Shown in pieces: positions 1-64,000 of a stretch of DNA of 64,000 nucleotides. This DNA is from Octopus sinensis. Lineage: Eukaryota. How positions within the stretch are numbered: the stretch's first letter is position 1; each line of letters opens with the position of its first letter. The position numbers were made by a program, and so were the translations under genes. The stretch spans positions 4,836,001-4,900,000 of the forward strand of contig NC_043002.1 in assembly GCF_006345805.1 (NCBI RefSeq), in the 5' to 3' direction. The notes beneath the pieces were generated by a model, which was not told where the DNA came from, made no database searches, and was given only the letters and a program-made list of their open reading frames with translations.

Positions 1-580
1 AGACAGGTGGAGTTTGAAAAGGTGCTCAGAGTTATTGTTTGTAAGATGGTTAATAATTTTATGGGTGTCTGCCAAGTCAGCTGCCAGATGTCGGAGTTTC
101 AATGTGTCCGTGCCCAGGGAAGTAAGGTGTTCAGAATATGGAAAATGCCTGATGGAGGGCATTCTCTTGGTTGCACGTCGCTGAACGGCTTCCAGATGAT
201 TAATATCGTGGGCAAGATAGGGGTTCCAGACCGGTGATGCAAATTCCAGGTGAGGTCACACCATAGCTATATAAAGCCGTAGATAGATAGCCGGAGAGCG
301 GCTCACAAAGGACTTGGTGAGTGATGCCAAGACACCCTCAGCCTTCTTGGCAATTTTAGCGATGTGTTTTGTCCAACGCAAATCGCTATCGACAATAACA
401 CCCAAGTCACATTCACACGAAGATTTTTTGAGATTAGTATTGTGGGGGGAGTAGGTAGACGCTGGGTTTTTCCTCCCAAAATGCATGGTGGTACATTTGT
501 CCACAGCCAGCTTGAGTTGCCAGTCCATGATCCACTGCTGCATTGTGTCCAGGTCTGATTGCAATAGAGATCTATAGTGT
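1..580 (-). mobile_element. CR1-clade LINE fragment (RT C-terminal region), degenerate
   Basis: ORF 256-564 reads LQSDLD..W..WQLKLAVDKC..MHFGRKN...DLGVIVDSDLRW..HI and continues into PHLEFASPVWNP, typical CR1 ORF2 motifs. Confidence 0.85.
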
Positions 581-656
581 ACAGGGTGTTAAAAAAAAAA
601 GTAAAACAAGAAGAAAAAAATATGAATTAGGTAAAAAGAAAAAAAAAATTACTTAC

Positions 657-911
657 CAGAGATTCCCATGACAAAGGAGGAATTGTACTGTGAACTAATC
701 CCTTTAACACGAGTAAGAAAGAAGCTGAAAGGTTGACCCTCACGGTATGTTGTACGGATAGACTTTTCTAAGCTCATTGTCTTATCCCCCGATTGTGACT
801 TTTTCTCTGTAGTTGGGGAGACAACAGGAGACTTAGACACCGAAGCAGCAGCGGGCGGCGAGTCATTATTTGCCTTTTGTTTCTTCACAGAAGGTTTTTT
901 CTCCTCAATTT
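657..911 (-). CDS. TDP1: Tyrosyl-DNA phosphodiesterase 1-like coding exon (start of catalytic region)
   Basis: Acceptor tttgtag| at 912-913, donor |gtaagt at 656, 255 bp, phase 1-1. GQPFSFFLTRVKGISSQYNS resembles vertebrate TDP1 [20 protein letters not shown]. Catalytic HKN exons would lie left of the window. Confidence 0.8.
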
Positions 912-987
912 CTACAAATAAAAAATTTAATCATGGAACTTGTAATTAAATATTGTTTACTGTTCTTTCTACATATATACATATACC

Positions 988-1286
988 ACCATGATCCCCG
1001 TGACCGACCAGGCTGTCAGATGTTGTTACACATCGCTGATCACAATGCGCTTGCCATTGTTTTAGCCTTCAAATGACGCTGCCCTGTTGGCTAAGCGAGC
1101 AGGCCAACAGAAGAAAGAGTGAGAGGTAGTTGTGGTGAAAGAGTACAGCAGGGATCACCACCACCACCCCTGCCGGAGCCTCGTGGAGCTTTTAGGTGTT
1201 TTCGCTCAATAAACACTCACAACGCCCGGCCTGGGAATCGAAACCGCCAGTCCGCTGCCCTAACCACTGGGCCATTGCGCTTTCAC
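988..1286 (-). mobile_element. tRNA-derived SINE, family A (tail type 1)
   Basis: Head with tRNA-like A/B boxes (caatggcccagtggttagg...ggtttcgattccc) and the core shared with copies at 5161, 9364, 26582 and 46845. Confidence 0.85.
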
Positions 1287-2645
1287 ATATACATATATAT
1301 ATATATATATATATATCATCATCATCATCATTTAATGTTCGTTTTCCATGCTGGCATGAGTTGGACAGTTTGACAGGATCTGATGAGCTGCAGGGCTGTG
1401 CCAAGCTCCAGTGTCAACTTCAGCATGGTTTCCATGGTTGGATGTCTTCCTAAAGCCAACCACTTTACAATGCATACTCAGTGCTTTTTTTTTTGTGGCA
1501 CCAGCACTAGTGAGGTTGCCAAGTAACCTGCAAGTCAGGAAAAGTACAGGAAAAATGGAAAAGCAAACAGCTCCCACAATTAACTGGGTGGAGGAGATTA
1601 TGAGAGCGGGGAGTAGCTTTATGTTAAGAATAGAGAGGCTAGAGTATAACAGAGGGACAGGCATAGGTGTGTTGCAACAGAGGAGATATATGGTTTCCCA
1701 ACATTATATACATAGGATGGGTGGGAGCAGTTGCGAAGGAGATAAAAAGAAGGTAGTGATGGAGTGACAGAGGAAACTCTCAAGGTACAAAAAGGTGAGT
1801 ATAAGAGAGCATAACAGACTATTGGCAAGAGGAAGGAGAGAGAGAGAATGGATACTTTCACAAGTGTGCAAATGGAAAGTAGTGGAGGATATGAGATAGA
1901 TAGATAGATGGATATACACACACATACAGACATGTGCATGTGCATGCATGCACGCTCGATGGTTTATGGTAAGCAGTGTTGATATTTTACAATTCTATAA
2001 ATGATGATGATAATATCTTATAAGATTAAAGCTTATAAGTGATCACCGAGTAATGACTAAAGAAAATAGTCTAATATTCTGACCCATTAACAGCTGAACA
2101 ATCAGGTGTATGTATATATTTTTTTACTGTTTATTTTTTTACTGTTTATATTTTTGTACTGTCATTACTGTCCTATTTTTTTACCATTTTTTTACCATTT
2201 TTTACCCCTCTGCGAAAAGATCTCAGAATTTTAATTGATTTGCTTTTCGCAGGAAGGAAAGTTTCTTGTCGAAGATACGTCTCGCTTTTATCCTTCGAAA
2301 CGTAGAGTAGATGAAACCTTAGCGACTGAAGAAGGGGTTTTTTCTTTGTGCTAATTGTCCTGTACTCCATTTTTTGCTGTTTTTAAAAAAATGTCCTGTT
2401 CCTTTGGTTTGTGTCTATGTTTTCGTTTCTCATTGTGTTCGACGTCCTTTTGGTGTCCTGTACTCATATATGCGTGTATATGTACATGTAGAGGTAGGTA
2501 CGTACATATATGTTTATATATATGCATATGTTTTATTTCATTTATTTATATATATATATATATATATAATAATTATATAATGGAATATTATTCCTAACTT
2601 ACAGGGAAAAATTCAATTTAGAAATACTAAATCAAATTTCACAAA

Positions 2646-2682
<37 letters not shown>

Positions 2683-2730
2683 TAGAAAAAAAACACCTTT
2701 TATCAATTCAAAATTAACAATTAAATTACA

Positions 2731-3208
2731 TCATCATCATCGTTTAACGTTCGCTTTCCATGCTAGCATGGGTTGGACGGTTCAACTGGGGTCTGGCAAG
2801 CCCGAAGGCTGCACCAGGCCAGTCAGATCTGGCAGTGTTTCTACAGCTGGATGCCCTTCCTAACGCCAACCACTCCGAGAGTGTAGTGGGTGATTTTATG
2901 TGCCACCGACACAGGTGCCAGACGAGGCTGGCAACAGCCATGATCGGATGGTGTTTTTTATGTGCCACCGACACAGGTGCCAGACGAGGCTGGCAGACGG
3001 CCACGCTCGGATGGTGTTTTTTATGTGCCACCGACAGAAGTGCCAGACGAGGCTGGCAGACGGCCACGCTCGGATGGTGTTTTCGGTGTTTTCTTATGTG
3101 CCACCAACACAGGTGCCAGACGAGGCTGGCAAACGGCCACAATCGGATGGTGTTTGTTATGTGCCCACAGCACGGAGGCCAGTCGATGCGGTACTGGCTA
3201 CGGTCCAT
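2731..3208 (-). mobile_element. RTE 3'-tail element (SINE or truncated LINE) with about 62-bp tandem units and (GAT)n tail
   Basis: Same 3' end as the RTE LINE at 22540-22725; interrupts an AT-rich repeat whose unbroken copy is at 57576-57730. Confidence 0.85.
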
Positions 3209-3660
3209 CTAGAAAATTACATATAATAGAAATATTAAAAATAAAATAACAATAATATACCAATGATTAAGTAAATTGCAAAATAATAATAGAAACGTAT
3301 ATATTTGGTTTATATATATGTATGTATGTATATATATATCCAGGTTTAAATAATTTGTAGGCATTTTTCTGGAATATTTTTTATTCAATAAACCAGGTGG
3401 TCCAACTGGGCAAAATGTCCTGATGTTGAAAGGGCTGAAATCTCTTGAGACCCCAGAAACATCACTGATGGTGCATTCTTGAAAAGGAATATCATATTGT
3501 TGATACACGGCTTCGAAAGATTTGGCTTTCAATTCTGTGCAATTTTAAAAAATGCTATATAAACTATAAAAATTTATATAACCACTAGCCAACCAGAACA
3601 ATTTTTTGATAAACAACAATAAATAAAAGGGCAAAGAAAAAGGGAAAATATAATAATTAC

Positions 3661-4939
3661 CATGATGCTCAAAGTCCTCCCAATGTGTAGGATTTTTTCT
3701 TGTACAAGCAGTTCCAAACCTGCAAATAAGTTTGGTTGGTGTGACTGGCCGTTTCCTTTTAACAGTTTCACTGTCTTCAGATGATGAAACCAATTTGTCT
3801 AAGGCAGTTTCAGTTGTTGATGTGACAGAGCTTTTACCTGAAGAATTTGTTTTGGAGGGTTTGTGGGAAGTGTCAGAGCTGTCTGACTTAACACTTTTGA
3901 TTTTAGATTTTGGCGAATGCGTATCAACGCCTGAGTTATCATCATCTGAATCTGAATCTGAATCTGAATCTGAAGAACTTGATGCAGAAGATGAAGAAGA
4001 TGAATGTGAAGATGATGGTGACATTTTATGATGACTTGATGATGAATGTGTCATGGGACTATGGGAGTTTGTATCTGGTGAGTTGCCATTTACATCACTG
4101 TTGCTACTGCTCTCATTCTCGCTATCACTAGAATTGTTATTTACAACAAAATCTTCATCAGAATCACTTCCAAAAATATCATGCATTTTTGAGTTCAAAG
4201 AAGATGAAGTATTATTTTGATTCGTAGCCTTTTCTGTATGGGATGTTTTCTTAGGAGTAGGAGTGGGGGAACAATGGGATGTCTTCTTTGATGTCGATGA
4301 ATTGTTTGATTGGCTGGGCAGAGAAGACGAACGATGACATAAATTTACTGGATTTGAAAATAATTCTGACCCGTTAACAGCTGAACTATCAGGTCTATGC
4401 GATGATTTTTTTGAAGAATTAGAACTATCTTTTGAAGATGAAGAAGAGCTATGTTGAAGAGTATGATGATTTGTTTTATTAGCTTTCTGTCTGGATTCAT
4501 GTGAAGAAGACCGAGAGCCATTCTCGCGGCAGGGATTCTGATGCTTTCTGGAATCGACTTTGACAGAACTGGATAACTTCTGGACATGGTGCTTGGAATT
4601 GTATTTACTTCTAGAATTTTGTTCGCTTTCCGAGTCAGAATCACTTTCAGAAATTGCATGTGTTTCTTGTCTGGATTTTTTTGAAGACATTATTTTCAAA
4701 AGTTCCGTAGATAGACAAGGTGTGACTACAGTGTCCGCCTTATCAAAAGAGTTATTGGAATAGTCAGAAAAGAGATCTTGACCACTATTGTATGCTAAGG
4801 TATCGGGATCAACTGTAACATCAGAGTCAGGTTCTGAGTCTGGGAGAGACTCTGGTTCTTCTGTTGCATCCGAGTCAGATATGTCATGCACTGCTTTATT
4901 GAGCAGAGTCGACTTAGAAGCCGAGTGAAACTGTGACTG
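3661..4939 (-). CDS. TDP1: TDP1-like N-terminal exon: about 426 aa Ser/Asp-rich region ending in a PBZ zinc finger
   Basis: Open frame with acceptor ttttcag| (NAGNAG) at 4940 and donor |gtaatt at 3660. 1279 bp, phase 0-1, in frame with exon 657-911 (HH-E-IEEKK). [20 protein letters not shown] (3665-3724) fits PBZ C-x5-C-x6-H-x5-H. Confidence 0.72.
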
Positions 4940-5032
4940 CTGAAAAGAAACAAAACACTGAGTAAATAAAGTGAATAAAATAAATGTACATAAGGCTTGA
5001 AACAAGTATATATGTATGTATGTATGTGTGTG

Positions 5033-5068
<36 letters not shown>

Positions 5069-5089
5069 CGTATATATATATATATATAC

Positions 5090-5160
<71 letters not shown>

Positions 5161-5161
<1 letters not shown>

Positions 5162-5478
5162 CGCCGTGATCACCGTGACCGACCAGGTTATCAGATGTTG
5201 CTACACATCGCTGGTCACAATGCGCTTCGCATTGTTTTAGCCTTCAAATGACGCCACCCCGCAAGCTAAGTGAGCAGGCCAACAGAAGAAAGAGTGAGAG
5301 AAAGTTGTGGCGAAACAGTACAGCAGGGATCACCCCCCCCCCCACCCCCTGCTGGAGCCTCGTGGAGCTTTAGGTGTTTTCGCTCAATAAACACTCACAA
5401 CGCCTGGTCTGGGAATCGAAACCGCGATCCTACGACCGCGAGTCCGCTACCCTAACCACTGGGCCATTGCGCCTCCAC
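5161..5478 (-). mobile_element. tRNA-derived SINE, family A (tail type 1)
   Basis: Near copy of 988-1286. Confidence 0.85.
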
Positions 5479-5501
5479 ACATATATATATATATATATAT
5501 A

Positions 5502-5700
5502 TCTATATATATAAAACTGAGAATGTGTGTCTGTCTGTCTGTGTGAAACCCTAAAACTTGAGAACTACACAACCAATTTCATTCAAATTTTACACATGCC
5601 TTACTTAGGGTCCATGTAGTGTCATGGGCAAAAAAATTCTAACTTTTTGCCTAGGGCGAGTCCACAGCAATATCAAATCTTCTCCACTATTTCAGTATTA
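5502..5700 (+). mobile_element. Non-autonomous Helitron-like 5' end
   Basis: A|TCTATATATATAAAACTG start followed by (tgtc)n; same start as the complete Helitron at 33654; 3' end not located. Confidence 0.55.
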
Positions 5701-5772
5701 CATGCCAAAAGTGAAACAAAAACATCTCTCTATTGTAATGTCAGATGCTTTCACTTTGATACTGAAACTATT

Positions 5773-5919
5773 ATATAAGAGGGATGACTTGTTAGTGGAC
5801 ATCCATTTTGCTAGAAGAAGATCCACTATGGTCTTACCACTAACAAAGGAATGGTAAGACCATAGTGAATCTTCTTCTAGCATAATTAGATGTCCACTTA
5901 CAGGTCATCCCTCTTATAT
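5773..5919. repeat. Long imperfect inverted repeat (about 67-bp arms, 12-nt loop)
   Basis: gctagaagaagatccactatggtcttacca pairs with tggtaagaccatagtgaatcttcttctagc; the outer arms also pair. Confidence 0.9.
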
Positions 5920-6043
5920 GTATGTAATATAATTTTTTCTGAAACTTCAGACTTTTCAATATGCTACACCACTGGTTTTAAATTGATATTAATCAAATAA
6001 ATATTCAATTTTTCACCCTTATTATTTTAAATTTAAATTTACA

Positions 6044-6074
<31 letters not shown>

Positions 6075-6834
6075 CATCATCATCATCATCATCATCGTTT
6101 AACGTCCGCTTTCCATGCTAGCATGGGTTGGACGGTTCAACTGGGGTCTGGCAAGCCCGAAGGCTACACCAGGCCAGTCAGATCTGGCAGTGTTTCTACA
6201 GCTGGATGCCCTTCCTAACGCCAACCACTCCGAGAGTGTATATATATATATATATTATATAGAGGGCATTATTACACATAACTACCAAAAATAAACAAAT
6301 CATACCGAATGCAGCTCTCGAAGTAAGACATTTAAAAACAGAATTTACATAAATATATGAGGGGTGAACATTTTCATATGCTACGATGGAGGCGACGGTT
6401 GTCTGTCTGGTTCCGCCTGGTATGTTGGTTTTGTTCATTCATGATATATTTTGAATTCGTTTCACTGAAGAGCAACAAACTGATAGAATAAGTACCAGGC
6501 TTATCAAAATATAAAACAGCACTAGCGCGGTATTTCATATTTTTGTTTGCCCACTCAGCTGTATCTATCAATCTATCTTTGCGTGTATATATATATATAT
6601 ATATATAATACACATCGCTCTCTCTCTCTTTCGGAGAGGCACTGAGCAGCTATACGCACACATACACACATGCCAGTAACTTCCACCTACCAAATTCAAT
6701 CACAAAGCTCCGGTCGGCTCGGGGCTATAATGGAAGACACCTACCCATAGTGCCACGCAGTGGGACTGAACCCGAAACCATGTAGCTAGAAGGCAAGCTC
6801 CCTAACCACACAGCCATGCCCGCGCCTACACACG

Positions 6835-6870
<36 letters not shown>

Positions 6871-6904
6871 TTTATGTATATGTGCACATTCATATCTATT
6901 ATAT

Positions 6905-7527
6905 CAAAGTCAATGTCTTTATGTGTTCGTCTGTTACTTATACATTCGAAAACTGCTGCACTGATCATAATGAAATTTGGAACACAAAATCCAAGCCTAG
7001 GGAGAAGGGTAATGCTGTGTGTTTCATGGACCAAAATTACTGAATGGATCCTTATGATATTTGAAACTTAGATTCAATACATAAGGGCGGGTATAATGCA
7101 ATATGTTTGGTTTGAATTTCAGATGGCTTAAAGGGGGCAGGACCCCCATGAAAATTCATAAATTTTCGATGTTGATGAAATTTCAACCATGAGTAATTGA
7201 CACACATCAAGAAGTATTCTCAAAGTTTCCACTTCACATGAGGATTCTAAGACACCCTAATGGAGGCCTTAACTCCCAAATTTTAGTCATTTCTTTTATG
7301 ATCCAAACCTAGGTCAAAAGTACTGAATGGATCTTAAGGAAATTTGGAAATTATATTCTATGCATAAGGGCCATAATCCCCATGACAATTCATATATTTT
7401 TGCTGTTGATGAAATTTTAACCATAGATATTAGCTACAAATGAAGTAATATTTATAAAATTTCATCTTCTTACAAGTTAGAAAGACCCCTCCATGGGGAC
7501 TTAACAACCACAATTTAGCCATTTTAT
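6905..7527. repeat. Diverged direct repeat pair (units from about 7031 and 7315), possibly Helitron-internal
   Basis: Shared blocks tactgaatggatc, ccccatgaXaattcata and gttgatgaaatttXaaccat about 284 bp apart. Confidence 0.5.
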
Positions 7528-7876
7528 TTAAGCAAAGACGAATACAGTTGTACTCTTGGAAGCTGTGGGGGTCATCCGAGCATAGAAGATGAGTATTATT
7601 TGTAATTCAATGGTACAACAGTGTAACAGTTTGCTTTGACATACACTTAGATTGTGATTTCTGCAATGTGGTGCATAAATTGTCAAGTAAATGAGAGGCA
7701 TCTTTGCTTCCACTGATTCAGTTGCAAAGTGTTGAGTAAAGTTATTTGATTGCAGACCTCCTTTCAGTCTTTTTATTATCACTGGGTCACAGCTGCAGTG
7801 GGAGCAAATCCCAAACCATATGGTTCTAAAGTGAAGTTTCTTAACAATATTGCCATAAATACATTACACACACACT

Positions 7877-7915
<39 letters not shown>

Positions 7916-8850
7916 AGTTCAGGGTTGATTTTTTAGTTATGTTTGTTATGTGTGTGTGTATCCATTTAAAGTTGATTGTCGGAAAAAAGAAAAAAGACAA
8001 CTCCAGCACACTATGGTAGAGAAGAATTAATAATACTTTTTTTATTTTGGTTAAGTCAGCCTCTTGCTACACTTAGAGATGAGGACAGACTACATAAAGA
8101 AGAAAGGCAAAAGTCTGAAACCATTATGTTCTTACAGAGCTCCCCCTCCTCTTAGCTTCTCTTTCTCTGTCCTCACTTTACAGCCTCCCAAGCCTTGGAT
8201 GCTTTCACTGCATTCAGCCTCTATTCTCTACCCTTCATCATCCCTACAATACCCTCCAGCCTCTCCTTTCTCATTGCTCTCACTTCATTCACCCACAGCT
8301 ACCCACCCTTCATTCTACTTCTCCAGCTGCCCTCTCATCGTCGCAGTTTCTCTGCCGCGACACTCTCACTCTCCTTCTTTGCCCCCCCACTTCCATGACC
8401 CCCAATCTCTCTTTCCTTCAATGACCCTCTCCCCAAAGCTTCTTTATTGCTTCAATGACTTGAGAAATAATGGATGCATTTGACATAAACATGAATTAAT
8501 AATAATAAAAGTCTAGAGAAATATCAAACAACTTTGACACAGCAGTGAAATATTAGGTTTGTATCCTATTTGACTAATTCCAATGTAATGAATATAAATG
8601 TAAAATATTCGATAGCTTATTACATCATCATTTTCACTTTTTATTGCAGCTTTTCCATGCTGGCATGGGTTGAGCAGAACATCTTGAAGTATCAATTTCC
8701 AACTGGATGACCAACAGTTCAGCTTCCTAGAATGCATCATCATCATCTCACCTGATGCCGAAATTGGCAAAGAGGTAGACAACAGACTGACAAAAGCAAA
8801 CAGTACAGTACAGTCAACAGACCATACAAAGACATCTAGAGTCATCATCA

Positions 8851-9230
8851 TCATCGTTCGACCGTGGTCGAGACAATGGAATTTATTATGTTACGCCCGA
8901 CTTCACGGTCCATCATAGCAACATCCTGTTGCTGGATGTTTGTATCCCTGGAGATTACATCAGGGTAGGAGAGTGTGTGCCCTCTGGTGTCACGAGCAGA
9001 TGGCTTCCAGAGGAGAAGAGTAGAAATTACTTCGTTTTCCGCTCTACAACAATGTCCAGCAAACTGGACTCTTCTACCTTTCACAAGAGATGATACAGGT
9101 GGTAGTTTCCCATATATTTCTACTTTGGTTGGATGACGCTTCCACGAGAGATTTTGAGCTCTCATAAGAAGGCGAGTGTAAGTTCCATCCAACCGCCTCT
9201 CAAGCTTCTTTGATAACACCTGAGGAAAGA
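8851..9230 (-). mobile_element. RTE-group (RTEX-like) LINE 3' fragment
   Basis: LDGTYTRLLMRAQNLSWK...RRVQFAGHC...LLLWKP with (GAT)n tail; second copy at 48056-48362. Confidence 0.8.
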
Positions 9231-9363
9231 CACAGAGATCAGCATGTACAGAACCATTGTACAGGTCATCCCCTTGTGTAGCTCTGAATCATGGATATCT
9301 ACCATTACCACCAACAACTCCTTCCAACAGAGCTACATTTACATCATCCACTAGTATATATTA

Positions 9364-9745
9364 GTGGAGGTGCAATGGCCCAGTGGTTAGGGCAGCGGAC
9401 TCGCGGTCGTAGGATCGCGGTTTCGATTCCCAGACCGGGTGTTGTGAGTGTTTATTGAGCGAAAACACCTAAAGCTCCACAAGGCTCCGGCAGGGATGGT
9501 GGTGATCCCTGCTGTACTCTTTCACCACAACTTTCTCTTACTATTACTTCCTGTTTCTGTTATACCTGTATTTCAAGGGGCCGGCCTTGTCACTCTCTGT
9601 GTCACGCTGAATATCCCCGAGAACTACGTTAAGGGTACACGTGTCTGTGGAGTGCTCAGCCACTTACACGTTAATTTCACGAGCAGGCTGTTCCGTTGAT
9701 CGGATCAACCGGAACCCTCGTTGTCGTAACCGATGGAGTGCTTCC
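9364..9745 (+). mobile_element. tRNA-derived SINE, family A (tail type 2)
   Basis: Family A head and core followed by a different 3' tail (…gtaaccgatggagtgc). Confidence 0.85.
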
Positions 9746-10001
9746 ATCCAGTATATATTACCAACATATATGGCAGAAATCACAAGCACCAAGGCCATAC
9801 TGTAAAGTCACAGCTCTGTTGTGGAGGACACACTTCCACAATGGAGAGCCCTCACCTGCCCTAGATTGTATAGTGACCCCTGCACTGACCACTATGTCAG
9901 AGGAGCTCAAAAGAAAAAGACACAAAGTTGCCCTGAATAAAACCCTCGTTGCATGTCATATTGAGCAATGGTTATCCATTAAATTATGAAGTTTGAGGAC
10001 A

Positions 10002-10419
10002 TACCTATTTCTTTACTACCCACAAGGGGCTAAACACAGAGGGGACAAACAAGGACAGACAAACAGATTAAGTCGATTATATCGACCCCAGTGCGTAACT
10101 GGTACTTATTTAATCGGCCCCCGAAAGGATGAAAGGCAAAGTCGACCTCGGCAGAATTTGGACTCAGAACGTAATGGCAGACGAAATACCTATTTCTTTA
10201 CTACCCACAAGGGGCTGAACATAGAGGGGACAAACAAGGACAAACGGATTAAGTTGATTATATCGACCCCAGTGCGTAACTGGTACTTATTTAATCAACC
10301 CTGAAAGGATGAAAGGCAAAGGCGACTTCATCGGAATTTGAACTCAGAATGTAGCAGCAGACAAAATACCGCTAAGAATTTCGTCCAGCGCTCTACCAAT
10401 TCGGCCAGCTTGCCGCCTT
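10002..10419 (-). mobile_element. tRNA-derived SINE family D with tandem 185-bp duplication of its 3' part
   Basis: tacctatttctttactacccacaagggg occurs at 10002 and 10187; head aaggcggcXagctggc at the right end. Confidence 0.85.
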
Positions 10420-11008
10420 TTGAGGAAATACCATCCCCAGTTTGCCATCTCCTTCAAGAATGCCAGCAGAGCTGACTTTGAATTCAAAAGAATTTTGAGG
10501 AAGAAACATGAAACAGCAGCATTTGGACTTTTGGATAGAATTTCACTTGCAGTTGTTAAGCTTGGTCTGCATAACATTTATTAGTCTACACAACTACAAA
10601 TGTGTCTACTATTAACATAGTCAACTTTTTCCCCTATTCATGGATTTTCATTTGCAAAGCCACACACAAACACACACATATATATATATATAAGGATAAG
10701 ATTGTTAATTTAAAAATAAAGTAACAATTTTATCAAGTGGTCAGCATGGAAAAAATAACCTTCAAAGGTAATAATTATTAAAATTATAAATTAGGGTATA
10801 TACGAGATACCACTATGCTTTTTTTTTTACCACCAATATTTTTTTACTGGAATGAGTTAGAAACAATGGTCTAGGAACTAAATTAGATGGTAAACGTTTT
10901 TAATTTTCAATCCTTTCGAGAATTTATCCGTAATTAGTGGTTTGAGTTTTCTACTGCTCTTTCTAGCACAAGGCTTTCCTTTTTGGAAGCCTCTTAATGT
11001 GTTCTAAT

Positions 11009-11073
<65 letters not shown>

Positions 11074-11093
11074 CACACACACAACACACATCA

Positions 11094-11860
11094 GCATCAT
11101 TTAATGTCCGTTGTCCATGCTGGCATGGGTTGGACAGTTTGACCAGGGCTGGCAAGCTGAAAGGCTGCACCAGAATCCTGTCTGATTTGGCATGGTTTCT
11201 ATGGCTGGATGCCCTTCCTAACGCCAACCACTCCGAGAGTGTAATGGGTGCTTTTACATGCTACCAAGATGGGTGACATTTGTGTGACACTGGTATCTGC
11301 CACAACTGCAATTTTACTTGGCTTGACAGGTCTTCTTCTCAAGCACAACATAATGCCAAAGGTCTCAGTCATTGCCTCCAAGAGGCCCAACCCTAAAAAA
11401 GAGCTCAGCCACTTTGCCTCTGCTTTCCATGCTAGCATGGGTTGGACGATTTGACTGAGGACTGGCAAACCAGATGGCTGCGCCAGGTTCCAATCTGATC
11501 TGGCAGAGTTTCTACAGCTGGATACCCTTCCTGACGCCAACCACTCCAAGAGTGTTGTTGGTGATTTTACGTGCCCTCGGCATGAAGGCCAGCCTAGCGG
11601 TACTGGCAATGGCCACGTTCAAAATGGTGTTTTTTATGTGCCACCTGCACAGGAGTCAGTCCAGCAACACTGGCAACGACCTCACTCGAATGTTTTTGTT
11701 CACATGTCACCGGCACAAGTGCCAGTAAAGTGATGCTGGTAACGATGACGCTCAGATGGTGCTTTTTACGTGCCACCGGCACGGAAGCCAGACAGCTGCT
11801 CTTGCAGTGATCCTGCTCGGATGGAGCTGTTAGCGCTCCAAAGGCACAGGTGCCAGTCAC
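11094..11860 (-). mobile_element. Two tandem RTE 3'-tail elements
   Basis: Two copies of the ccatgcXXgcatgg ... ggatgcccttcctaacgcc block. Confidence 0.8.
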
Positions 11861-11894
11861 CAAATTTGGTTCAATATATATATATACACACACA

Positions 11895-12420
11895 TAGGGT
11901 CATCCCATAAATAATGCAGATTTTTTGTACTTTTTTTATTTTTCAAAATTCAGGTAAACAAAGTTCTTTTTCAATCTAAAATATACTCTCCATTTTCTAC
12001 AATGCTTCTCCATCTATCTGGTAGACTTGCAAGGTCCCACTTCCAAAATTCACTTTGTCTGTGACAAAAAATACTCCTCCAGTACTGTTCCGACCTCGTC
12101 TATAGAATTTATATTTTTTCCGTCCAAATGATTTTGAAAACTGTGGAATAAATGATAGTCAGACGGGGGCAATGTCCGGCGAATATGGTGGGTGGGGCAT
12201 CGATTCTCATTCAAACTGCTCCAGCTTTTGGAATGTCATCCTCGATGTATGTGGCCGAGCATTATCCTGATGGAAGAACACCTTTCATCTTGAAACCAAA
12301 GATGATCATTTTCCTTCTAGCACTGACTTCAGTTGCTCAAGCTGCTCACAGTAGATCTCTAGCAATTATCTTACAAAAAAGACAGCCCTGGTAGTACTTA
12401 TCCATGACATAAAAAAAACA
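11895..12420 (-). mobile_element. Mariner fragment (3' part with one TIR)
   Basis: TIR gggtcatcccataaataatgcag; sequence collinear with the 58727-59975 mariner. Confidence 0.8.
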
Positions 12421-12424
12421 AATG

Positions 12425-12870
12425 GCATCTCATCTAGGTTAACTCTCTTCCTGATTAATTAGGCTATGACTCTTTCTCTAACTTTCGTGACCTGATCTGG
12501 TAGTTTTATTCTTCTGTAATTACATCCAAGGCATATCTTATATAATTGTAACAGTTGGCAATAATGCTACTACACTAATCATTGGGAATAACACCTTCCT
12601 GTACAAACTTGATTAACTATATGGGTAACTAAACTATATCCTACTCTACCAGATATTTTAAGCATCCCAACAGTGATTCCTGGTTTGCCAGAGGTTTTCC
12701 CTGCCTCCATTGCTTTATCTATCATACTACTGCCAACAAGGATAGCTGGGTCCTCTGTTAGGTCCATGTTGGGAAGACCCTCTTTCTCCTATGCTTTTTC
12801 CACATTCAATAGCCTTTCGTAGTAGCTCTCCCATGCCTCTTTCTCTTCAGAATCACCAAGTATAAGTATA
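12425..12870 (-). mobile_element. Degenerate RTE LINE RT fragment
   Basis: GKPGITVGMLKISGRVGYSLVTHIVNQV matches the RTE at 20570-20670. Confidence 0.85.
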
Positions 12871-12879
12871 CCATTATCC

Positions 12880-13262
12880 AGCGCCGCCTTAACTGGCTTC
12901 TGTGCCGGTGGCACATAAAAAGCACCAACCGTTCGTGGCCATTGCCAGCCTACCCTGGCACCTGTGCCGGTGGCATCTAAAAAGCATCATCCATACATGG
13001 CCGATGCCAGCGCCACCTTGACTGGCTTCCGTGCTGGTGGCACGTAAAAAAACGCCAACCGATCGCGGCCGTTGCCAGCCTCCCCTGGCTCCTGAGCCGG
13101 TGGCACGTAAAAAGCACCCACTACACTCTCGGAGTGGTTGGCGTTAGGAAGGGCATCCAGACTGGAGCCTAGTGCAGCCTCCTGGCTTCCCAGACCCCGG
13201 CCGAACCGTCCAACCCATGCTAGCATGGAAAACGGATGTTAAATGATGATGATGATGATGAT
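12880..13262 (+). mobile_element. RTE 3'-tail element
   Basis: About 62-bp units, tail stem-loop and (GAT)n. Confidence 0.85.
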
Positions 13263-13599
13263 CTTGATTCTTTCTGCTTCAATGTCTTGCAATCCAAAAA
13301 ACCTCATACCTCTGATCCCAACTGTAGAATATTGGCAAGGCCCACCTGCTCTGTTTCTCCCCTTGCTAAATATGTCCCCTAGCTTTTCTTCTAGCTAGCT
13401 AGTACAATTCTCTGCTACCCCCATACTTCCAATCCTTCCAAGCAAGTCTCTTCAGTTTTATGACTCTGTCTACTTCACTGTTCCACCATATCACCCTTGG
13501 TCTGACTGGAACTTTTCACCAGCCAGACTTAGTCTGTTGCCCTCAATGGATTGGTCCAAAGGAACTGCCAGCTCTCCTGTACATTACACATCTCTATCT

Positions 13600-14665
13600 C
13601 ATCCTCATCATCATCATCATCATCATCATTTAGCGTCCGTTTTCCATGCTAGCATGGGTTGGACGGTTCAACTGGGGTCTGGGGAGCCCGAAGGCTGCAC
13701 CAGGCCAGTCAGATCTGGCAGTGTTTCTACAGCAGGATGCCCTTCCTAACGCCAACCACTCCGAGAGTGTAGTGGGTGATTTTATGTGCCACCGACACAG
13801 GTGCCAGACGAGGCTGGCGAACGGCCACGCTCGGATGGTGTTTTTATGTGCCACCGACACAGGTGCCAGACGAGGCTGGCAGACGGCCACGCTCGGATGG
13901 TGTTTTTATGTGCCACCGACACGGGTGCCAGATGAGGCTGGCGGACGGCCACGATCGGATGGTGTTTGTTACGTCCCCAAAGCACGGAGGCCAGTCTATG
14001 CGGTACTGGCTACGGCCACGTTCGGATGATTTTCTTGTGTGCCACCGGCACTGGTACCACAAAGATACAAATTCCATTGATGTTCATCTATTTTGATTTG
14101 TTTTGATTTGATTTTCACTTGCCTCAACAGGTCTTCACAAGTGTCACAAGAAGGAAGGTATGCACAGGTGGACTGACTACGTCCCAGGTAGGAGCCATGG
14201 GTTATGGCCTGACTAGTCTTGCCGGGTCTTCGGATGGTGTTTTTATGTGCCACCGACACAGGTGCCAGATGAGGCTGGCGAACGGCCACGATCGGATGGT
14301 GTTTGTTACGTGCCCACAGCACGGAGGCCAGTCGATGCGGTACTGGCTACGGCCACGTTCGGATGGTTTTCTTGTGTGCCACCGGCACTGGTACCACAAA
14401 GATACAAATTCCATTGATGTTCATCTATTTTGATTTGATTTGATTTGATTTTCACTTGCCTCAACAGGTCTTCACAGGTCTTCACAAGTGTCACAGGAAG
14501 GAAGGAAGGTATGCACAGGGGACTGACTACGTCCCAAGTAGGGGCCACGGGTTATGGCCTGACTAGTCTTGCCGGGTCTTCGGTTGGTGTTTTTATGTGC
14601 CACCGACACAGGTGCCAGATGAGGCTGGCGAACGGCCACGATCGGATGGTGTTTGTTATGTGCCC
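13600..14665 (-). mobile_element. Multimer of the RTE 3' UTR (337-bp tandem duplication plus 62-bp units)
   Basis: gatacaaattccattg at 14064 and 14401; each unit starts at aagacccggc, the end of RTE ORF2. Confidence 0.85.
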
Positions 14666-14844
14666 ACGTCGTCTTCATCAAATGTTTCAAGTAGTACTTC
14701 TCTAAATTTCAGATTGTTCCCTATGTATTTAGGCCTTCGTCACTTCCTGTTGCTGGAGCCTGGTGCAGCTCTCTGACTTTCTAACTCCAATCAAACTGTC
14801 TAAGCTATGCCAGCATGGAAAATGGACGTTAAATGATGATATCA

Positions 14845-16525
14845 TCAGGTCATTCGCATTACAGAACATGATCTCTCTTCAACAGCTACAAAATAAGTAT
14901 GAAGAGCAAAGGCAACCCCTCATCATCACCTTCATTGACCTCACAAAGGCTTTTGATCTAGCTAGTAGAGATGGCCTGTTCAATATCCTAGCCAAGACTG
15001 GCTATCCTCCAAGACTCCTCAGGATTGTCCAGTTATCTTATGTGGATATGAAAAGCATCATTCAGTTTTATGGCTCTTCTTCAGAGGCATTCGACATATG
15101 TAGCGATATGAAGTAAGGCTGCGCTTACCCTCATCCTGTTTAGCATCCTCTTCAGAGCCATGCTGAAACACACATTTGGATCATCAACTGATGGTGACTA
15201 CCTTCGTACCAGATCAGACGGTAAACTGTTTAGTCTGAAAGCAAAATGACTGGTACTTATTAAATAAGTACCTGTTACAATTATATAAGATATTGCCTTA
15301 GATGTAATTACAGAAGTATAAAACTACCGGATCAGGTCACGAAAGTTAGAGAAAGATTCATAGCCTAATTAATCAGGAAGAGAGTTAACCTAGAAGTTTT
15401 ACTTGGCTCGACTGGTCTTCTTCTCAAGCACAACATAATGCCAAAGGTCTCAGTCATTGCCTTCAAGAGGCCCAACCCTAAAAAAGAGCTCAGCCACTTT
15501 GCCTCTGCTTTCCATGCTAGCATGGGTTGGATGATTTGACTGCGGGCTGTCGAGGCTGAAAGCAAAATCCTGGGTCCATCAGAGAAATGCTGTTTGTGGA
15601 TGACACAGCACTGACAGCACACTCGGAGAACCAAATGCAACACCATGTGGACAAACTCTCAAAAGCCAGACTCTCAGTCTGAAGAAGACCAAAACATTGG
15701 GCCAAGGTGTCATGCAACCCCTCCCTCCACAACTACAAGCTAGAGGCAGTCCATGAATTCAGCTCTATCACAGCTCTCTACCATCGCTGATGCCCTCTCC
15801 CTGGACCCTCAGATCAGCAGGCGAATTGGACAAGCATCCTTCACATTTGCCAGGATCACAAAGAGAGTCTCGGAAAACAGAGAACTGGTCACAAACACCA
15901 ATAATTGCTGCCTAGAAGATGTCCTCGGTAAACTACTTTCATGGCAGTGAGACATGGAGCCTCTACTCTAGACAGAAATGGCATCTCAACATTTCTCACC
16001 TTCGTAATTTGAGACCCATCTTGGATATCAAGTGGAACAACTGAATCACCAGCACTGAAGTCCTCAACCATGCCAAGATACCCAGTATATTCACCCTGCT
16101 CCAGATGGGAGGATCCCAAAAGACCTCCTGTATGGGGAATTGGCCACCAGCACAAGAGCACAAGGATGACCCCATCTTTGTTTCAAGGACGTCTGCAAGA
16201 GAGATATGAAGCTGGTTGATCTGGACGTCCTGAGATGGGAAGAGGTCATAAATGATCGATCAGGCTGGGGACAGATGTTACGAAAGGGGATGAAGCAAAG
16301 GGTAAAGAAACGTGAACTTGCCACTTAAGAAAAGTGTATTCGACAAAAGGAAAAACCAGTAGCACTGGCAGAGAACTCCTTCAAATGCGCAGTCACTGCA
16401 TGAGTGACTGCCACTCGTATGTAGGCCTCTACAGCCACAGCAGATGTTGCCCCATTATCAGCAGCTGTCACGATTTCTTTGGGTGCAGATCCAAGGTCTC
16501 TCAAGACCAACAGAAGCCTACTAAG
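14845..16525 (+). mobile_element. BovB-like RTE LINE, degenerate RT to C-terminus, interrupted at 15247-15548
   Basis: QQLQNKY.EQRQPL..TFIDLTKAFD, RSDGKLF..RLKAK, REMLFVDD, DLLYGELA and a terminal C..C..H motif, with stops and frameshifts. Confidence 0.85.
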
Positions 16526-16539
16526 CACATACATACATA

Positions 16540-17125
16540 CATATATATATCCAAAGTACCTTGAATTGCAGAACAACCTGCTGTGCTTGAGGAGACCCAT
16601 TGAGTCAAGTACATCAATATTTAAATAAATATCAAATGGAAATTGTAGTTGTGATACTTGTGCCGGTGGCACGTAAAAAGCACCATCCGTACATGGCCGA
16701 TGCCAGCACCGCCTTGACTGATTTCTGTGTCAGTGGCACATGACCTGCCGTGCTTGAGGAGACCTATTAAGTCAAGTACATCAACATCAAAATAAATATC
16801 AAATGGAAATTGTAGTTACGATACCTGTGCCCGTGGCATGTAAAAAGCACCATTCGAACGTGGCCGTTGCCAGCGCCACCTCGACTGGCCTACGTGCCAG
16901 TGGCACATAAAAATCACCAACCGATCATGGCCGTTGCCAGCCTCGTGTGGCACGTAAAATGCACCCACTACACTCACGGAGTGGATGGCGTTAGGAAGGG
17001 AATCCAGCTGTAGAAACACTGCCAGATCAGACTGGAGCCTGGTGCAGCCTCCTGGCTTCCCAGACCCCAGTCAAACCATCCAACCCATGCTAGCATGGAA
17101 AATGGACGTTAAACGATGATGATGA
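16540..17125 (+). mobile_element. RTE 3' UTR / tail element with internal duplication
   Basis: Repeated gagaccXattXagtcaagtacatcaa block, then 62-bp units and tail. Confidence 0.8.
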
Positions 17126-18104
17126 TAATATATATACACATATTTACACACACAAGAATCAATTCAAAACAAGAACATCCAATTTTCCAAAACATCAAAA
17201 CTAGATATTGAAACCAAGCTGCCTACGTGATCATTCAATCTACCAGAAATAGCAGCCAAATCTTTATACCTTGCCCTACTGTTTTGAAAGAGTAAGAATA
17301 TATTGGATAATGTGGTCTTGGATGCAAACTGATAATACATACATGGAAATGCCAAAGGTGGAACATTTTTCAGCTTCAAAGGTCACTAAATGAAAGACGA
17401 CCTGTGGCTAAATAACAATTAGATATCGTTTATCTATTTCAATCATTAGACTGATGCTTTGAAGAAATTTTCTTTAAGCCTGCTTCTTATTCTATCAGTC
17501 TCTTTTTGTTGAACTACTAGGTTACAGGGACATAAACAAACCAACAGTGGTGGGAAACAAACACAAACACACACATCATCATCATCATCATTTAACATCC
17601 GCCTTCCATGCTAGCATGCTAGACGATTTTGACTGAGGTCTGGCGAACCAGATGGTTGCACCAGACTCCAGTCTTGATCTGGCAGAATTTCTACAGCGGG
17701 ATGCCCTTCCTAGTGCCAACCACTCCGAGAGTGCAGTGGGTGTTATATACGGGCACAAGCACAGGTATATGTATATATGTGTACAATGAGCTTCTTTCAA
17801 TTTCCCCTCTACCAAATCTATTCACAAGGGTTTGATCAGCCCGAGGTTATAGCAGAAGACACTTGCCCAAGGTGGCATGCAATGGGACTGAACCCAGAAC
17901 CATGTGGTTGGTTCTGGGTTCACACAGCCATGACTGCACCTAAAATTTATATATATTTTTACTCGTTTTATTCATTCGACTACAGTCATACTAGGGTGCC
18001 ACCTTGTGGGGTTTTAGTCAAATGAATTGACCCCAATACTTAATTTATTCTATCAGTTCTTTTGCTGAACCGCTAAGTTACGAGAAGTAAACAAGCCAAC
18101 ATCA

Positions 18105-18398
18105 TTTGTTTGGTCCTTCTTGAGCCATGCCTGGCTCATAAGGGCCGGTTTTCCCTGTTTCCTTGGCGTATAGGTTCTCCACCTGGATGGGACGCTGGTC
18201 CATCGTAGGTGAGCTGCAAGACGCAGGAGGAAAGAGTGCGAAAGAGTCAGCAGAAGTTTGCCATTACCTTCTGCCAGAGCCGCATGGAGCTTAGGTGTTT
18301 CGCTCATAAACACACACACATCACCCGGTCTGAGATTCGAACCCGCGATCCCTCGACCACGAGTCCGCTGCTCTAACCACTAGACCATGTGCCTCCAC
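18105..18398 (-). mobile_element. tRNA-derived SINE, family A (tail type 3)
   Basis: Family A head with a third tail; sister copy at 31355-31644. Confidence 0.8.
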
Positions 18399-18454
18399 GA
18401 CATCATTGTCAAGGAAGGGAGGGAGTGACAAACACAAAGGCACACATATACTCT

Positions 18455-18845
18455 TTTTACTTGTTTCAGTCATTTGACTGTGGCTATGCTAGAGCACCGC
18501 CTTTAATCGAGCAACTCGACCCCGGGACTTATTCTTTTGTAAGCCTAGTACTTATTCTATCGGTCTCTTTTTGCCGAACCGCTAAGTGACAGGGACGTAA
18601 ACACACCAGCATCGGTTGTCAAGCAATGCTAGGAGGACAAACACAGACACACAAACACACACACACACATATATATACATATATACGATGGGCTTTTTTC
18701 AGTTTCCGTCTACCAAATCCACTCACAAGGCTTTGGTCGGCCCTGGGCTATAGCAGAAGACACTTGCCCAAGATGCCATGCAGTGGGACTGAACCCGGAA
18801 CCATGTGGTTGGTAGACAAGCTACTTACCACACAGCCACTCCTAC
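18455..18845 (-). mobile_element. tRNA-derived SINE family B
   Basis: ggagtggctgtgtggtaagtagcttg head, ccttgggcaagtgtcttc core, internal microsatellite, gactgaaacaagtaaaaga tail. Confidence 0.85.
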
Positions 18846-19818
18846 ACATATATATTATTAATATTTAACAAAAGCAACAGAGTGACTCAAGGGCCAAGAT
18901 TTTCATGCATTGGCACTCATCAAATTAGATATTTTTATATATAGTTTAGTTGGTCTGGGACTATAGCAGAAGAAACTTGCCCAAGGTGTCATGCAGTAGA
19001 ATATCATATCACTTTAACCTTTTATTCGTTTCAGTCGTTAGACTGTGGTCATGCTGGGGCACCACCATGAAGAATGTTTTGTCAAACTTACTGATGCCAG
19101 CACTTTTTTTCAAAAAGCCTGGTACTTATTCTATCAATGATTTCAGCCAAAATGCTAAGTTACAGGGACGTTAACAAACCAACACCAGTTATCAAGTTGT
19201 AGTGTGGAACAAACACAGAAACACAAATATATATATATGTATGTACACGAGTGTGAGCATTGACAGAGCGGCTAACTGGCTTCCATGCCAGTGGCACTTA
19301 AAAGGCACCATTCGAGCGTGATCGTTACCAGTGTCGCTTTACTGGCACTCAAGCCCCGTGCTAGTAGGGTATTAAGAGCACTATCCGAGTGTGATCGTTA
19401 CCAGCATCACCTTACTGGCACCTGTGTCGTGGCATGTGTAAAAGATTTGAGCGAGGTCGTTGCCAGTACCACCTGACTGGCACGTAAAAGCACCCACTAC
19501 ACTCTCAGAGTGGTTGACGTTAGGAAGGGCATCCAGCTGTACCAGATCAAGATTGAAGTATGGTACAGCCATCTGGTTCGCCAGCCCTCGGTCATACGTC
19601 CAACCCATGCTAGCATGGAAAGCAGACGTTAAAAACGATGGTGATATATACAAAGGGCTTCTTTCAGTTACCGTCTACCAAATCTTTGGTCAGCCTGAAG
19701 CTATAAGACACTCCGCCATGGTTCCACACAGGAGGAATAAAACTAGAACCATGTGGTTTAGAAACCAGCTTCATGCCATACAACCACGAATGAATATATA
19801 TATATATATATGCTTTTT

Positions 19819-22723
19819 GAAGAATGTACCCCACAGAAGAATGTACCCCACAACATAGACTGGTAGTTAGTGACTTTAGGATCAGGACTAGGAGGACAAC
19901 CAGAAGACGACAAATATGGAGAAGAAGGATCTGGAAGCTTAAAGATCCTGCAAATGGACAGAGATTTAGGGACATATTACTTGAAGCCTCTGACGAAGTA
20001 GAAGGGGATAGAGCATCACAGGGGGTAGAAGACAGCTGGACGTTTCTAAGGGACAACCTGCTGAGAGCCACTGACCAGATCTGTGGCTGGTGCAAAGTCC
20101 CCTCTCGACCTAGAATAACGTGGTGGTGGAACAATATTGTAGACAGGGCTATTAGAGAAAAGAGACAGGCTTGGAAGGTCTGGAAAAATGGGGGTAGCAG
20201 GGAATTGTATCAGACTGCCAAAAGAGAAGCTAGGAGACAGGTTTATTTAGCCAGAGGGGAAGCAGATAAGAAAAAATTTGCCAATGTTCTGCGCCGTGAG
20301 GACCAAAGACTGGAGGTGTTTCGTGTTGCAAGACAGTGTGTGAGAGAGAATCGTGATGTGGTAGGAGAGAAGTGTGTTCGCATGGAAGATGGTTCACTTG
20401 CGCTAAATGAGGATGCAAAGAGAGAGGTCTGGAGATGCCACTATGAAAGGTTGCTGAATGAAGAAAATGAATGGGATAAAGAGAGTCTGCCGAATGTTGA
20501 CCCAACAGAGGGACCAGCTATCCGAGTTGATAGTTCTGTGGTAGCTAAGGCAATTAGAAGCATGAAGACAGGGAAAGCCCCAGGCCCATCAGGAATCACT
20601 GCAGAGATGCTCAAAATGTCTGGTAGTGTCGGCTATAGCCTAGTCACCCATATAGTTAATCAGGTGATACACAAAGGGGTCATACCCAATGACTGGTGTA
20701 GCAGTATAATAGTCAACTGCTACAAAGGTAAAGGTGATGCCCTAGATACAAATAACTACAGAGGTATCAAGCTGTTGGACCAGGTGATGAAGGTTACGGA
20801 GAGGGTCATAGCCCAACTAATTAGAGAGAGAGTTAGTTTAGATGAGATGCAGTTTGGTTTGTGCCAGGGAAAAGTACTACTGATGCTATATTCCTGGTAA
20901 GGCAGCTGCAGGAGAAATACCTAGCCAAAGATAAGCCCCTGTACCTGGCTTTTGTTGACATGGAGAAAGCCTTCGACAGGGTCCCCCGATCCCTTATCTG
21001 GTGGGCAATGAGAAAACTAGGGATAGATGAATGGTTAGTGAGAGCTGTGCGGGCCATGTATAGGGACGCCGCTAGTAGGGTGAGGGTTGGAAATGAGTAC
21101 AGTGAAGAATTCCGGGTAGAGGTAGGGGTCCACCAAGGCTCAGTACTCAGCCCCCTCCTATTTATCTTAGTCCTCCAGGCAATAACGGAGGAATTCAAGA
21201 CAGGATGCCCTTGGGAGCTCCTCTATGCTGATGACCTTGCTCTAATTGCTGAGTCGCTATCAGAACTGGAGGAGAAGTTTCAGGTGTGGAAACAAGGATT
21301 AGAATCGAAGGGCCTTAGAGTCAATCTAGCTAAAACCAAAGTCGTAATCAGTAGGAAGGTAGACAAATCACAAACACCTTCAGGTAGATGGCCCTGCTCG
21401 ATCTGTAGAAAAGGTGTAGGTAGAAACTCTATAAGATGCACCAAGTGTAAGCTATGGACACATAAGAGATGCAGCAATGTCAAAGGAAGGCTAACTAGGA
21501 AGATGGTTTTTGTATGTGGCAGATGCTCAGGAACAATAAACACTGAAAATGCTCTGAGACCAACTTCCGTCACTTTCCAGGGAGAAAAACTAGAAATAGT
21601 TGATAGTTTCCGTTACCTAGGTGACCAAGTCAGCAGCGGGGGCGGGTGTGCTGAAAGTGTAACTGCTAGAGTAAGAATAGCTTGGGCAAAGTTCAGAGAG
21701 CTCTTACCTCTGCTGGTGACAAAAGGCCTCTCGCACAGAGTGAAAGGCAGACTGTATGATGCGTGTGTACGAACAGCCATGCTACATGGCAGTGAAACAT
21801 GGGCCGTGACTGCTGAGGATATGCGTAAGCTCGCTAGAAATGAAGCCAGTATGCTCCGATGGATGTGTAATGCCGGTACTCACACTCGAGAGAAAAGCTG
21901 GACCTAAGAAGCATCAGTTGTGGTGTGCAAGAGAGACGTTTGCGCTGGTATGGTCATGTGGCGAGAATGGATGAAGATAGTTGTGTGAAAAAGTGCCACA
22001 CCCTAGCGGTTGAGGGAACCCGTGGAAGAGGTAGACCCAGGAAAACCTGGGACGAGGTGGTGAAGCACGACCTTCGAACTTTAGGTCTCACTGAGGAAAT
22101 GACTAGAGACCGAGACCTCTGGAAGTGTGCTGTGCGCGAGAAGACCCGGCAGGACAAGTGAGTCCACAACCCGTGGCCTTCTACATGGGATGGAGCCAGC
22201 CTACGTATGCATACCTTCCCTTCTTGGGACACAAAACTCTACTTGTGAAGACGTGTTGAGGCAAGTGAGGATCAGAATCGAAATCGATCAATGGAAATTG
22301 CGGATGTGCTACCAGTGCCGGTGGCATGTCGAAACTCTGCTTGTGAAGACCCATTGAGGCAAGTGAGGATCAGAATCGAAATCGATCAATGGAAATTGCA
22401 GATGTGTTACCAGTGCCGGTGGCATGTAAGAGAACTTTCCGTTTCGCGACCGTTGCCAGCCTCGCCTGGCCCTCGTGCCGGTGGCACATAAAAAGCACCA
22501 TCCGTTCGTGGCCGTTTGCCAGCTCTGTCTGGCACCAGTGCGGGTGGCACGTAAAAAGCACCCACTACACTCACGGAGTGGTTGGCGTTAGGAAGGGCAT
22601 CCAGCCGTAGAAACACTGCCAGATTTGACTGAGTCTGATGAAGCCTTCTGGCTTCACAGACCCCAGTAGAACCGTCCAACCCATGCTAGCATGGAAAACG
22701 GACGCTAAATGATGATGATGATG

Positions 22724-22725
<2 letters not shown>
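19819..22725 (+). mobile_element. 5'-truncated RTE-clade LINE, frameshifted ORF2 (end of APE domain, RT with PHD finger), 3' UTR and (GAT)n tail
   Basis: ORFs 19824-20900, 20861-21907 and 21925-22161 carry QHRLVVSD, YRGIKLL, DMEKAFDRV, VGVHQGSVLSPLLF, LYADD and RRLRWYGHV; frameshifts near 20860 and 21890. Confidence 0.95.
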
Positions 22726-22764
<39 letters not shown>

Positions 22765-22952
22765 ATACACACACAGTATTCTTCCGAAAGAATGCCAAAT
22801 ATACTAATAAAATTTGTAGCATATACATTCATAGATGTATATAGGTAACATTTACACACATACATACACACCCACACACAAAGCAATTTACGAATCATTT
22901 TTTTTTTTTTTACTATACACACACACACGCAAGTATGCACACAAATGCTCAC

Positions 22953-23021
22953 GTAGGACTGAACATACGACATGCAGCCGAAGAGAGTGAGATGCAACAT
23001 CGCAATTACAGCGGGACACAT
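22953..23021 (-). CDS. Candidate first coding exon with signal-peptide-like MCPAVIAMLHLTLFGCMSYVQSY
   Basis: ATG at 23021, strong donor tac|gtgagc at 22952, phase 0, unique CpG-containing context; product unknown. Confidence 0.35.
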
Positions 23022-23454
23022 GTGTAATGTGTTGGCGGAGCGGAGGAGGAGGAGGAGGAGGGAGGAGGGGGGGACCAAACACCGCTGACAATAATCTTAA
23101 TTTCCATAACGCAAACGGTATAAAGTCACCCGACGGAGGTGTGAAATTGAACATATGCAAGCATGCACACATGGATGTGCAGGAATAATAAACATAATAA
23201 TAAACGTAATAATAATAGTAATAATAATAGTGATAATGATAATAATAATAAGCCAGAGAAATTGATAAAAAAAAAAACAGCTGTTCAGTTTCGGCAGGTT
23301 GTGACGTGGGTGTATATGAGAGAGAGAAGTCAATTACCTCTTTCAGAATTTCATTTTCATTTTTGCTAATACTCAATGTAAGATATATATGTCTTTTACA
23401 CACATATATATCCCTGTGTGTGTGTGTATATAAGCATATGTGTGTATATATATG

Positions 23455-23488
<34 letters not shown>

Positions 23489-24652
23489 CTCACACACATA
23501 TATATATATGTGTGTGTGTGTAAAGGGTCCGGGCTAGCCTTAATTGAATAGGCCGATAATCAAAGGTGTTCCAGCTGTAGCCATCCCGTTCCTTTGCGTA
23601 TTAAGGACGATTAACATTATTCAATGCCTCTATAACTCATCCCTTGTAGACGGCGTAAGTGTGATTTGAGGAAAATGTGGCTGCTGTTTCTAGTAGGTCA
23701 TGGGATCATGTAGGACCTCTTTAGTTGGCTCGCAAGCGTGTGTGTGTGTGTGTATGTGTGTGTGTGTTTAGTTCCTTTGGCTATAAAAGATATTCCGTGA
23801 CCACAACAACATTTACAACAAACTTGGAACAACACAGTTTTCGAACAAGCGGTAAATTTCCAACACGCACTAAACACAGGTGGTAGGGAAAAACGTGCTT
23901 TTGTTTCTTCCAGGATGCCGTAAAAGATCCACAGAGGAAAATCCAAACGAACATTATATGTCTGGGTTTGTGTACACACACATACACATACATATATATA
24001 TATAGTTTTATCTTTACTGAAGGATATTAAAAACATTTTATGTACGTCATTGTATGTATTTTAAAAGACAATACCTCGATGTGTGCCTGTGAACTTATAG
24101 TTCAGATGACCTCGCCTGATTAAGAAGAAATTATTTTTTGAAGTAGAAGTGAGCTGGAACAATACCTTTGCATACGTATAGATTCGTGAATAAAAGAAAA
24201 GAAACAAAAAGAGAAAAAGAATTCGTGCCGAGTGCCTCTTAGGTTCGCAGTAGGGTAGATTTAACCATATACAGTACCACACAACTGACATGCGACGTTG
24301 GTGTGTGAATGTAATTATTTAACACACTGCACATATACACTCACTCACTCACTCACCAATCTCACTAAACCGCTTTCGACATCGACTACACAAACTAAAA
24401 ATTAATATAAATATGCTACGAACTTGAAGCAAATAGAAAACTAAACTTGCCTGTTATTATAACGACCATATACAAGACCAAGGTGCACGTATGTATGTGT
24501 CACTATCTGCCTGTCTCTTTCTAGCTCTCTCTCTCTCTCTCTTAATTCCTCTCTCTCTCTCTCTCCTCCTCCTCCTCTTCCTCACTCTATCATTGTGGTG
24601 GTGATGTTGTGTGTGTGTGTAACGGTAACAACTTTAATCGGGATGGACTCAC

Positions 24653-25100
24653 CAAATTCAGACGTCCGTTCCACTCAACCAGCCGAAGATTTTAAGCATC
24701 ACACACTGTAAATAAGGAACCAGAAAACGAATCGTCACCTCCGACGACGACGACTCTTGGTGAATATCCTGGTTTCTCCGTAGTTAAGAACAATCTCTAT
24801 AGAACAGGTAATATATCGCACGTTATGTACAATAGGATGGTGCTTGCTGATAATGGACAGGCAGGAACGAAAGAGCGACGGTCTGAAAGAATTCAAATGA
24901 TTTTATCGTATTTAATTTCGTTCTTCAAAGCTGTGATTTCAAACCCCAGGAGAGCCGAGTCGATCTTTCCATTATTCACCAACCGGCGCAGGATTAAACA
25001 ACTACAGCTTATAAAATAATGGAGGAGAGAATCTGATTAGATCGACAATGTATACAGTCCCCTACCAACACCGGTCTTCTGAAGGAAAAAAAAAATTATC
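24653..25100 (-). other. Candidate 5' UTR / first exon of a minus-strand gene
   Basis: Strong donor ttg|gtgagt at 24652 in unique CpG-rich sequence flanked by (CT)n/(GA)n tracts; upstream boundary approximate. Confidence 0.4.
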
Positions 25101-26581
25101 CCCACTGAAGAATTAAAAAGTTTTCTCTCTCTCTCTGTCTTTCTTTCTCTCACACACACTATTTAGCTATCTGTCTCCTCCAGTTGTAAGCGAGAGAGAA
25201 AGAAATGTACGACACTTTCATTTCACAAATCTCTCGAAAATTATTACGGGTGGGAAGAGAGAGAGAGACTTGCAAAAGTTTATTTGCCCAGTGATACATT
25301 TCGTATGATTAATTAAGGATAACGCAAATTAATTACACTTACGCGCGGAAACACACACACACCTTATATATGTGTACGTGCTATATATTATATATATATT
25401 ACGAATATATATATATAATATACAAACATAAGTGTGTGTGTACGTGAGTTTATAATGTAAGCCGCTTATTGTAATCTATTTATGAGGAAGCTTTTTAGAT
25501 AACAATAACCAGCTGATAACATTTAAGCGTTGATGCCGTTAGATAACCATTCGATAACGTGATTATGTAAGTGTGAAGAATAAGCTTTTTACTACCATTT
25601 CATTAGTGAGACAACAGTATCTCAGTGTGTGAGGGCGCGTGGCTTAGTGGTTAGGGTGGGGTGTTGCACTCACGATTGCTAGATCGTGGGTTCGATTCTG
25701 GACCGGGCGGCGTGTAGTATTCTTGAGCAAAACACTTCGTTTCACGTTGCCCTGCGAGCATTTCAACATTTGACGGGTGGCACACTTGTATACCCGTACA
25801 GACAATGTCGCTGGAGGCACTGAGCTAATGTTCTGCATATACATTTGATCACAATAAACAAAACACTTGTGCAGGTCACCTGAGGGTGATATGTTCTTCA
25901 TCAATGTGTGTATGTGTAGTTATATAATGTATATATCTACATGTATATACATATAGATCGTTGGAGTAGTCTGTTAAGGAATAGGGATTGGCAATTGTAG
26001 CACCAAGAGATGGAAAAACACCATTACCTGGAGCAAGGAGGATCTTAGCATAAAGGCAGTAGGACCAGACAAAGGAACTCTGGAGCACTGACCAAGGAAA
26101 AGTGTCCCTCCTCTTTCTTGCAAACAACCTTAAAATATGAGGTAAAGACAACCAGCGCAGAGCAACTCTTTGCATCGTAAACCACATTTTGACGAGACTA
26201 GCATGAAGTCTTAATTCCCATTGAAGTTGGCTGCCACAACTTTCCACCATTTCCTGCACAAAATAGGTCTGGAACACAGACAATTGAAGAAACCCATTAA
26301 GGAATAGTCACAGTAGCTGAAATCAACTGAAGATGGCTGTGGTTGATAAGAGACCACAAGTGGACCCCTTCCAAAGGTGAAAACAAGCTCAGATGAAGTG
26401 TACAGGCTAAAGGATGAAACGCTTAAGACTCTGAGGTACCTACCTACATTATGGAAAGAGTTCAAGCAATGAAATGGATTTAGAAGACCTTGCAAAAACC
26501 TTTATGCGTAGCTCCTCAGTTTCTGCATGGGGCAAAGCATCTCTGATGTTTATTTCATCTAATATATATATATGTGTGTGT

Positions 26582-26865
26582 GTGGAGGTGCAATGGCCCA
26601 GAGGTTAGGGTAGCGAACTCGCGGTTGTAGGATCGCAGTTTCGATTCCCAGACTGGGCGTTGTGAGTGTTTATTGAGCGAAAACACCTAAAGCTCCACGA
26701 GGCTCCAGCATTGGGGAGCGATCTTTGCTGTACTCTTTCGCCACAACTTTCTCTCACTCTTTCTTCTGTTGGCCTGCTCACTTAGCCAGCGGGCTGGCGT
26801 CACTTGAAGGCTAAAACAATGCGATGTAGCAACATCTGATAGCATGGTCACTCGCGATAACAGTG
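26582..26865 (+). mobile_element. tRNA-derived SINE, family A (tail type 1)
   Basis: Head gtggaggtgcaatggccc and family core. Confidence 0.8.
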
Positions 26866-27206
26866 AATATATATGTATATATATACCATCGTCATCATCC
26901 ATCAGCATCGTTTAACATCTGCTTTCCATACTGGCATCAGTTTGACTGAGGACTTCATGCCAGAAGGCTGCACCAGGCCCAGTCTGATCTGGCAGAGTTT
27001 CTACAGCTGGATGCCCTTCCTAACACCATCCACTCCGGGAGTGTAGTGGGTGCTTTTTATGTGCCACCAGCACGAGTGCCAGTTAGGCAGCACTGGTATC
27101 AGTCATGCTTGAATGGTGTTTTTTACATGCCACCAGTATGAATGGGTGCCTATATATATCAATAAAATGATTATATGTATATAATGTTTTATATATATAT
27201 ATATAT

Positions 27207-27615
27207 AGACGCAGGAGTGGCTGTGTGGTAAGTAGCTTGTTTACCAACCACATGGTTCCAGGTTCAGTCCCACTGTGTGACACCTTGGTGCAAGTGTCTT
27301 CTACTATAGCATCGGGCCGACCAAAGCCTTGTGAGTGGATTTGGTAGACGGAAACTGAAAGAAGCCCGTCGTATATATGTATATATACATATATATATGT
27401 ATATATACATATATATGTATATATATGCGTTTGTGTGTTTGTCGCCCTAGCATTGCTTGACAACCGATGCTGGTGTGTTTATGTCCCCGATACTTAGCGG
27501 TTCGACAAAAGAGACCGATAGAATAAGTACTGGGCTTACAAAAGAATAAGTTGCTCGATTAAAGGCGGCGCTCCAGCATGGCCACAGTCAAATGACTGAA
27601 ACAAGTAAAAGAGTA
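27207..27615 (+). mobile_element. tRNA-derived SINE family B
   Basis: Full head-core-microsatellite-tail arrangement. Confidence 0.85.
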
Positions 27616-27990
27616 ATATATATATAAAACATGTGAATATGAGTACATGTATGTGTTCAGATATGTGTCCATATATACACACATATTTTAGTGTGTGTGT
27701 GTATACACATACACACAAACATGTTATATAGTATATACATATATGTGTAATATATCTTATTAAGATAATACACAAAAATATGATGTATGCCTTCATATAT
27801 GATTTATACTAGTATATATAACAGATATAATTCACACACACACATATATATATGTGTGTGTGTGTGTATTGTATATACACTTTGCTATCCATTGACATAT
27901 CCATGACATATATATATATTTTATACACACATATATTACATAATATATATGTATTTATAATGAATTATGCTTACATATACATAAACACAT

Positions 27991-28053
<63 letters not shown>

Positions 28054-29271
28054 ATAATTATTGTAATATTATATATGTATTGAGTTGTGAGATAAATTCA
28101 TTCATTTCTGTCCATTATTATTTGAATTAAGATGAAAAATATTTGTTATCAGTGTTTTATGGTGTTTCGTAGTTCTATTCTTTGTCTATAACTTTTGTTT
28201 ATCATTTCTGAAATTTCAATAAATTTTACCTCTTTTCAAACACATTATGACGGAATGCCATGTAGTAAAAAATTAGCAATTTCAACATGTTTCTTTTCAC
28301 ATTCAATGTTTCAAAGCTGGTAGATCCACTCTTGACATTTGCCTTGAGGGTGCAAACCCAGGTCCAAATACTTTACAAACAAAGTTGGGTTTTTAAAATC
28401 TTAATATCAAAACAAACACAATCGTAATAATAATTTCAAATTCTGGCACAAAACAAGCAATTTGGGGAGAGAAGTAAGTCAATCACATCAACTCCAGCGC
28501 CCAACTAGTACTGATTTTATCGACCCCGAAAGGATGAAAGGCAAAGTTAGTCTCAGTGGAATTTGAACTCAGAGCATAAAGACGGATGAAATGCCACTAA
28601 GCATTTTTATCAGTGTGCTAATGATTCAGCCAACTCACCACCCTAAACACAAAAAAGGCACCCATGCCAGTGACACGTAAAAGCCACCTGGTGGATATCT
28701 CAGGGTCTCACTCATCTGAATATGTAAATTAGCGTTTCTAACGTCCCTTCACTGGCACCTGTGCCGGTGGCATGTGCAAAAAGATTCGAGCGAGGTCATT
28801 GCCAGTACCGCTTGACTGGCCCCCGTGGCAGTGGCACGTAAAAAGCACCCACTACACTCTCGGAGTGGTTGGCGTTAGGAAGGGCATCCAACTGTAGAAC
28901 CTCTGCCAGATCGGATTGGAGCCTGGTGCAGCCATCTGGTTCGCCAGCCCTCAGTCAAAATCGTCTAACCCATGCTAGCATGGAAAGCAGATGTTAAACG
29001 ATGAGCAATGATGATGTATATGAATGCAGCTCGTCTGCAAGGACCTGCTCTGTCCTCCCTCCTTTTCTTATATTTTCATTCCTCATCTCCTAACATAAAG
29101 CTGACCCTACCCCTTCAGATTTGCAATCTGCATGGTGACCTCAGTGGCACAAAAGAAAAGCACCCAATACACACTACAAAGTGGTTGGTATTAGGAAGGA
29201 CATGCAGTCGTAGAAACAATGCCAAACAGACACTGGAACACAGTCTTGACGATGATGACGAAGAAGAAGAA

Positions 29272-29480
29272 GTTCCTGCGCAACCGCTGAGCCTGGATGC
29301 GTATTCATCCATCCGTCGATGCTCTCGGTGTCGGAGGTTGACCTGCTTTCTCTTCTGCGGGTCTTACGAATAGCAAAGGACCACGTTTCGGACTTCTCCC
29401 ACTACAGACAATCCTGAGGCGTGATCTTGCGAGCTCTGGGGTGAAGACTGCTTCGCTCAACAAACAAACAAACAAGCAGC
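29272..29480 (+). mobile_element. Isolated retroposon 3' tail ending in (CAAA)n
   Basis: Same tail as the SINE at 46845-47227 but without a head. Confidence 0.75.
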
Positions 29481-29849
29481 AGCAGCAGGAAAACTAGCTA
29501 TGAGAGGAATCAACTTTAGTAATAGAGAAGCTACAGTGGTTAGAGATTGGTGATGCATATGAATGTTAAATGCATAAAGGAGTACATACAAGCTAAAAAG
29601 AAAACTGACGATAAGAGAAATCGGCTGTTGAGTATAAGAGAGAGAGGAATCAACTGTTGTGCAGGCATGTGATGCATTTGAAAGATAAGAGTTGGATAAA
29701 GAGGTACAAAGCAATGCGAGGGGAAGGAACCTGTGGAAAATAACCAAGAAAGGCATGGGAAGTGCAAAGGAGATGACACAGGGTTATAAGTGGCATAATG
29801 CTGTGTTTGAGAAGACTCATCCATTCTAATCAAGCACAGAAAAATAGTC

Positions 29850-30200
29850 GTCATCATCATCATCATCGCTTAACGTCCGTTTTCCATGCTAGCATGGGTT
29901 GGATGGTTCGACCGGGGTCTGGGAAGCCAGGAGGCTGCACCAGGCTCCAGTCTGATCTGGCAGTGTTTCTACAGCTGGATGCCCTTCCTAATGCCAACCA
30001 CTCCATGAGTGTAGTGGGTGCTTTTTACGTGCCATCGGCACAGGTGCCAGGGGAGGCTGGCAACGGTCAAGATCGGTTGGTGGGTTTTACTTGCCACCAA
30101 CACGGAAGCCAGTCAAGGCGGCGCTGGCATCGGCCACATACGGATGGTGCTTTTTACGTGCCACTGGCACAGGTGCCAGGGTAGGTTGGCTTGCCAGAAT
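29850..30200 (-). mobile_element. RTE 3'-tail element
   Basis: (CAT)n, tail stem-loop and 62-bp units. Confidence 0.85.
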
Positions 30201-30874
30201 CACTATATTTGTATCAGCACATAATGAACAAAATAAAATTTTGCAATGTTTAGGCACAGCAGAGTTATCTCCCATTACACCAAACATTTTTTTTTTCCTC
30301 AGAAGACCAATAAAATAATCCCTCAGTGTTGAGGGACAATATAATCAACTGAAATAAATTAAAAGAGTGCTCTAACATAACCATGAACTGGTGGCTGAAA
30401 TCAGCAAAAGGGTATGTTGTGTGTTTGAGTGTATACATATATTTAATAAGAGTTTGACTCAGCTCAAAGTTACATGAAGTTTCATGGGCACACAAACATG
30501 TCCACCTCATCAGATGTTCAGACAGTCTCTGAAGTGGACAGGTTCTACGCACCCCTGAAACTAAGTAAAGTAGAACTGAGTCAAACTATCGTTAAATATC
30601 TGGAATCCCAACTAAATGTGTTGAATGCTAATTACTTTTGTTTGTCCACTCATCTGTATGTATATATTCTTTTACTCCAGCCATGCTGGAGCACTGCCTT
30701 CAGGGTTTTAGTAGAAGAAATTGGCCCCAGGACTTATTCTTTGTAAGCCTAGTACCTATTCTATCAGTCACTTTTGTCAAACCATTAAGTTACAAGGACA
30801 TAAACACACCAACATCAGTTGTCAAGCAATGGGGGATAAACACAGATAAATATATATATATATATATATATATA

Positions 30875-31132
30875 CCGGAGTAAACACATAAATGTGAAAC
30901 AAGGTGGAAAAAAGAGTACTCAAATACCAGTGGTAGAGTAATATGCTTTATTTTAAGCAGCAGAAAATTCAACAAAATCTGTTACTCTGAGTTTCTCGTT
31001 GGCATTCATCAGACAGTTTTTGCTAGAATGGAATTGATATATCAGTTCCATTCTAGCAAAAACTGTCTGATGAACGGCAACGAGAAACTCAGAGTAACAG
31101 ATTTTGTTGAATTTTCTGCTGCTTAAAATAAA

Positions 31133-31133
<1 letters not shown>
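30875..31133. mobile_element. Asymmetric fold-back insertion (94-bp arms), Penelope-like terminus
   Basis: 30946-31133 is a palindrome with 3 mismatches centred on gatatatc, plus a 71-bp unpaired extension, flanked by (TA)n. Confidence 0.7.
31063..31100 (+). ncRNA. Minimal type I hammerhead ribozyme motif (mirror copy on the minus strand in the left arm)
   Basis: ctgt-CTGATGA-acggcaacga-GAAAC-tcaga-GTA-acag: intact core, stem I ctgt/acag, very short stem III, weak stem II with an A-A closing mismatch. Confidence 0.7.
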
Positions 31134-31169
<36 letters not shown>

Positions 31170-31667
31170 CATGCTTCTTTCTGTCTACCAAATCCACTCA
31201 CAAGGCTTTGGTCGGCCCAAGGCTATAGTAGAAGACACTTGCCCAAGGTGCCACGCAGTGGGACTGAACCCGGAACCATGTAGTTGGGAAGCAAGCTTCT
31301 TACCACACAGCCACATCTTGCCTATATATATATTGTTGTTTGTTTCTTCTCAAGCTATGCCTTGCTCATAAGGGCTGGTTTCTCAGTTTCATTGGCATAT
31401 AAATTTCCCACCTGAACAGGACGACAGTCTATCACAAGTGAGCTGCTAGACGCAGGAGGAAGGAGCGAGAGCAAGTTGTGGCGAAAGAGTCAGCAGAAGT
31501 TCGCCATCACCTTCTGCTGGAGCCGCATGGAGCTTAGGTGCTTCACTCATAAACACACACATCACCTGGTCTGTGATCCAAACCCGCGATCCCACGACCA
31601 TGATATGAGTCCACTGCTCTAATCACTAGGCAATGTGCCTCCACACACATACATATATATATATATA

Positions 31668-32072
31668 TAATCAAAATAAGCAACAAGGATATCCAAGGTA
31701 GAGTAGTACAATTGTTTCATGCTACTCCATTTTATTAAACACTGTAAGTATTACATCAGTTTTAAAATGTCGAGCAATCTTCAGCCACATATAGAATTTT
31801 CCAATTAAACAGACAATGCACATTCTTATGAAATAGGGATAAGAATGTGCATTGTCCATTTAACTGGAAAATTCTATATGTGACTGAAGATTGCTTGACA
31901 TTTTAAAACTGATGTTTTACTTACAGTGTTTAATAAAATGAAGTAGCATGAAACAATTGTACTACTCTACCTTGGATATCCTTGTTGCTTATATTGATTA
32001 TAATCACCCCATTTGATTTATATGGATAATACCATACAAAATTCTGGTGCCTTTAAATTAAGTACCATATTC
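31668..32072. repeat. Asymmetric fold-back insertion (162-bp arms, 9-nt loop)
   Basis: 31668-31829 pairs with 31839-32000; the unpaired extension matches 54588-54700 in reverse. Confidence 0.9.
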
Positions 32073-32089
32073 ATCTGAATCTATATATA

Positions 32090-32120
<31 letters not shown>

Positions 32121-32127
<7 letters not shown>

Positions 32128-32330
32128 ATATGTTACATTACTCGATAGTCAAGATAAAACTCTGAGTTTTAGATGCCGAAGTGGGAATCCACAACGTCAT
32201 CTCTTCGGTTATCTGGCTCAGAGTTTTATCTTGACTATCGAGTAATGTAACATATTATTTTATAGATAAATTTCCTCTATTCACATAATATTGAGGTCTC
32301 TTTCTTTCTTTTGTTATCTTACCGTTTTAC
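32121..32330. repeat. Asymmetric fold-back insertion (46-bp perfect arms, 50-nt spacer)
   Basis: 32121-32166 pairs with 32217-32262; same family as 57301-57554. Confidence 0.9.
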
Positions 32331-32347
32331 CAATATATATATATATA

Positions 32348-32479
32348 CTTTATTTAAAGCAGCAGAAAATTCAACAAATTGTTGAATTTTCTGTTGCTTT
32401 AAATAAGGCATATTACTCTACCACTGGTATTTGAGTACTCTGTTTTCCACCTTGTTTCACATTTATGTGTTTACTCCGG
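32348..32479. repeat. Short fold-back of the 30875 family, inverted orientation, hairpin tip deleted
   Basis: agcagcagaaaattcaacaa-a-ttgttgaattttctgttgct, then the reverse complement of 30875-30945. Confidence 0.9.
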
Positions 32480-32509
32480 TATATATATATATATAATATA
32501 TATATATAT

Positions 32510-32543
<34 letters not shown>

Positions 32544-33134
32544 ATATCACCATCCTCATCACTTAGTGTCCATTTTCTATACTGGCATGGGTTAGATGGT
32601 TTGACTGGAGCTGCACCAGGCTTCAGTTTGTTTTGGTATGGTCTCTACGGCTGGATGCACTTCTTAATGCCAACCACTCTACAGAGTATACCACGTGTCT
32701 TCAACGTATTACTAGCATGGATGCTTTTTATGTGTCACCAGTACAGACACCTTTTGTGTGTCACTGGAATTGGCCACAACCATAATTTCACTAAACTTAA
32801 CACGTCTTTTCAAGCACAGCAAATCACCGACAATCTCCGTCACTTGTCATTGCCTCCATCAGACTCGAACATCTGAAGACCGTATTTCCCCAGCTCCTCC
32901 TCCATCATCTTGGGTCTACCTCTTCCACAGGTTCCCTCCACAGTTAGAGATCAGCATCTCTTTATGCAACTGTCCTCATCCACATGCATCACACACACAC
33001 ACACATGCCTTCCAAACAAAATTGAAAGGGATACAAAATTTACTTGTTTATAAACAACAAGTTGCAGGATTACATTTTGGAATTGAATAATAAATTGTTG
33101 CGGTTTTGTTCTCTATTTTCATGCCTTTCTTTTT

Positions 33135-33542
33135 TTTCACTTGTTTCGGTCATTTGACTGTGGCCATGCTGGAGCACCGCCTTTAGTCAAGCAAATCGAC
33201 CCCAGGACTTATTCTTTGTAAGCCTAGTACTTACTCTATCAGTCTCCTTTGCCGAACCGCTAAGTTACGGGGACGTAAACACACCAGCATTGGTTGTCAA
33301 GCGATGTTGGGGGGAACAAACACAGACACACAAACCTATACACACACATACATATATATATATATATAGACATATATACGACGGACTTCTTTTTAGTTTC
33401 CGTCTACCAAATCCACTCACAAGGCTTTGGTCGGCCCGAGACTATAGTAGAAGACACTTGCCTAAGGTGCCACGCAGTGGGATTGAACCCGGAACCATGT
33501 GGTTGGTAAGCAAGCTACTTACCACACAGCCACTCCTGCGCC
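33135..33542 (-). mobile_element. tRNA-derived SINE family B
   Basis: Full-length copy. Confidence 0.85.
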
Positions 33543-33653
33543 TTTGTTTATATTTAATTTCATTTTGTTTCTTCGTTCCAAGTTCAGGAAAATTATAAAA
33601 GTCAGGTTCAAATTATTTCCATTAGTTTGTTTTGCATTGATCTGTTTTAAATA

Positions 33654-34052
33654 TCTTTATATATAAAACTGTAATTGTGTGAGTGTCTGTCTCCTACCAT
33701 TTAGATTCCTAACTACTCCCACATTTTGCAGTGCAGTTTAACCAAAACCGGGTTTCTTATAGTCGTGATTCATATCGAGCCCTTCTGGGTATTAGTGCGC
33801 GTCTACGATGAGTCTACGATTTAAAAAATAATTTACCATCAATTTTTTCCATTTTTAATGCATTTTTGGCATATATAAGGGAAGTAACTCTCTAAAAATG
33901 TATTATTAAATCTCAGAACGTAAAAAGCTACAGTAACACCACCCCCCTTTGTGGTTAGCCATATTGAGATGGCTATTATACTTAACATCTCTAAAAATGC
34001 TTATATAGTTATTTCCCTTACAAACCCGAGCAACGCCGGGCGATACTGCTAG
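33654..34052 (+). mobile_element. Complete non-autonomous Helitron (399 bp)
   Basis: Inserted between A and T, 5' TC, subterminal GC-rich hairpin cccgagcaacgccggg, 3' CTAG. Confidence 0.85.
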
Positions 34053-35412
34053 TAATTATATATTTTTTAAATAATTTTAAAGTGTTCTGGCTGTTTAGCC
34101 CCAGGATAACCACTAACAAAGAGATCTATGATCTAAAGCATTCTAACCATGCCTATTCCATTTAATTTTTTTTTTTCAATAGCCAGTCTTATTCAGAGCT
34201 ATCTGGTCTCACGTTCAACTTCATTCTCAACTCACCATTTCCCCTTTTTTGTAATATGTTGTGTTTAACACCTTCATCAAATCTCTGCACTAACCCCTAC
34301 ACCTAGTCCTTCCACCCTAGAATGTCAGTCCTTTGGAAATCACTCCCACCTCTGTACATCTTACCTGCAGTCATCAACTAGTAACTATTTAAGCAAAATG
34401 TTAACAGCATCAATCTCACCAGTCTTGAAAGCAGGTGAGATTGACCAAGGACCAATGCACCTTCTTCCAGATCTAACTAATAAAATATATCATCATCATC
34501 ACTATGTAACATCCATCTTCCATGCTGGCATGGGTTGGATGGTTTGTCAAGATCCAATGGACCAAGAACTTCATTGTGTTCCCACAACTGCTTTGGAGTG
34601 GTTTCTACAGCTGGATGCCCTTCCTAATGCTAAACACCTGGAGCAAGTATCTTCTAATCCAGCTTCAAACCAACCAAGACCTTGTGAATAGATTTTGTAG
34701 CCAGAGACCTATTGTATCCGTATATATAAATGTGTGTGTGTGTGTGTGTGTGTGTTTGTTTGTTTTCCTTATCTTGACAGAGTATGATAACTGTAAGCAA
34801 GTGTCACTGTTATACAAGCAGCACCCTTCATTTCCAATTTTCAATGGAAGCATGTCTGCTCATAGGAAAAAATGCCTTGCTTGGAACTAGGTGAGTGTTG
34901 ACTAGGGGTCACACCAGGTTTCCTAGTCTGTTTTGGCTTGGTTTCTACAGCTGGATGCCCTTCCTAACACCAATCATTCCAGTGTACTGGGTGCTTTTTA
35001 TGTGGCACCATCAACAGTGCTTTTTAAGTGGCACCAGTATCAGAGCTTTTTATGTGGAACCAACACCAACACTTTTTATGTGGCACCTTGGTTTTAGGAT
35101 CTCAATTCTGTTGTGGTGGGCAGGTCTTCTCAAGTTCAACAATGTACCACAAATCTCACCTTTGTGACGCTCAGTATTTTGAGATCAGCTTTCAATACTT
35201 TGTCACATGTCTTCCTGGGTCTCTCTCTTCCACTTTAAGTGACTGGCACTTCTTTATGCGACTGTCTTCATCCATCGACATCACATGACTGAACCAGCAC
35301 AGTCTCTAGTCTTGCACCCTGCAATTAACTCCTCTTATGCTCAACTCCCTTTATACACCAGTGCTCTGTCACTTGTGCACACTGACACCTCACATCCAGC
35401 AGAGCATACCAG

Positions 35413-35775
35413 CTTTTTATATTTCGTTTTTTAATTTGGTTTGCAAGGTTCTTTATATGAGTTCGTGTGTTGAAGCATATTCTGTTGTGTCTGGGGAGAG
35501 TCATTTTCTTTTTGTGCCTTATTATGTAATACACTCACTGGTAAAATTTCCACTTTTTTTCTTATTTTTATTGTTCGAAAATTTTCGTTGTCTTGCAACC
35601 GTTTCAATAGCTTTGACTCTCTCAAAACTCTCTTTCAAAACTATTGAAACGGTTGCAAGACACAACGAAAATTTTAGGACAAAAAAATAAGAAAAACGTG
35701 GAAATTTTACCGGTGAATGTGTTACATAATAAGGCACAAAAAGAAAATGACTCTCCTCAGACACAATAGAAAATA
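35413..35775. repeat. Asymmetric fold-back insertion (about 133-bp arms, 30-nt loop)
   Basis: 35478-35610 pairs imperfectly with 35641-35775. Confidence 0.9.
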
Positions 35776-36268
35776 CCAGCTTTTTTTTGCTTCTCCACAT
35801 TCAGGTCCCATGCAGCATCAGTTTGTACACATGCACCATTAACAATCTTCCCTTCACTCAGCAAGAAAGACCTTTGGTTGCCAACAGATGCAGAAGGTCT
35901 CAGAGTTCTCTCCATCTTATTCTTATTCTAGCAATTACACATTCTGCACAACCTCCTCCACTACTTATTAGGTCACCTAGGTAGCAAAAATTCATCTACA
36001 ACTTCCAGAGAGCCACTGAGACATCTTAAGGAAACCAGTATTCTGTGGTCTTTATGGCTTCTGTACATCTTCCACATGTGAACTCTACTTTCTCTGTTAA
36101 TCTTCCAACTATTCCACTTGTGTATCCACAGCTTGCACTAGGTACACCAATTGGAATATCTACCTACACCCCTCCTACATATCAAGGACCATTTACCTGA
36201 CGGATAAAGGGCCCTGTCCGAATTCTTGCTTACTTGGACCTTGGTCTTCATTAAGTTTACCTTAAGAA

Positions 36269-36301
<33 letters not shown>

Positions 36302-36305
<4 letters not shown>

Positions 36306-36640
36306 TCATCATCATCGTTTAAACGTCCGTTCTCCATGCTAGCATGGGTTGGACGGTTCGACCGGGGATCTGGGAAGCCAGAAGGCTGCACCAGGCTCCA
36401 GTCTAATCTGGCAATGTTTCTACAGCTGGATGCCCTTCCTAACGCCAACAACTCCGTGAGTGTAGTGGGTGCTTTTTACGTGCCACCTGCACAGGTGCCA
36501 GGCGAGGCTGGCAACGGCCACGGTCGGATTGGTGTATTTTATGTGCCACCGGCACGGAAGCCAGTCGAGGCGGTGCTGGCATCGGCCACGAGTCGGATAG
36601 TGCTTTTTACGTACCACCAGACCAGGGATCCTGGCTGGTT
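36302..36640 (-). mobile_element. RTE 3'-tail element
   Basis: (CAT)n, tail stem-loop and 62-bp units. Confidence 0.85.
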
Positions 36641-38312
36641 CAATTCGATATATATATATATATATATGTATGTTCATCAACATTTATGTATTTTTGTAAT
36701 TTTGTATATTTATCTTTTCTGTATTTTTCTCTGGAATTTTAATGTCATTGTATATTTTATTACCCCAAATTTTTAATTTAACAAATTTTTACCAATTGTA
36801 AATTCAATGTGTTATATATTTAACATTGATTCTTATACATTTATATATTTCTATATGATGTTTATATATTTATATATTACTATATTTTTAAATGTCGGAC
36901 TTTATATCTGTTCTGTAGATATAAATGAATATATGAATATATGTATATGTTTGATCTTTCTGTGGATTTTGTAATGTTCCTTTAGTTGCTGCTTACATTG
37001 CCTCCCCTCGGATTAAAAAGTGGAATATAGCTCATTTGAGCACTACCACTCCAGTCTGTTATATGTTTTGAGTGTTGTTGTTACTAGCAATCTCAAGATA
37101 TAACTTTCTATTTTGTAATTTATATATATATATATATAAAAGCTTAGCTGTCACTCACAATCAAGAATGATTTGATAGCTTGTGCCATGCTTTTGCTGAT
37201 TGTTTTCACTTCTTATATAGTTGCAAGCAGACAAAGATACCCTCAGCACTCCCACCCTTGACATAGAGGAAATATCGAGGATGCAGCAGTTGGAGGAAGA
37301 CAGAGCTGCCCCAGCAGCACTCAGCTGAGTAGACTGAAGCAATGGGAAATGATGTGCCTCGATTAATGATACACCCTAACCTGGTGAAGACCTGTGGTGT
37401 AAGTATCTTAGTTAGAAACAAGTAAGTGTTGGTTTCAGGAAGAGCATCCAGTCGTAGAATACTGGCTCGAGAAATTTTATCACACCAACTCTGAAGAAAA
37501 AAATGGAAGTAAAAACAAAACATTTATACATACACAGGCCAAACTGACTGTGGCATTTTTATGTCAGCATGAAACCTATGGTAGTAATATCCATTATGGC
37601 TGATCATAAATCAACGAATTTTACACTCTACTCTGTGCCGGTGGCACGTAAAAAGCACCATCCGAACGTGGCCGATGCCAGCCTCACCTGGCTTCTGTGC
37701 TGGTGGCACATAAAAAGCACCAACCGATTGTGGCCATTGCCAGCCTCCCCTGGCACCTGTGCACCCACTACACTCACGGAGTGGTTGGCGTTAGGAAGGA
37801 CATCCAGCTGTAGAAACACTGCCAGATCAGACTGGAGCCTGGTGCAGCCTCCTGGCTTCCCAGACACCGGTTGAACCGTCCAACCCATGCTAGCATGGAA
37901 AACAGACGTTAAACAATGATGATGGTGACTCCTAGTGTTCAGTGGTTAGAACATCGGGTTAACAATCATGAAGTTTAGCTTGCTTCCCAGACCAGGCTCT
38001 GCAGTGCGTTCTTGACCAAGACACTTTATTTCATGTTGCTCCAGTTCACTCAGCTCTAAAAATGAATTGCAACATCACTGGTGCCAAGTTGTATCGACCC
38101 CTTTTGCCTTTCCTTTGGTTAACATTAGTGGTGTGGAGAGGGGAGGCTGCTATGCACGGGCAACTGCTGGTCCTCCATAAACAACCCTGCGTGGGCTTGT
38201 GCCTCGGAGGGTAACTTCCTAGGTCCAATCCCATGGTCATTCATGACCGAAGAGGGTCTTTTACCCTTTTAGTATTCAGAACTCTCTCTTTCTTCCATTT
38301 ATTCTAACATAT

Positions 38313-38728
38313 AGGCGCAGGAGTGGCTGTGTGGTAAGTAGCTTGTTTACCAACCACATGGTTCCGGGTTCAGTCCCACTGCGTGGCACCTTGGGCAAGT
38401 GTCTTCTACTATAGCCTCGGGCCAACCAAAACCTTGTGAGTGGATTTGGTAGACGGAAACTGAAAGAAGCCTGTCGTATATATGTATATATATATAAGTG
38501 TGTGTGTGTATATGTTTGTGTGTCTGTGTTTGTCCCCCTAGCATTGCTTGACAACCGATGCTGGTGTGTTTATGTCCCCGTTACTTAGTGGTTCGGCAAA
38601 CGAGACCGATAGAATATGTACTGGGCTTACAAAAGAATAAGTCCTGGGGTCGAGTTGCTCGATTAAAGGCGGTGCTCCAGCATGGCCACAGTCAAATGAC
38701 TGAAACGAGTAAAAGAGTAAAAGAATAT
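38313..38728 (+). mobile_element. tRNA-derived SINE family B
   Basis: Full-length copy. Confidence 0.88.
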
Positions 38729-38859
38729 GAAATCACAAGATAGTAGAAACAATTGCTAAAGACCTCTTCATACAGTATATTCGGAGCAAAACTGGTCTTA
38801 TTTTATAGCATAGTCTAAAATAGAGTTGCTACTGGTGACTTTTCTAGGCCCATCAAGCT

Positions 38860-39398
38860 GAGACTTCGATGACTGGCATCTGTGCTAGTGGGGTGCAAAG
38901 AGCACCATACGAGTGTGATCGTTGACAGAGCAGCTAACCAGCTTCCATGCCAGTAGCACATAAAAGGGCACCATTCAAGTATGATCGTTACCAGCGTTGC
39001 CTTACTGGCACTTGTGCATGTGCTAGTAGGGTGCCAATCTGAGCGTGATCATTGCCAGAGCAGCCAACTGGCTTCCATGCAGGTGGCATGTAAAAGGGCA
39101 CCATTCGTGTGTGAGCGTTACCAATGTTGCCTTACTGGCACCTGTGCCGGTGGCATGTGTAAAAAGATTTGAGCGAGGTCATTGCCAGAACTGCCTGACT
39201 GGCCCCGTGCCAGTGGCACATAAAAAGCACCCACTACACTCTGTAAAGTGGTTGGTGTTAGGAAGGGCATCCAGCTGTAGAAACTCTGCCAGATCAAGAT
39301 TGGAGCCTGGTGTGGCCGTCTGGTTCGCTAGCCCTCAGTCAAAATCGTCCAACCCATTCTAGCATGGAAAGCAGATGTTAAACGATGATGATGATGAT
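38860..39398 (+). mobile_element. RTE 3'-tail element, variant subfamily
   Basis: Units with gagcgtgatcgttaccag and the common tail; similar copies at 19255-19645, 41105-41540, 49830-50122 and 51945-52348. Confidence 0.8.
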
Positions 39399-39904
39399 CA
39401 ACATACAGATATGTTTATCTTGGACAGCTGGTTAAAGTGGAATAAAGCCTTTTAGAGCTTTTGAAAGACAAATCCAAGCTGGACATTTGTAGTTTTGATA
39501 AATTATGTGACATCACGAAAATTAATTGCAAATAATGTCTGAAGTACAATGTTTGACCAATAGATCACACTAGTAATGACTTATGGAGCAGACAGAAAAA
39601 ACAAACATTCAAAGAACAAAAAAAAAATAGACATTCATAGATCATCTCAATTGCAAAAGTCAGACAAACACTAAGGAACCAAAAAAAAAAAATATATAAG
39701 CACGCAACAAACCATTCTCACAAACATGGATTTTATCGCCAGACAAAATATTTCAATTCATTTACTTGGAATATACAGTTGTGGAAAAAAAACCATGAAT
39801 ATCACATCATGTTCTGTGAAATGTTTTTAGCTTTGTACCTAGCACTGTTGAGTAAAAGGTTAGTTTTAAAGAATAAGATTGAGGTGCACTTTAAATTCCT
39901 GAAG

Positions 39905-40325
39905 TCAAACAGAATTTGTCTTATGAGGAAAGGCTGAAGACGCTCGACCTTTATTCTCTAGAAAAACGCCAACGCCGTGGTGATCTCATTCTTGCTCACA
40001 TCATAAGCAGAAAGCGTAACCTCTTGAAAGAGCTGTTCTTCACTCCTGCTCCAGAGTGTCGGCTGCGGGGTCATTCCGAAAAGCTCTATCTGCGACAATT
40101 TCATCTCAATCGAAGGAGAGGGGCTTTCTCCGTCCGGGTTGCGGTTCCGTGAAATAAGCTGCCAGACGAGATGGTGAAGATGCCAACGACCGCTCGGTTC
40201 AAAGTCTCCCTTGACCTCAAGTGGCCTGAACTCTTTACATGAGCACCACCCTGTACATAACTCCATGTCCCCCTACATGGCCTTGCTTTTTGCTTTTTGA
40301 GCCAAAAGTTAACTAACTAACTAAG
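39905..40325 (+). mobile_element. CR1-clade LINE 3' end with (TAAC)n tail
   Basis: LSYEERLKTLDLYSLEKRQRRGDLI...LRGHSEKL...FSVRV motif and gttaactaactaactaa tail. Confidence 0.9.
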
Positions 40326-42694
40326 GACACTTAATTTATGCTATGAATACCTTCAGGAAAGTTATGTTTTTTCTGGCAATTCCTTTCCCAGAAAATACAT
40401 ACCTTCTGTGCTAAGCAATTTCTCTATATTTATAAGTGTCTTTTACTTTACCCCCAAGTCAACCAAAGCTTCGTGAGTGGATCTAGATGAAAACTGAAAG
40501 GAGCCTCTTGCATACATTTATATATGTATATATATATATACACACACACACACACGTGCATGTATGCATATATGTTTGTGTCTCTTTGTCTCAACATTGT
40601 GTGATTGTTACAAATCAATGGTTCTCAACTGGGGTTCAAATGAGGTTTTTGGAGGTCCAGGCAAGCAAAATATTAAATTTGAGAATCCACAGTAGTATAT
40701 TAAGGATCCATAAATTAACAATTTTGCTTTAGATGTATTTACTGCAAGAAACAGCCAGATTTCTTTCTCGAACATTTTACATAGTTCAACCAACACAAGT
40801 CAATGTGTGATGAACAAAATAGGAATTTTATAAGAAGTACAAATAAAACTAGTTTATAAACAGTGAATGGCTACAGGGGTCTACCAAAGTAAAATAGTAA
40901 TCAAAGGACTCCGTATGTAAAAAAAAAAATTGGTTAGAACCACTACTGTAAATGAATATTCATTTCCAATATTTTCCAAAAACATAGCCATAGGGAATAT
41001 TACTTCACTTGGAAACTGGTGAGGGTTGATAACAGGAAGGGGGTCTGGTCTAAGGAAGTCTGCCTCAATAAACTCTATAGGATCCATGCAAACATAGGAA
41101 AGTGAACATTAAAATGATGATGATCATTACCAGCGTCGCACTACTGGCACTTGAGCCCCGTGCTAGTAGGGTATTAAGAGCACCATCCGAGCGTGATCGT
41201 TGCCAGAACAGCTATCTGGCCTCCATGCCGGTGGCACGTAAAAGACATCATTCGAGTGTGATCGTTACCAGCATTGCCTTACTGGCACCTGTGCAGGTGG
41301 CATGTGTAAGGGATTCGAGCGAGGTCGTTACCAGTGCCGCCTGACTGGCCCCATGCCAGTGGCACGTAAAAGCACCCACTACACTCTTGGAGTGGTTGGT
41401 GTTAGGAAGGGCATCCAGCTGTAGAAACTCTGCCAGATCAAGATTGAAGCCTGGTGCAGCCATCTGGTTCACCAGCCCTCAGTCAAAATCGTCCAACCCA
41501 TGCTAGCATGGAAAGCAGACGTTAAACGATGATGATGATTGTTAAAACAAAAGACTGGAGAGGCAAGAATATGGATGGAATGCCTTCAATCAGAAGTTTA
41601 CTTCTTAGAGCTGAACAGGGCCGGCCAAACAACAACAAGTCACCTGGATGAAATCGCTGCCCAACTTATTCCTTAAATAATTACACCCTACCACCATATA
41701 TAAAAGACAAGACACATTAGATAACATAGTTATAAGGACCCCTAAAATAGATGGAATGGTCATGCCTGGAAAGCCTTTGATCATAGATCTGCTCAATCAC
41801 GACTAACCTACAACTAAAAGATAACAAACAAGATCTGAACAAATCCAGGAAAACTTCAATAAATATTTAATATTTTTCTTTTTTTTGCACTGTTTTATTT
41901 ACGATATTCAATAAAATGGGTTTTTTTTCACATACATTTAAGGCTTTCTCCAGTTCAAGGAAGCAAGTCATTCGTCTGGCATGCCACATGTTGAGACATA
42001 TTCTATGAGGCCAACCATGACAGCATGGTAATAAACTTGACAGATGCCACCAGCAATGCAGAGAAGCAGAAGATTAATAAATACCAGTCATTAAAAAAAA
42101 TACGCCTTTCCACGACAATTGCTGTTGAGATCTCCAGTGTCCTCATCCCCCGGACTGCTGCTTTCTTCCGTCAGATCAGGACTAGGGTGTCACACTTGTA
42201 GAAGGAGCCCTGTGAGGTAGAGTAGCTGATGCATTAGATATTGCTGGTTGTTCTTCACAGCAATGCTTCAGCCATCTGGTCTACAGAGAATGTCTGAGAT
42301 AAGTTCTTCTACAAAAGATGTGGAGTTTGTTTTTTCCTTCAGTCTTTTTTTTATCCCTTGCATACAAGTATTTTTAAGGGACTTTTTTTTTTGTTTTTGT
42401 CTTTGAATAGTATCTTAGTAATTAGTCAGGAAATATGTCATTTTAGACTGTACAACTTTCTATTAATACAATAACAGAGGCATTCAACTCATGTATTGCC
42501 AGTTAATAAACTTATTATTCAGTTAATTATGTTAACTATTGTCTTATTTACATGATAGTTATATTCTACCCTTTGACTCTCTTTCGAAGAATCACAAGAA
42601 AAAGCCAAAATTGTGGCCTGTTTTCCCTGTGACTTGATTTCCATTCACCAAAGCCTGGTATATCTGGAATGCTGGATCAATAGACCACATCTGT

Positions 42695-44682
42695 TGTATT
42701 TACACAAAATGTGATCCTGAATTTAATGCAACCCCAACTTTGTGTAGATAACAATCAGTATTATACTTTTGCTCTGTGAACCTCAAGTACAACCATAGTT
42801 GTTTAGACTTTTTAAGAAACCAATATATTTTCACTGCAAATGTTAAAACACATAAAACAGAAAAATCAAAATAAGATCTAGCATGGTTCCTGTTTTTGCT
42901 CAGTAAAAATTGCTTAAAAGCTACTGAGTGAAGGTTGTAGCTTAAGTTTAAAGAAAAGGTTATCAGAAATATAACGAACTTATCAATTAAAAATCATCAA
43001 AGTGTGATTCCTCATCTGACTCTTCAACTATCAGCAAACATTCTTCATTTAACTTTTCATCAGAGTCCTGTTCTATTATTTCATCATCTTCGTCATCTAA
43101 ACTTGTAGAGGTACCTAAAGTTGCATCTTGGCAATTCCACAGCAGGTAATCTTCCGTTCCATCCAGTTTATTACTGATGCCAGTTTTTAGAAAGCTCTTG
43201 GAAACCAAATGGTCAGGTAAAGAATTCCAAGCTATTTTAACCCAAGTAACAACAGTAGCAAGGTCAGGTTCTTTGAGATTATCACCTGTCGTATTTTCCA
43301 TTTCTTCGGATGATATCCAGGACATCCAGTGCTTTCTAAATTCATTTTGAAATGGTTTCTTCAAAACAACATCAAGGGGCTGAAGAATACTCGACAAACC
43401 ATCTGGGATAACAGCTTCATATGTTTTCATACCTTTCAATATGCGTTTCACTGGCTCAGTAAGGTGAGCCCTAAACTGGTCCCACACCAACATTGCAGAT
43501 TTGTTTAAATGTGCTCCAGGTCGTTTACTCCAAACCTTTCTCAGCCAAACATCTACCCCTTCTCCATCCATCAAGCCTTTGGGATGACAGTGAACAATAA
43601 CTCCAGAAGGAAATATTTCACTCTTTGGAATTGTCTTTCTTTTAAAAATAACCATGGGATTTAGCTTGGTTCCATCAGCTAGACAACACATAACTACAGT
43701 AAAATGATTTTTTCCGTGTTCTGCTGTTCTCCCATAGATATTTTTACTTCCCAGGGTTCTGGCCCCTGACTTGTCAAAAACCAAAGGCACCTCGTCCATG
43801 TTCCCAATTTGACTCAGATCAAAGTCATGCTGTTTTCGCAATTTTATTATAAAACTATAAAACTGCACAATTTTCTCATCCAAATCAGTGGGAAGCTTCT
43901 GTGAAGTTTTCGTTTTCTGGCGTGAAGCTAAAGAATATCTTGAGAAGAATCTCTGGCACCAGCCATTTGAAAATTTGAAAGATTGACACACTCCATATTT
44001 CTCATCTTGCGACATTTTCTTTGCTTGTAACTTTATATGCAGTGTCGTTACAACACATCCATCTTTCCTTCTCTTTTCCACCCATTCGGCTAATTCTTTC
44101 TCCAGTTCGGGATAGTGAGCCTGTTTTCCTCTCAGAGATTGTTTACAACTTGGCATTTTCAGCAGTTGAGCTTTCTCCTTTCGCCATAACCTAATGTTAC
44201 TCTCAACAACCCCGAATTTTCGAGAGGCTGCACGATTAGTATTCCTTTCAGCAAATTCTATGGCAGTGAGTTTAAATTCTGCACTGTAAGCAATACGTCT
44301 CTTTTTCGAATCCATACTTTTAAATCATAAGGCTGTAGAATGGAAATTTTTTAAAGAATTACCAACGTATGTCAGTAATATAACTTTAAAGTTCTGAACA
44401 GTAAACTTTTTAATTGACTCATCACTTTTTGACAGATTGGAAACAACACATCACCAGTGTGCAAACTGAATTAATAACTGCCACTGGAATCTATTCGCTA
44501 CACATAGGATGGATCATAGCCGCAATTAAGTGCGTGTGTATTTCGTTTGATGTCTCAGGAATGCCATTTTCAAATTTCACCTTTATACATATTTTTAACA
44601 CTCGAGTATAATGCTACCCACCTAGTTTCGACCCTGACATTTTCTCATGGTAAATTTCTCGCATTGTACATTAGTAAATACG
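42695..44682 (-). mobile_element. Relic boundaries of the pogo/Passer element (decayed TIRs)
   Basis: tgtatttac at 42695 versus gtaaatacg at 44674-44682, and related gagtataatgc-like subterminal motifs at 44601 and about 42716; the match is short. Confidence 0.45.
42987..44315 (-). CDS. Intact pogo/Passer-type transposase-derived protein (BrkDBD-like HTH, CENP-B HTH, DDE_1), 442 aa, probably domesticated
   Basis: Uninterrupted ORF; NMDE, WDQFRAH and QPLD give DD35D spacing; acidic C-tail; Kozak aaaagtATGg; acceptor and branch point immediately upstream. Confidence 0.9.
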   Translation of the reverse strand: MDSKKRRIAYSAEFKLTAIEFAERNTNRAASRKFGVVESNIRLWRKEKAQLLKMPSCKQSLRGKQAHYPELEKELAEWVEKRRKDGCVVTTLHIKLQAKKMSQDEKYGVCQSFKFSNGWCQRFFSRYSLASRQKTKTSQKLPTDLDEKIVQFYSFIIKLRKQHDFDLSQIGNMDEVPLVFDKSGARTLGSKNIYGRTAEHGKNHFTVVMCCLADGTKLNPMVIFKRKTIPKSEIFPSGVIVHCHPKGLMDGEGVDVWLRKVWSKRPGAHLNKSAMLVWDQFRAHLTEPVKRILKGMKTYEAVIPDGLSSILQPLDVVLKKPFQNEFRKHWMSWISSEEMENTTGDNLKEPDLATVVTWVKIAWNSLPDHLVSKSFLKTGISNKLDGTEDYLLWNCQDATLGTSTSLDDEDDEIIEQDSDEKLNEECLLIVEESDEESHFDDF

Positions 44683-44904
44683 ATTAATTAGCTTTGTTTG
44701 AGAAGGGTTGATGGGGAGGAATGGACAAGAACAACAACGACGATGACGGCCAGGGTGGAATGTCTACTGAGAAGCGAATATCAATGAAGAGAAAGACAGA
44801 GAGGAATATCGAACTGTTCGAACAGTTTCGTTTGATTTGCTGTCCTAACACGAAGTCGGTCTGAGCAAACAAATAAAGAGTTGTGGGTTTTGGTTTATTC
44901 TTAC

Positions 44905-45130
44905 CTTCGAAGACATCACAGAGTGTTCAGAAGCATTGGAGGAACATATTCTATTTATTCTCACCAACTTTTCGAATACATTCTTATTGACTGAGCCTTA
45001 TGTATATTTCACAACATAAAAATTACATAATATCCTAAATATTTCTAAATTATTTCGAGATATTTTTTCGTTTCTCTCGAAAATATAGAAAATTAATTTT
45101 TTTTTTTAAATCACATTTTTTTAATACGAA
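44905..45130 (-). other. Candidate first exon (ATG TCT TCG AAG then gtaaga donor)
   Basis: Consensus donor aag|gtaaga at 44904 beside a CpG-containing promoter-like region; upstream boundary approximate. Confidence 0.45.
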
Positions 45131-45139
45131 TCTATGGTT

Positions 45140-45153
45140 GTTGCTATGGATAC
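45140..45153. promoter_or_regulatory. RFX X-box motif
   Basis: gttgctatggatac; its reverse complement GTATCCATAGCAAC matches the consensus GTHNYY-AT-RRNAAC; lies between two divergent candidate first exons. Confidence 0.55.
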
Positions 45154-45182
45154 TGGCGCCAAAATTGAGTGACAGAAAGCTC

Positions 45183-45263
45183 ATGACGATGATGCTTTGT
45201 TTACGTTCTTTATTTGTCTACATTCGGCCACGAGCGAAATTTAGGGCGAGTTTCGAGTGCTTC
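45183..45263 (+). CDS. Candidate first coding exon MTMMLCLRSLFVYIRPRAKFRASFECF
   Basis: ATG at 45183, donor ttc|gtaagc at 45264, phase 0; Arg-rich, acid-poor, transit-peptide-like. Confidence 0.4.
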
Positions 45264-45959
45264 GTAAGCTCACAAATCATGAAATGACCGTTTCATTCGT
45301 GTAATTAGTAGAGTACTGTGTACAGATGTACCGAAAACCCTGGAACACAAAATTAAACAAAAACACCCCATCACCGAAACTTCTCTGTGATTGCTCGAAC
45401 CAGATCGATTTATCAACCGATTTTCCTTTACATCGTCTGTAAGTATTAGAGTCAGAAAATATTCAGTAATCAAAGTATGTCCATTATAATACTCTACTTT
45501 CGCTCTTAATTCATTAAGCCGCCGAACTCCTTATACTGGTAAACTAGCAATTAAATATATTTGAGTACTTTGTGCCCGACTGCATTTTGTGCATTCTAAT
45601 ATTAAAAAATAGGCGACCTTTGGTTTTAGTTACCGTATATTTGCGTGACTAGTAGGGGAGCCAAAATATATGATGCAGATCATAAGGTCCATGAATCATT
45701 TTCAACATTTCACGTCAGTTTTGGCAACGGGCTAAATACCTGTTAAGTTAGTGGCGGCCTTGGCCTCCGTTCCACATTGGACCTGGCTCTGGCTGCTTAT
45801 CTTCCCTCAATCTCCTCCAGCCGCACCCTCATCGGTGAGATACTCTACGGGATGATAGAACCCGATGTGGCCCAGGAACTAGAGTCAGCCCTAGCAAATT
45901 GGACCACTGAAAGCTTTGCTGTCCCACTGAATACAGGCGCTCTACGTAATTGGAACGTT

Positions 45960-46190
45960 ATCTATTTCTTTACTACCCACAAGGAGCTAAACACAGAGGG
46001 GACAAACAAAGACAGACAAAGGTATTAAGTCGATTATATCGACCCCAGTGCGTAACTGGTACTTAATTTATCGACCCCGAAAGGATGAAGGGCAAAGTCG
46101 ACCTCGGCGGAATTTGAACTCAGAACGTAACGGCAGACGAAATACGGTTACGCATTTCGCCCGGCGTGCTAACGATTCTGCCAGCTATCA
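45960..46190 (-). mobile_element. tRNA-derived SINE family D
   Basis: Family consensus; other copies at 49160-49392, 50815-51040, 55620-55765 and 57978-58195. Confidence 0.85.
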
Positions 46191-46830
46191 GATGCAAGTT
46201 GCCTTTGGACAGATTGAGACATCCTTAGACCAGCACCGCTTCGCCTGCCTCCGTCCCACTTTGCAACCAAACAGCAGCACGTGGCTTAATACGGTGTCCT
46301 CCCCACCTACAGATACCCTTCTTGACGAGTGCACTTGTATCAGGGTAGCCCAGTGCCTTGGTCTCTGCATGTGTGAGCAGCACAACGGCTATGGTGGAGC
46401 AGTAGTTGATGAATTCAGTCTGCATCCATAACACAGGGCAGAATCCCCGACATCCCACTCTGAATGACATAATCTGAAGGGTCCTTCACACAGCTGGCTT
46501 CTCATATCAACTGGAGCCAGTAAGTCTCAGCCGTGGAGATAGTAAACGCACCAACAGAACAACCTGCTACTCATACAAGGGAGGCAGATCCCTAATCTTG
46601 TATGCCGTGTGCAGCAACATGTTCTTTAGCCCCAACTTTGCTGCATTGGCCACAAACCCAGCTATCACCACCCGTAATGTAGAGGAGAGAAAAATAAATG
46701 CATTTAGAAACCTGACTGGCTGCTGTTAGTTTATGCTGGTCAAGGCCTCAGCTGTTCTCAGACCCTGCATTCTTGATTTCCTCTAAAAATCTGAATATCT
46801 GCAGCCTGTCTGTGAGACGAACCCTGTAAG
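46190..46830 (+). mobile_element. CRE-clade non-LTR retrotransposon C-terminal fragment (CCHC finger and RLE region), degenerate
   Basis: STWLNTVSSPPTDTLLDE..IRVAQCLGL.MCEQH...AVVDEFSLHP...RHPTLNDII...LEPVSLSRGDSKR resembles CRE WL..LP...RHxxLND...EP...RPD motifs. Confidence 0.75.
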
Positions 46831-46844
46831 GTGGAGTTGCTGCT

Positions 46845-47227
46845 TGTTTGTTTGTTTGTTTGTTGAGCGAAGCGGTCATCGTCCCATTAGTGGGAGAAAT
46901 CCGAAATGTGGTCCTTTGCTATTCGTAAGACCCGCAGAAGAGAAAGCAGGTCAACCCCCGACACCGAGAGCATTGACGGATGGATGAATGCGCATCCAGG
47001 CTCAGCAGTTGCGTAGGAAGTCGGGGATAAGAAACAGGAAGAAAGAGTGAGAGAAAGTTGGAGTGAAAGAGTACAGCAGGGGTCGACACCCACCCCCCTG
47101 CCGGAGCCTCGTCGAGCTTTAGGTGTTTTCACTCAATAAACACACACAACGCTCGGTCTGGGAATCAAAACCGCGATCCTCCGACCGCAAGTCCACTGCC
47201 CTAACCACTGGGCCATTGCGCCTCCAC
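46845..47227 (-). mobile_element. tRNA-derived SINE, family A (tail type 4)
   Basis: Family A head and core joined to the tail also seen at 29272-29480. Confidence 0.85.
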
Positions 47228-47360
47228 TGGAGTTGCTGCTGCACCAGGTGTTGCTGGCCATTTCCCTCAGTAACTCTATTGTGGTCGTGTCTGCAGGGCA
47301 CTGGCTGAATGCATCATTTGTTCTAGAGTTTATTCCCTGCCCCCATTTTCTGCTGCTTAA

Positions 47361-47569
47361 CCCCTTAGAGTTCCGATTATTCTATCAAACATAATGCTTA
47401 TTAATTCACATTGATTTGAATTAATCATGCATTGTCTCATATCTTCAAGATCTTGATGGTGTAATTACCTAATATAGAATAACATTGTAGGGTAGGTGTG
47501 AGAGCCTGGATCTGGTCAGTTTGAACATAAAACAGATTAACTATTTTGGCCGGTTTAAAGACTAAAGGG
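47361..47569. mobile_element. piggyBac-type MITE (209 bp)
   Basis: TTAA|ccccttag ... ctaaaggg|TTAA. Confidence 0.7.
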
Positions 47570-48055
47570 TTAATCCCTCTTTTTTTGTTTCCTTCTAATT
47601 AAATTGAGATTCAATCTTTATGTAAATAAAACTCATTTTTACTGTTACTTTTGCATTGACACAGGCTTAGCATCTGTCAACCTACAGTGACTCATAAATC
47701 TTAGTGTGACTGATTAGTCTAAAATAAGGGACCTTTTGTGTTGTCCGTCATCAAGTTGGAACTAGAAGCCAAAGTTCCATTAACTTACTACAGTTGCATA
47801 GAAAGACAGAACACAGATAATATCCTGCATAAACCTAAAAAATGACAAGATCATGGCTGCAGTGCCTCTAATCATAGATCTCATTCAAATCAAATTGACC
47901 TAGGTCTAAACAACAGTACATAAAGCTTCACAAGTAAAAGAGGAAACCTCTATTTGCTAGAAATAGCAGCCAGATCTTGTTCAAATAAGAGCCTATATTA
48001 TCATCGCAAAGTTTGCTTGTTTCTTGTGTTGTTGAGCCGGTCAATGATAATATCA

Positions 48056-48362
48056 TCATAATTGTTCAACCATGGTCGAGACAATGGAATTTACTATGTT
48101 ACTCCAGACTTCACGGTCCATCATAGCATTACGGAGGTCCTGTTGCTGGATGCCTGTATCCCTGGAGATTACATCAGGGTAGGAGAGTGTGCGCCCTCTG
48201 GTATTGTGAGTAGATGGCTTCCAGAGGAGAAGAGTAGAAATTACCTCGTTTTCAACTCTACAACAATGTCCAGCAAACTGGACTCTTCTACCTTTCACAA
48301 GAGATGATACAGGTGGTAATTTCCCATATACTTGTACTTTGGTTGGATGACGCTTCCACGAG
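48056..48362 (-). mobile_element. RTE-group (RTEX-like) LINE 3' fragment
   Basis: Near copy of 8851-9160. Confidence 0.85.
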
Positions 48363-51300
48363 AGATTTTGATGATGATATACTTCAAGATCTAAGTTGCC
48401 ACTTTTGAAGCAGATGGCTTAATTATCATTGTTATGGTGTACATGTGAAATGTGCTTGCTCTGTGAATAATAACTGAAGCAAACTCACTGACATTTAACT
48501 CAAATATTTATCACCAGACATAACGATATTTGGTGTTGGATTTTTACAATGAGCAATATTAAAAATTGCTAACTGAAAGGGAGAAAAACTGTTCTATGAA
48601 TGTATGAAGCTATCTCTTCAAGAGCCAAGAATATTCTATGCAAAATTCAGAGGCATCAGTAGTCAGTTATCTGGGCTCTGCCTGGCAAGAGGTAAAGCAT
48701 GGGAATCGGTCAGCTGCCCTCAACACTCTGTGACAAGTTAAAGGGCCAAACTGTTTTTATAGGAGACAGGAGGTTAAGTTTAAAACCCTATCATGCTACA
48801 GCTTTGATTGGTCAATTCATACATCAATCATATGAAACTTTGGTTCACTCATGGTGCCTAAGCAAATACCAAGCAATTAGGGTTCGAATCCCTGCTACTC
48901 TATGAAAAAGGAGGGTTGTTATGGATAATGTGGTCATACTTGCTGAATGAAGTGACGTCTGAAAAATCAGTTAAGATTGTCATGGTTGGAAAGCCTTTGA
49001 TCATTGTTCTGACAGATCAGGACTGACCTAGAGTTTAATGACAACACAAAGATGCGCCATTTCTTTGGGAAAAAGAAAAGCAATAGTAACAAAGGATAAA
49101 GATCAAGGTGCTAATCTTACACACTCCCAATTTAAAGGAAGTCTCAAATTCTAGGATATATTTCTTTACTACCCACAAGGGGCTAAACAGAGAGGGGACA
49201 AACAAGGACAGACAAACGGATTAAGTCGATCACATCGACCCCAGTACGTAACTGGTATTTAATTTATCAACCCCGAAAGGATGAAAGGCAAAGTCGACCT
49301 CGGCGGAATTTGAACTCAGAACGTAACAGCAGACGAAATACCGATAAGCATTTCACCCGGATCGCTAACGTTTCTGCCAGCTCACCACCCTCAAGTCTCA
49401 AATTCTAGGATAATTTTAATAATACATATTTAAGAGTCTGTTGAGTAGTTATGGTTAATACATTCCATGAAGGCCATCAAAATTATTCCCATTTATTGGC
49501 AGAAATAAGTTTAAGAGCTAAAACGTATACTTCTGCACCTCCACCTAAAAAAATCTATGAAATTTGATAAAGAAATAAGTCAGTGTCACAAAAACTCAGT
49601 TTCAAAAAGTGAAAAATGTGTTGTCATCAATCTCTGATGTTATAGCCCACATGAATAACCTTTCATACAAGCTCACTCCGAGCTCTTGAAAATTCTAGCA
49701 CTTGGTGGTTATTGCAAAACACAGAGGCCATTGGGTATGAGGTAGAAGTAAGATTTTGAGCTGAACAATGTATCCAGCATAAAGTGCTATACTGGATTGA
49801 TAAAGGAGCCCTTCAAGAAATGCATATACATCGTTACCAACATCGCTTTACTGGCACCTGTGGTGATGGCATGTGTAAAAAGATTCGAGCAAGGTTGTTG
49901 CCAGTATCGCCCGAGTGGCCCCCGTGCCGGTGGCACGTAAAAAGCACCCACTACACTCACGAAGTGGTTGGCGTTAGGAAGGGCATCCAGCTGTAGAAAC
50001 TCTGCCAGATCAAGATTGGAGCCTGGTGCAGCCATCTGGTTCACCAGCCCTCAGTCATTCGTCCAACCCATGCTAGCATGGAAAGCGGACGTTAAACTAT
50101 GATGATGATGATGATGATGATGAACTATATCACATCATTTGGGTGCTACAAGAAGCAAAACATCACTGTACTGGTCAAGCACATGGTGTTTGAAGGATAA
50201 GGCTGCTAATTACATCACTTGCCTCTATCAAATAAGATAGATTTCTTTATTGGCCACACGGAGCTGAAATACAGAGGGGACAAATACAAATGTAGAGCTT
50301 TTCGAAGATGGAAAAAGAAAACAGGAAACAAATGTAAGATTCCGATCGAAAGGAATCGGAAAAAAGAAGGAAAAACAAAAAAAAAAGGGATCGTGTATCA
50401 CAGAAACAAATTTTTTTTTAACAGTAAGAAACAAGATTAAGTTCTATCTAATAAGAGAGCTTCCAACAGTGGCAGATATGGACAGTGCTTAGCAGAGAAG
50501 AGATGGATACTTATGAGCTCTCTCACAACCAGGATGTATCTAAATACCGTGTCAGAGACCATAAACATTGCTTGCTTGAGCAGAAGTACATTCTCAGACA
50601 CTAGTCCAAGCTTTGTGGAATAAACACCAAGGTACCTTTTCCCAATTGCTTCTCACAGTCGACTCTCTGTGCACTCCTTTTCTTCATTCCATTACTCATT
50701 ACATCATAACCTTTTTGCACTCTCATCCTTCTCTTTCTCATTTCCTCTTTTACACCTCCTTTCTCTCTTCATTTCTTCTGTTTCTTGTTTTTCCTCTTTA
50801 TTCTTATTTCCTTTATTGCCCACAAGGGGCTAAACACAGAGGGGACAAACAAGGACAGACAAACGTATTAAGTCGATTATATTGACCCCAGTGCGTAATT
50901 GGTACTTAATTTATCGACCCCGAAAGGATGAAAGACAAAGTCGACCTCAGCGGAATTTGAACTCTGAACGTAGCGGCAGACGAAATACAGCGAAGCATTT
51001 TGCCCGGCGTGCTAACGTTTCTGCCAGCTCGCCGCCTTATTCTATCTTTATTCTATCTCTTTATTTTCTTCTCTATTCTATCTCTTTCTTGCCTTTTGTG
51101 CCTCTCTACACTTCTAGATCTCCTTTTATCTCTTTTCTCTTACCTAAAAAACAATTCTTCTGTCTTCAACCATGAGTTACCATTCTTGCACTATTAACGC
51201 ACAATGATTTTTTTTTCATTAGGAAAATGTTAACGAAATTTTTGTATCCATTTTCCCAAAAGGCTTTGTAGAATTCACTTTCTCCATAACATTCATCCAT

Positions 51301-52719
51301 AGATCTTAAACATGTGCATCTGATGAATGTAAGCTGTTCAGTCTTACACAAAACTCAGTTATATCAAGCCATTTGTTTCTATCCTCAACATCATCATCGT
51401 TTAACGTCCACTTTCCATGCTAGCATGGGTTGGACGATTTTGACTGAGGGCTGGCAAACCAGATGGCTGCACCAGGCTCCAATCTTGATCTGGCAGAGTT
51501 TCTACAGCTGGATGCTCTTCCTTACGCCAACCACTCTGAGAGTGTAGTGGGTGCTTTTTACATGCCACCGGCACGGGGGCCAGTCAGGTGGTACTGGCAA
51601 CAACCTCGCTCGAATCTTGGCTTTCCAGACCCTAGTTGAACCATCCAACCCATGCTAGCATGGAAAGCAGACATTAAACGATGATGATGAAGTATCATAA
51701 AAGCACGACACTAATTGTGGCTCTTTTGGTTGTGTATTAAATTGATACTTATCTCACTGGATAGAGTACCTTTTTTTTTGCTGATTCTACCTCTGCTGGA
51801 TCCATCCATCTTCTTACTAAACAGCCACATGTGATTGAATGTGGTTTATAAGCAAAAAAGAAAAAAATAGCACATAAATATATGAAATAGTGAGGATGTA
51901 TAATTTAATAAAGATCATTCAAATCAAAATATGAAATCAAAATTACATTCGATGACTGCCATCCGTGCTAGCGGGGTGCAAAGAGCACCATACGAGTGTG
52001 ATCGTTGACAGAGCAGCTAACCGGCTTCCGTGTCAGTGGCACGTAAAAGGGCACCATTCGAGTGTGATCGTTACCAACGTCGCCTTACTGCCACCTGTGC
52101 TGGTGGCATGTGTAAAAGATTCGAGCGAGGTTGTTGCCAGTACCACCTGACTGGCCCCCGTGCCGGTGGCACATAAAAAGCACCCACTACACTCACGGAG
52201 TGGTTGGCGTTAGGAGGGGCATCCAGCTGTAGAAACTCTGCCAGATCAGACTAAGCCTGGTGCAGCCGTCTGGCTTCCCCAGACCCCAGTTGTATCATCC
52301 AACCCATGCTAGCATGGAAAGTGGACGTTAAACGATGATGATGATGATATATATATATGTTTGTTTGTTTGTTACTATCTACTTGCCTTTGCATGATAGA
52401 TGTAAATGAGTTCCACCGTCATGTAAGCAGTATGCTTCCTTTTTAGTCTTCTGTGAAAACATATCTGTTCATATGGGAATACTAGCTTACTTGAAAATAG
52501 GTGACAGGAAGGGCACCCAGCCGGAGAAAGTCAGCCTCTGCAAGTTATGGCCGGCCCATGTGAGAATAAAAAAGGGGACGTTAAGACAACGATGATAATG
52601 ATGTGCGCATGTATGTGTGTGTGTGTGTGTGTGTAAATGCATGCATAGTAAAAAAAAAAATAATTAAAAAAAAAAATATATATATATGTTTGTATCTATG
52701 CATATATTTTAATTATTAC

Positions 52720-52750
<31 letters not shown>

Positions 52751-53769
52751 CATACATATAATGTAGACTATAATATTTTTAAGATGCATAAAGAATCTAG
52801 CATGGATGTTGCGTGTGGATGGAACCTCATAAATGCGACACAGGATGTAACTCAGGTATCAGCGGTGAGGTGGGGTCCGAATTAACCCCCCCCCCACTCC
52901 ATCCGTAATGTCTTCCGGTCTGTCCTACCATTCGATTTTATTATATTTTCTTATTTTTGTAAAAATTTTTTATGTCATTTTTTTTTTGTATAATCATTCG
53001 CTCGTCTGACCCCAAAATCAGATTGTATCGTCCCCTCTTCGTTTGGCCCCTTGTGGGTAATAAAAAATCAGTTTATAAAACGCACAATCGATTCTAAAAT
53101 CCATTTATTCACGAGCAATATTTACCCTTTTTTTGTTTTTAACTTGAGGCGAGATAGAGAGACTGATATTTCGCTTGGTTCATTTCAAGACCTGTCAAAA
53201 ATATCGACCACTAAACAGTTTGGAGTTTAGCACACTCCTGAATATTTTGATGTGCTTCACCGTCTCAGTTCCTGTTGTTTATTTTGAGGTTTGTATTCAT
53301 AATATCTCAATTGTTCGTTCCTTTCGTTTGACACATGTTATATGGATTCGGTTGACTTCCATTCGAGTATTTGATCATCGTTTACGGTCGCCGATTCCTC
53401 GCACTTAATGTTATAAACGTAAATGTGACGGCTTTGCTCGATTGCTGGATGCTGGTCGCCTCCCTTTGTTAAAAGGTTGACATCTGTCAATTGCAAAATT
53501 TCGGGGTTTTGCGGGATGTTGGGCCAAAATCACTCGATGTGTGTGCGATGGTGTTTGGCATTGAAATAATTGTATCGTAGAAGAGTTATGTTAGCCATTC
53601 AAGAACACAGAAAAACTATTATATTCACTTTGCTTACTGCTTAATAATATAATCTCTCTCTCTCTATATATATATATAACATAAATATGAGAGAGAATCC
53701 ACTATGTGGACGCTCTTACGCTAGACATAGATCCGCAAGGGTCTGAACCACTAAGAATTAACATATATA

Positions 53770-54012
53770 GGTACTACTTGAGAACAGTGTTCCCGGTGCG
53801 CGCAGTCGCGTAGTCGCGCTAGCTAGTCGTGACCAGTCGATCCTACTAAGGCTACCTATCAAAGTAAACGAAATACAAAATAAACAATTTTTTTACACAA
53901 AGTGAATAGTTTTTATTAAACAAAGTAAATAAAACACAAAAACTCAAAGTAAGGATCGACTAGTCATGACTAGCGAGTGCGCGCACCGGGACCACTGTTC
54001 TCAAGTAGTACC
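53770..54012. mobile_element. MITE (243 bp) with long imperfect TIRs in a (TA)n tract
   Basis: ggtactacttgagaacagtg..cccggtgcgcgca pairs with tgcgcgcaccggg..cactgttctcaagtagtacc. Confidence 0.85.
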
Positions 54013-54055
<43 letters not shown>

Positions 54056-54927
54056 CGGAGGTGGGGAGAGAAATTACGATAAATACCAGTTCCTATCATT
54101 TGTTCTTTGCACGTTTTGCCTCTGAAGTTCTTTGTAAGTCTGCGTTGGATCTGAATGCCTTTGGATGCTTAACCACACCGCATCATCTACGTTAAGCTCT
54201 AAATCCTACAGTAGCAGTCATGCATCTCCATCTACACGCAAGATATACTCCCTGTGTGTGAACAGAAAAATAAACATCAGTTGCTTTTTACTTTTCGACA
54301 ATACATAACTGCTGTTGAAGAAAGTAACTGAAGAATGAACTGGTGTTAATACCTGCAACACGACACTTTCGAATCCAAACGTCAACACTTGACAATTCTT
54401 TTTAATGATATAACGAAAGAAAAAAGATTTTTCCTAACTCTTGTTAACGTTCTAATCTATAGTCTCCTTAAAGAAGTCTGTGGATTAGAATTTTTGGACA
54501 TTCGTGTCTGCAGAGTCGTCAGCATTGTCTGCCTTTGTGTGTGTGTATGTATGTATGTATATATATATTATAAGTTCAGCAAAATTTAGATTCAGATGAA
54601 TATGGTACTTAAGTTAAAGGCACCAGAATTTGGTATGGTATTATCCATATAAATCAAATGGGGTGATTATAATCATCCTTGTTGCTTATTTTGATACATA
54701 CATATATATATCAGCCGAAATTGCGAAGATGATCCGGTTCTTGACTGATGACTGAGGGCTTCGAATGTCCCGTCCTGTGGTTCTTGTGTCGTCTTCTAGG
54801 TGTTTCACGTTCTTGTCCCAGTTTGTATATATTTTTTTACTTTTTACATATATATATATATATGTATGTATGTATAAACACACGCAGAAATGAAAGAGTA
54901 CTCAATATAATACCCCCCCCCCCCAAA

Positions 54928-55345
54928 AGAAAGGCAGCGAGCTGGCAGAATCGTTATCATGCCGGCAAAATACACAACGGCATTTCGTCCGTCCTTATTT
55001 TCTGAGCTCAAATTCTGCCGGGATCGACTCTGCCTTTCATCCCTTTCGCGGTCGATAAAATAAGTACCAGTAGATCACTGGAGTCAGTGTAATCGACTTA
55101 ATCCCTTCCCAGAATTTGCTGAAATTGTGCCGAATTTTGAAACCTACACGAACGTAATGCGACTCGTTGGCAGAATCGTTACGGCACCGGGCAAAATGCT
55201 TCGCGGCATTTCTCCCGACTTTTACTTTTCTGAGTTCAAATGCCACCGGGGTCGATAAGGTAAGTATCAGCCGAGAACTGGGATCGATGTAATCGACTTA
55301 CCCCTCCCCTGAAATTGCTGGCTTTGCGCCAAAATTTGGAACCAA
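54928..55345 (+). mobile_element. Head-to-tail dimer of SINE family D
   Basis: tggcagaatcgtta heads near 54943 and 55168. Confidence 0.8.
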
Positions 55346-56502
55346 TATAATACGAACGAGTTGTTTTGTCTTATCGCAAACTTAAACTTTCCTTTCAGTT
55401 TAGAAAATGGTCAATAATAATTGTCCAAGACTTTTACACAGTGTTATAGCGACTGTAATTGGCCAGTACTCTACTACCATAAGGTCCATTCAAATTGTCT
55501 TGACACTCGTCGGAACTCATTAAAAATTGTGAAGAAGCAACGGTAAAAAGTAAATGTTCTTTCTACTGTAGGCACAGGACAAGTAATCTTGGTGAAAAGA
55601 GACTGGTGCAGACTTCAGTGCTCGACTGGTGCTTGTTTTATTGGCCTTGAAAGGATAAAAGACGAAGTTGACCACGGGGGAATTCGAACCCAGAACGCAA
55701 AGAGGGACGATATGCCGATAAGTTGATTGTCCGGCGTGCTAACGATTCTGCCAGTTCACTGCCTCGATAATCGTTAGTAATATACGAATACAAAAGTAAC
55801 AAATAGTTGTCAGTGATCCGTGACGACTTTACTTTTGTAGACAAACTGAAAAGGTAGAGATCGGGGGAAACGTGCGAAAATGAAAGCTTATAAATTGCTG
55901 ATGGGAAACCCTTGTAGGAAGTGAAAACTACTTTAAGCCAACATAGATCGCGGTTAATGTTTACATCTTGACCCGTAAACATTAAACCTAGATCGCTCTG
56001 AGAACATTCGAAGATGATTTAATTGTCTTCGTCACTATTCCAGGTTTCTCACTTTTGTCATCTGTTGTTTAAACGAATGTATAAAAGAGAAACATGGTGT
56101 TGCGACAAAGTATCTTCGAACCGAACCGGTTATTGTAAATAAAAGCGCAGGACATGTACTACGAGTTTTTTTCTTTTTCTTTTCTTTTCTTTCCTTTGTC
56201 ATTAATTTGTTTCGCAACCGTGTAAGAAATTTTCTAACGCTGCGCTACGGTCGGCTTATTTTGCTTGGGGGATCTTTTGGGGTGTCACCGCCTTTCAGTT
56301 ATAGTTTCTCTGTTAACTTGCAAGGGACGTAACTCAATGCACTAACGTTCTTAACACCCCCCCTCCCTCTATCTTTTATACCTTGAAGGGTTTCTGTCGA
56401 ACAAATCGACTTCTTTTGCCGAACTGCTAAGTTTTAGAAACGTGACGAAAAGAAAAAAACACCAGCTGTCAAGTGGTGTGGGTGACAAACGCAAACATAT
56501 TC

Positions 56503-57278
56503 GGATCTTTTCCTTTTAAACGGCAGACAATTTCTAGTTAACTAAACACTTTAAAACTTCGTATTCTGGTAGAATGTGTCAAAATAAAACATTTTTTTCT
56601 CTTGGCTTTCTTGAGAAAATTGTAATTTGTTTGTTTAACGTAGTTTAATTTTTCGAATTTTAACCAATCCTATGCTCTCTTTTGAGCTAAAATCATTTGC
56701 TGCGTCTTAAACTGAGACATCATGTCACTACCCCTCAACCTAACCTTAACCCTAATTTTTTTTTTCCTTATTGTTAAATTAATTTAATTGTTATGCGTGT
56801 AAAAAAACCCGAAAGCAATGGAAAATGATTTAAACAATTACCAAACAAAATAATTCTATAATTTTATACACATGCTCTCCGTATACGTACGGAAAGCGTG
56901 TGTATAAAATTATTGAGTTATTTTGTTTGTTAATGTTTAAATCATTTTCCATTGCTTTCGGGGTTTTTTACACGCATAACAATTAAATTAATTTAACAAT
57001 TAAGAAAAAAAAATTAGGGTTAGGGGGGAGTTTTAGGGTTAGTTACAGGATGTTGTCTCAGTTTTAGACGCAGCAAATGATTTTAGTTGAATGGAGGTAA
57101 TCGATTGGTTAAAATTGCCGAAATGCTCGGATTTTCAGACGAAATATCTTACAAACTATAGAATTTTCTCAATAAAGCCAAGAAAAAATGATGTTTTATA
57201 AACACAGTATACGAAGTTTAAAAGTGTTTAGTTAACTAGAAATTGTGTTGACATCTGCCGTTCAAAAGGAAAAGATCC
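56503..57278. mobile_element. Fold-back MITE (776 bp) with 8-bp TSD acatattc; Merlin-like GG termini
   Basis: ggatcttttcctttt ... aaaaggaaaagatcc; identical acatattc at 56495-56502 and 57279-57286; the arms pair almost to the centre. Confidence 0.9.
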
Positions 57279-57300
57279 ACATATTCCCTCATATATATTG

Positions 57301-57551
57301 GTAAAAACGGTAAGATAACGAAAGAAAGAAAGAGACCTCAATATTATGTAAATAGAGGAAATTTATCTGTAAAATAATATGTGACAATTATTCAATAGCC
57401 AAGATAAAACTCTGAGTTTCGGATGCCAAAGTGGAAATCCACAACACCATCGCCAAATAAGCGAAGGATGGTGTTGTGGATTTCCACTTCGGCATCCGAA
57501 ACTCAGAGTTTTATCTTGGCTATTGAATAATTGTCACATATTAATTTACAG

Positions 57552-57554
<3 letters not shown>
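57301..57554. repeat. Asymmetric fold-back insertion (88-bp arms, 15-nt loop) with hammerhead 3' half
   Basis: 57364-57451 pairs with 57467-57554; contains catccGAAACtcagaGTTttatc. Confidence 0.9.
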
Positions 57555-57575
<21 letters not shown>

Positions 57576-57582
<7 letters not shown>

Positions 57583-57760
57583 GAAAAGAAACACCTTTTA
57601 TCAATTCAAAATGAACAATTAAATTACACCATCTAGAAAATTACATATAATAGAAATATTAAAATAACAATGAAATATCAATGATTAAGTAAATTGCAAA
57701 AAAATAATAAAAACGTATATAATTGGTAGAATAATGACACGTGTTTCGTGGCTATATTTA
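57576..57760 (-). mobile_element. AT-rich Penelope-like terminal fragment with hammerhead 3' half
   Basis: The minus strand reads tagccacGAAAC-ACGT-GTC at 57736-57747; the same repeat is split by a SINE at 2680-3310. Confidence 0.5.
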
Positions 57761-57769
57761 AGAAATGGT

Positions 57770-57960
57770 TATAGTAGAAGTAAAATCACTTTTGCAATTG
57801 CTTCTGAGGTAGGTATTTCTGTAGTCCTATCTTGTAATACTTTTCTAGCCTCTACCACCTTCAGATTTAGCCTTTCTGTGTTAGATTTTGGGTGGCGCAT
57901 CCTAAGTCCTGTCATTATTTTTCTTGTTTTCCTGTCTATTTTGATAGAGTGTTGATACTT
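57770..57960 (-). mobile_element. R4/Dong-like LINE fragment
   Basis: KIDRKTRKIMTGLRMRHPKSNTERLNL resembles the DRKTRKLLT...HHPK.D.DRLYL motif. Confidence 0.7.
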
Positions 57961-58726
57961 ATTATTATTTTTTTTTATAACGTGGTGAGCTGACAGAATC
58001 GTTAGCATGCTGAGCAAAATGCTTAGCAGTACTTCACCCACCGCTGTGTTCTGAGTTCAAATTCCGCCAAGGTCAACTTCACCTTTCATCTGTTCAGGTT
58101 TGATAAATTAAGTACCAGTGAAACACTGGGGTCAGTGTATTCAACCAGTCCCCTCCCTATAAATTTCAGGCCTTGTGCCTATAGTCAAAAAGATATTATT
58201 ATTATTATTATTATTTATTTTTTTCTGTAGACAGACGTGCATATTCCTGCTCAGCAGAAGTTAAATTTCTTTCAAGTATAACTCAAGAAAGGAACATTTG
58301 TTTTTAAATATTTTCTTCGTAAAACCCTCCTGGAACCCTCTGGATATCTCTCCCATATCGGGGGAGAAACAAGGTTTGTAATTTTGGGCATTTTAAACAT
58401 AATCTTCTTGATTTTACATGGGCATTTTCAGAAGTGCTAGTTTCAAGTTTCGGTTGAAAAATAGTTTGAACTGTGAAGTGTTCTAATTCCACTTGAGCAG
58501 TGGCCTCTTGCTCTTATGTGGGTGAACTGCTCTGATATTCATATAAAATCGGGCATGGTTTTGTTTGCTTCCCAACCATGTGGTTTTGGATCCAGTCCCA
58601 CTGTGTAACATTTTGGACATGTATCTTCAACTGCAGGTTAACCAAAGTCTTGTGAGTATATATGGTAAACAGAAACTAGAAAAAGTCTATCATAGATAGA
58701 TAGACGGACAGACAAACAGACATATA

Positions 58727-59975
58727 TTGGGTCATCCCATGAATGTTTTTTTCATACTTTTTCAAAATTAAAAAAAACAAAGTTCTTTTTTAATCTAAAA
58801 TATACTCTTTTTCATTTTCTACAATGCTCTTTCATCTATCTAGTAGACTTGCAAGGCCCTTCTTCCAAAATTCATTTGTCTGACAAAAAATACTCCTCCA
58901 GTATTGTTCTGACCACGTCTACAGAATTCATATATTTTCTGTTCAAATGATTTTGAAGACAGCAGAATAAATGATAATCAGATGGGGTAATGTCTGGTGG
59001 GTGGGGCATCGTTTTCCATTGAAACTGCTCCAACCTTTGGAATGTCATCCTCGCTGTATGTGGCCAAGCATTATCCTGATGAAAGAACAGCTTTTGTCTT
59101 GAAACCAAAGATGGTCGTTTCTTTTCTAGCGCTAACTTAAGCCGCTCAATTTGCTCACAGTAGATCTCCTTTGTTATTGTTTGGTTTGGGTTTAAAAGTT
59201 GAAAGTGGATTAAACCTTTCATATCCCACCAAACAGATTACAACACTTTAGGTAGGTGAAGGCCTTCTTTAGCCTGGGATGCTGGTGTTTCCCCTTTCCC
59301 TGCTCACTGTCTTCGGTGCTTGACATTTTTATAGAGAACCCATTTCTCATCACCAGTCACTATTTGGTCTAAAAAAGGTTCATTTGTGGGATGTGACAGC
59401 AGAGATGAGCACATATTCACTTTCTGCACACAATTGGACTCAGAACCCATTGACCCAATTTGCTGACTTTTCCAATGGCATACAGGTGTCGATGAATGAT
59501 TGAATGACTAAATCCAAGCTTCTCTGCTAGTTCTTCAACAGTTACGATGGGATTTTGTTCCACCAAAGTTTGCAGGATGTCCTCGTCAAGCTATACAGAT
59601 CCTCCATGATGAGGCTTGTCTTCTAGGATGTAGTTTCCGTCTCGGAATTTCTCGAATCATTGTTGACACTGGCTTATGCTTATTGTCCGATCCCCATATG
59701 CTGCGTTAATATTATTTGCACTTTCCGTTGCATTGTTGCTTTTATTGAACTCATAAAGCAAAATATGCCGAATATGCTCCTTTGTCACTTCCATTATAGT
59801 TTTGAAAAAGGAACTGTTAAAATCGAACTGCACTCTACAAAACTTACACTAAGAATAAATACAAGGTAAAATTACTACCTGCTTTTATAGCAAGTTGATG
59901 CACGTAGTTTATCCCATCCCCATCCGACTTTTAGACCATGCAATTGAAAAAACTGCATTATATGGGATGACCCAA
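58727..59975 (-). mobile_element. Full-length defective mariner (1249 bp)
   Basis: TA|ttgggtcatccca ... tgggatgacccaa|TA; FHQDNAWPH and HPPDITPSDYHLF motifs; multiple stops and frameshifts. Confidence 0.92.
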
Positions 59976-60335
59976 TATATATATTGTTGTATCTAGGAAT
60001 GGTCATTTTGCCAGTTTAGCCAATATATATATATAGATATATAGATATAGATATGGATAGATAGATAGAAAGACAGACAGATGGCTGTTTGTGTGTGTGT
60101 TTCTGTTGCCATCAAACAGTCATGGGGAAATATCACCTTGCTTGGAAACAGGTGAGAGTTTGTGACTGAAAGAGCATCCAACTGTAGAAAATTTGCCTCA
60201 ATAAATTCCACCTAAATGTTGCAAGAATGGAAAAAGCAATGTTAAAACGATGATGATGATGATGATATGTGTGTATGTAATACATATGATTTATTTGTAT
60301 TTGTTCACAGTTTTAAGATGTCTTAAGGCATATTA

Positions 60336-61564
60336 CGAGGGGCGTTCAGTAAGTAATGCCCCTGACCCACTTCCCATAGCAGTAGAGCAACGAAACTTGG
60401 CACAGTTATTAGTCTTTTTCTACATAGGAACCACCCAGAGTTACGCATTTTTCCCATCGTTTGATGCAGCTCTGGAGACCGTTTTTGTAGAAGACCCCAG
60501 CTTGGTCCTCCAACCACGACGTGACTTCAGAAATCAAGGCTGCATCATCTGGGAAACGCTTTCCTTTCAAAAACAACTCCATGGCTGGGAAGAGGTGAAA
60601 ATCAAAGGGTGCAAGGTCAGGAGAGCAGGGGGGATGGAGGAGGAGTTCATAGCCGCACGCCTGTGCTTCTGATTTAGCGACACGCGAGTTGTGAACCAGA
60701 GCGTTGTCCTGCAGGAGGAGGATGCCTTTGCTGATCTTGCCCTGCCTCTTGATTTTGATAGCTTCTCTTAATTTCCTCAAAAGTGAAGCATAATAGGCTC
60801 CTGTAATTGTGGTACCCTTTGCCAGGAAATCTGTCATCACTACTCCGTCCTGGAGGTGAGTCACGGTGCTTCCACTGCATTGACTGGGCTTTGGTCTCTG
60901 GATCATAGTGATGGACCCAGGTTTCATCCTGTGTAATCAGTCTTTTAAAAAATTTTGACTCGTCTTCTTGGCACATCTCCAAATTCATCCTCGAGCACTC
61001 GACGCGTTCTTGCTTCTGGAAAGGTGTGAGCAACCTGGGAATCCATCTGACAGACATCTTTTGCATATGCAAATGGTCATGAATGATAGTTTACATAGAC
61101 CTGGTACTAATCTTGACCTCATGGGCTATTTGGCGAATAGTTATGCGTCGATCTTCCAAAATGGCAGCCTCAACTTGACGGACAGATGCCTCATCAATGG
61201 CATAAGGGGCGACCAGATCTGGGAGCTGTTTCCACAGAGTTCCAACCATGTTTGAATTCACGATGCCAGTGTTTTACAAGGTCATATGATGGGGCATCAT
61301 CACCATAAGTTACATTCATTTCATCAAAAGTCTCCCGTGGTGTGCGTCCTTTCAAATACAAAAAACGGATCACTGCTCGACACTCAACAGGCTCCATTTC
61401 ACACTTGACTCAGTTCAAACACCTGTAAATCAGAAACCACAATTAGTTCAGAGCTGTAATTTGCCACTTAATCCATAGAGATATAAATAATTGCACATGC
61501 AAAATTTCACCTAGATCAAACAACTGCAAGTGGGCCAGGGGCATTACTTATTGAATGCCCCTCG
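60336..61564 (-). mobile_element. Full-length defective mariner, irritans-like subfamily (1229 bp)
   Basis: TA|cgaggggcgttcagtaagtaatgcccc and matching right TIR; MEPVECRAVIRFLYLKG, WIPRLLT, ITQDETW, LLQDNA and SPDLAPFD spread over three frames. Confidence 0.95.
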
Positions 61565-61658
61565 TACATTCTTGTGCTAAACCTTATACACACACACACA
61601 AATCCTTGTGGCAAATAAATGTAAGAGATTTTTTGTTCTTTTTTTTTTTACCTTTTAG

Positions 61659-61824
61659 TTGGTTGACGCAATCTCAAGAAACATCATGTCTGGTGATCTC
61701 ATGGGAATGAAGGAGAATTTCACATCAATGGTACAGAAGGTGCAACCATGGATCTTGTCTCATTTTATGATGTGGCTGGACTTGAAGGTAGCCGAGTACA
61801 AAGTACATGGATGTATGATCCTTG
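61659..61824 (+). CDS. Candidate internal or start exon of an unidentified plus-strand gene (frame uncertain)
   Basis: Strong polypyrimidine acceptor ttttag| and donor ttg|gtgagt; frame 0 is open throughout, frame 2 has accATGG MDLVSFYDVAGLEGSRVQSTWMYDPW. Confidence 0.5.
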
Positions 61825-62070
61825 GTGAGTCCCAGCTCAGATTGTTTTGGAAACTATCTTTTTCTGATGCTGCTGTTATTTAACCCCTCCAGTCAACACT
61901 GAGCAAAGCAGACTTTGTGATCAGAGGCATTCCAGTCATGACCATCTGGCCTTTTTTTATTTTAAGATGATAGATCTAAGGAAGATTTAGTTGTTCCTTC
62001 TAGCAGGATGATTGACCCCACAAAATTCCTGTCTTTGGCATGTCTTGTATGTATTGTTGTTTGACCTTAA

Positions 62071-63137
62071 CCCTTTCGTTACTATATTTCTGACCAAAAT
62101 ACACCCCTTATGTGTTTCAATTAATTTCTAACGTAATCATAAATTTAGTCTGGTTTCATTAAACAACTATAACTTTTTTATTTATCAATATATTAACGTG
62201 AATTTTGGAAGATAATTTAATGAAATGTTCTCAACCAATTCTATACTATAATTTTTGTCACAAAGTGACTCTAATTGCAGGTAGATACAGGTAAATTCAA
62301 CAAAATATAAAATTATTAAAATTTTGTTCAAACATCGCTATAGAAAATGGGTTATTAGCTAATATTCAATTGGGTATACAACAAAATTTTACGATAGAAT
62401 TTGTTATTCTGGGTAACTTTCTGATACCCATAATAATATTTATGGCAAAATAGTCTTAATTTCATTTAAGATTATGGGAAACCACTTTCTTTCGTTTTGT
62501 TTACATTTAGCGTAACGGTTCGTTTCCACCGTAATGATTTCAAATAGGCTCATTCGAAAAAGTAAAAAGAAATAGTCTAAGGCTTTACTCTTCTGGGAAA
62601 GTCTGTGGCTTGGTCCAGTTTCTTCAGAAAAATCACCGAAAGAAACAGTTTTTGAATTTTCACTCCATTCAGGTGCCAATTCATTTTCTTTATCACTGTC
62701 GGAGGTCTCAGATTTACTGTTTTCACTTTCGGAAAATGAAACATCAGATTCATTATCAAATACCACGTGCTTTTTTTTTTCAGTCATAGAGTTACATTTA
62801 TGAAGGTCTTCAGTAGAAAATTCTTCAAATTCTGACTCGCTGCTTGATATAATGAAATTCGTATCCATTTTTTGTCAGAATTACAAATTTTGAAAACACA
62901 ATAGGAACAAATTTGGGAAAAAAATCTCCCAAAATTCACGGAATTAAAATTACACTTCGATTTTTGTACAAAACTGTAGTTGAACTCTTTAAGAAGTATA
63001 ATACGTGTTTTCACGAATGTACTAAAAAGATTTGCTCTGATATTCTCATTTAAATATAAATAGGTAAATTCGGGCGGTTTTGGGCGGCTTGGTCACATTA
63101 ACCAAAATTTTTTTCGGGCGGTTTGGTAACGAAAGGG
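62071..63137 (-). mobile_element. Internally deleted piggyBac element (1067 bp)
   Basis: TTAA|ccctttcgttac ... gtaacgaaaggg|TTAA; ORF 62440-62868 has an acidic N-terminus and LDYFFLLF...IITVETNRYA, the PGBD4-like N-terminal motif; no DDD core. Confidence 0.9.
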
Positions 63138-63171
63138 TTAAGTTCAGTTCTCATCAATGCTGATCTCTGTG

Positions 63172-64000
63172 TCAAAGACATTGCAGCTGTGACCATCCTG
63201 TCATCGTTTAAAGGTGTGGTTTAATGGAAATTTAGCTGCTATTTCTAGCATATCAAGAAACCATGTAGAGGCTTACTTGCTGTCTTGCCTATTCAAAGAC
63301 ATTACATCTGTGACCATCCTGACATCTTTTAAAGGTTTGGTTTAAGATAAATTTGGCTGCTATTTCTAGCATGTCAAGAAACCATGTAGAGGCTTACTTG
63401 TGTCTTGCCTATTCAAAGACATTACATCTGTGACCATCTTGTCATCTTTTAAAGGTTTGGTTTCAGGTTAATTTGGCTGCTCTTTCTAGCATATCAAGAA
63501 ATTTAGCTGCTATTTCTAGCATGTGAATAAACCATGTAGAGGCTTACTTGCCTATTCAAAGACATTACAGTTGTAACCATCCTGTCATATTTTAAAGGTG
63601 TGGTTTAATGGAAATTTAGCTGCTATTTCTAGCATATCAAGAAACCATGTAGAGGCTTACTTGCTGTCTTGCCTATTCAAAGACATTACATCTGTGACCA
63701 TCCTGTCATCCTTTAAATGTTTGGTTTAAGATAAATTTGGCTACTATTTCTAGCATTTAAAGAAACCATGTAGAGGCTTACTTATGTCTTGCCTATTCAA
63801 AGACATTACATCTGTGACCATCCTGTCTTCTTTTAAAGGTTTGGTTTAAGGGTAGTTTCGCTGCTCTTTCTAGCATATCAAGAAACCGTGTAGAGGCTTA
63901 CTTGCTGTCTTGCCTATTCAAAGACGTTACTTCTGTGACTATCTTGTCATCTTTTAAAGGTGTGCTTTAATAGAAATTTAGCTGCTATTTCTAGCATATA
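63172..64000. repeat. Tandem satellite, about 121-bp unit, running off the window end
   Basis: tcaaagac at 63172, 63293, 63413, 63556, 63677, 63797 and 63918. Confidence 0.95.

Follow-up and report, generated by a model that had tools for sequence, protein, structure and literature searches.

A probable domesticated Passer-family pogo transposase in the first intron of octopod PBZ-TDP1

Is an intact transposase reading frame in the first intron of an octopus DNA-repair gene a mobile element, the relic of one, or a gene of its host? The question arises in a 64-kb window of the Octopus sinensis genome (the whole stretch of DNA analysed here, to which all unlabelled positions refer), where such a frame lies shortly behind the start exon of PBZ-TDP1. 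The initial annotation of this stretch proposed a domesticated pogo/Passer transposase. That core proposal is now strongly supported by three lines of evidence: orthologues at the same site; a dN/dS of 0.23; and the loss of the TIR pair. With high likelihood the frame is a pogo transposase gene of the Passer family that has been domesticated, or exapted, with a product whose function is predicted. A new host gene is very probable because selection has kept an immobile ORF intact at the same spot in at least three octopods.

Regulators and genome-maintenance proteins, among them RAG1, CENP-B, SETMAR, PGBD5, POGZ, and POGK, have repeatedly arisen from domesticated transposases. Octopod genomes, for their part, are known for abundant transposons and rearrangement. 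To our knowledge, vertebrates, flies, plants, and yeasts account for nearly all domestications that pass tests of both synteny and purifying selection. From lophotrochozoans nothing had been reported before, according to a metazoan-wide survey that used the domain content of annotated proteins (PMC10027918). The TDP1-intron locus would therefore represent a well-supported cephalopod domestication overlooked by current annotation.

The transposase frame and its host gene

The ORF occupies positions 42987-44315 of the minus strand and is intact (442 aa, stop included), as initially described; the Pfam matches and residue spacing agree with the DD35D signature also described then. Three domains were matched, and no other was found: a first HTH of the BrkDBD/CENP-B_N type (44163-44300, minus strand; residues 6-51, BrkDBD E=1.6e-8); a second HTH, HTH_Tnp_Tc5 (43920-44114, minus strand; residues 68-132, E=4.6e-15); and the DDE_1 catalytic domain (43191-43709, minus strand; Pfam match to residues 203-375, E=2e-27). 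The catalytic codons, all on the minus strand, specify D174 (43794-43796), D279 (43479-43481), and D315 (43371-43373). Each of these columns is at least 98% D among 119 homologues, and the spacing is DD35D since 35 residues separate D279 from D315. The frame is a single exon with an acidic tail. It is present in one copy in the 64-kb window, and likewise in one copy each in an 87.6-kb locus from O. bimaculoides (L003) and a 21-kb locus from Argonauta hians (L001).

Passer is a family of the pogo superfamily, within the IS630-Tc1-mariner group (PMC7386202, PMC9976928), and is recognised by a two-part DNA-binding region, BrkDBD plus HTH_Tnp_Tc5 (PMC7386202). The octopod ORF likewise combines BrkDBD and HTH_Tnp_Tc5 with a DDE_1 domain of the DD35D type in 442 aa. 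Its assignment to Passer draws on domain content, DD35D, and, indirectly, POGK-labelled hits. POGK-labelled (Passer-derived) proteins are the best named matches, at 45-50% identity. Unlike Passer elements, the octopod ORF is without a TIR pair, is fixed at one position in three octopods under purifying selection, and has seven family-invariant catalytic-domain residues replaced.

The coding part of PBZ-TDP1 exon 1 (44905-44916, minus strand) reads ATG TCT TCG AAG, or MSSK, and the donor gtaaga comes next, at 44904 (junction ATGTCTTCGAAG/gtaaga). Exon and donor are kept in all three species, Octopus sinensis, O. bimaculoides, and Argonauta hians. Exon 2 (3661-4939, minus strand) has a tandem cagCAG acceptor, encodes a serine-rich region with a PBZ zinc finger at its end, and is 92% identical to positions 63042-64680 of the O. 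bimaculoides locus. Intron 1 (4940-44904, minus strand; 39,965 nt) holds the transposase ORF, which begins 590 nt into it. The exon 2 acceptor, ttttcag/CAG at 4940/4939, agrees in phase with MSSK.

The initial annotation guessed that the MSSK exon joins a TDP1 acceptor 40 kb away. This is borne out by the O. bimaculoides RefSeq proteins XP_014788086/7, in which PBZ and Tyr-DNA phosphodiesterase domains follow the N-terminus MSSK(Q)SQFHS; the O. bimaculoides gene record begins at the ATG homologous to the exon 1 ATG. The original reading of the frames holds on both counts: MSSK is in phase with the TDP1 acceptor, whereas the transposase, in sense to PBZ-TDP1, is read in another frame. No gene-product record was found for either host-protein isoform X2 or the window transposase protein. 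The intron around the ORF is rich in transposons.

Orthologous position and element ends

Collinearity with the TDP1 locus of O. bimaculoides extends through the full length of the window, and an unbroken 4.5-kb alignment covers the ORF plus both flanks. The O. bimaculoides orthologue (L003, 10605-11933) is intact at 442 aa, has the same start and stop, differs by no indel, and shares 90.5% aa identity. In Argonauta hians the ORF (61% aa identity) lies between homologous non-coding blocks on either side, whose order and spacing match those in Octopus. One anchor of this synteny is a promoter-like non-coding block 5' of exon 1 (45037-45168, minus strand; GGCGCCAGTATCCATAGCAACAACC...), which is conserved to Argonauta at 73% over 139 nt (E=9e-23); the exon-1 homologue and the downstream block match at E=8e-16 and 1e-16, respectively. 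The check for syntenic orthologues suggested at the outset has thus returned a same-site orthologue in both species.

The Argonauta ORF is still open over 384-394 codons. Its first HTH is lost or degraded, its TGHEK loop carries a 5-residue deletion, and its branch is long, so function in Argonauta may differ or be decaying. Across octopods at least, domestication is strongly supported. Of the cephalopod-lineage domestication that was originally suggested, the part concerning octopods (Octopus and Argonauta) stands, on a comparison of three species.

Judged from the shared flanks, the insertion is older than the Argonauta-Octopus split (dS about 1). Its age is stated only relative to that split because no published divergence figure was found in two genome papers. 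Annotation of the O. bimaculoides locus does not list the ORF as a gene. Likewise, a collection of 5.8 billion proteins, including transcriptome-derived sets and the O. bimaculoides proteome, yielded no protein more than 61% identical. Single-exon transposase ORFs nested in introns, discarded as repeats, can be real genes.

What is left of the element itself? A decayed 5' TIR (44659-44683, minus strand; TCGTATTTACTAATGTACAATGCGA) marks the old 5' element end, about 221 nt inside TDP1 intron 1 and 345 nt upstream of the transposase ATG. Of its 25 positions, 20-21 agree with the 27-bp TIR of a mobile relative. This multicopy relative (L002) is 3.7 kb long, and its 27-bp TIRs are 96% complementary and preceded by TA. 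The three-species alignment pointed to the remnant, which was then confirmed by a shuffle-controlled scan tolerating up to 7 mismatches: the remnant is the sole match on both strands of the 64 kb, and 50 shuffles gave no TIR match at up to 5 mismatches. An earlier scan at up to 3 mismatches, a threshold too strict for the remnant, gave no match. The remnant is conserved in O. bimaculoides (L003, 10222-10246) and recognisable in Argonauta. Collinear with it is a subterminal repeat remnant (44601-44619, minus strand; TAGCATTATACTCGAG, versus TCGCATTATACACGAG in the mobile relative). The spacing from TIR to subterminal repeat is 63 nt in the window versus 60 nt in the relative, a short match of weak significance alone.

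The other end is different. A candidate 3' TIR had been proposed at 42695-42703 (plus strand; TGTATTTAC; p about 0.06-0.1). This 9-bp match does not rise above chance, because the window has three occurrences of GTATTTAC on that strand; at the O. bimaculoides site, two of eight bases are changed. Passer elements end in short TIRs (<30 bp) with a flanking TA target-site duplication (TSD). At this locus a search at up to 8 mismatches found no 3' TIR in any of the three species, and no TSD was readable. An inverted-repeat search of the 3.6-kb stretch around the ORF returned 77 pairs of at least 9 nt and no convincing TIRs. If the candidate at 42695 were real, the element length would be about 2.0 kb. 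The early description of TIRs decayed to a 9-bp match therefore needs amending: the decay is genuine, the 5' remnant is better than described, and the 3' match is at chance level. Intact TIRs, which the initial annotation had named as evidence against domestication, were looked for at the locus, and no TIR pair is present. With its 5' TIR decayed and its 3' TIR gone, the element is, to judge from its ends, no longer mobile.

These observations bear on the reading of the ORF as a still-autonomous master transposon copy, kept by family-level selection and not a host gene. Octopus has indeed kept the DDD triad and both DNA-binding domains intact, and active Passer elements occur in many animals (PMC9976928). 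However, a moving cut-and-paste element would not stay at the same site in species at dS about 1, and family-level selection cannot keep a fixed, immobile copy open; the 3' TIR is absent and the 5' TIR decayed. Nor does the protein collection, with the O. bimaculoides proteome, contain a paralogue more than 61% identical. On the shared site, the lost ends, and the lack of a close paralogue in that collection, an active master copy was rejected as very improbable.

On the domestication reading, a cut-and-paste element of roughly 2 kb or longer inserted some 220 bp into PBZ-TDP1 intron 1, in the same orientation, before Argonauta and Octopus diverged. The element ends were lost afterwards, and the single-exon frame has been retained by purifying selection at one locus.

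Purifying selection on the reading frame

The two Octopus ORFs differ at 86 nucleotides, distributed over the codon positions as 25/16/45. These comprise 43 synonymous and 43 non-synonymous changes (dN 0.042, dS 0.180, Fisher p=1.6e-10). The resulting omega of 0.23 depends on the neutral yardstick: measured against the flanks (0.07-0.09), which look constrained themselves, it is about 0.5. An intron-wide neutral estimate of 0.166 was obtained from chained BLAST blocks, of which only 2.2 kb were kept; it was not used as the main yardstick because dispersed SINE hits broke the BLAST chain. The dN/dS check proposed with the original reading has thus given 0.23 between the Octopus species, not a value near 1. 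Derived changes are balanced between the two Octopus lineages (18 versus 14). The first HTH is the most constrained part, with two non-synonymous versus 11 synonymous changes in the Octopus pair (omega 0.04). Between Octopus and Argonauta, dN is 0.23-0.24, dS 0.9-1.25, and omega 0.19-0.26, within a set of comparisons that covers three species only.

Could the frame be a neutral transposon relic that stayed open in the intron by chance? The intron is rich in transposons, the ORF is without a gene annotation in O. bimaculoides, and in the Octopus pair its nucleotide identity, 93.5%, differs little from the 93.0% of the 3' flank. The pattern of change within the ORF argues otherwise. When 86 substitutions were simulated under the mutation spectrum of the flanks, 61.5+-3.9 amino acid changes were expected and 42 observed, a deficit of five standard deviations (z=-5); none of 5000 simulations gave as few. 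Similarly, none of the 5000 reached the observed share of third-position changes (45 of 86). The neutral chance of meeting no stop is P=0.027, and that of seeing no indel, with 13.8 expected from the flanks, is P=1e-6. More than 380 codons remain open in Argonauta at dS about 1. The substitution, stop, and indel tests refute a neutral relic at the level of the three species, leaving it with a negligible probability.

A third reading attributes the conservation to a non-coding function rather than to a protein: the DNA might act, for instance, as an enhancer within the TDP1 intron or as an element close to the promoter. The region lies less than 2 kb from the TDP1 start, and the non-coding flanks are unusually conserved: they are 91-93% identical between the Octopus species, versus 86.5% at 4-fold degenerate sites, and can be aligned to Argonauta. 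Such a function does not, however, yield the three-base periodicity of substitutions (25/16/45), nor the fourfold excess of the synonymous over the non-synonymous rate, nor does it explain zero indels with the same start and stop. Purely non-coding constraint was rejected on these features (codon periodicity, synonymous excess, and zero indels) and is highly unlikely. By the codon comparisons, protein-level purifying selection has kept the reading frame at this locus since the Argonauta-Octopus split.

Expression, product and relatives

Expression would most likely be driven either from the TDP1 promoter region, through an alternative short transcript that terminates within intron 1, or from a promoter located in the old transposon 5' end. 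An ATTAAA at 42727, a candidate 3' end signal, is not kept in O. bimaculoides, whose homologous site is ATTATA. The two promoter sources are favoured because the ORF stands 590 nt past the TDP1 start exon and the flanks are conserved. Splice signals were part of the initial annotation, and its TACTGAC, ctacag, ATG-context, and 44904-donor strings are all present as stated. The candidate branch point and acceptor (44332-44377, minus strand) consist of TACTGAC at 44377-44371 and ctacag ending at 44333, so that the exon would run from 44332. The acceptor stands 17 nt before the ORF ATG, whose context is A-3/G+4. Both strings are identical in the two Octopus species and absent in Argonauta. Identity within the Octopus pair is not very informative, since the two species already agree at 93% of the surrounding 200 nt.

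CSB-PGBD3 and SETMAR are in-frame fusion proteins with documented splicing; PGBD3 belongs to the piggyBac superfamily, a different one from that of the octopod ORF. As here, the transposase ORF lies in sense 3' of a host exon, and the CSB-PGBD3 host is also a DNA-repair gene. In octopods, by contrast, the upstream exon is out of frame and would give only a short upstream ORF. Exon 1 joined at 44332 reads MSSKPYDLKV...LP and a stop: a 28-codon upstream ORF, MSSKPYDLKVWIRKRDVLLTVQNLNSLP, that overlaps the transposase start. An in-frame TDP1-transposase fusion of the CSB-PGBD3 type was rejected on this basis. The CSB-PGBD3-like arrangement raised initially fails as a fusion because the exon 1 and transposase frames do not join.

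A shared first exon may still serve alternative products. The TDP1 promoter would then drive splicing from the 44904 donor to the 44333 acceptor, with the mRNA ending after the transposase ORF. This model addresses how the ORF is expressed; as a sub-hypothesis it does not conflict with domestication. Exon 1 is the true TDP1 start exon; the ORF lies in sense 590 nt downstream; the donor is of consensus type; the branch-point and acceptor strings are the same in both Octopus species; and the ATG context is strong. In addition, the unspliced leader holds 12 ATGs, and splicing or a nearby internal start is therefore favoured. Against this, the TDP1 ATG lies upstream and out of frame, creating the overlapping 28-codon upstream ORF. 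The acceptor and branch point are not kept in Argonauta, the polypyrimidine tract is modest, and the O. bimaculoides annotation contains no such isoform. A shared first exon is thus possible but doubtful.

A more far-reaching version is less likely still. Here each round of transcription from the TDP1 promoter and exon 1 would give either TDP1 or, from an alternative short transcript that stops within intron 1, a transposase-derived protein that is still catalytically intact and acts as a nuclease or binds DNA. Regulation of the two would be linked, and the conserved TIR remnant would be a binding site for autoregulation or for control of TDP1. If true, octopods alone would have coupled a repair enzyme to a domesticated transposase in this way, a functional counterpart of CSB-PGBD3 that relies on alternative transcripts where CSB-PGBD3 relies on a fused protein.

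The domesticated gene is predicted to encode a nuclear protein that binds DNA sequence-specifically and combines two HTH domains with an RNase-H-like DDE core retaining all three catalytic aspartates. A sequence search of the PDB with the transposase protein found no match, and fold comparison was used instead. The confident AlphaFold model (pLDDT 82.8) has a core resembling Mos1, SETMAR, and Sleeping Beauty, and its two HTH domains together match the CENP-B DNA-binding domain 1HLV.

The initial annotation had noted motifs that differ from those of mobile copies. These differences are real and reach further, to otherwise invariant positions. Octopod-specific replacements of family-invariant residues are G199E, L209M, W248L, G305D, T308S, N319K, and G345D; three of these (G199E, T308S, and N319K) fall at positions 93-99% invariant among the 119 homologues and are common to the octopod orthologues. 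Near-invariant family columns are changed at 7-9 of 105 in octopod proteins and at 20 of 94 in Argonauta, against a family median of 3%. All deviating columns lie within the DDE domain, with the DDD triad retained. Octopus sinensis has two private changes, E201G and K323Q, at residues 97-99% invariant. Because several otherwise invariant residues around the DDE core are changed, the product has probably lost normal transposase activity. A role as a regulator that binds DNA, or as a specialised nuclease or recruiter, is more likely. With its three kept aspartates and its place beside the start of a DNA-repair gene, the locus could reveal whether octopods put a transposase to use in DNA transactions or in gene regulation.

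Several known domesticates are similar in kind. Ka/Ks among pogo domesticates is 0.06-0.21 (PMC7386202). In vertebrate POGK and POGZ, as in the octopod ORF, a whole Passer transposase is retained as a host gene; their Ka/Ks is 0.06-0.07, versus about 0.2 for the octopod ORF (PMC7386202). POGZ keeps DD35D and has the Tc5 HTH only, as does the Argonauta copy (PMC7386202). Unlike POGK and POGZ, the octopod ORF is a bare transposase, a single exon nested in an intron, with no KRAB or zinc-finger partner. TIGD, JRK, and CENP-B are likewise pogo transposase ORFs with little or nothing added, many of them lacking introns, that have been kept as host genes with omega about 0.1-0.2; JRK and JRKL also keep the catalytic triad (PMC7386202). 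In contrast to the octopod ORF, TIGD, JRK, and CENP-B are vertebrate genes whose source families are Tigger and pogoR rather than Passer, and no orthology is implied.

'CENPB-type' TE-derived transcription factors have been surveyed in the Octopus lineage, with seven in O. bimaculoides (PMC10027918). That set was picked from annotated proteomes by domain content, mostly with BTB/POZ, and without a synteny or selection test. The octopod ORF is probably not among the O. bimaculoides members because it is not an annotated gene at that locus.

Orthology of the octopod ORF with POGK or POGZ was considered and rejected, as Pfam finds no KRAB or zinc-finger domains and the octopod sequences group apart. 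All three of them fall into one clade of the tree, adjoining unnamed sequences, of which at least one (P0001) is a multicopy element. This separate clade argues for an octopod domestication independent of POGK and POGZ.

A Passer transposase gene within intron 1 of octopus PBZ-TDP1

A Passer transposase gene, immobilised in intron 1 of the octopus TDP1 homologue, has been kept by protein-level selection in octopods. Its ORF (42987-44315, minus strand) is a single uninterrupted frame of 442 codons, and the 64-kb window contains no second copy of it. Pfam identifies a complete pogo-type architecture: a BrkDBD/CENP-B_N helix-turn-helix (residues 6-51); HTH_Tnp_Tc5 (68-132); and DDE_1 (203-375, E=2e-27). 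D174, D279, and D315 make up the catalytic triad, and each of these columns is D in at least 98% of 119 homologues. With 35 residues between D279 and D315, the intact 442-aa ORF and DD35D triad of the initial annotation are borne out. BrkDBD, a Tc5 helix-turn-helix, DD35D, and a length of 400-500 aa form the signature of the Passer family in the pogo superfamily (PMC7386202; PMC9976928). AlphaFold, given 46 sequences, yields a confident model (mean pLDDT 82.8; helix-turn-helix domains and core mostly >90), and the model's top PDB fold matches are the catalytic domains of Mos1, SETMAR, and Sleeping Beauty, along with the CENP-B DNA-binding domain. A PDB search by sequence alone found no solved relative.

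The short upstream exon encoding MSSK had been paired with a distant TDP1 acceptor, and this pairing holds. Octopus bimaculoides isoforms begin MSSKQSQFHS (X1) and MSSKSQFHS (X2), and the gene record has its first base exactly at the homologous ATG, then AAG/gtaaga. The exon (44916-44905, minus strand) is therefore coding exon 1 of octopus PBZ-TDP1. Exon 2 (4939-3661, minus strand) encodes a serine-rich stretch and, at its end, a PBZ zinc finger (3675-3735, minus strand; the O. bimaculoides gene spans 10001-77561 of its locus, L003). Joined to MSSK as at the X1 start, its translation is 91% identical over its full length to an O. bimaculoides RefSeq protein with PBZ (PF10283) and tyrosyl-DNA phosphodiesterase (PF06087) domains; the RefSeq label "bromodomain-containing protein DDB_G0270170" is a misnomer. 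The single glutamine that distinguishes X1 from X2 is explained by a tandem cagCAG (NAGNAG) acceptor (4937-4942, minus strand). Both the PBZ (poly-ADP-ribose-binding, zf-CCHH) and the long serine-rich region are N-terminal to the phosphodiesterase domain. (The annotated 582-aa model has an abrupt end and is possibly incomplete.) Just upstream of the polypyrimidine tract and acceptor of exon 2 is a long (TA)n/(TATG)n microsatellite (5000-5170). Intron 1 is 39,965 nt long, and the transposase ORF lies inside it in sense orientation, starting 590 nt past exon 1.

Orthologues, selection, and the ends of the old element

The ORF occupies the matching position in both O. bimaculoides and Argonauta hians. 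The window species is an Octopus closely related to O. bimaculoides and distinct from it. Collinearity with the O. bimaculoides locus (87.6 kb) holds along the whole window, and one uninterrupted 4.5-kb alignment begins before exon 1, takes in the ORF, and extends into the 3' flank. The orthologous ORF (L003 10605-11933) is intact, with the same start and stop and no indels. The two ORFs differ at 86 nucleotides (25, 16, and 45 at codon positions 1, 2, and 3) and 42 amino acids. By the Nei-Gojobori method dN is 0.042, dS 0.180, and omega 0.23 (Fisher p=1.6e-10), not the value near 1 that the initial annotation had named as evidence against domestication. Neutral simulations (5000 runs of 86 random substitutions under the flank mutation spectrum) predict 61.5±3.9 amino acid changes; no run was as low as 42, and the probability of a stop-free ORF was 2.7%. 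The flanks, about 3.1 kb, contain 32 gap openings, a rate that predicts 13.8 in the ORF, where none is seen (P=1e-6). Derived changes split 18 versus 14 between the two Octopus lineages, with 10 ambiguous, so neither copy resembles a decaying pseudogene.

The neutral yardstick affects omega, which becomes about 0.5 if scaled to flank divergence. ORF dS (0.18) and fourfold-site divergence (0.149) compare with 0.07-0.09 in the immediate non-coding flanks, an excess at fourfold sites of about twofold. Because they are still alignable to Argonauta, the flanks themselves are evidently constrained; the excess would reflect such constraint (UTRs or regulatory DNA) or a local difference in mutation rate. 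The simulations take the number of observed changes as given and are independent of the yardstick.

The top named database match is an Argonauta hians protein (61% identity). Its locus (L001) matches the window in order and spacing: a promoter-like block upstream of exon 1 (window 45037-45168; 73% over 139 nt); a recognisable exon-1 homologue (L001 9205-9228) with conserved donor (gtgATGtttttctaagGTAAag); the region of the terminal inverted repeat (TIR) remnant; the ORF (72% nucleotide identity); and a downstream block about 0.8-1.1 kb past the stop. E-values for the non-coding blocks are 9e-23, 8e-16, and 1e-16. The insertion is therefore older than the Argonauta-Octopus split. Between these genera dS is about 0.9-1.25, dN 0.23-0.24, and omega 0.19-0.26. 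The Argonauta frame is still open over 384-394 codons; the first helix-turn-helix has been lost through a stop codon and frameshifting deletions, and a five-residue deletion shortens the TGHEK loop. The exon-1 homologue contains a one-base insertion (ATG TTT TTC TAA G/gtaaag), so the MSSK start frame is not kept there, although the donor is. Argonauta TDP1 may start in exon 2, or the insertion may be a homopolymer error in the assembly.

In the family tree, the three octopod transposases form one clade. Unnamed sequences form the sister group, among them P0001, a typical multicopy element (29 copies, full and fragmentary, distributed over many large contigs) with subterminal repeats and 27-bp TIRs, 96% complementary, that adjoin TA. 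At the P0001 locus (L002), the BrkDBD part is a separate short ORF (9622-9777) upstream of the main ORF (10001-11320), which suggests an intron or frameshift inside the first helix-turn-helix; the octopod ORF is continuous.

A decayed 5' TIR, TCGTATTTACTAATGTACAATGCGA (44683-44659, minus strand), agrees with the P0001 TIR in 20-21 of 25 positions. No other site on either strand of the 64 kb comes within 7 mismatches, and 50 shuffles gave no match at 5 or fewer. Its strand and side relative to the ORF are as expected; a collinear subterminal-repeat remnant follows it; and it is conserved in O. bimaculoides and recognisable in Argonauta. The element therefore starts about 221 nt into intron 1, and a start at 44916 is rejected. 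No 3' TIR was detected in the window species, O. bimaculoides, or Argonauta. TIR decay, as first proposed, stands, but the 9-bp match on which it was based does not: the 3' copy at 42695 is at chance level (p about 0.06-0.1) and mutated in O. bimaculoides. The old element cannot be mobile.

Catalytic-domain changes and known domesticates

Among the 119 homologues, 105 columns are at least 90% invariant. In ordinary family members the median share of deviating columns is 3%; there are 9 in the window protein, 7 in O. bimaculoides, and 20 of 94 in Argonauta. The deviations are confined to the catalytic domain (G199E, L209M, W248L, G305D, T308S, N319K, and G345D, with E201G and K323Q in the window only), and Argonauta likewise deviates at 248, 305, 308, 319, and 345. 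The DDD triad is unchanged. The motif differences noted initially, AEHGK and VLKKPF, are correct and belong to this wider pattern of replacements at near-invariant family positions. Between the Octopus species, the most constrained part is the first helix-turn-helix (omega 0.04). The transposase-derived protein is predicted to bind DNA through its helix-turn-helix domains, and would retain the DDE fold in remodelled surroundings. A regulator, recruiter, or specialised nuclease would fit better than a working transposase.

Domestication is very probable, and strongly supported, for octopods. Synteny, selection, and immobility uphold a domesticated pogo/Passer transposase in this group, to which the cephalopod-lineage scope of the initial annotation is reduced. 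Vertebrate POGK and POGZ are likewise Passer-derived, but the octopod ORF is independent in origin and lacks a fused KRAB or zinc-finger domain. Closest in form are the bare-transposase domesticates TIGD and JRK, whose type has Ka/Ks of 0.06-0.21 (PMC7386202), a range taken to bracket the octopod value. Seven "CENPB-type" TE-derived factors are listed for Octopus, chosen from annotated proteins for their domain content, with neither synteny nor selection examined (PMC10027918). The O. bimaculoides annotation at the locus lacks the transposase ORF, and a literature search found no published description of it.

Expression and neighbouring repeats

The non-coding DNA between exon 1 and the ORF, and downstream, is unusually conserved, and a leader that starts at the TDP1 ATG and stays unspliced would contain 12 ATGs. 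Together with the 590-nt spacing, this points either to a splice from the exon 1 donor (44904) to an acceptor at 44333, yielding a shared-exon transcript, or to a transcription start inside the transposon's old 5' end. Every string quoted for the splice (donor, branch point, acceptor, ATG context) is present in place. Nevertheless the splice is a rather doubtful candidate: the TDP1 ATG would become an out-of-frame, overlapping 28-codon upstream ORF, and the acceptor is missing in Argonauta. The frame difference excludes an in-frame fusion resembling CSB-PGBD3. The gene would be more significant if its transcript shares the TDP1 promoter, or if the protein acts with TDP1.

Part of the promoter-like block (45140-45168, minus strand; columns 1-60 of the three-species alignment) contains TTTTGGCGCC, an E2F-like site; such a site would be apt for a gene of repair or replication. 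Argonauta does not share its G/C core (CTATGGTGCC), whereas the adjoining AGTATCCATAGCAACAACC is invariant in all three species.

Other repeats are present in the window. A 4.2-kb segment (19246-23481) carries LINE-like reverse-transcriptase ORFs (19824-20900 and 20861-21907, plus strand) with RVT_1 and a PHD-like finger. Nothing collinear with it is present in O. bimaculoides (L003 34224-35075; L003 includes 9,747 N), and it is probably a lineage-specific insertion, with an assembly gap as the alternative. Two mariner-type fragments (58872-59222 and 60409-61072, minus strand; Pfam Transposase_1) lie in broken frames upstream of TDP1. A 142-aa ORF (62440-62868, minus strand), with no Pfam match at E<=0.01, resembles the N-termini of piggyBac-type transposases in its acidic N-terminus and "...TNRYA..." motif. 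A SINE-like repeat is dispersed in both orientations throughout the intron (2760, 13646, 29798, 34522, 36336, and many others) and yields ORFs such as MLAWVGRFNWGL...SDLAVFLQLDALPNANHS. It matches Argonauta L001 12801-12926 at 80-87%, and thus represents an octopod-wide family.
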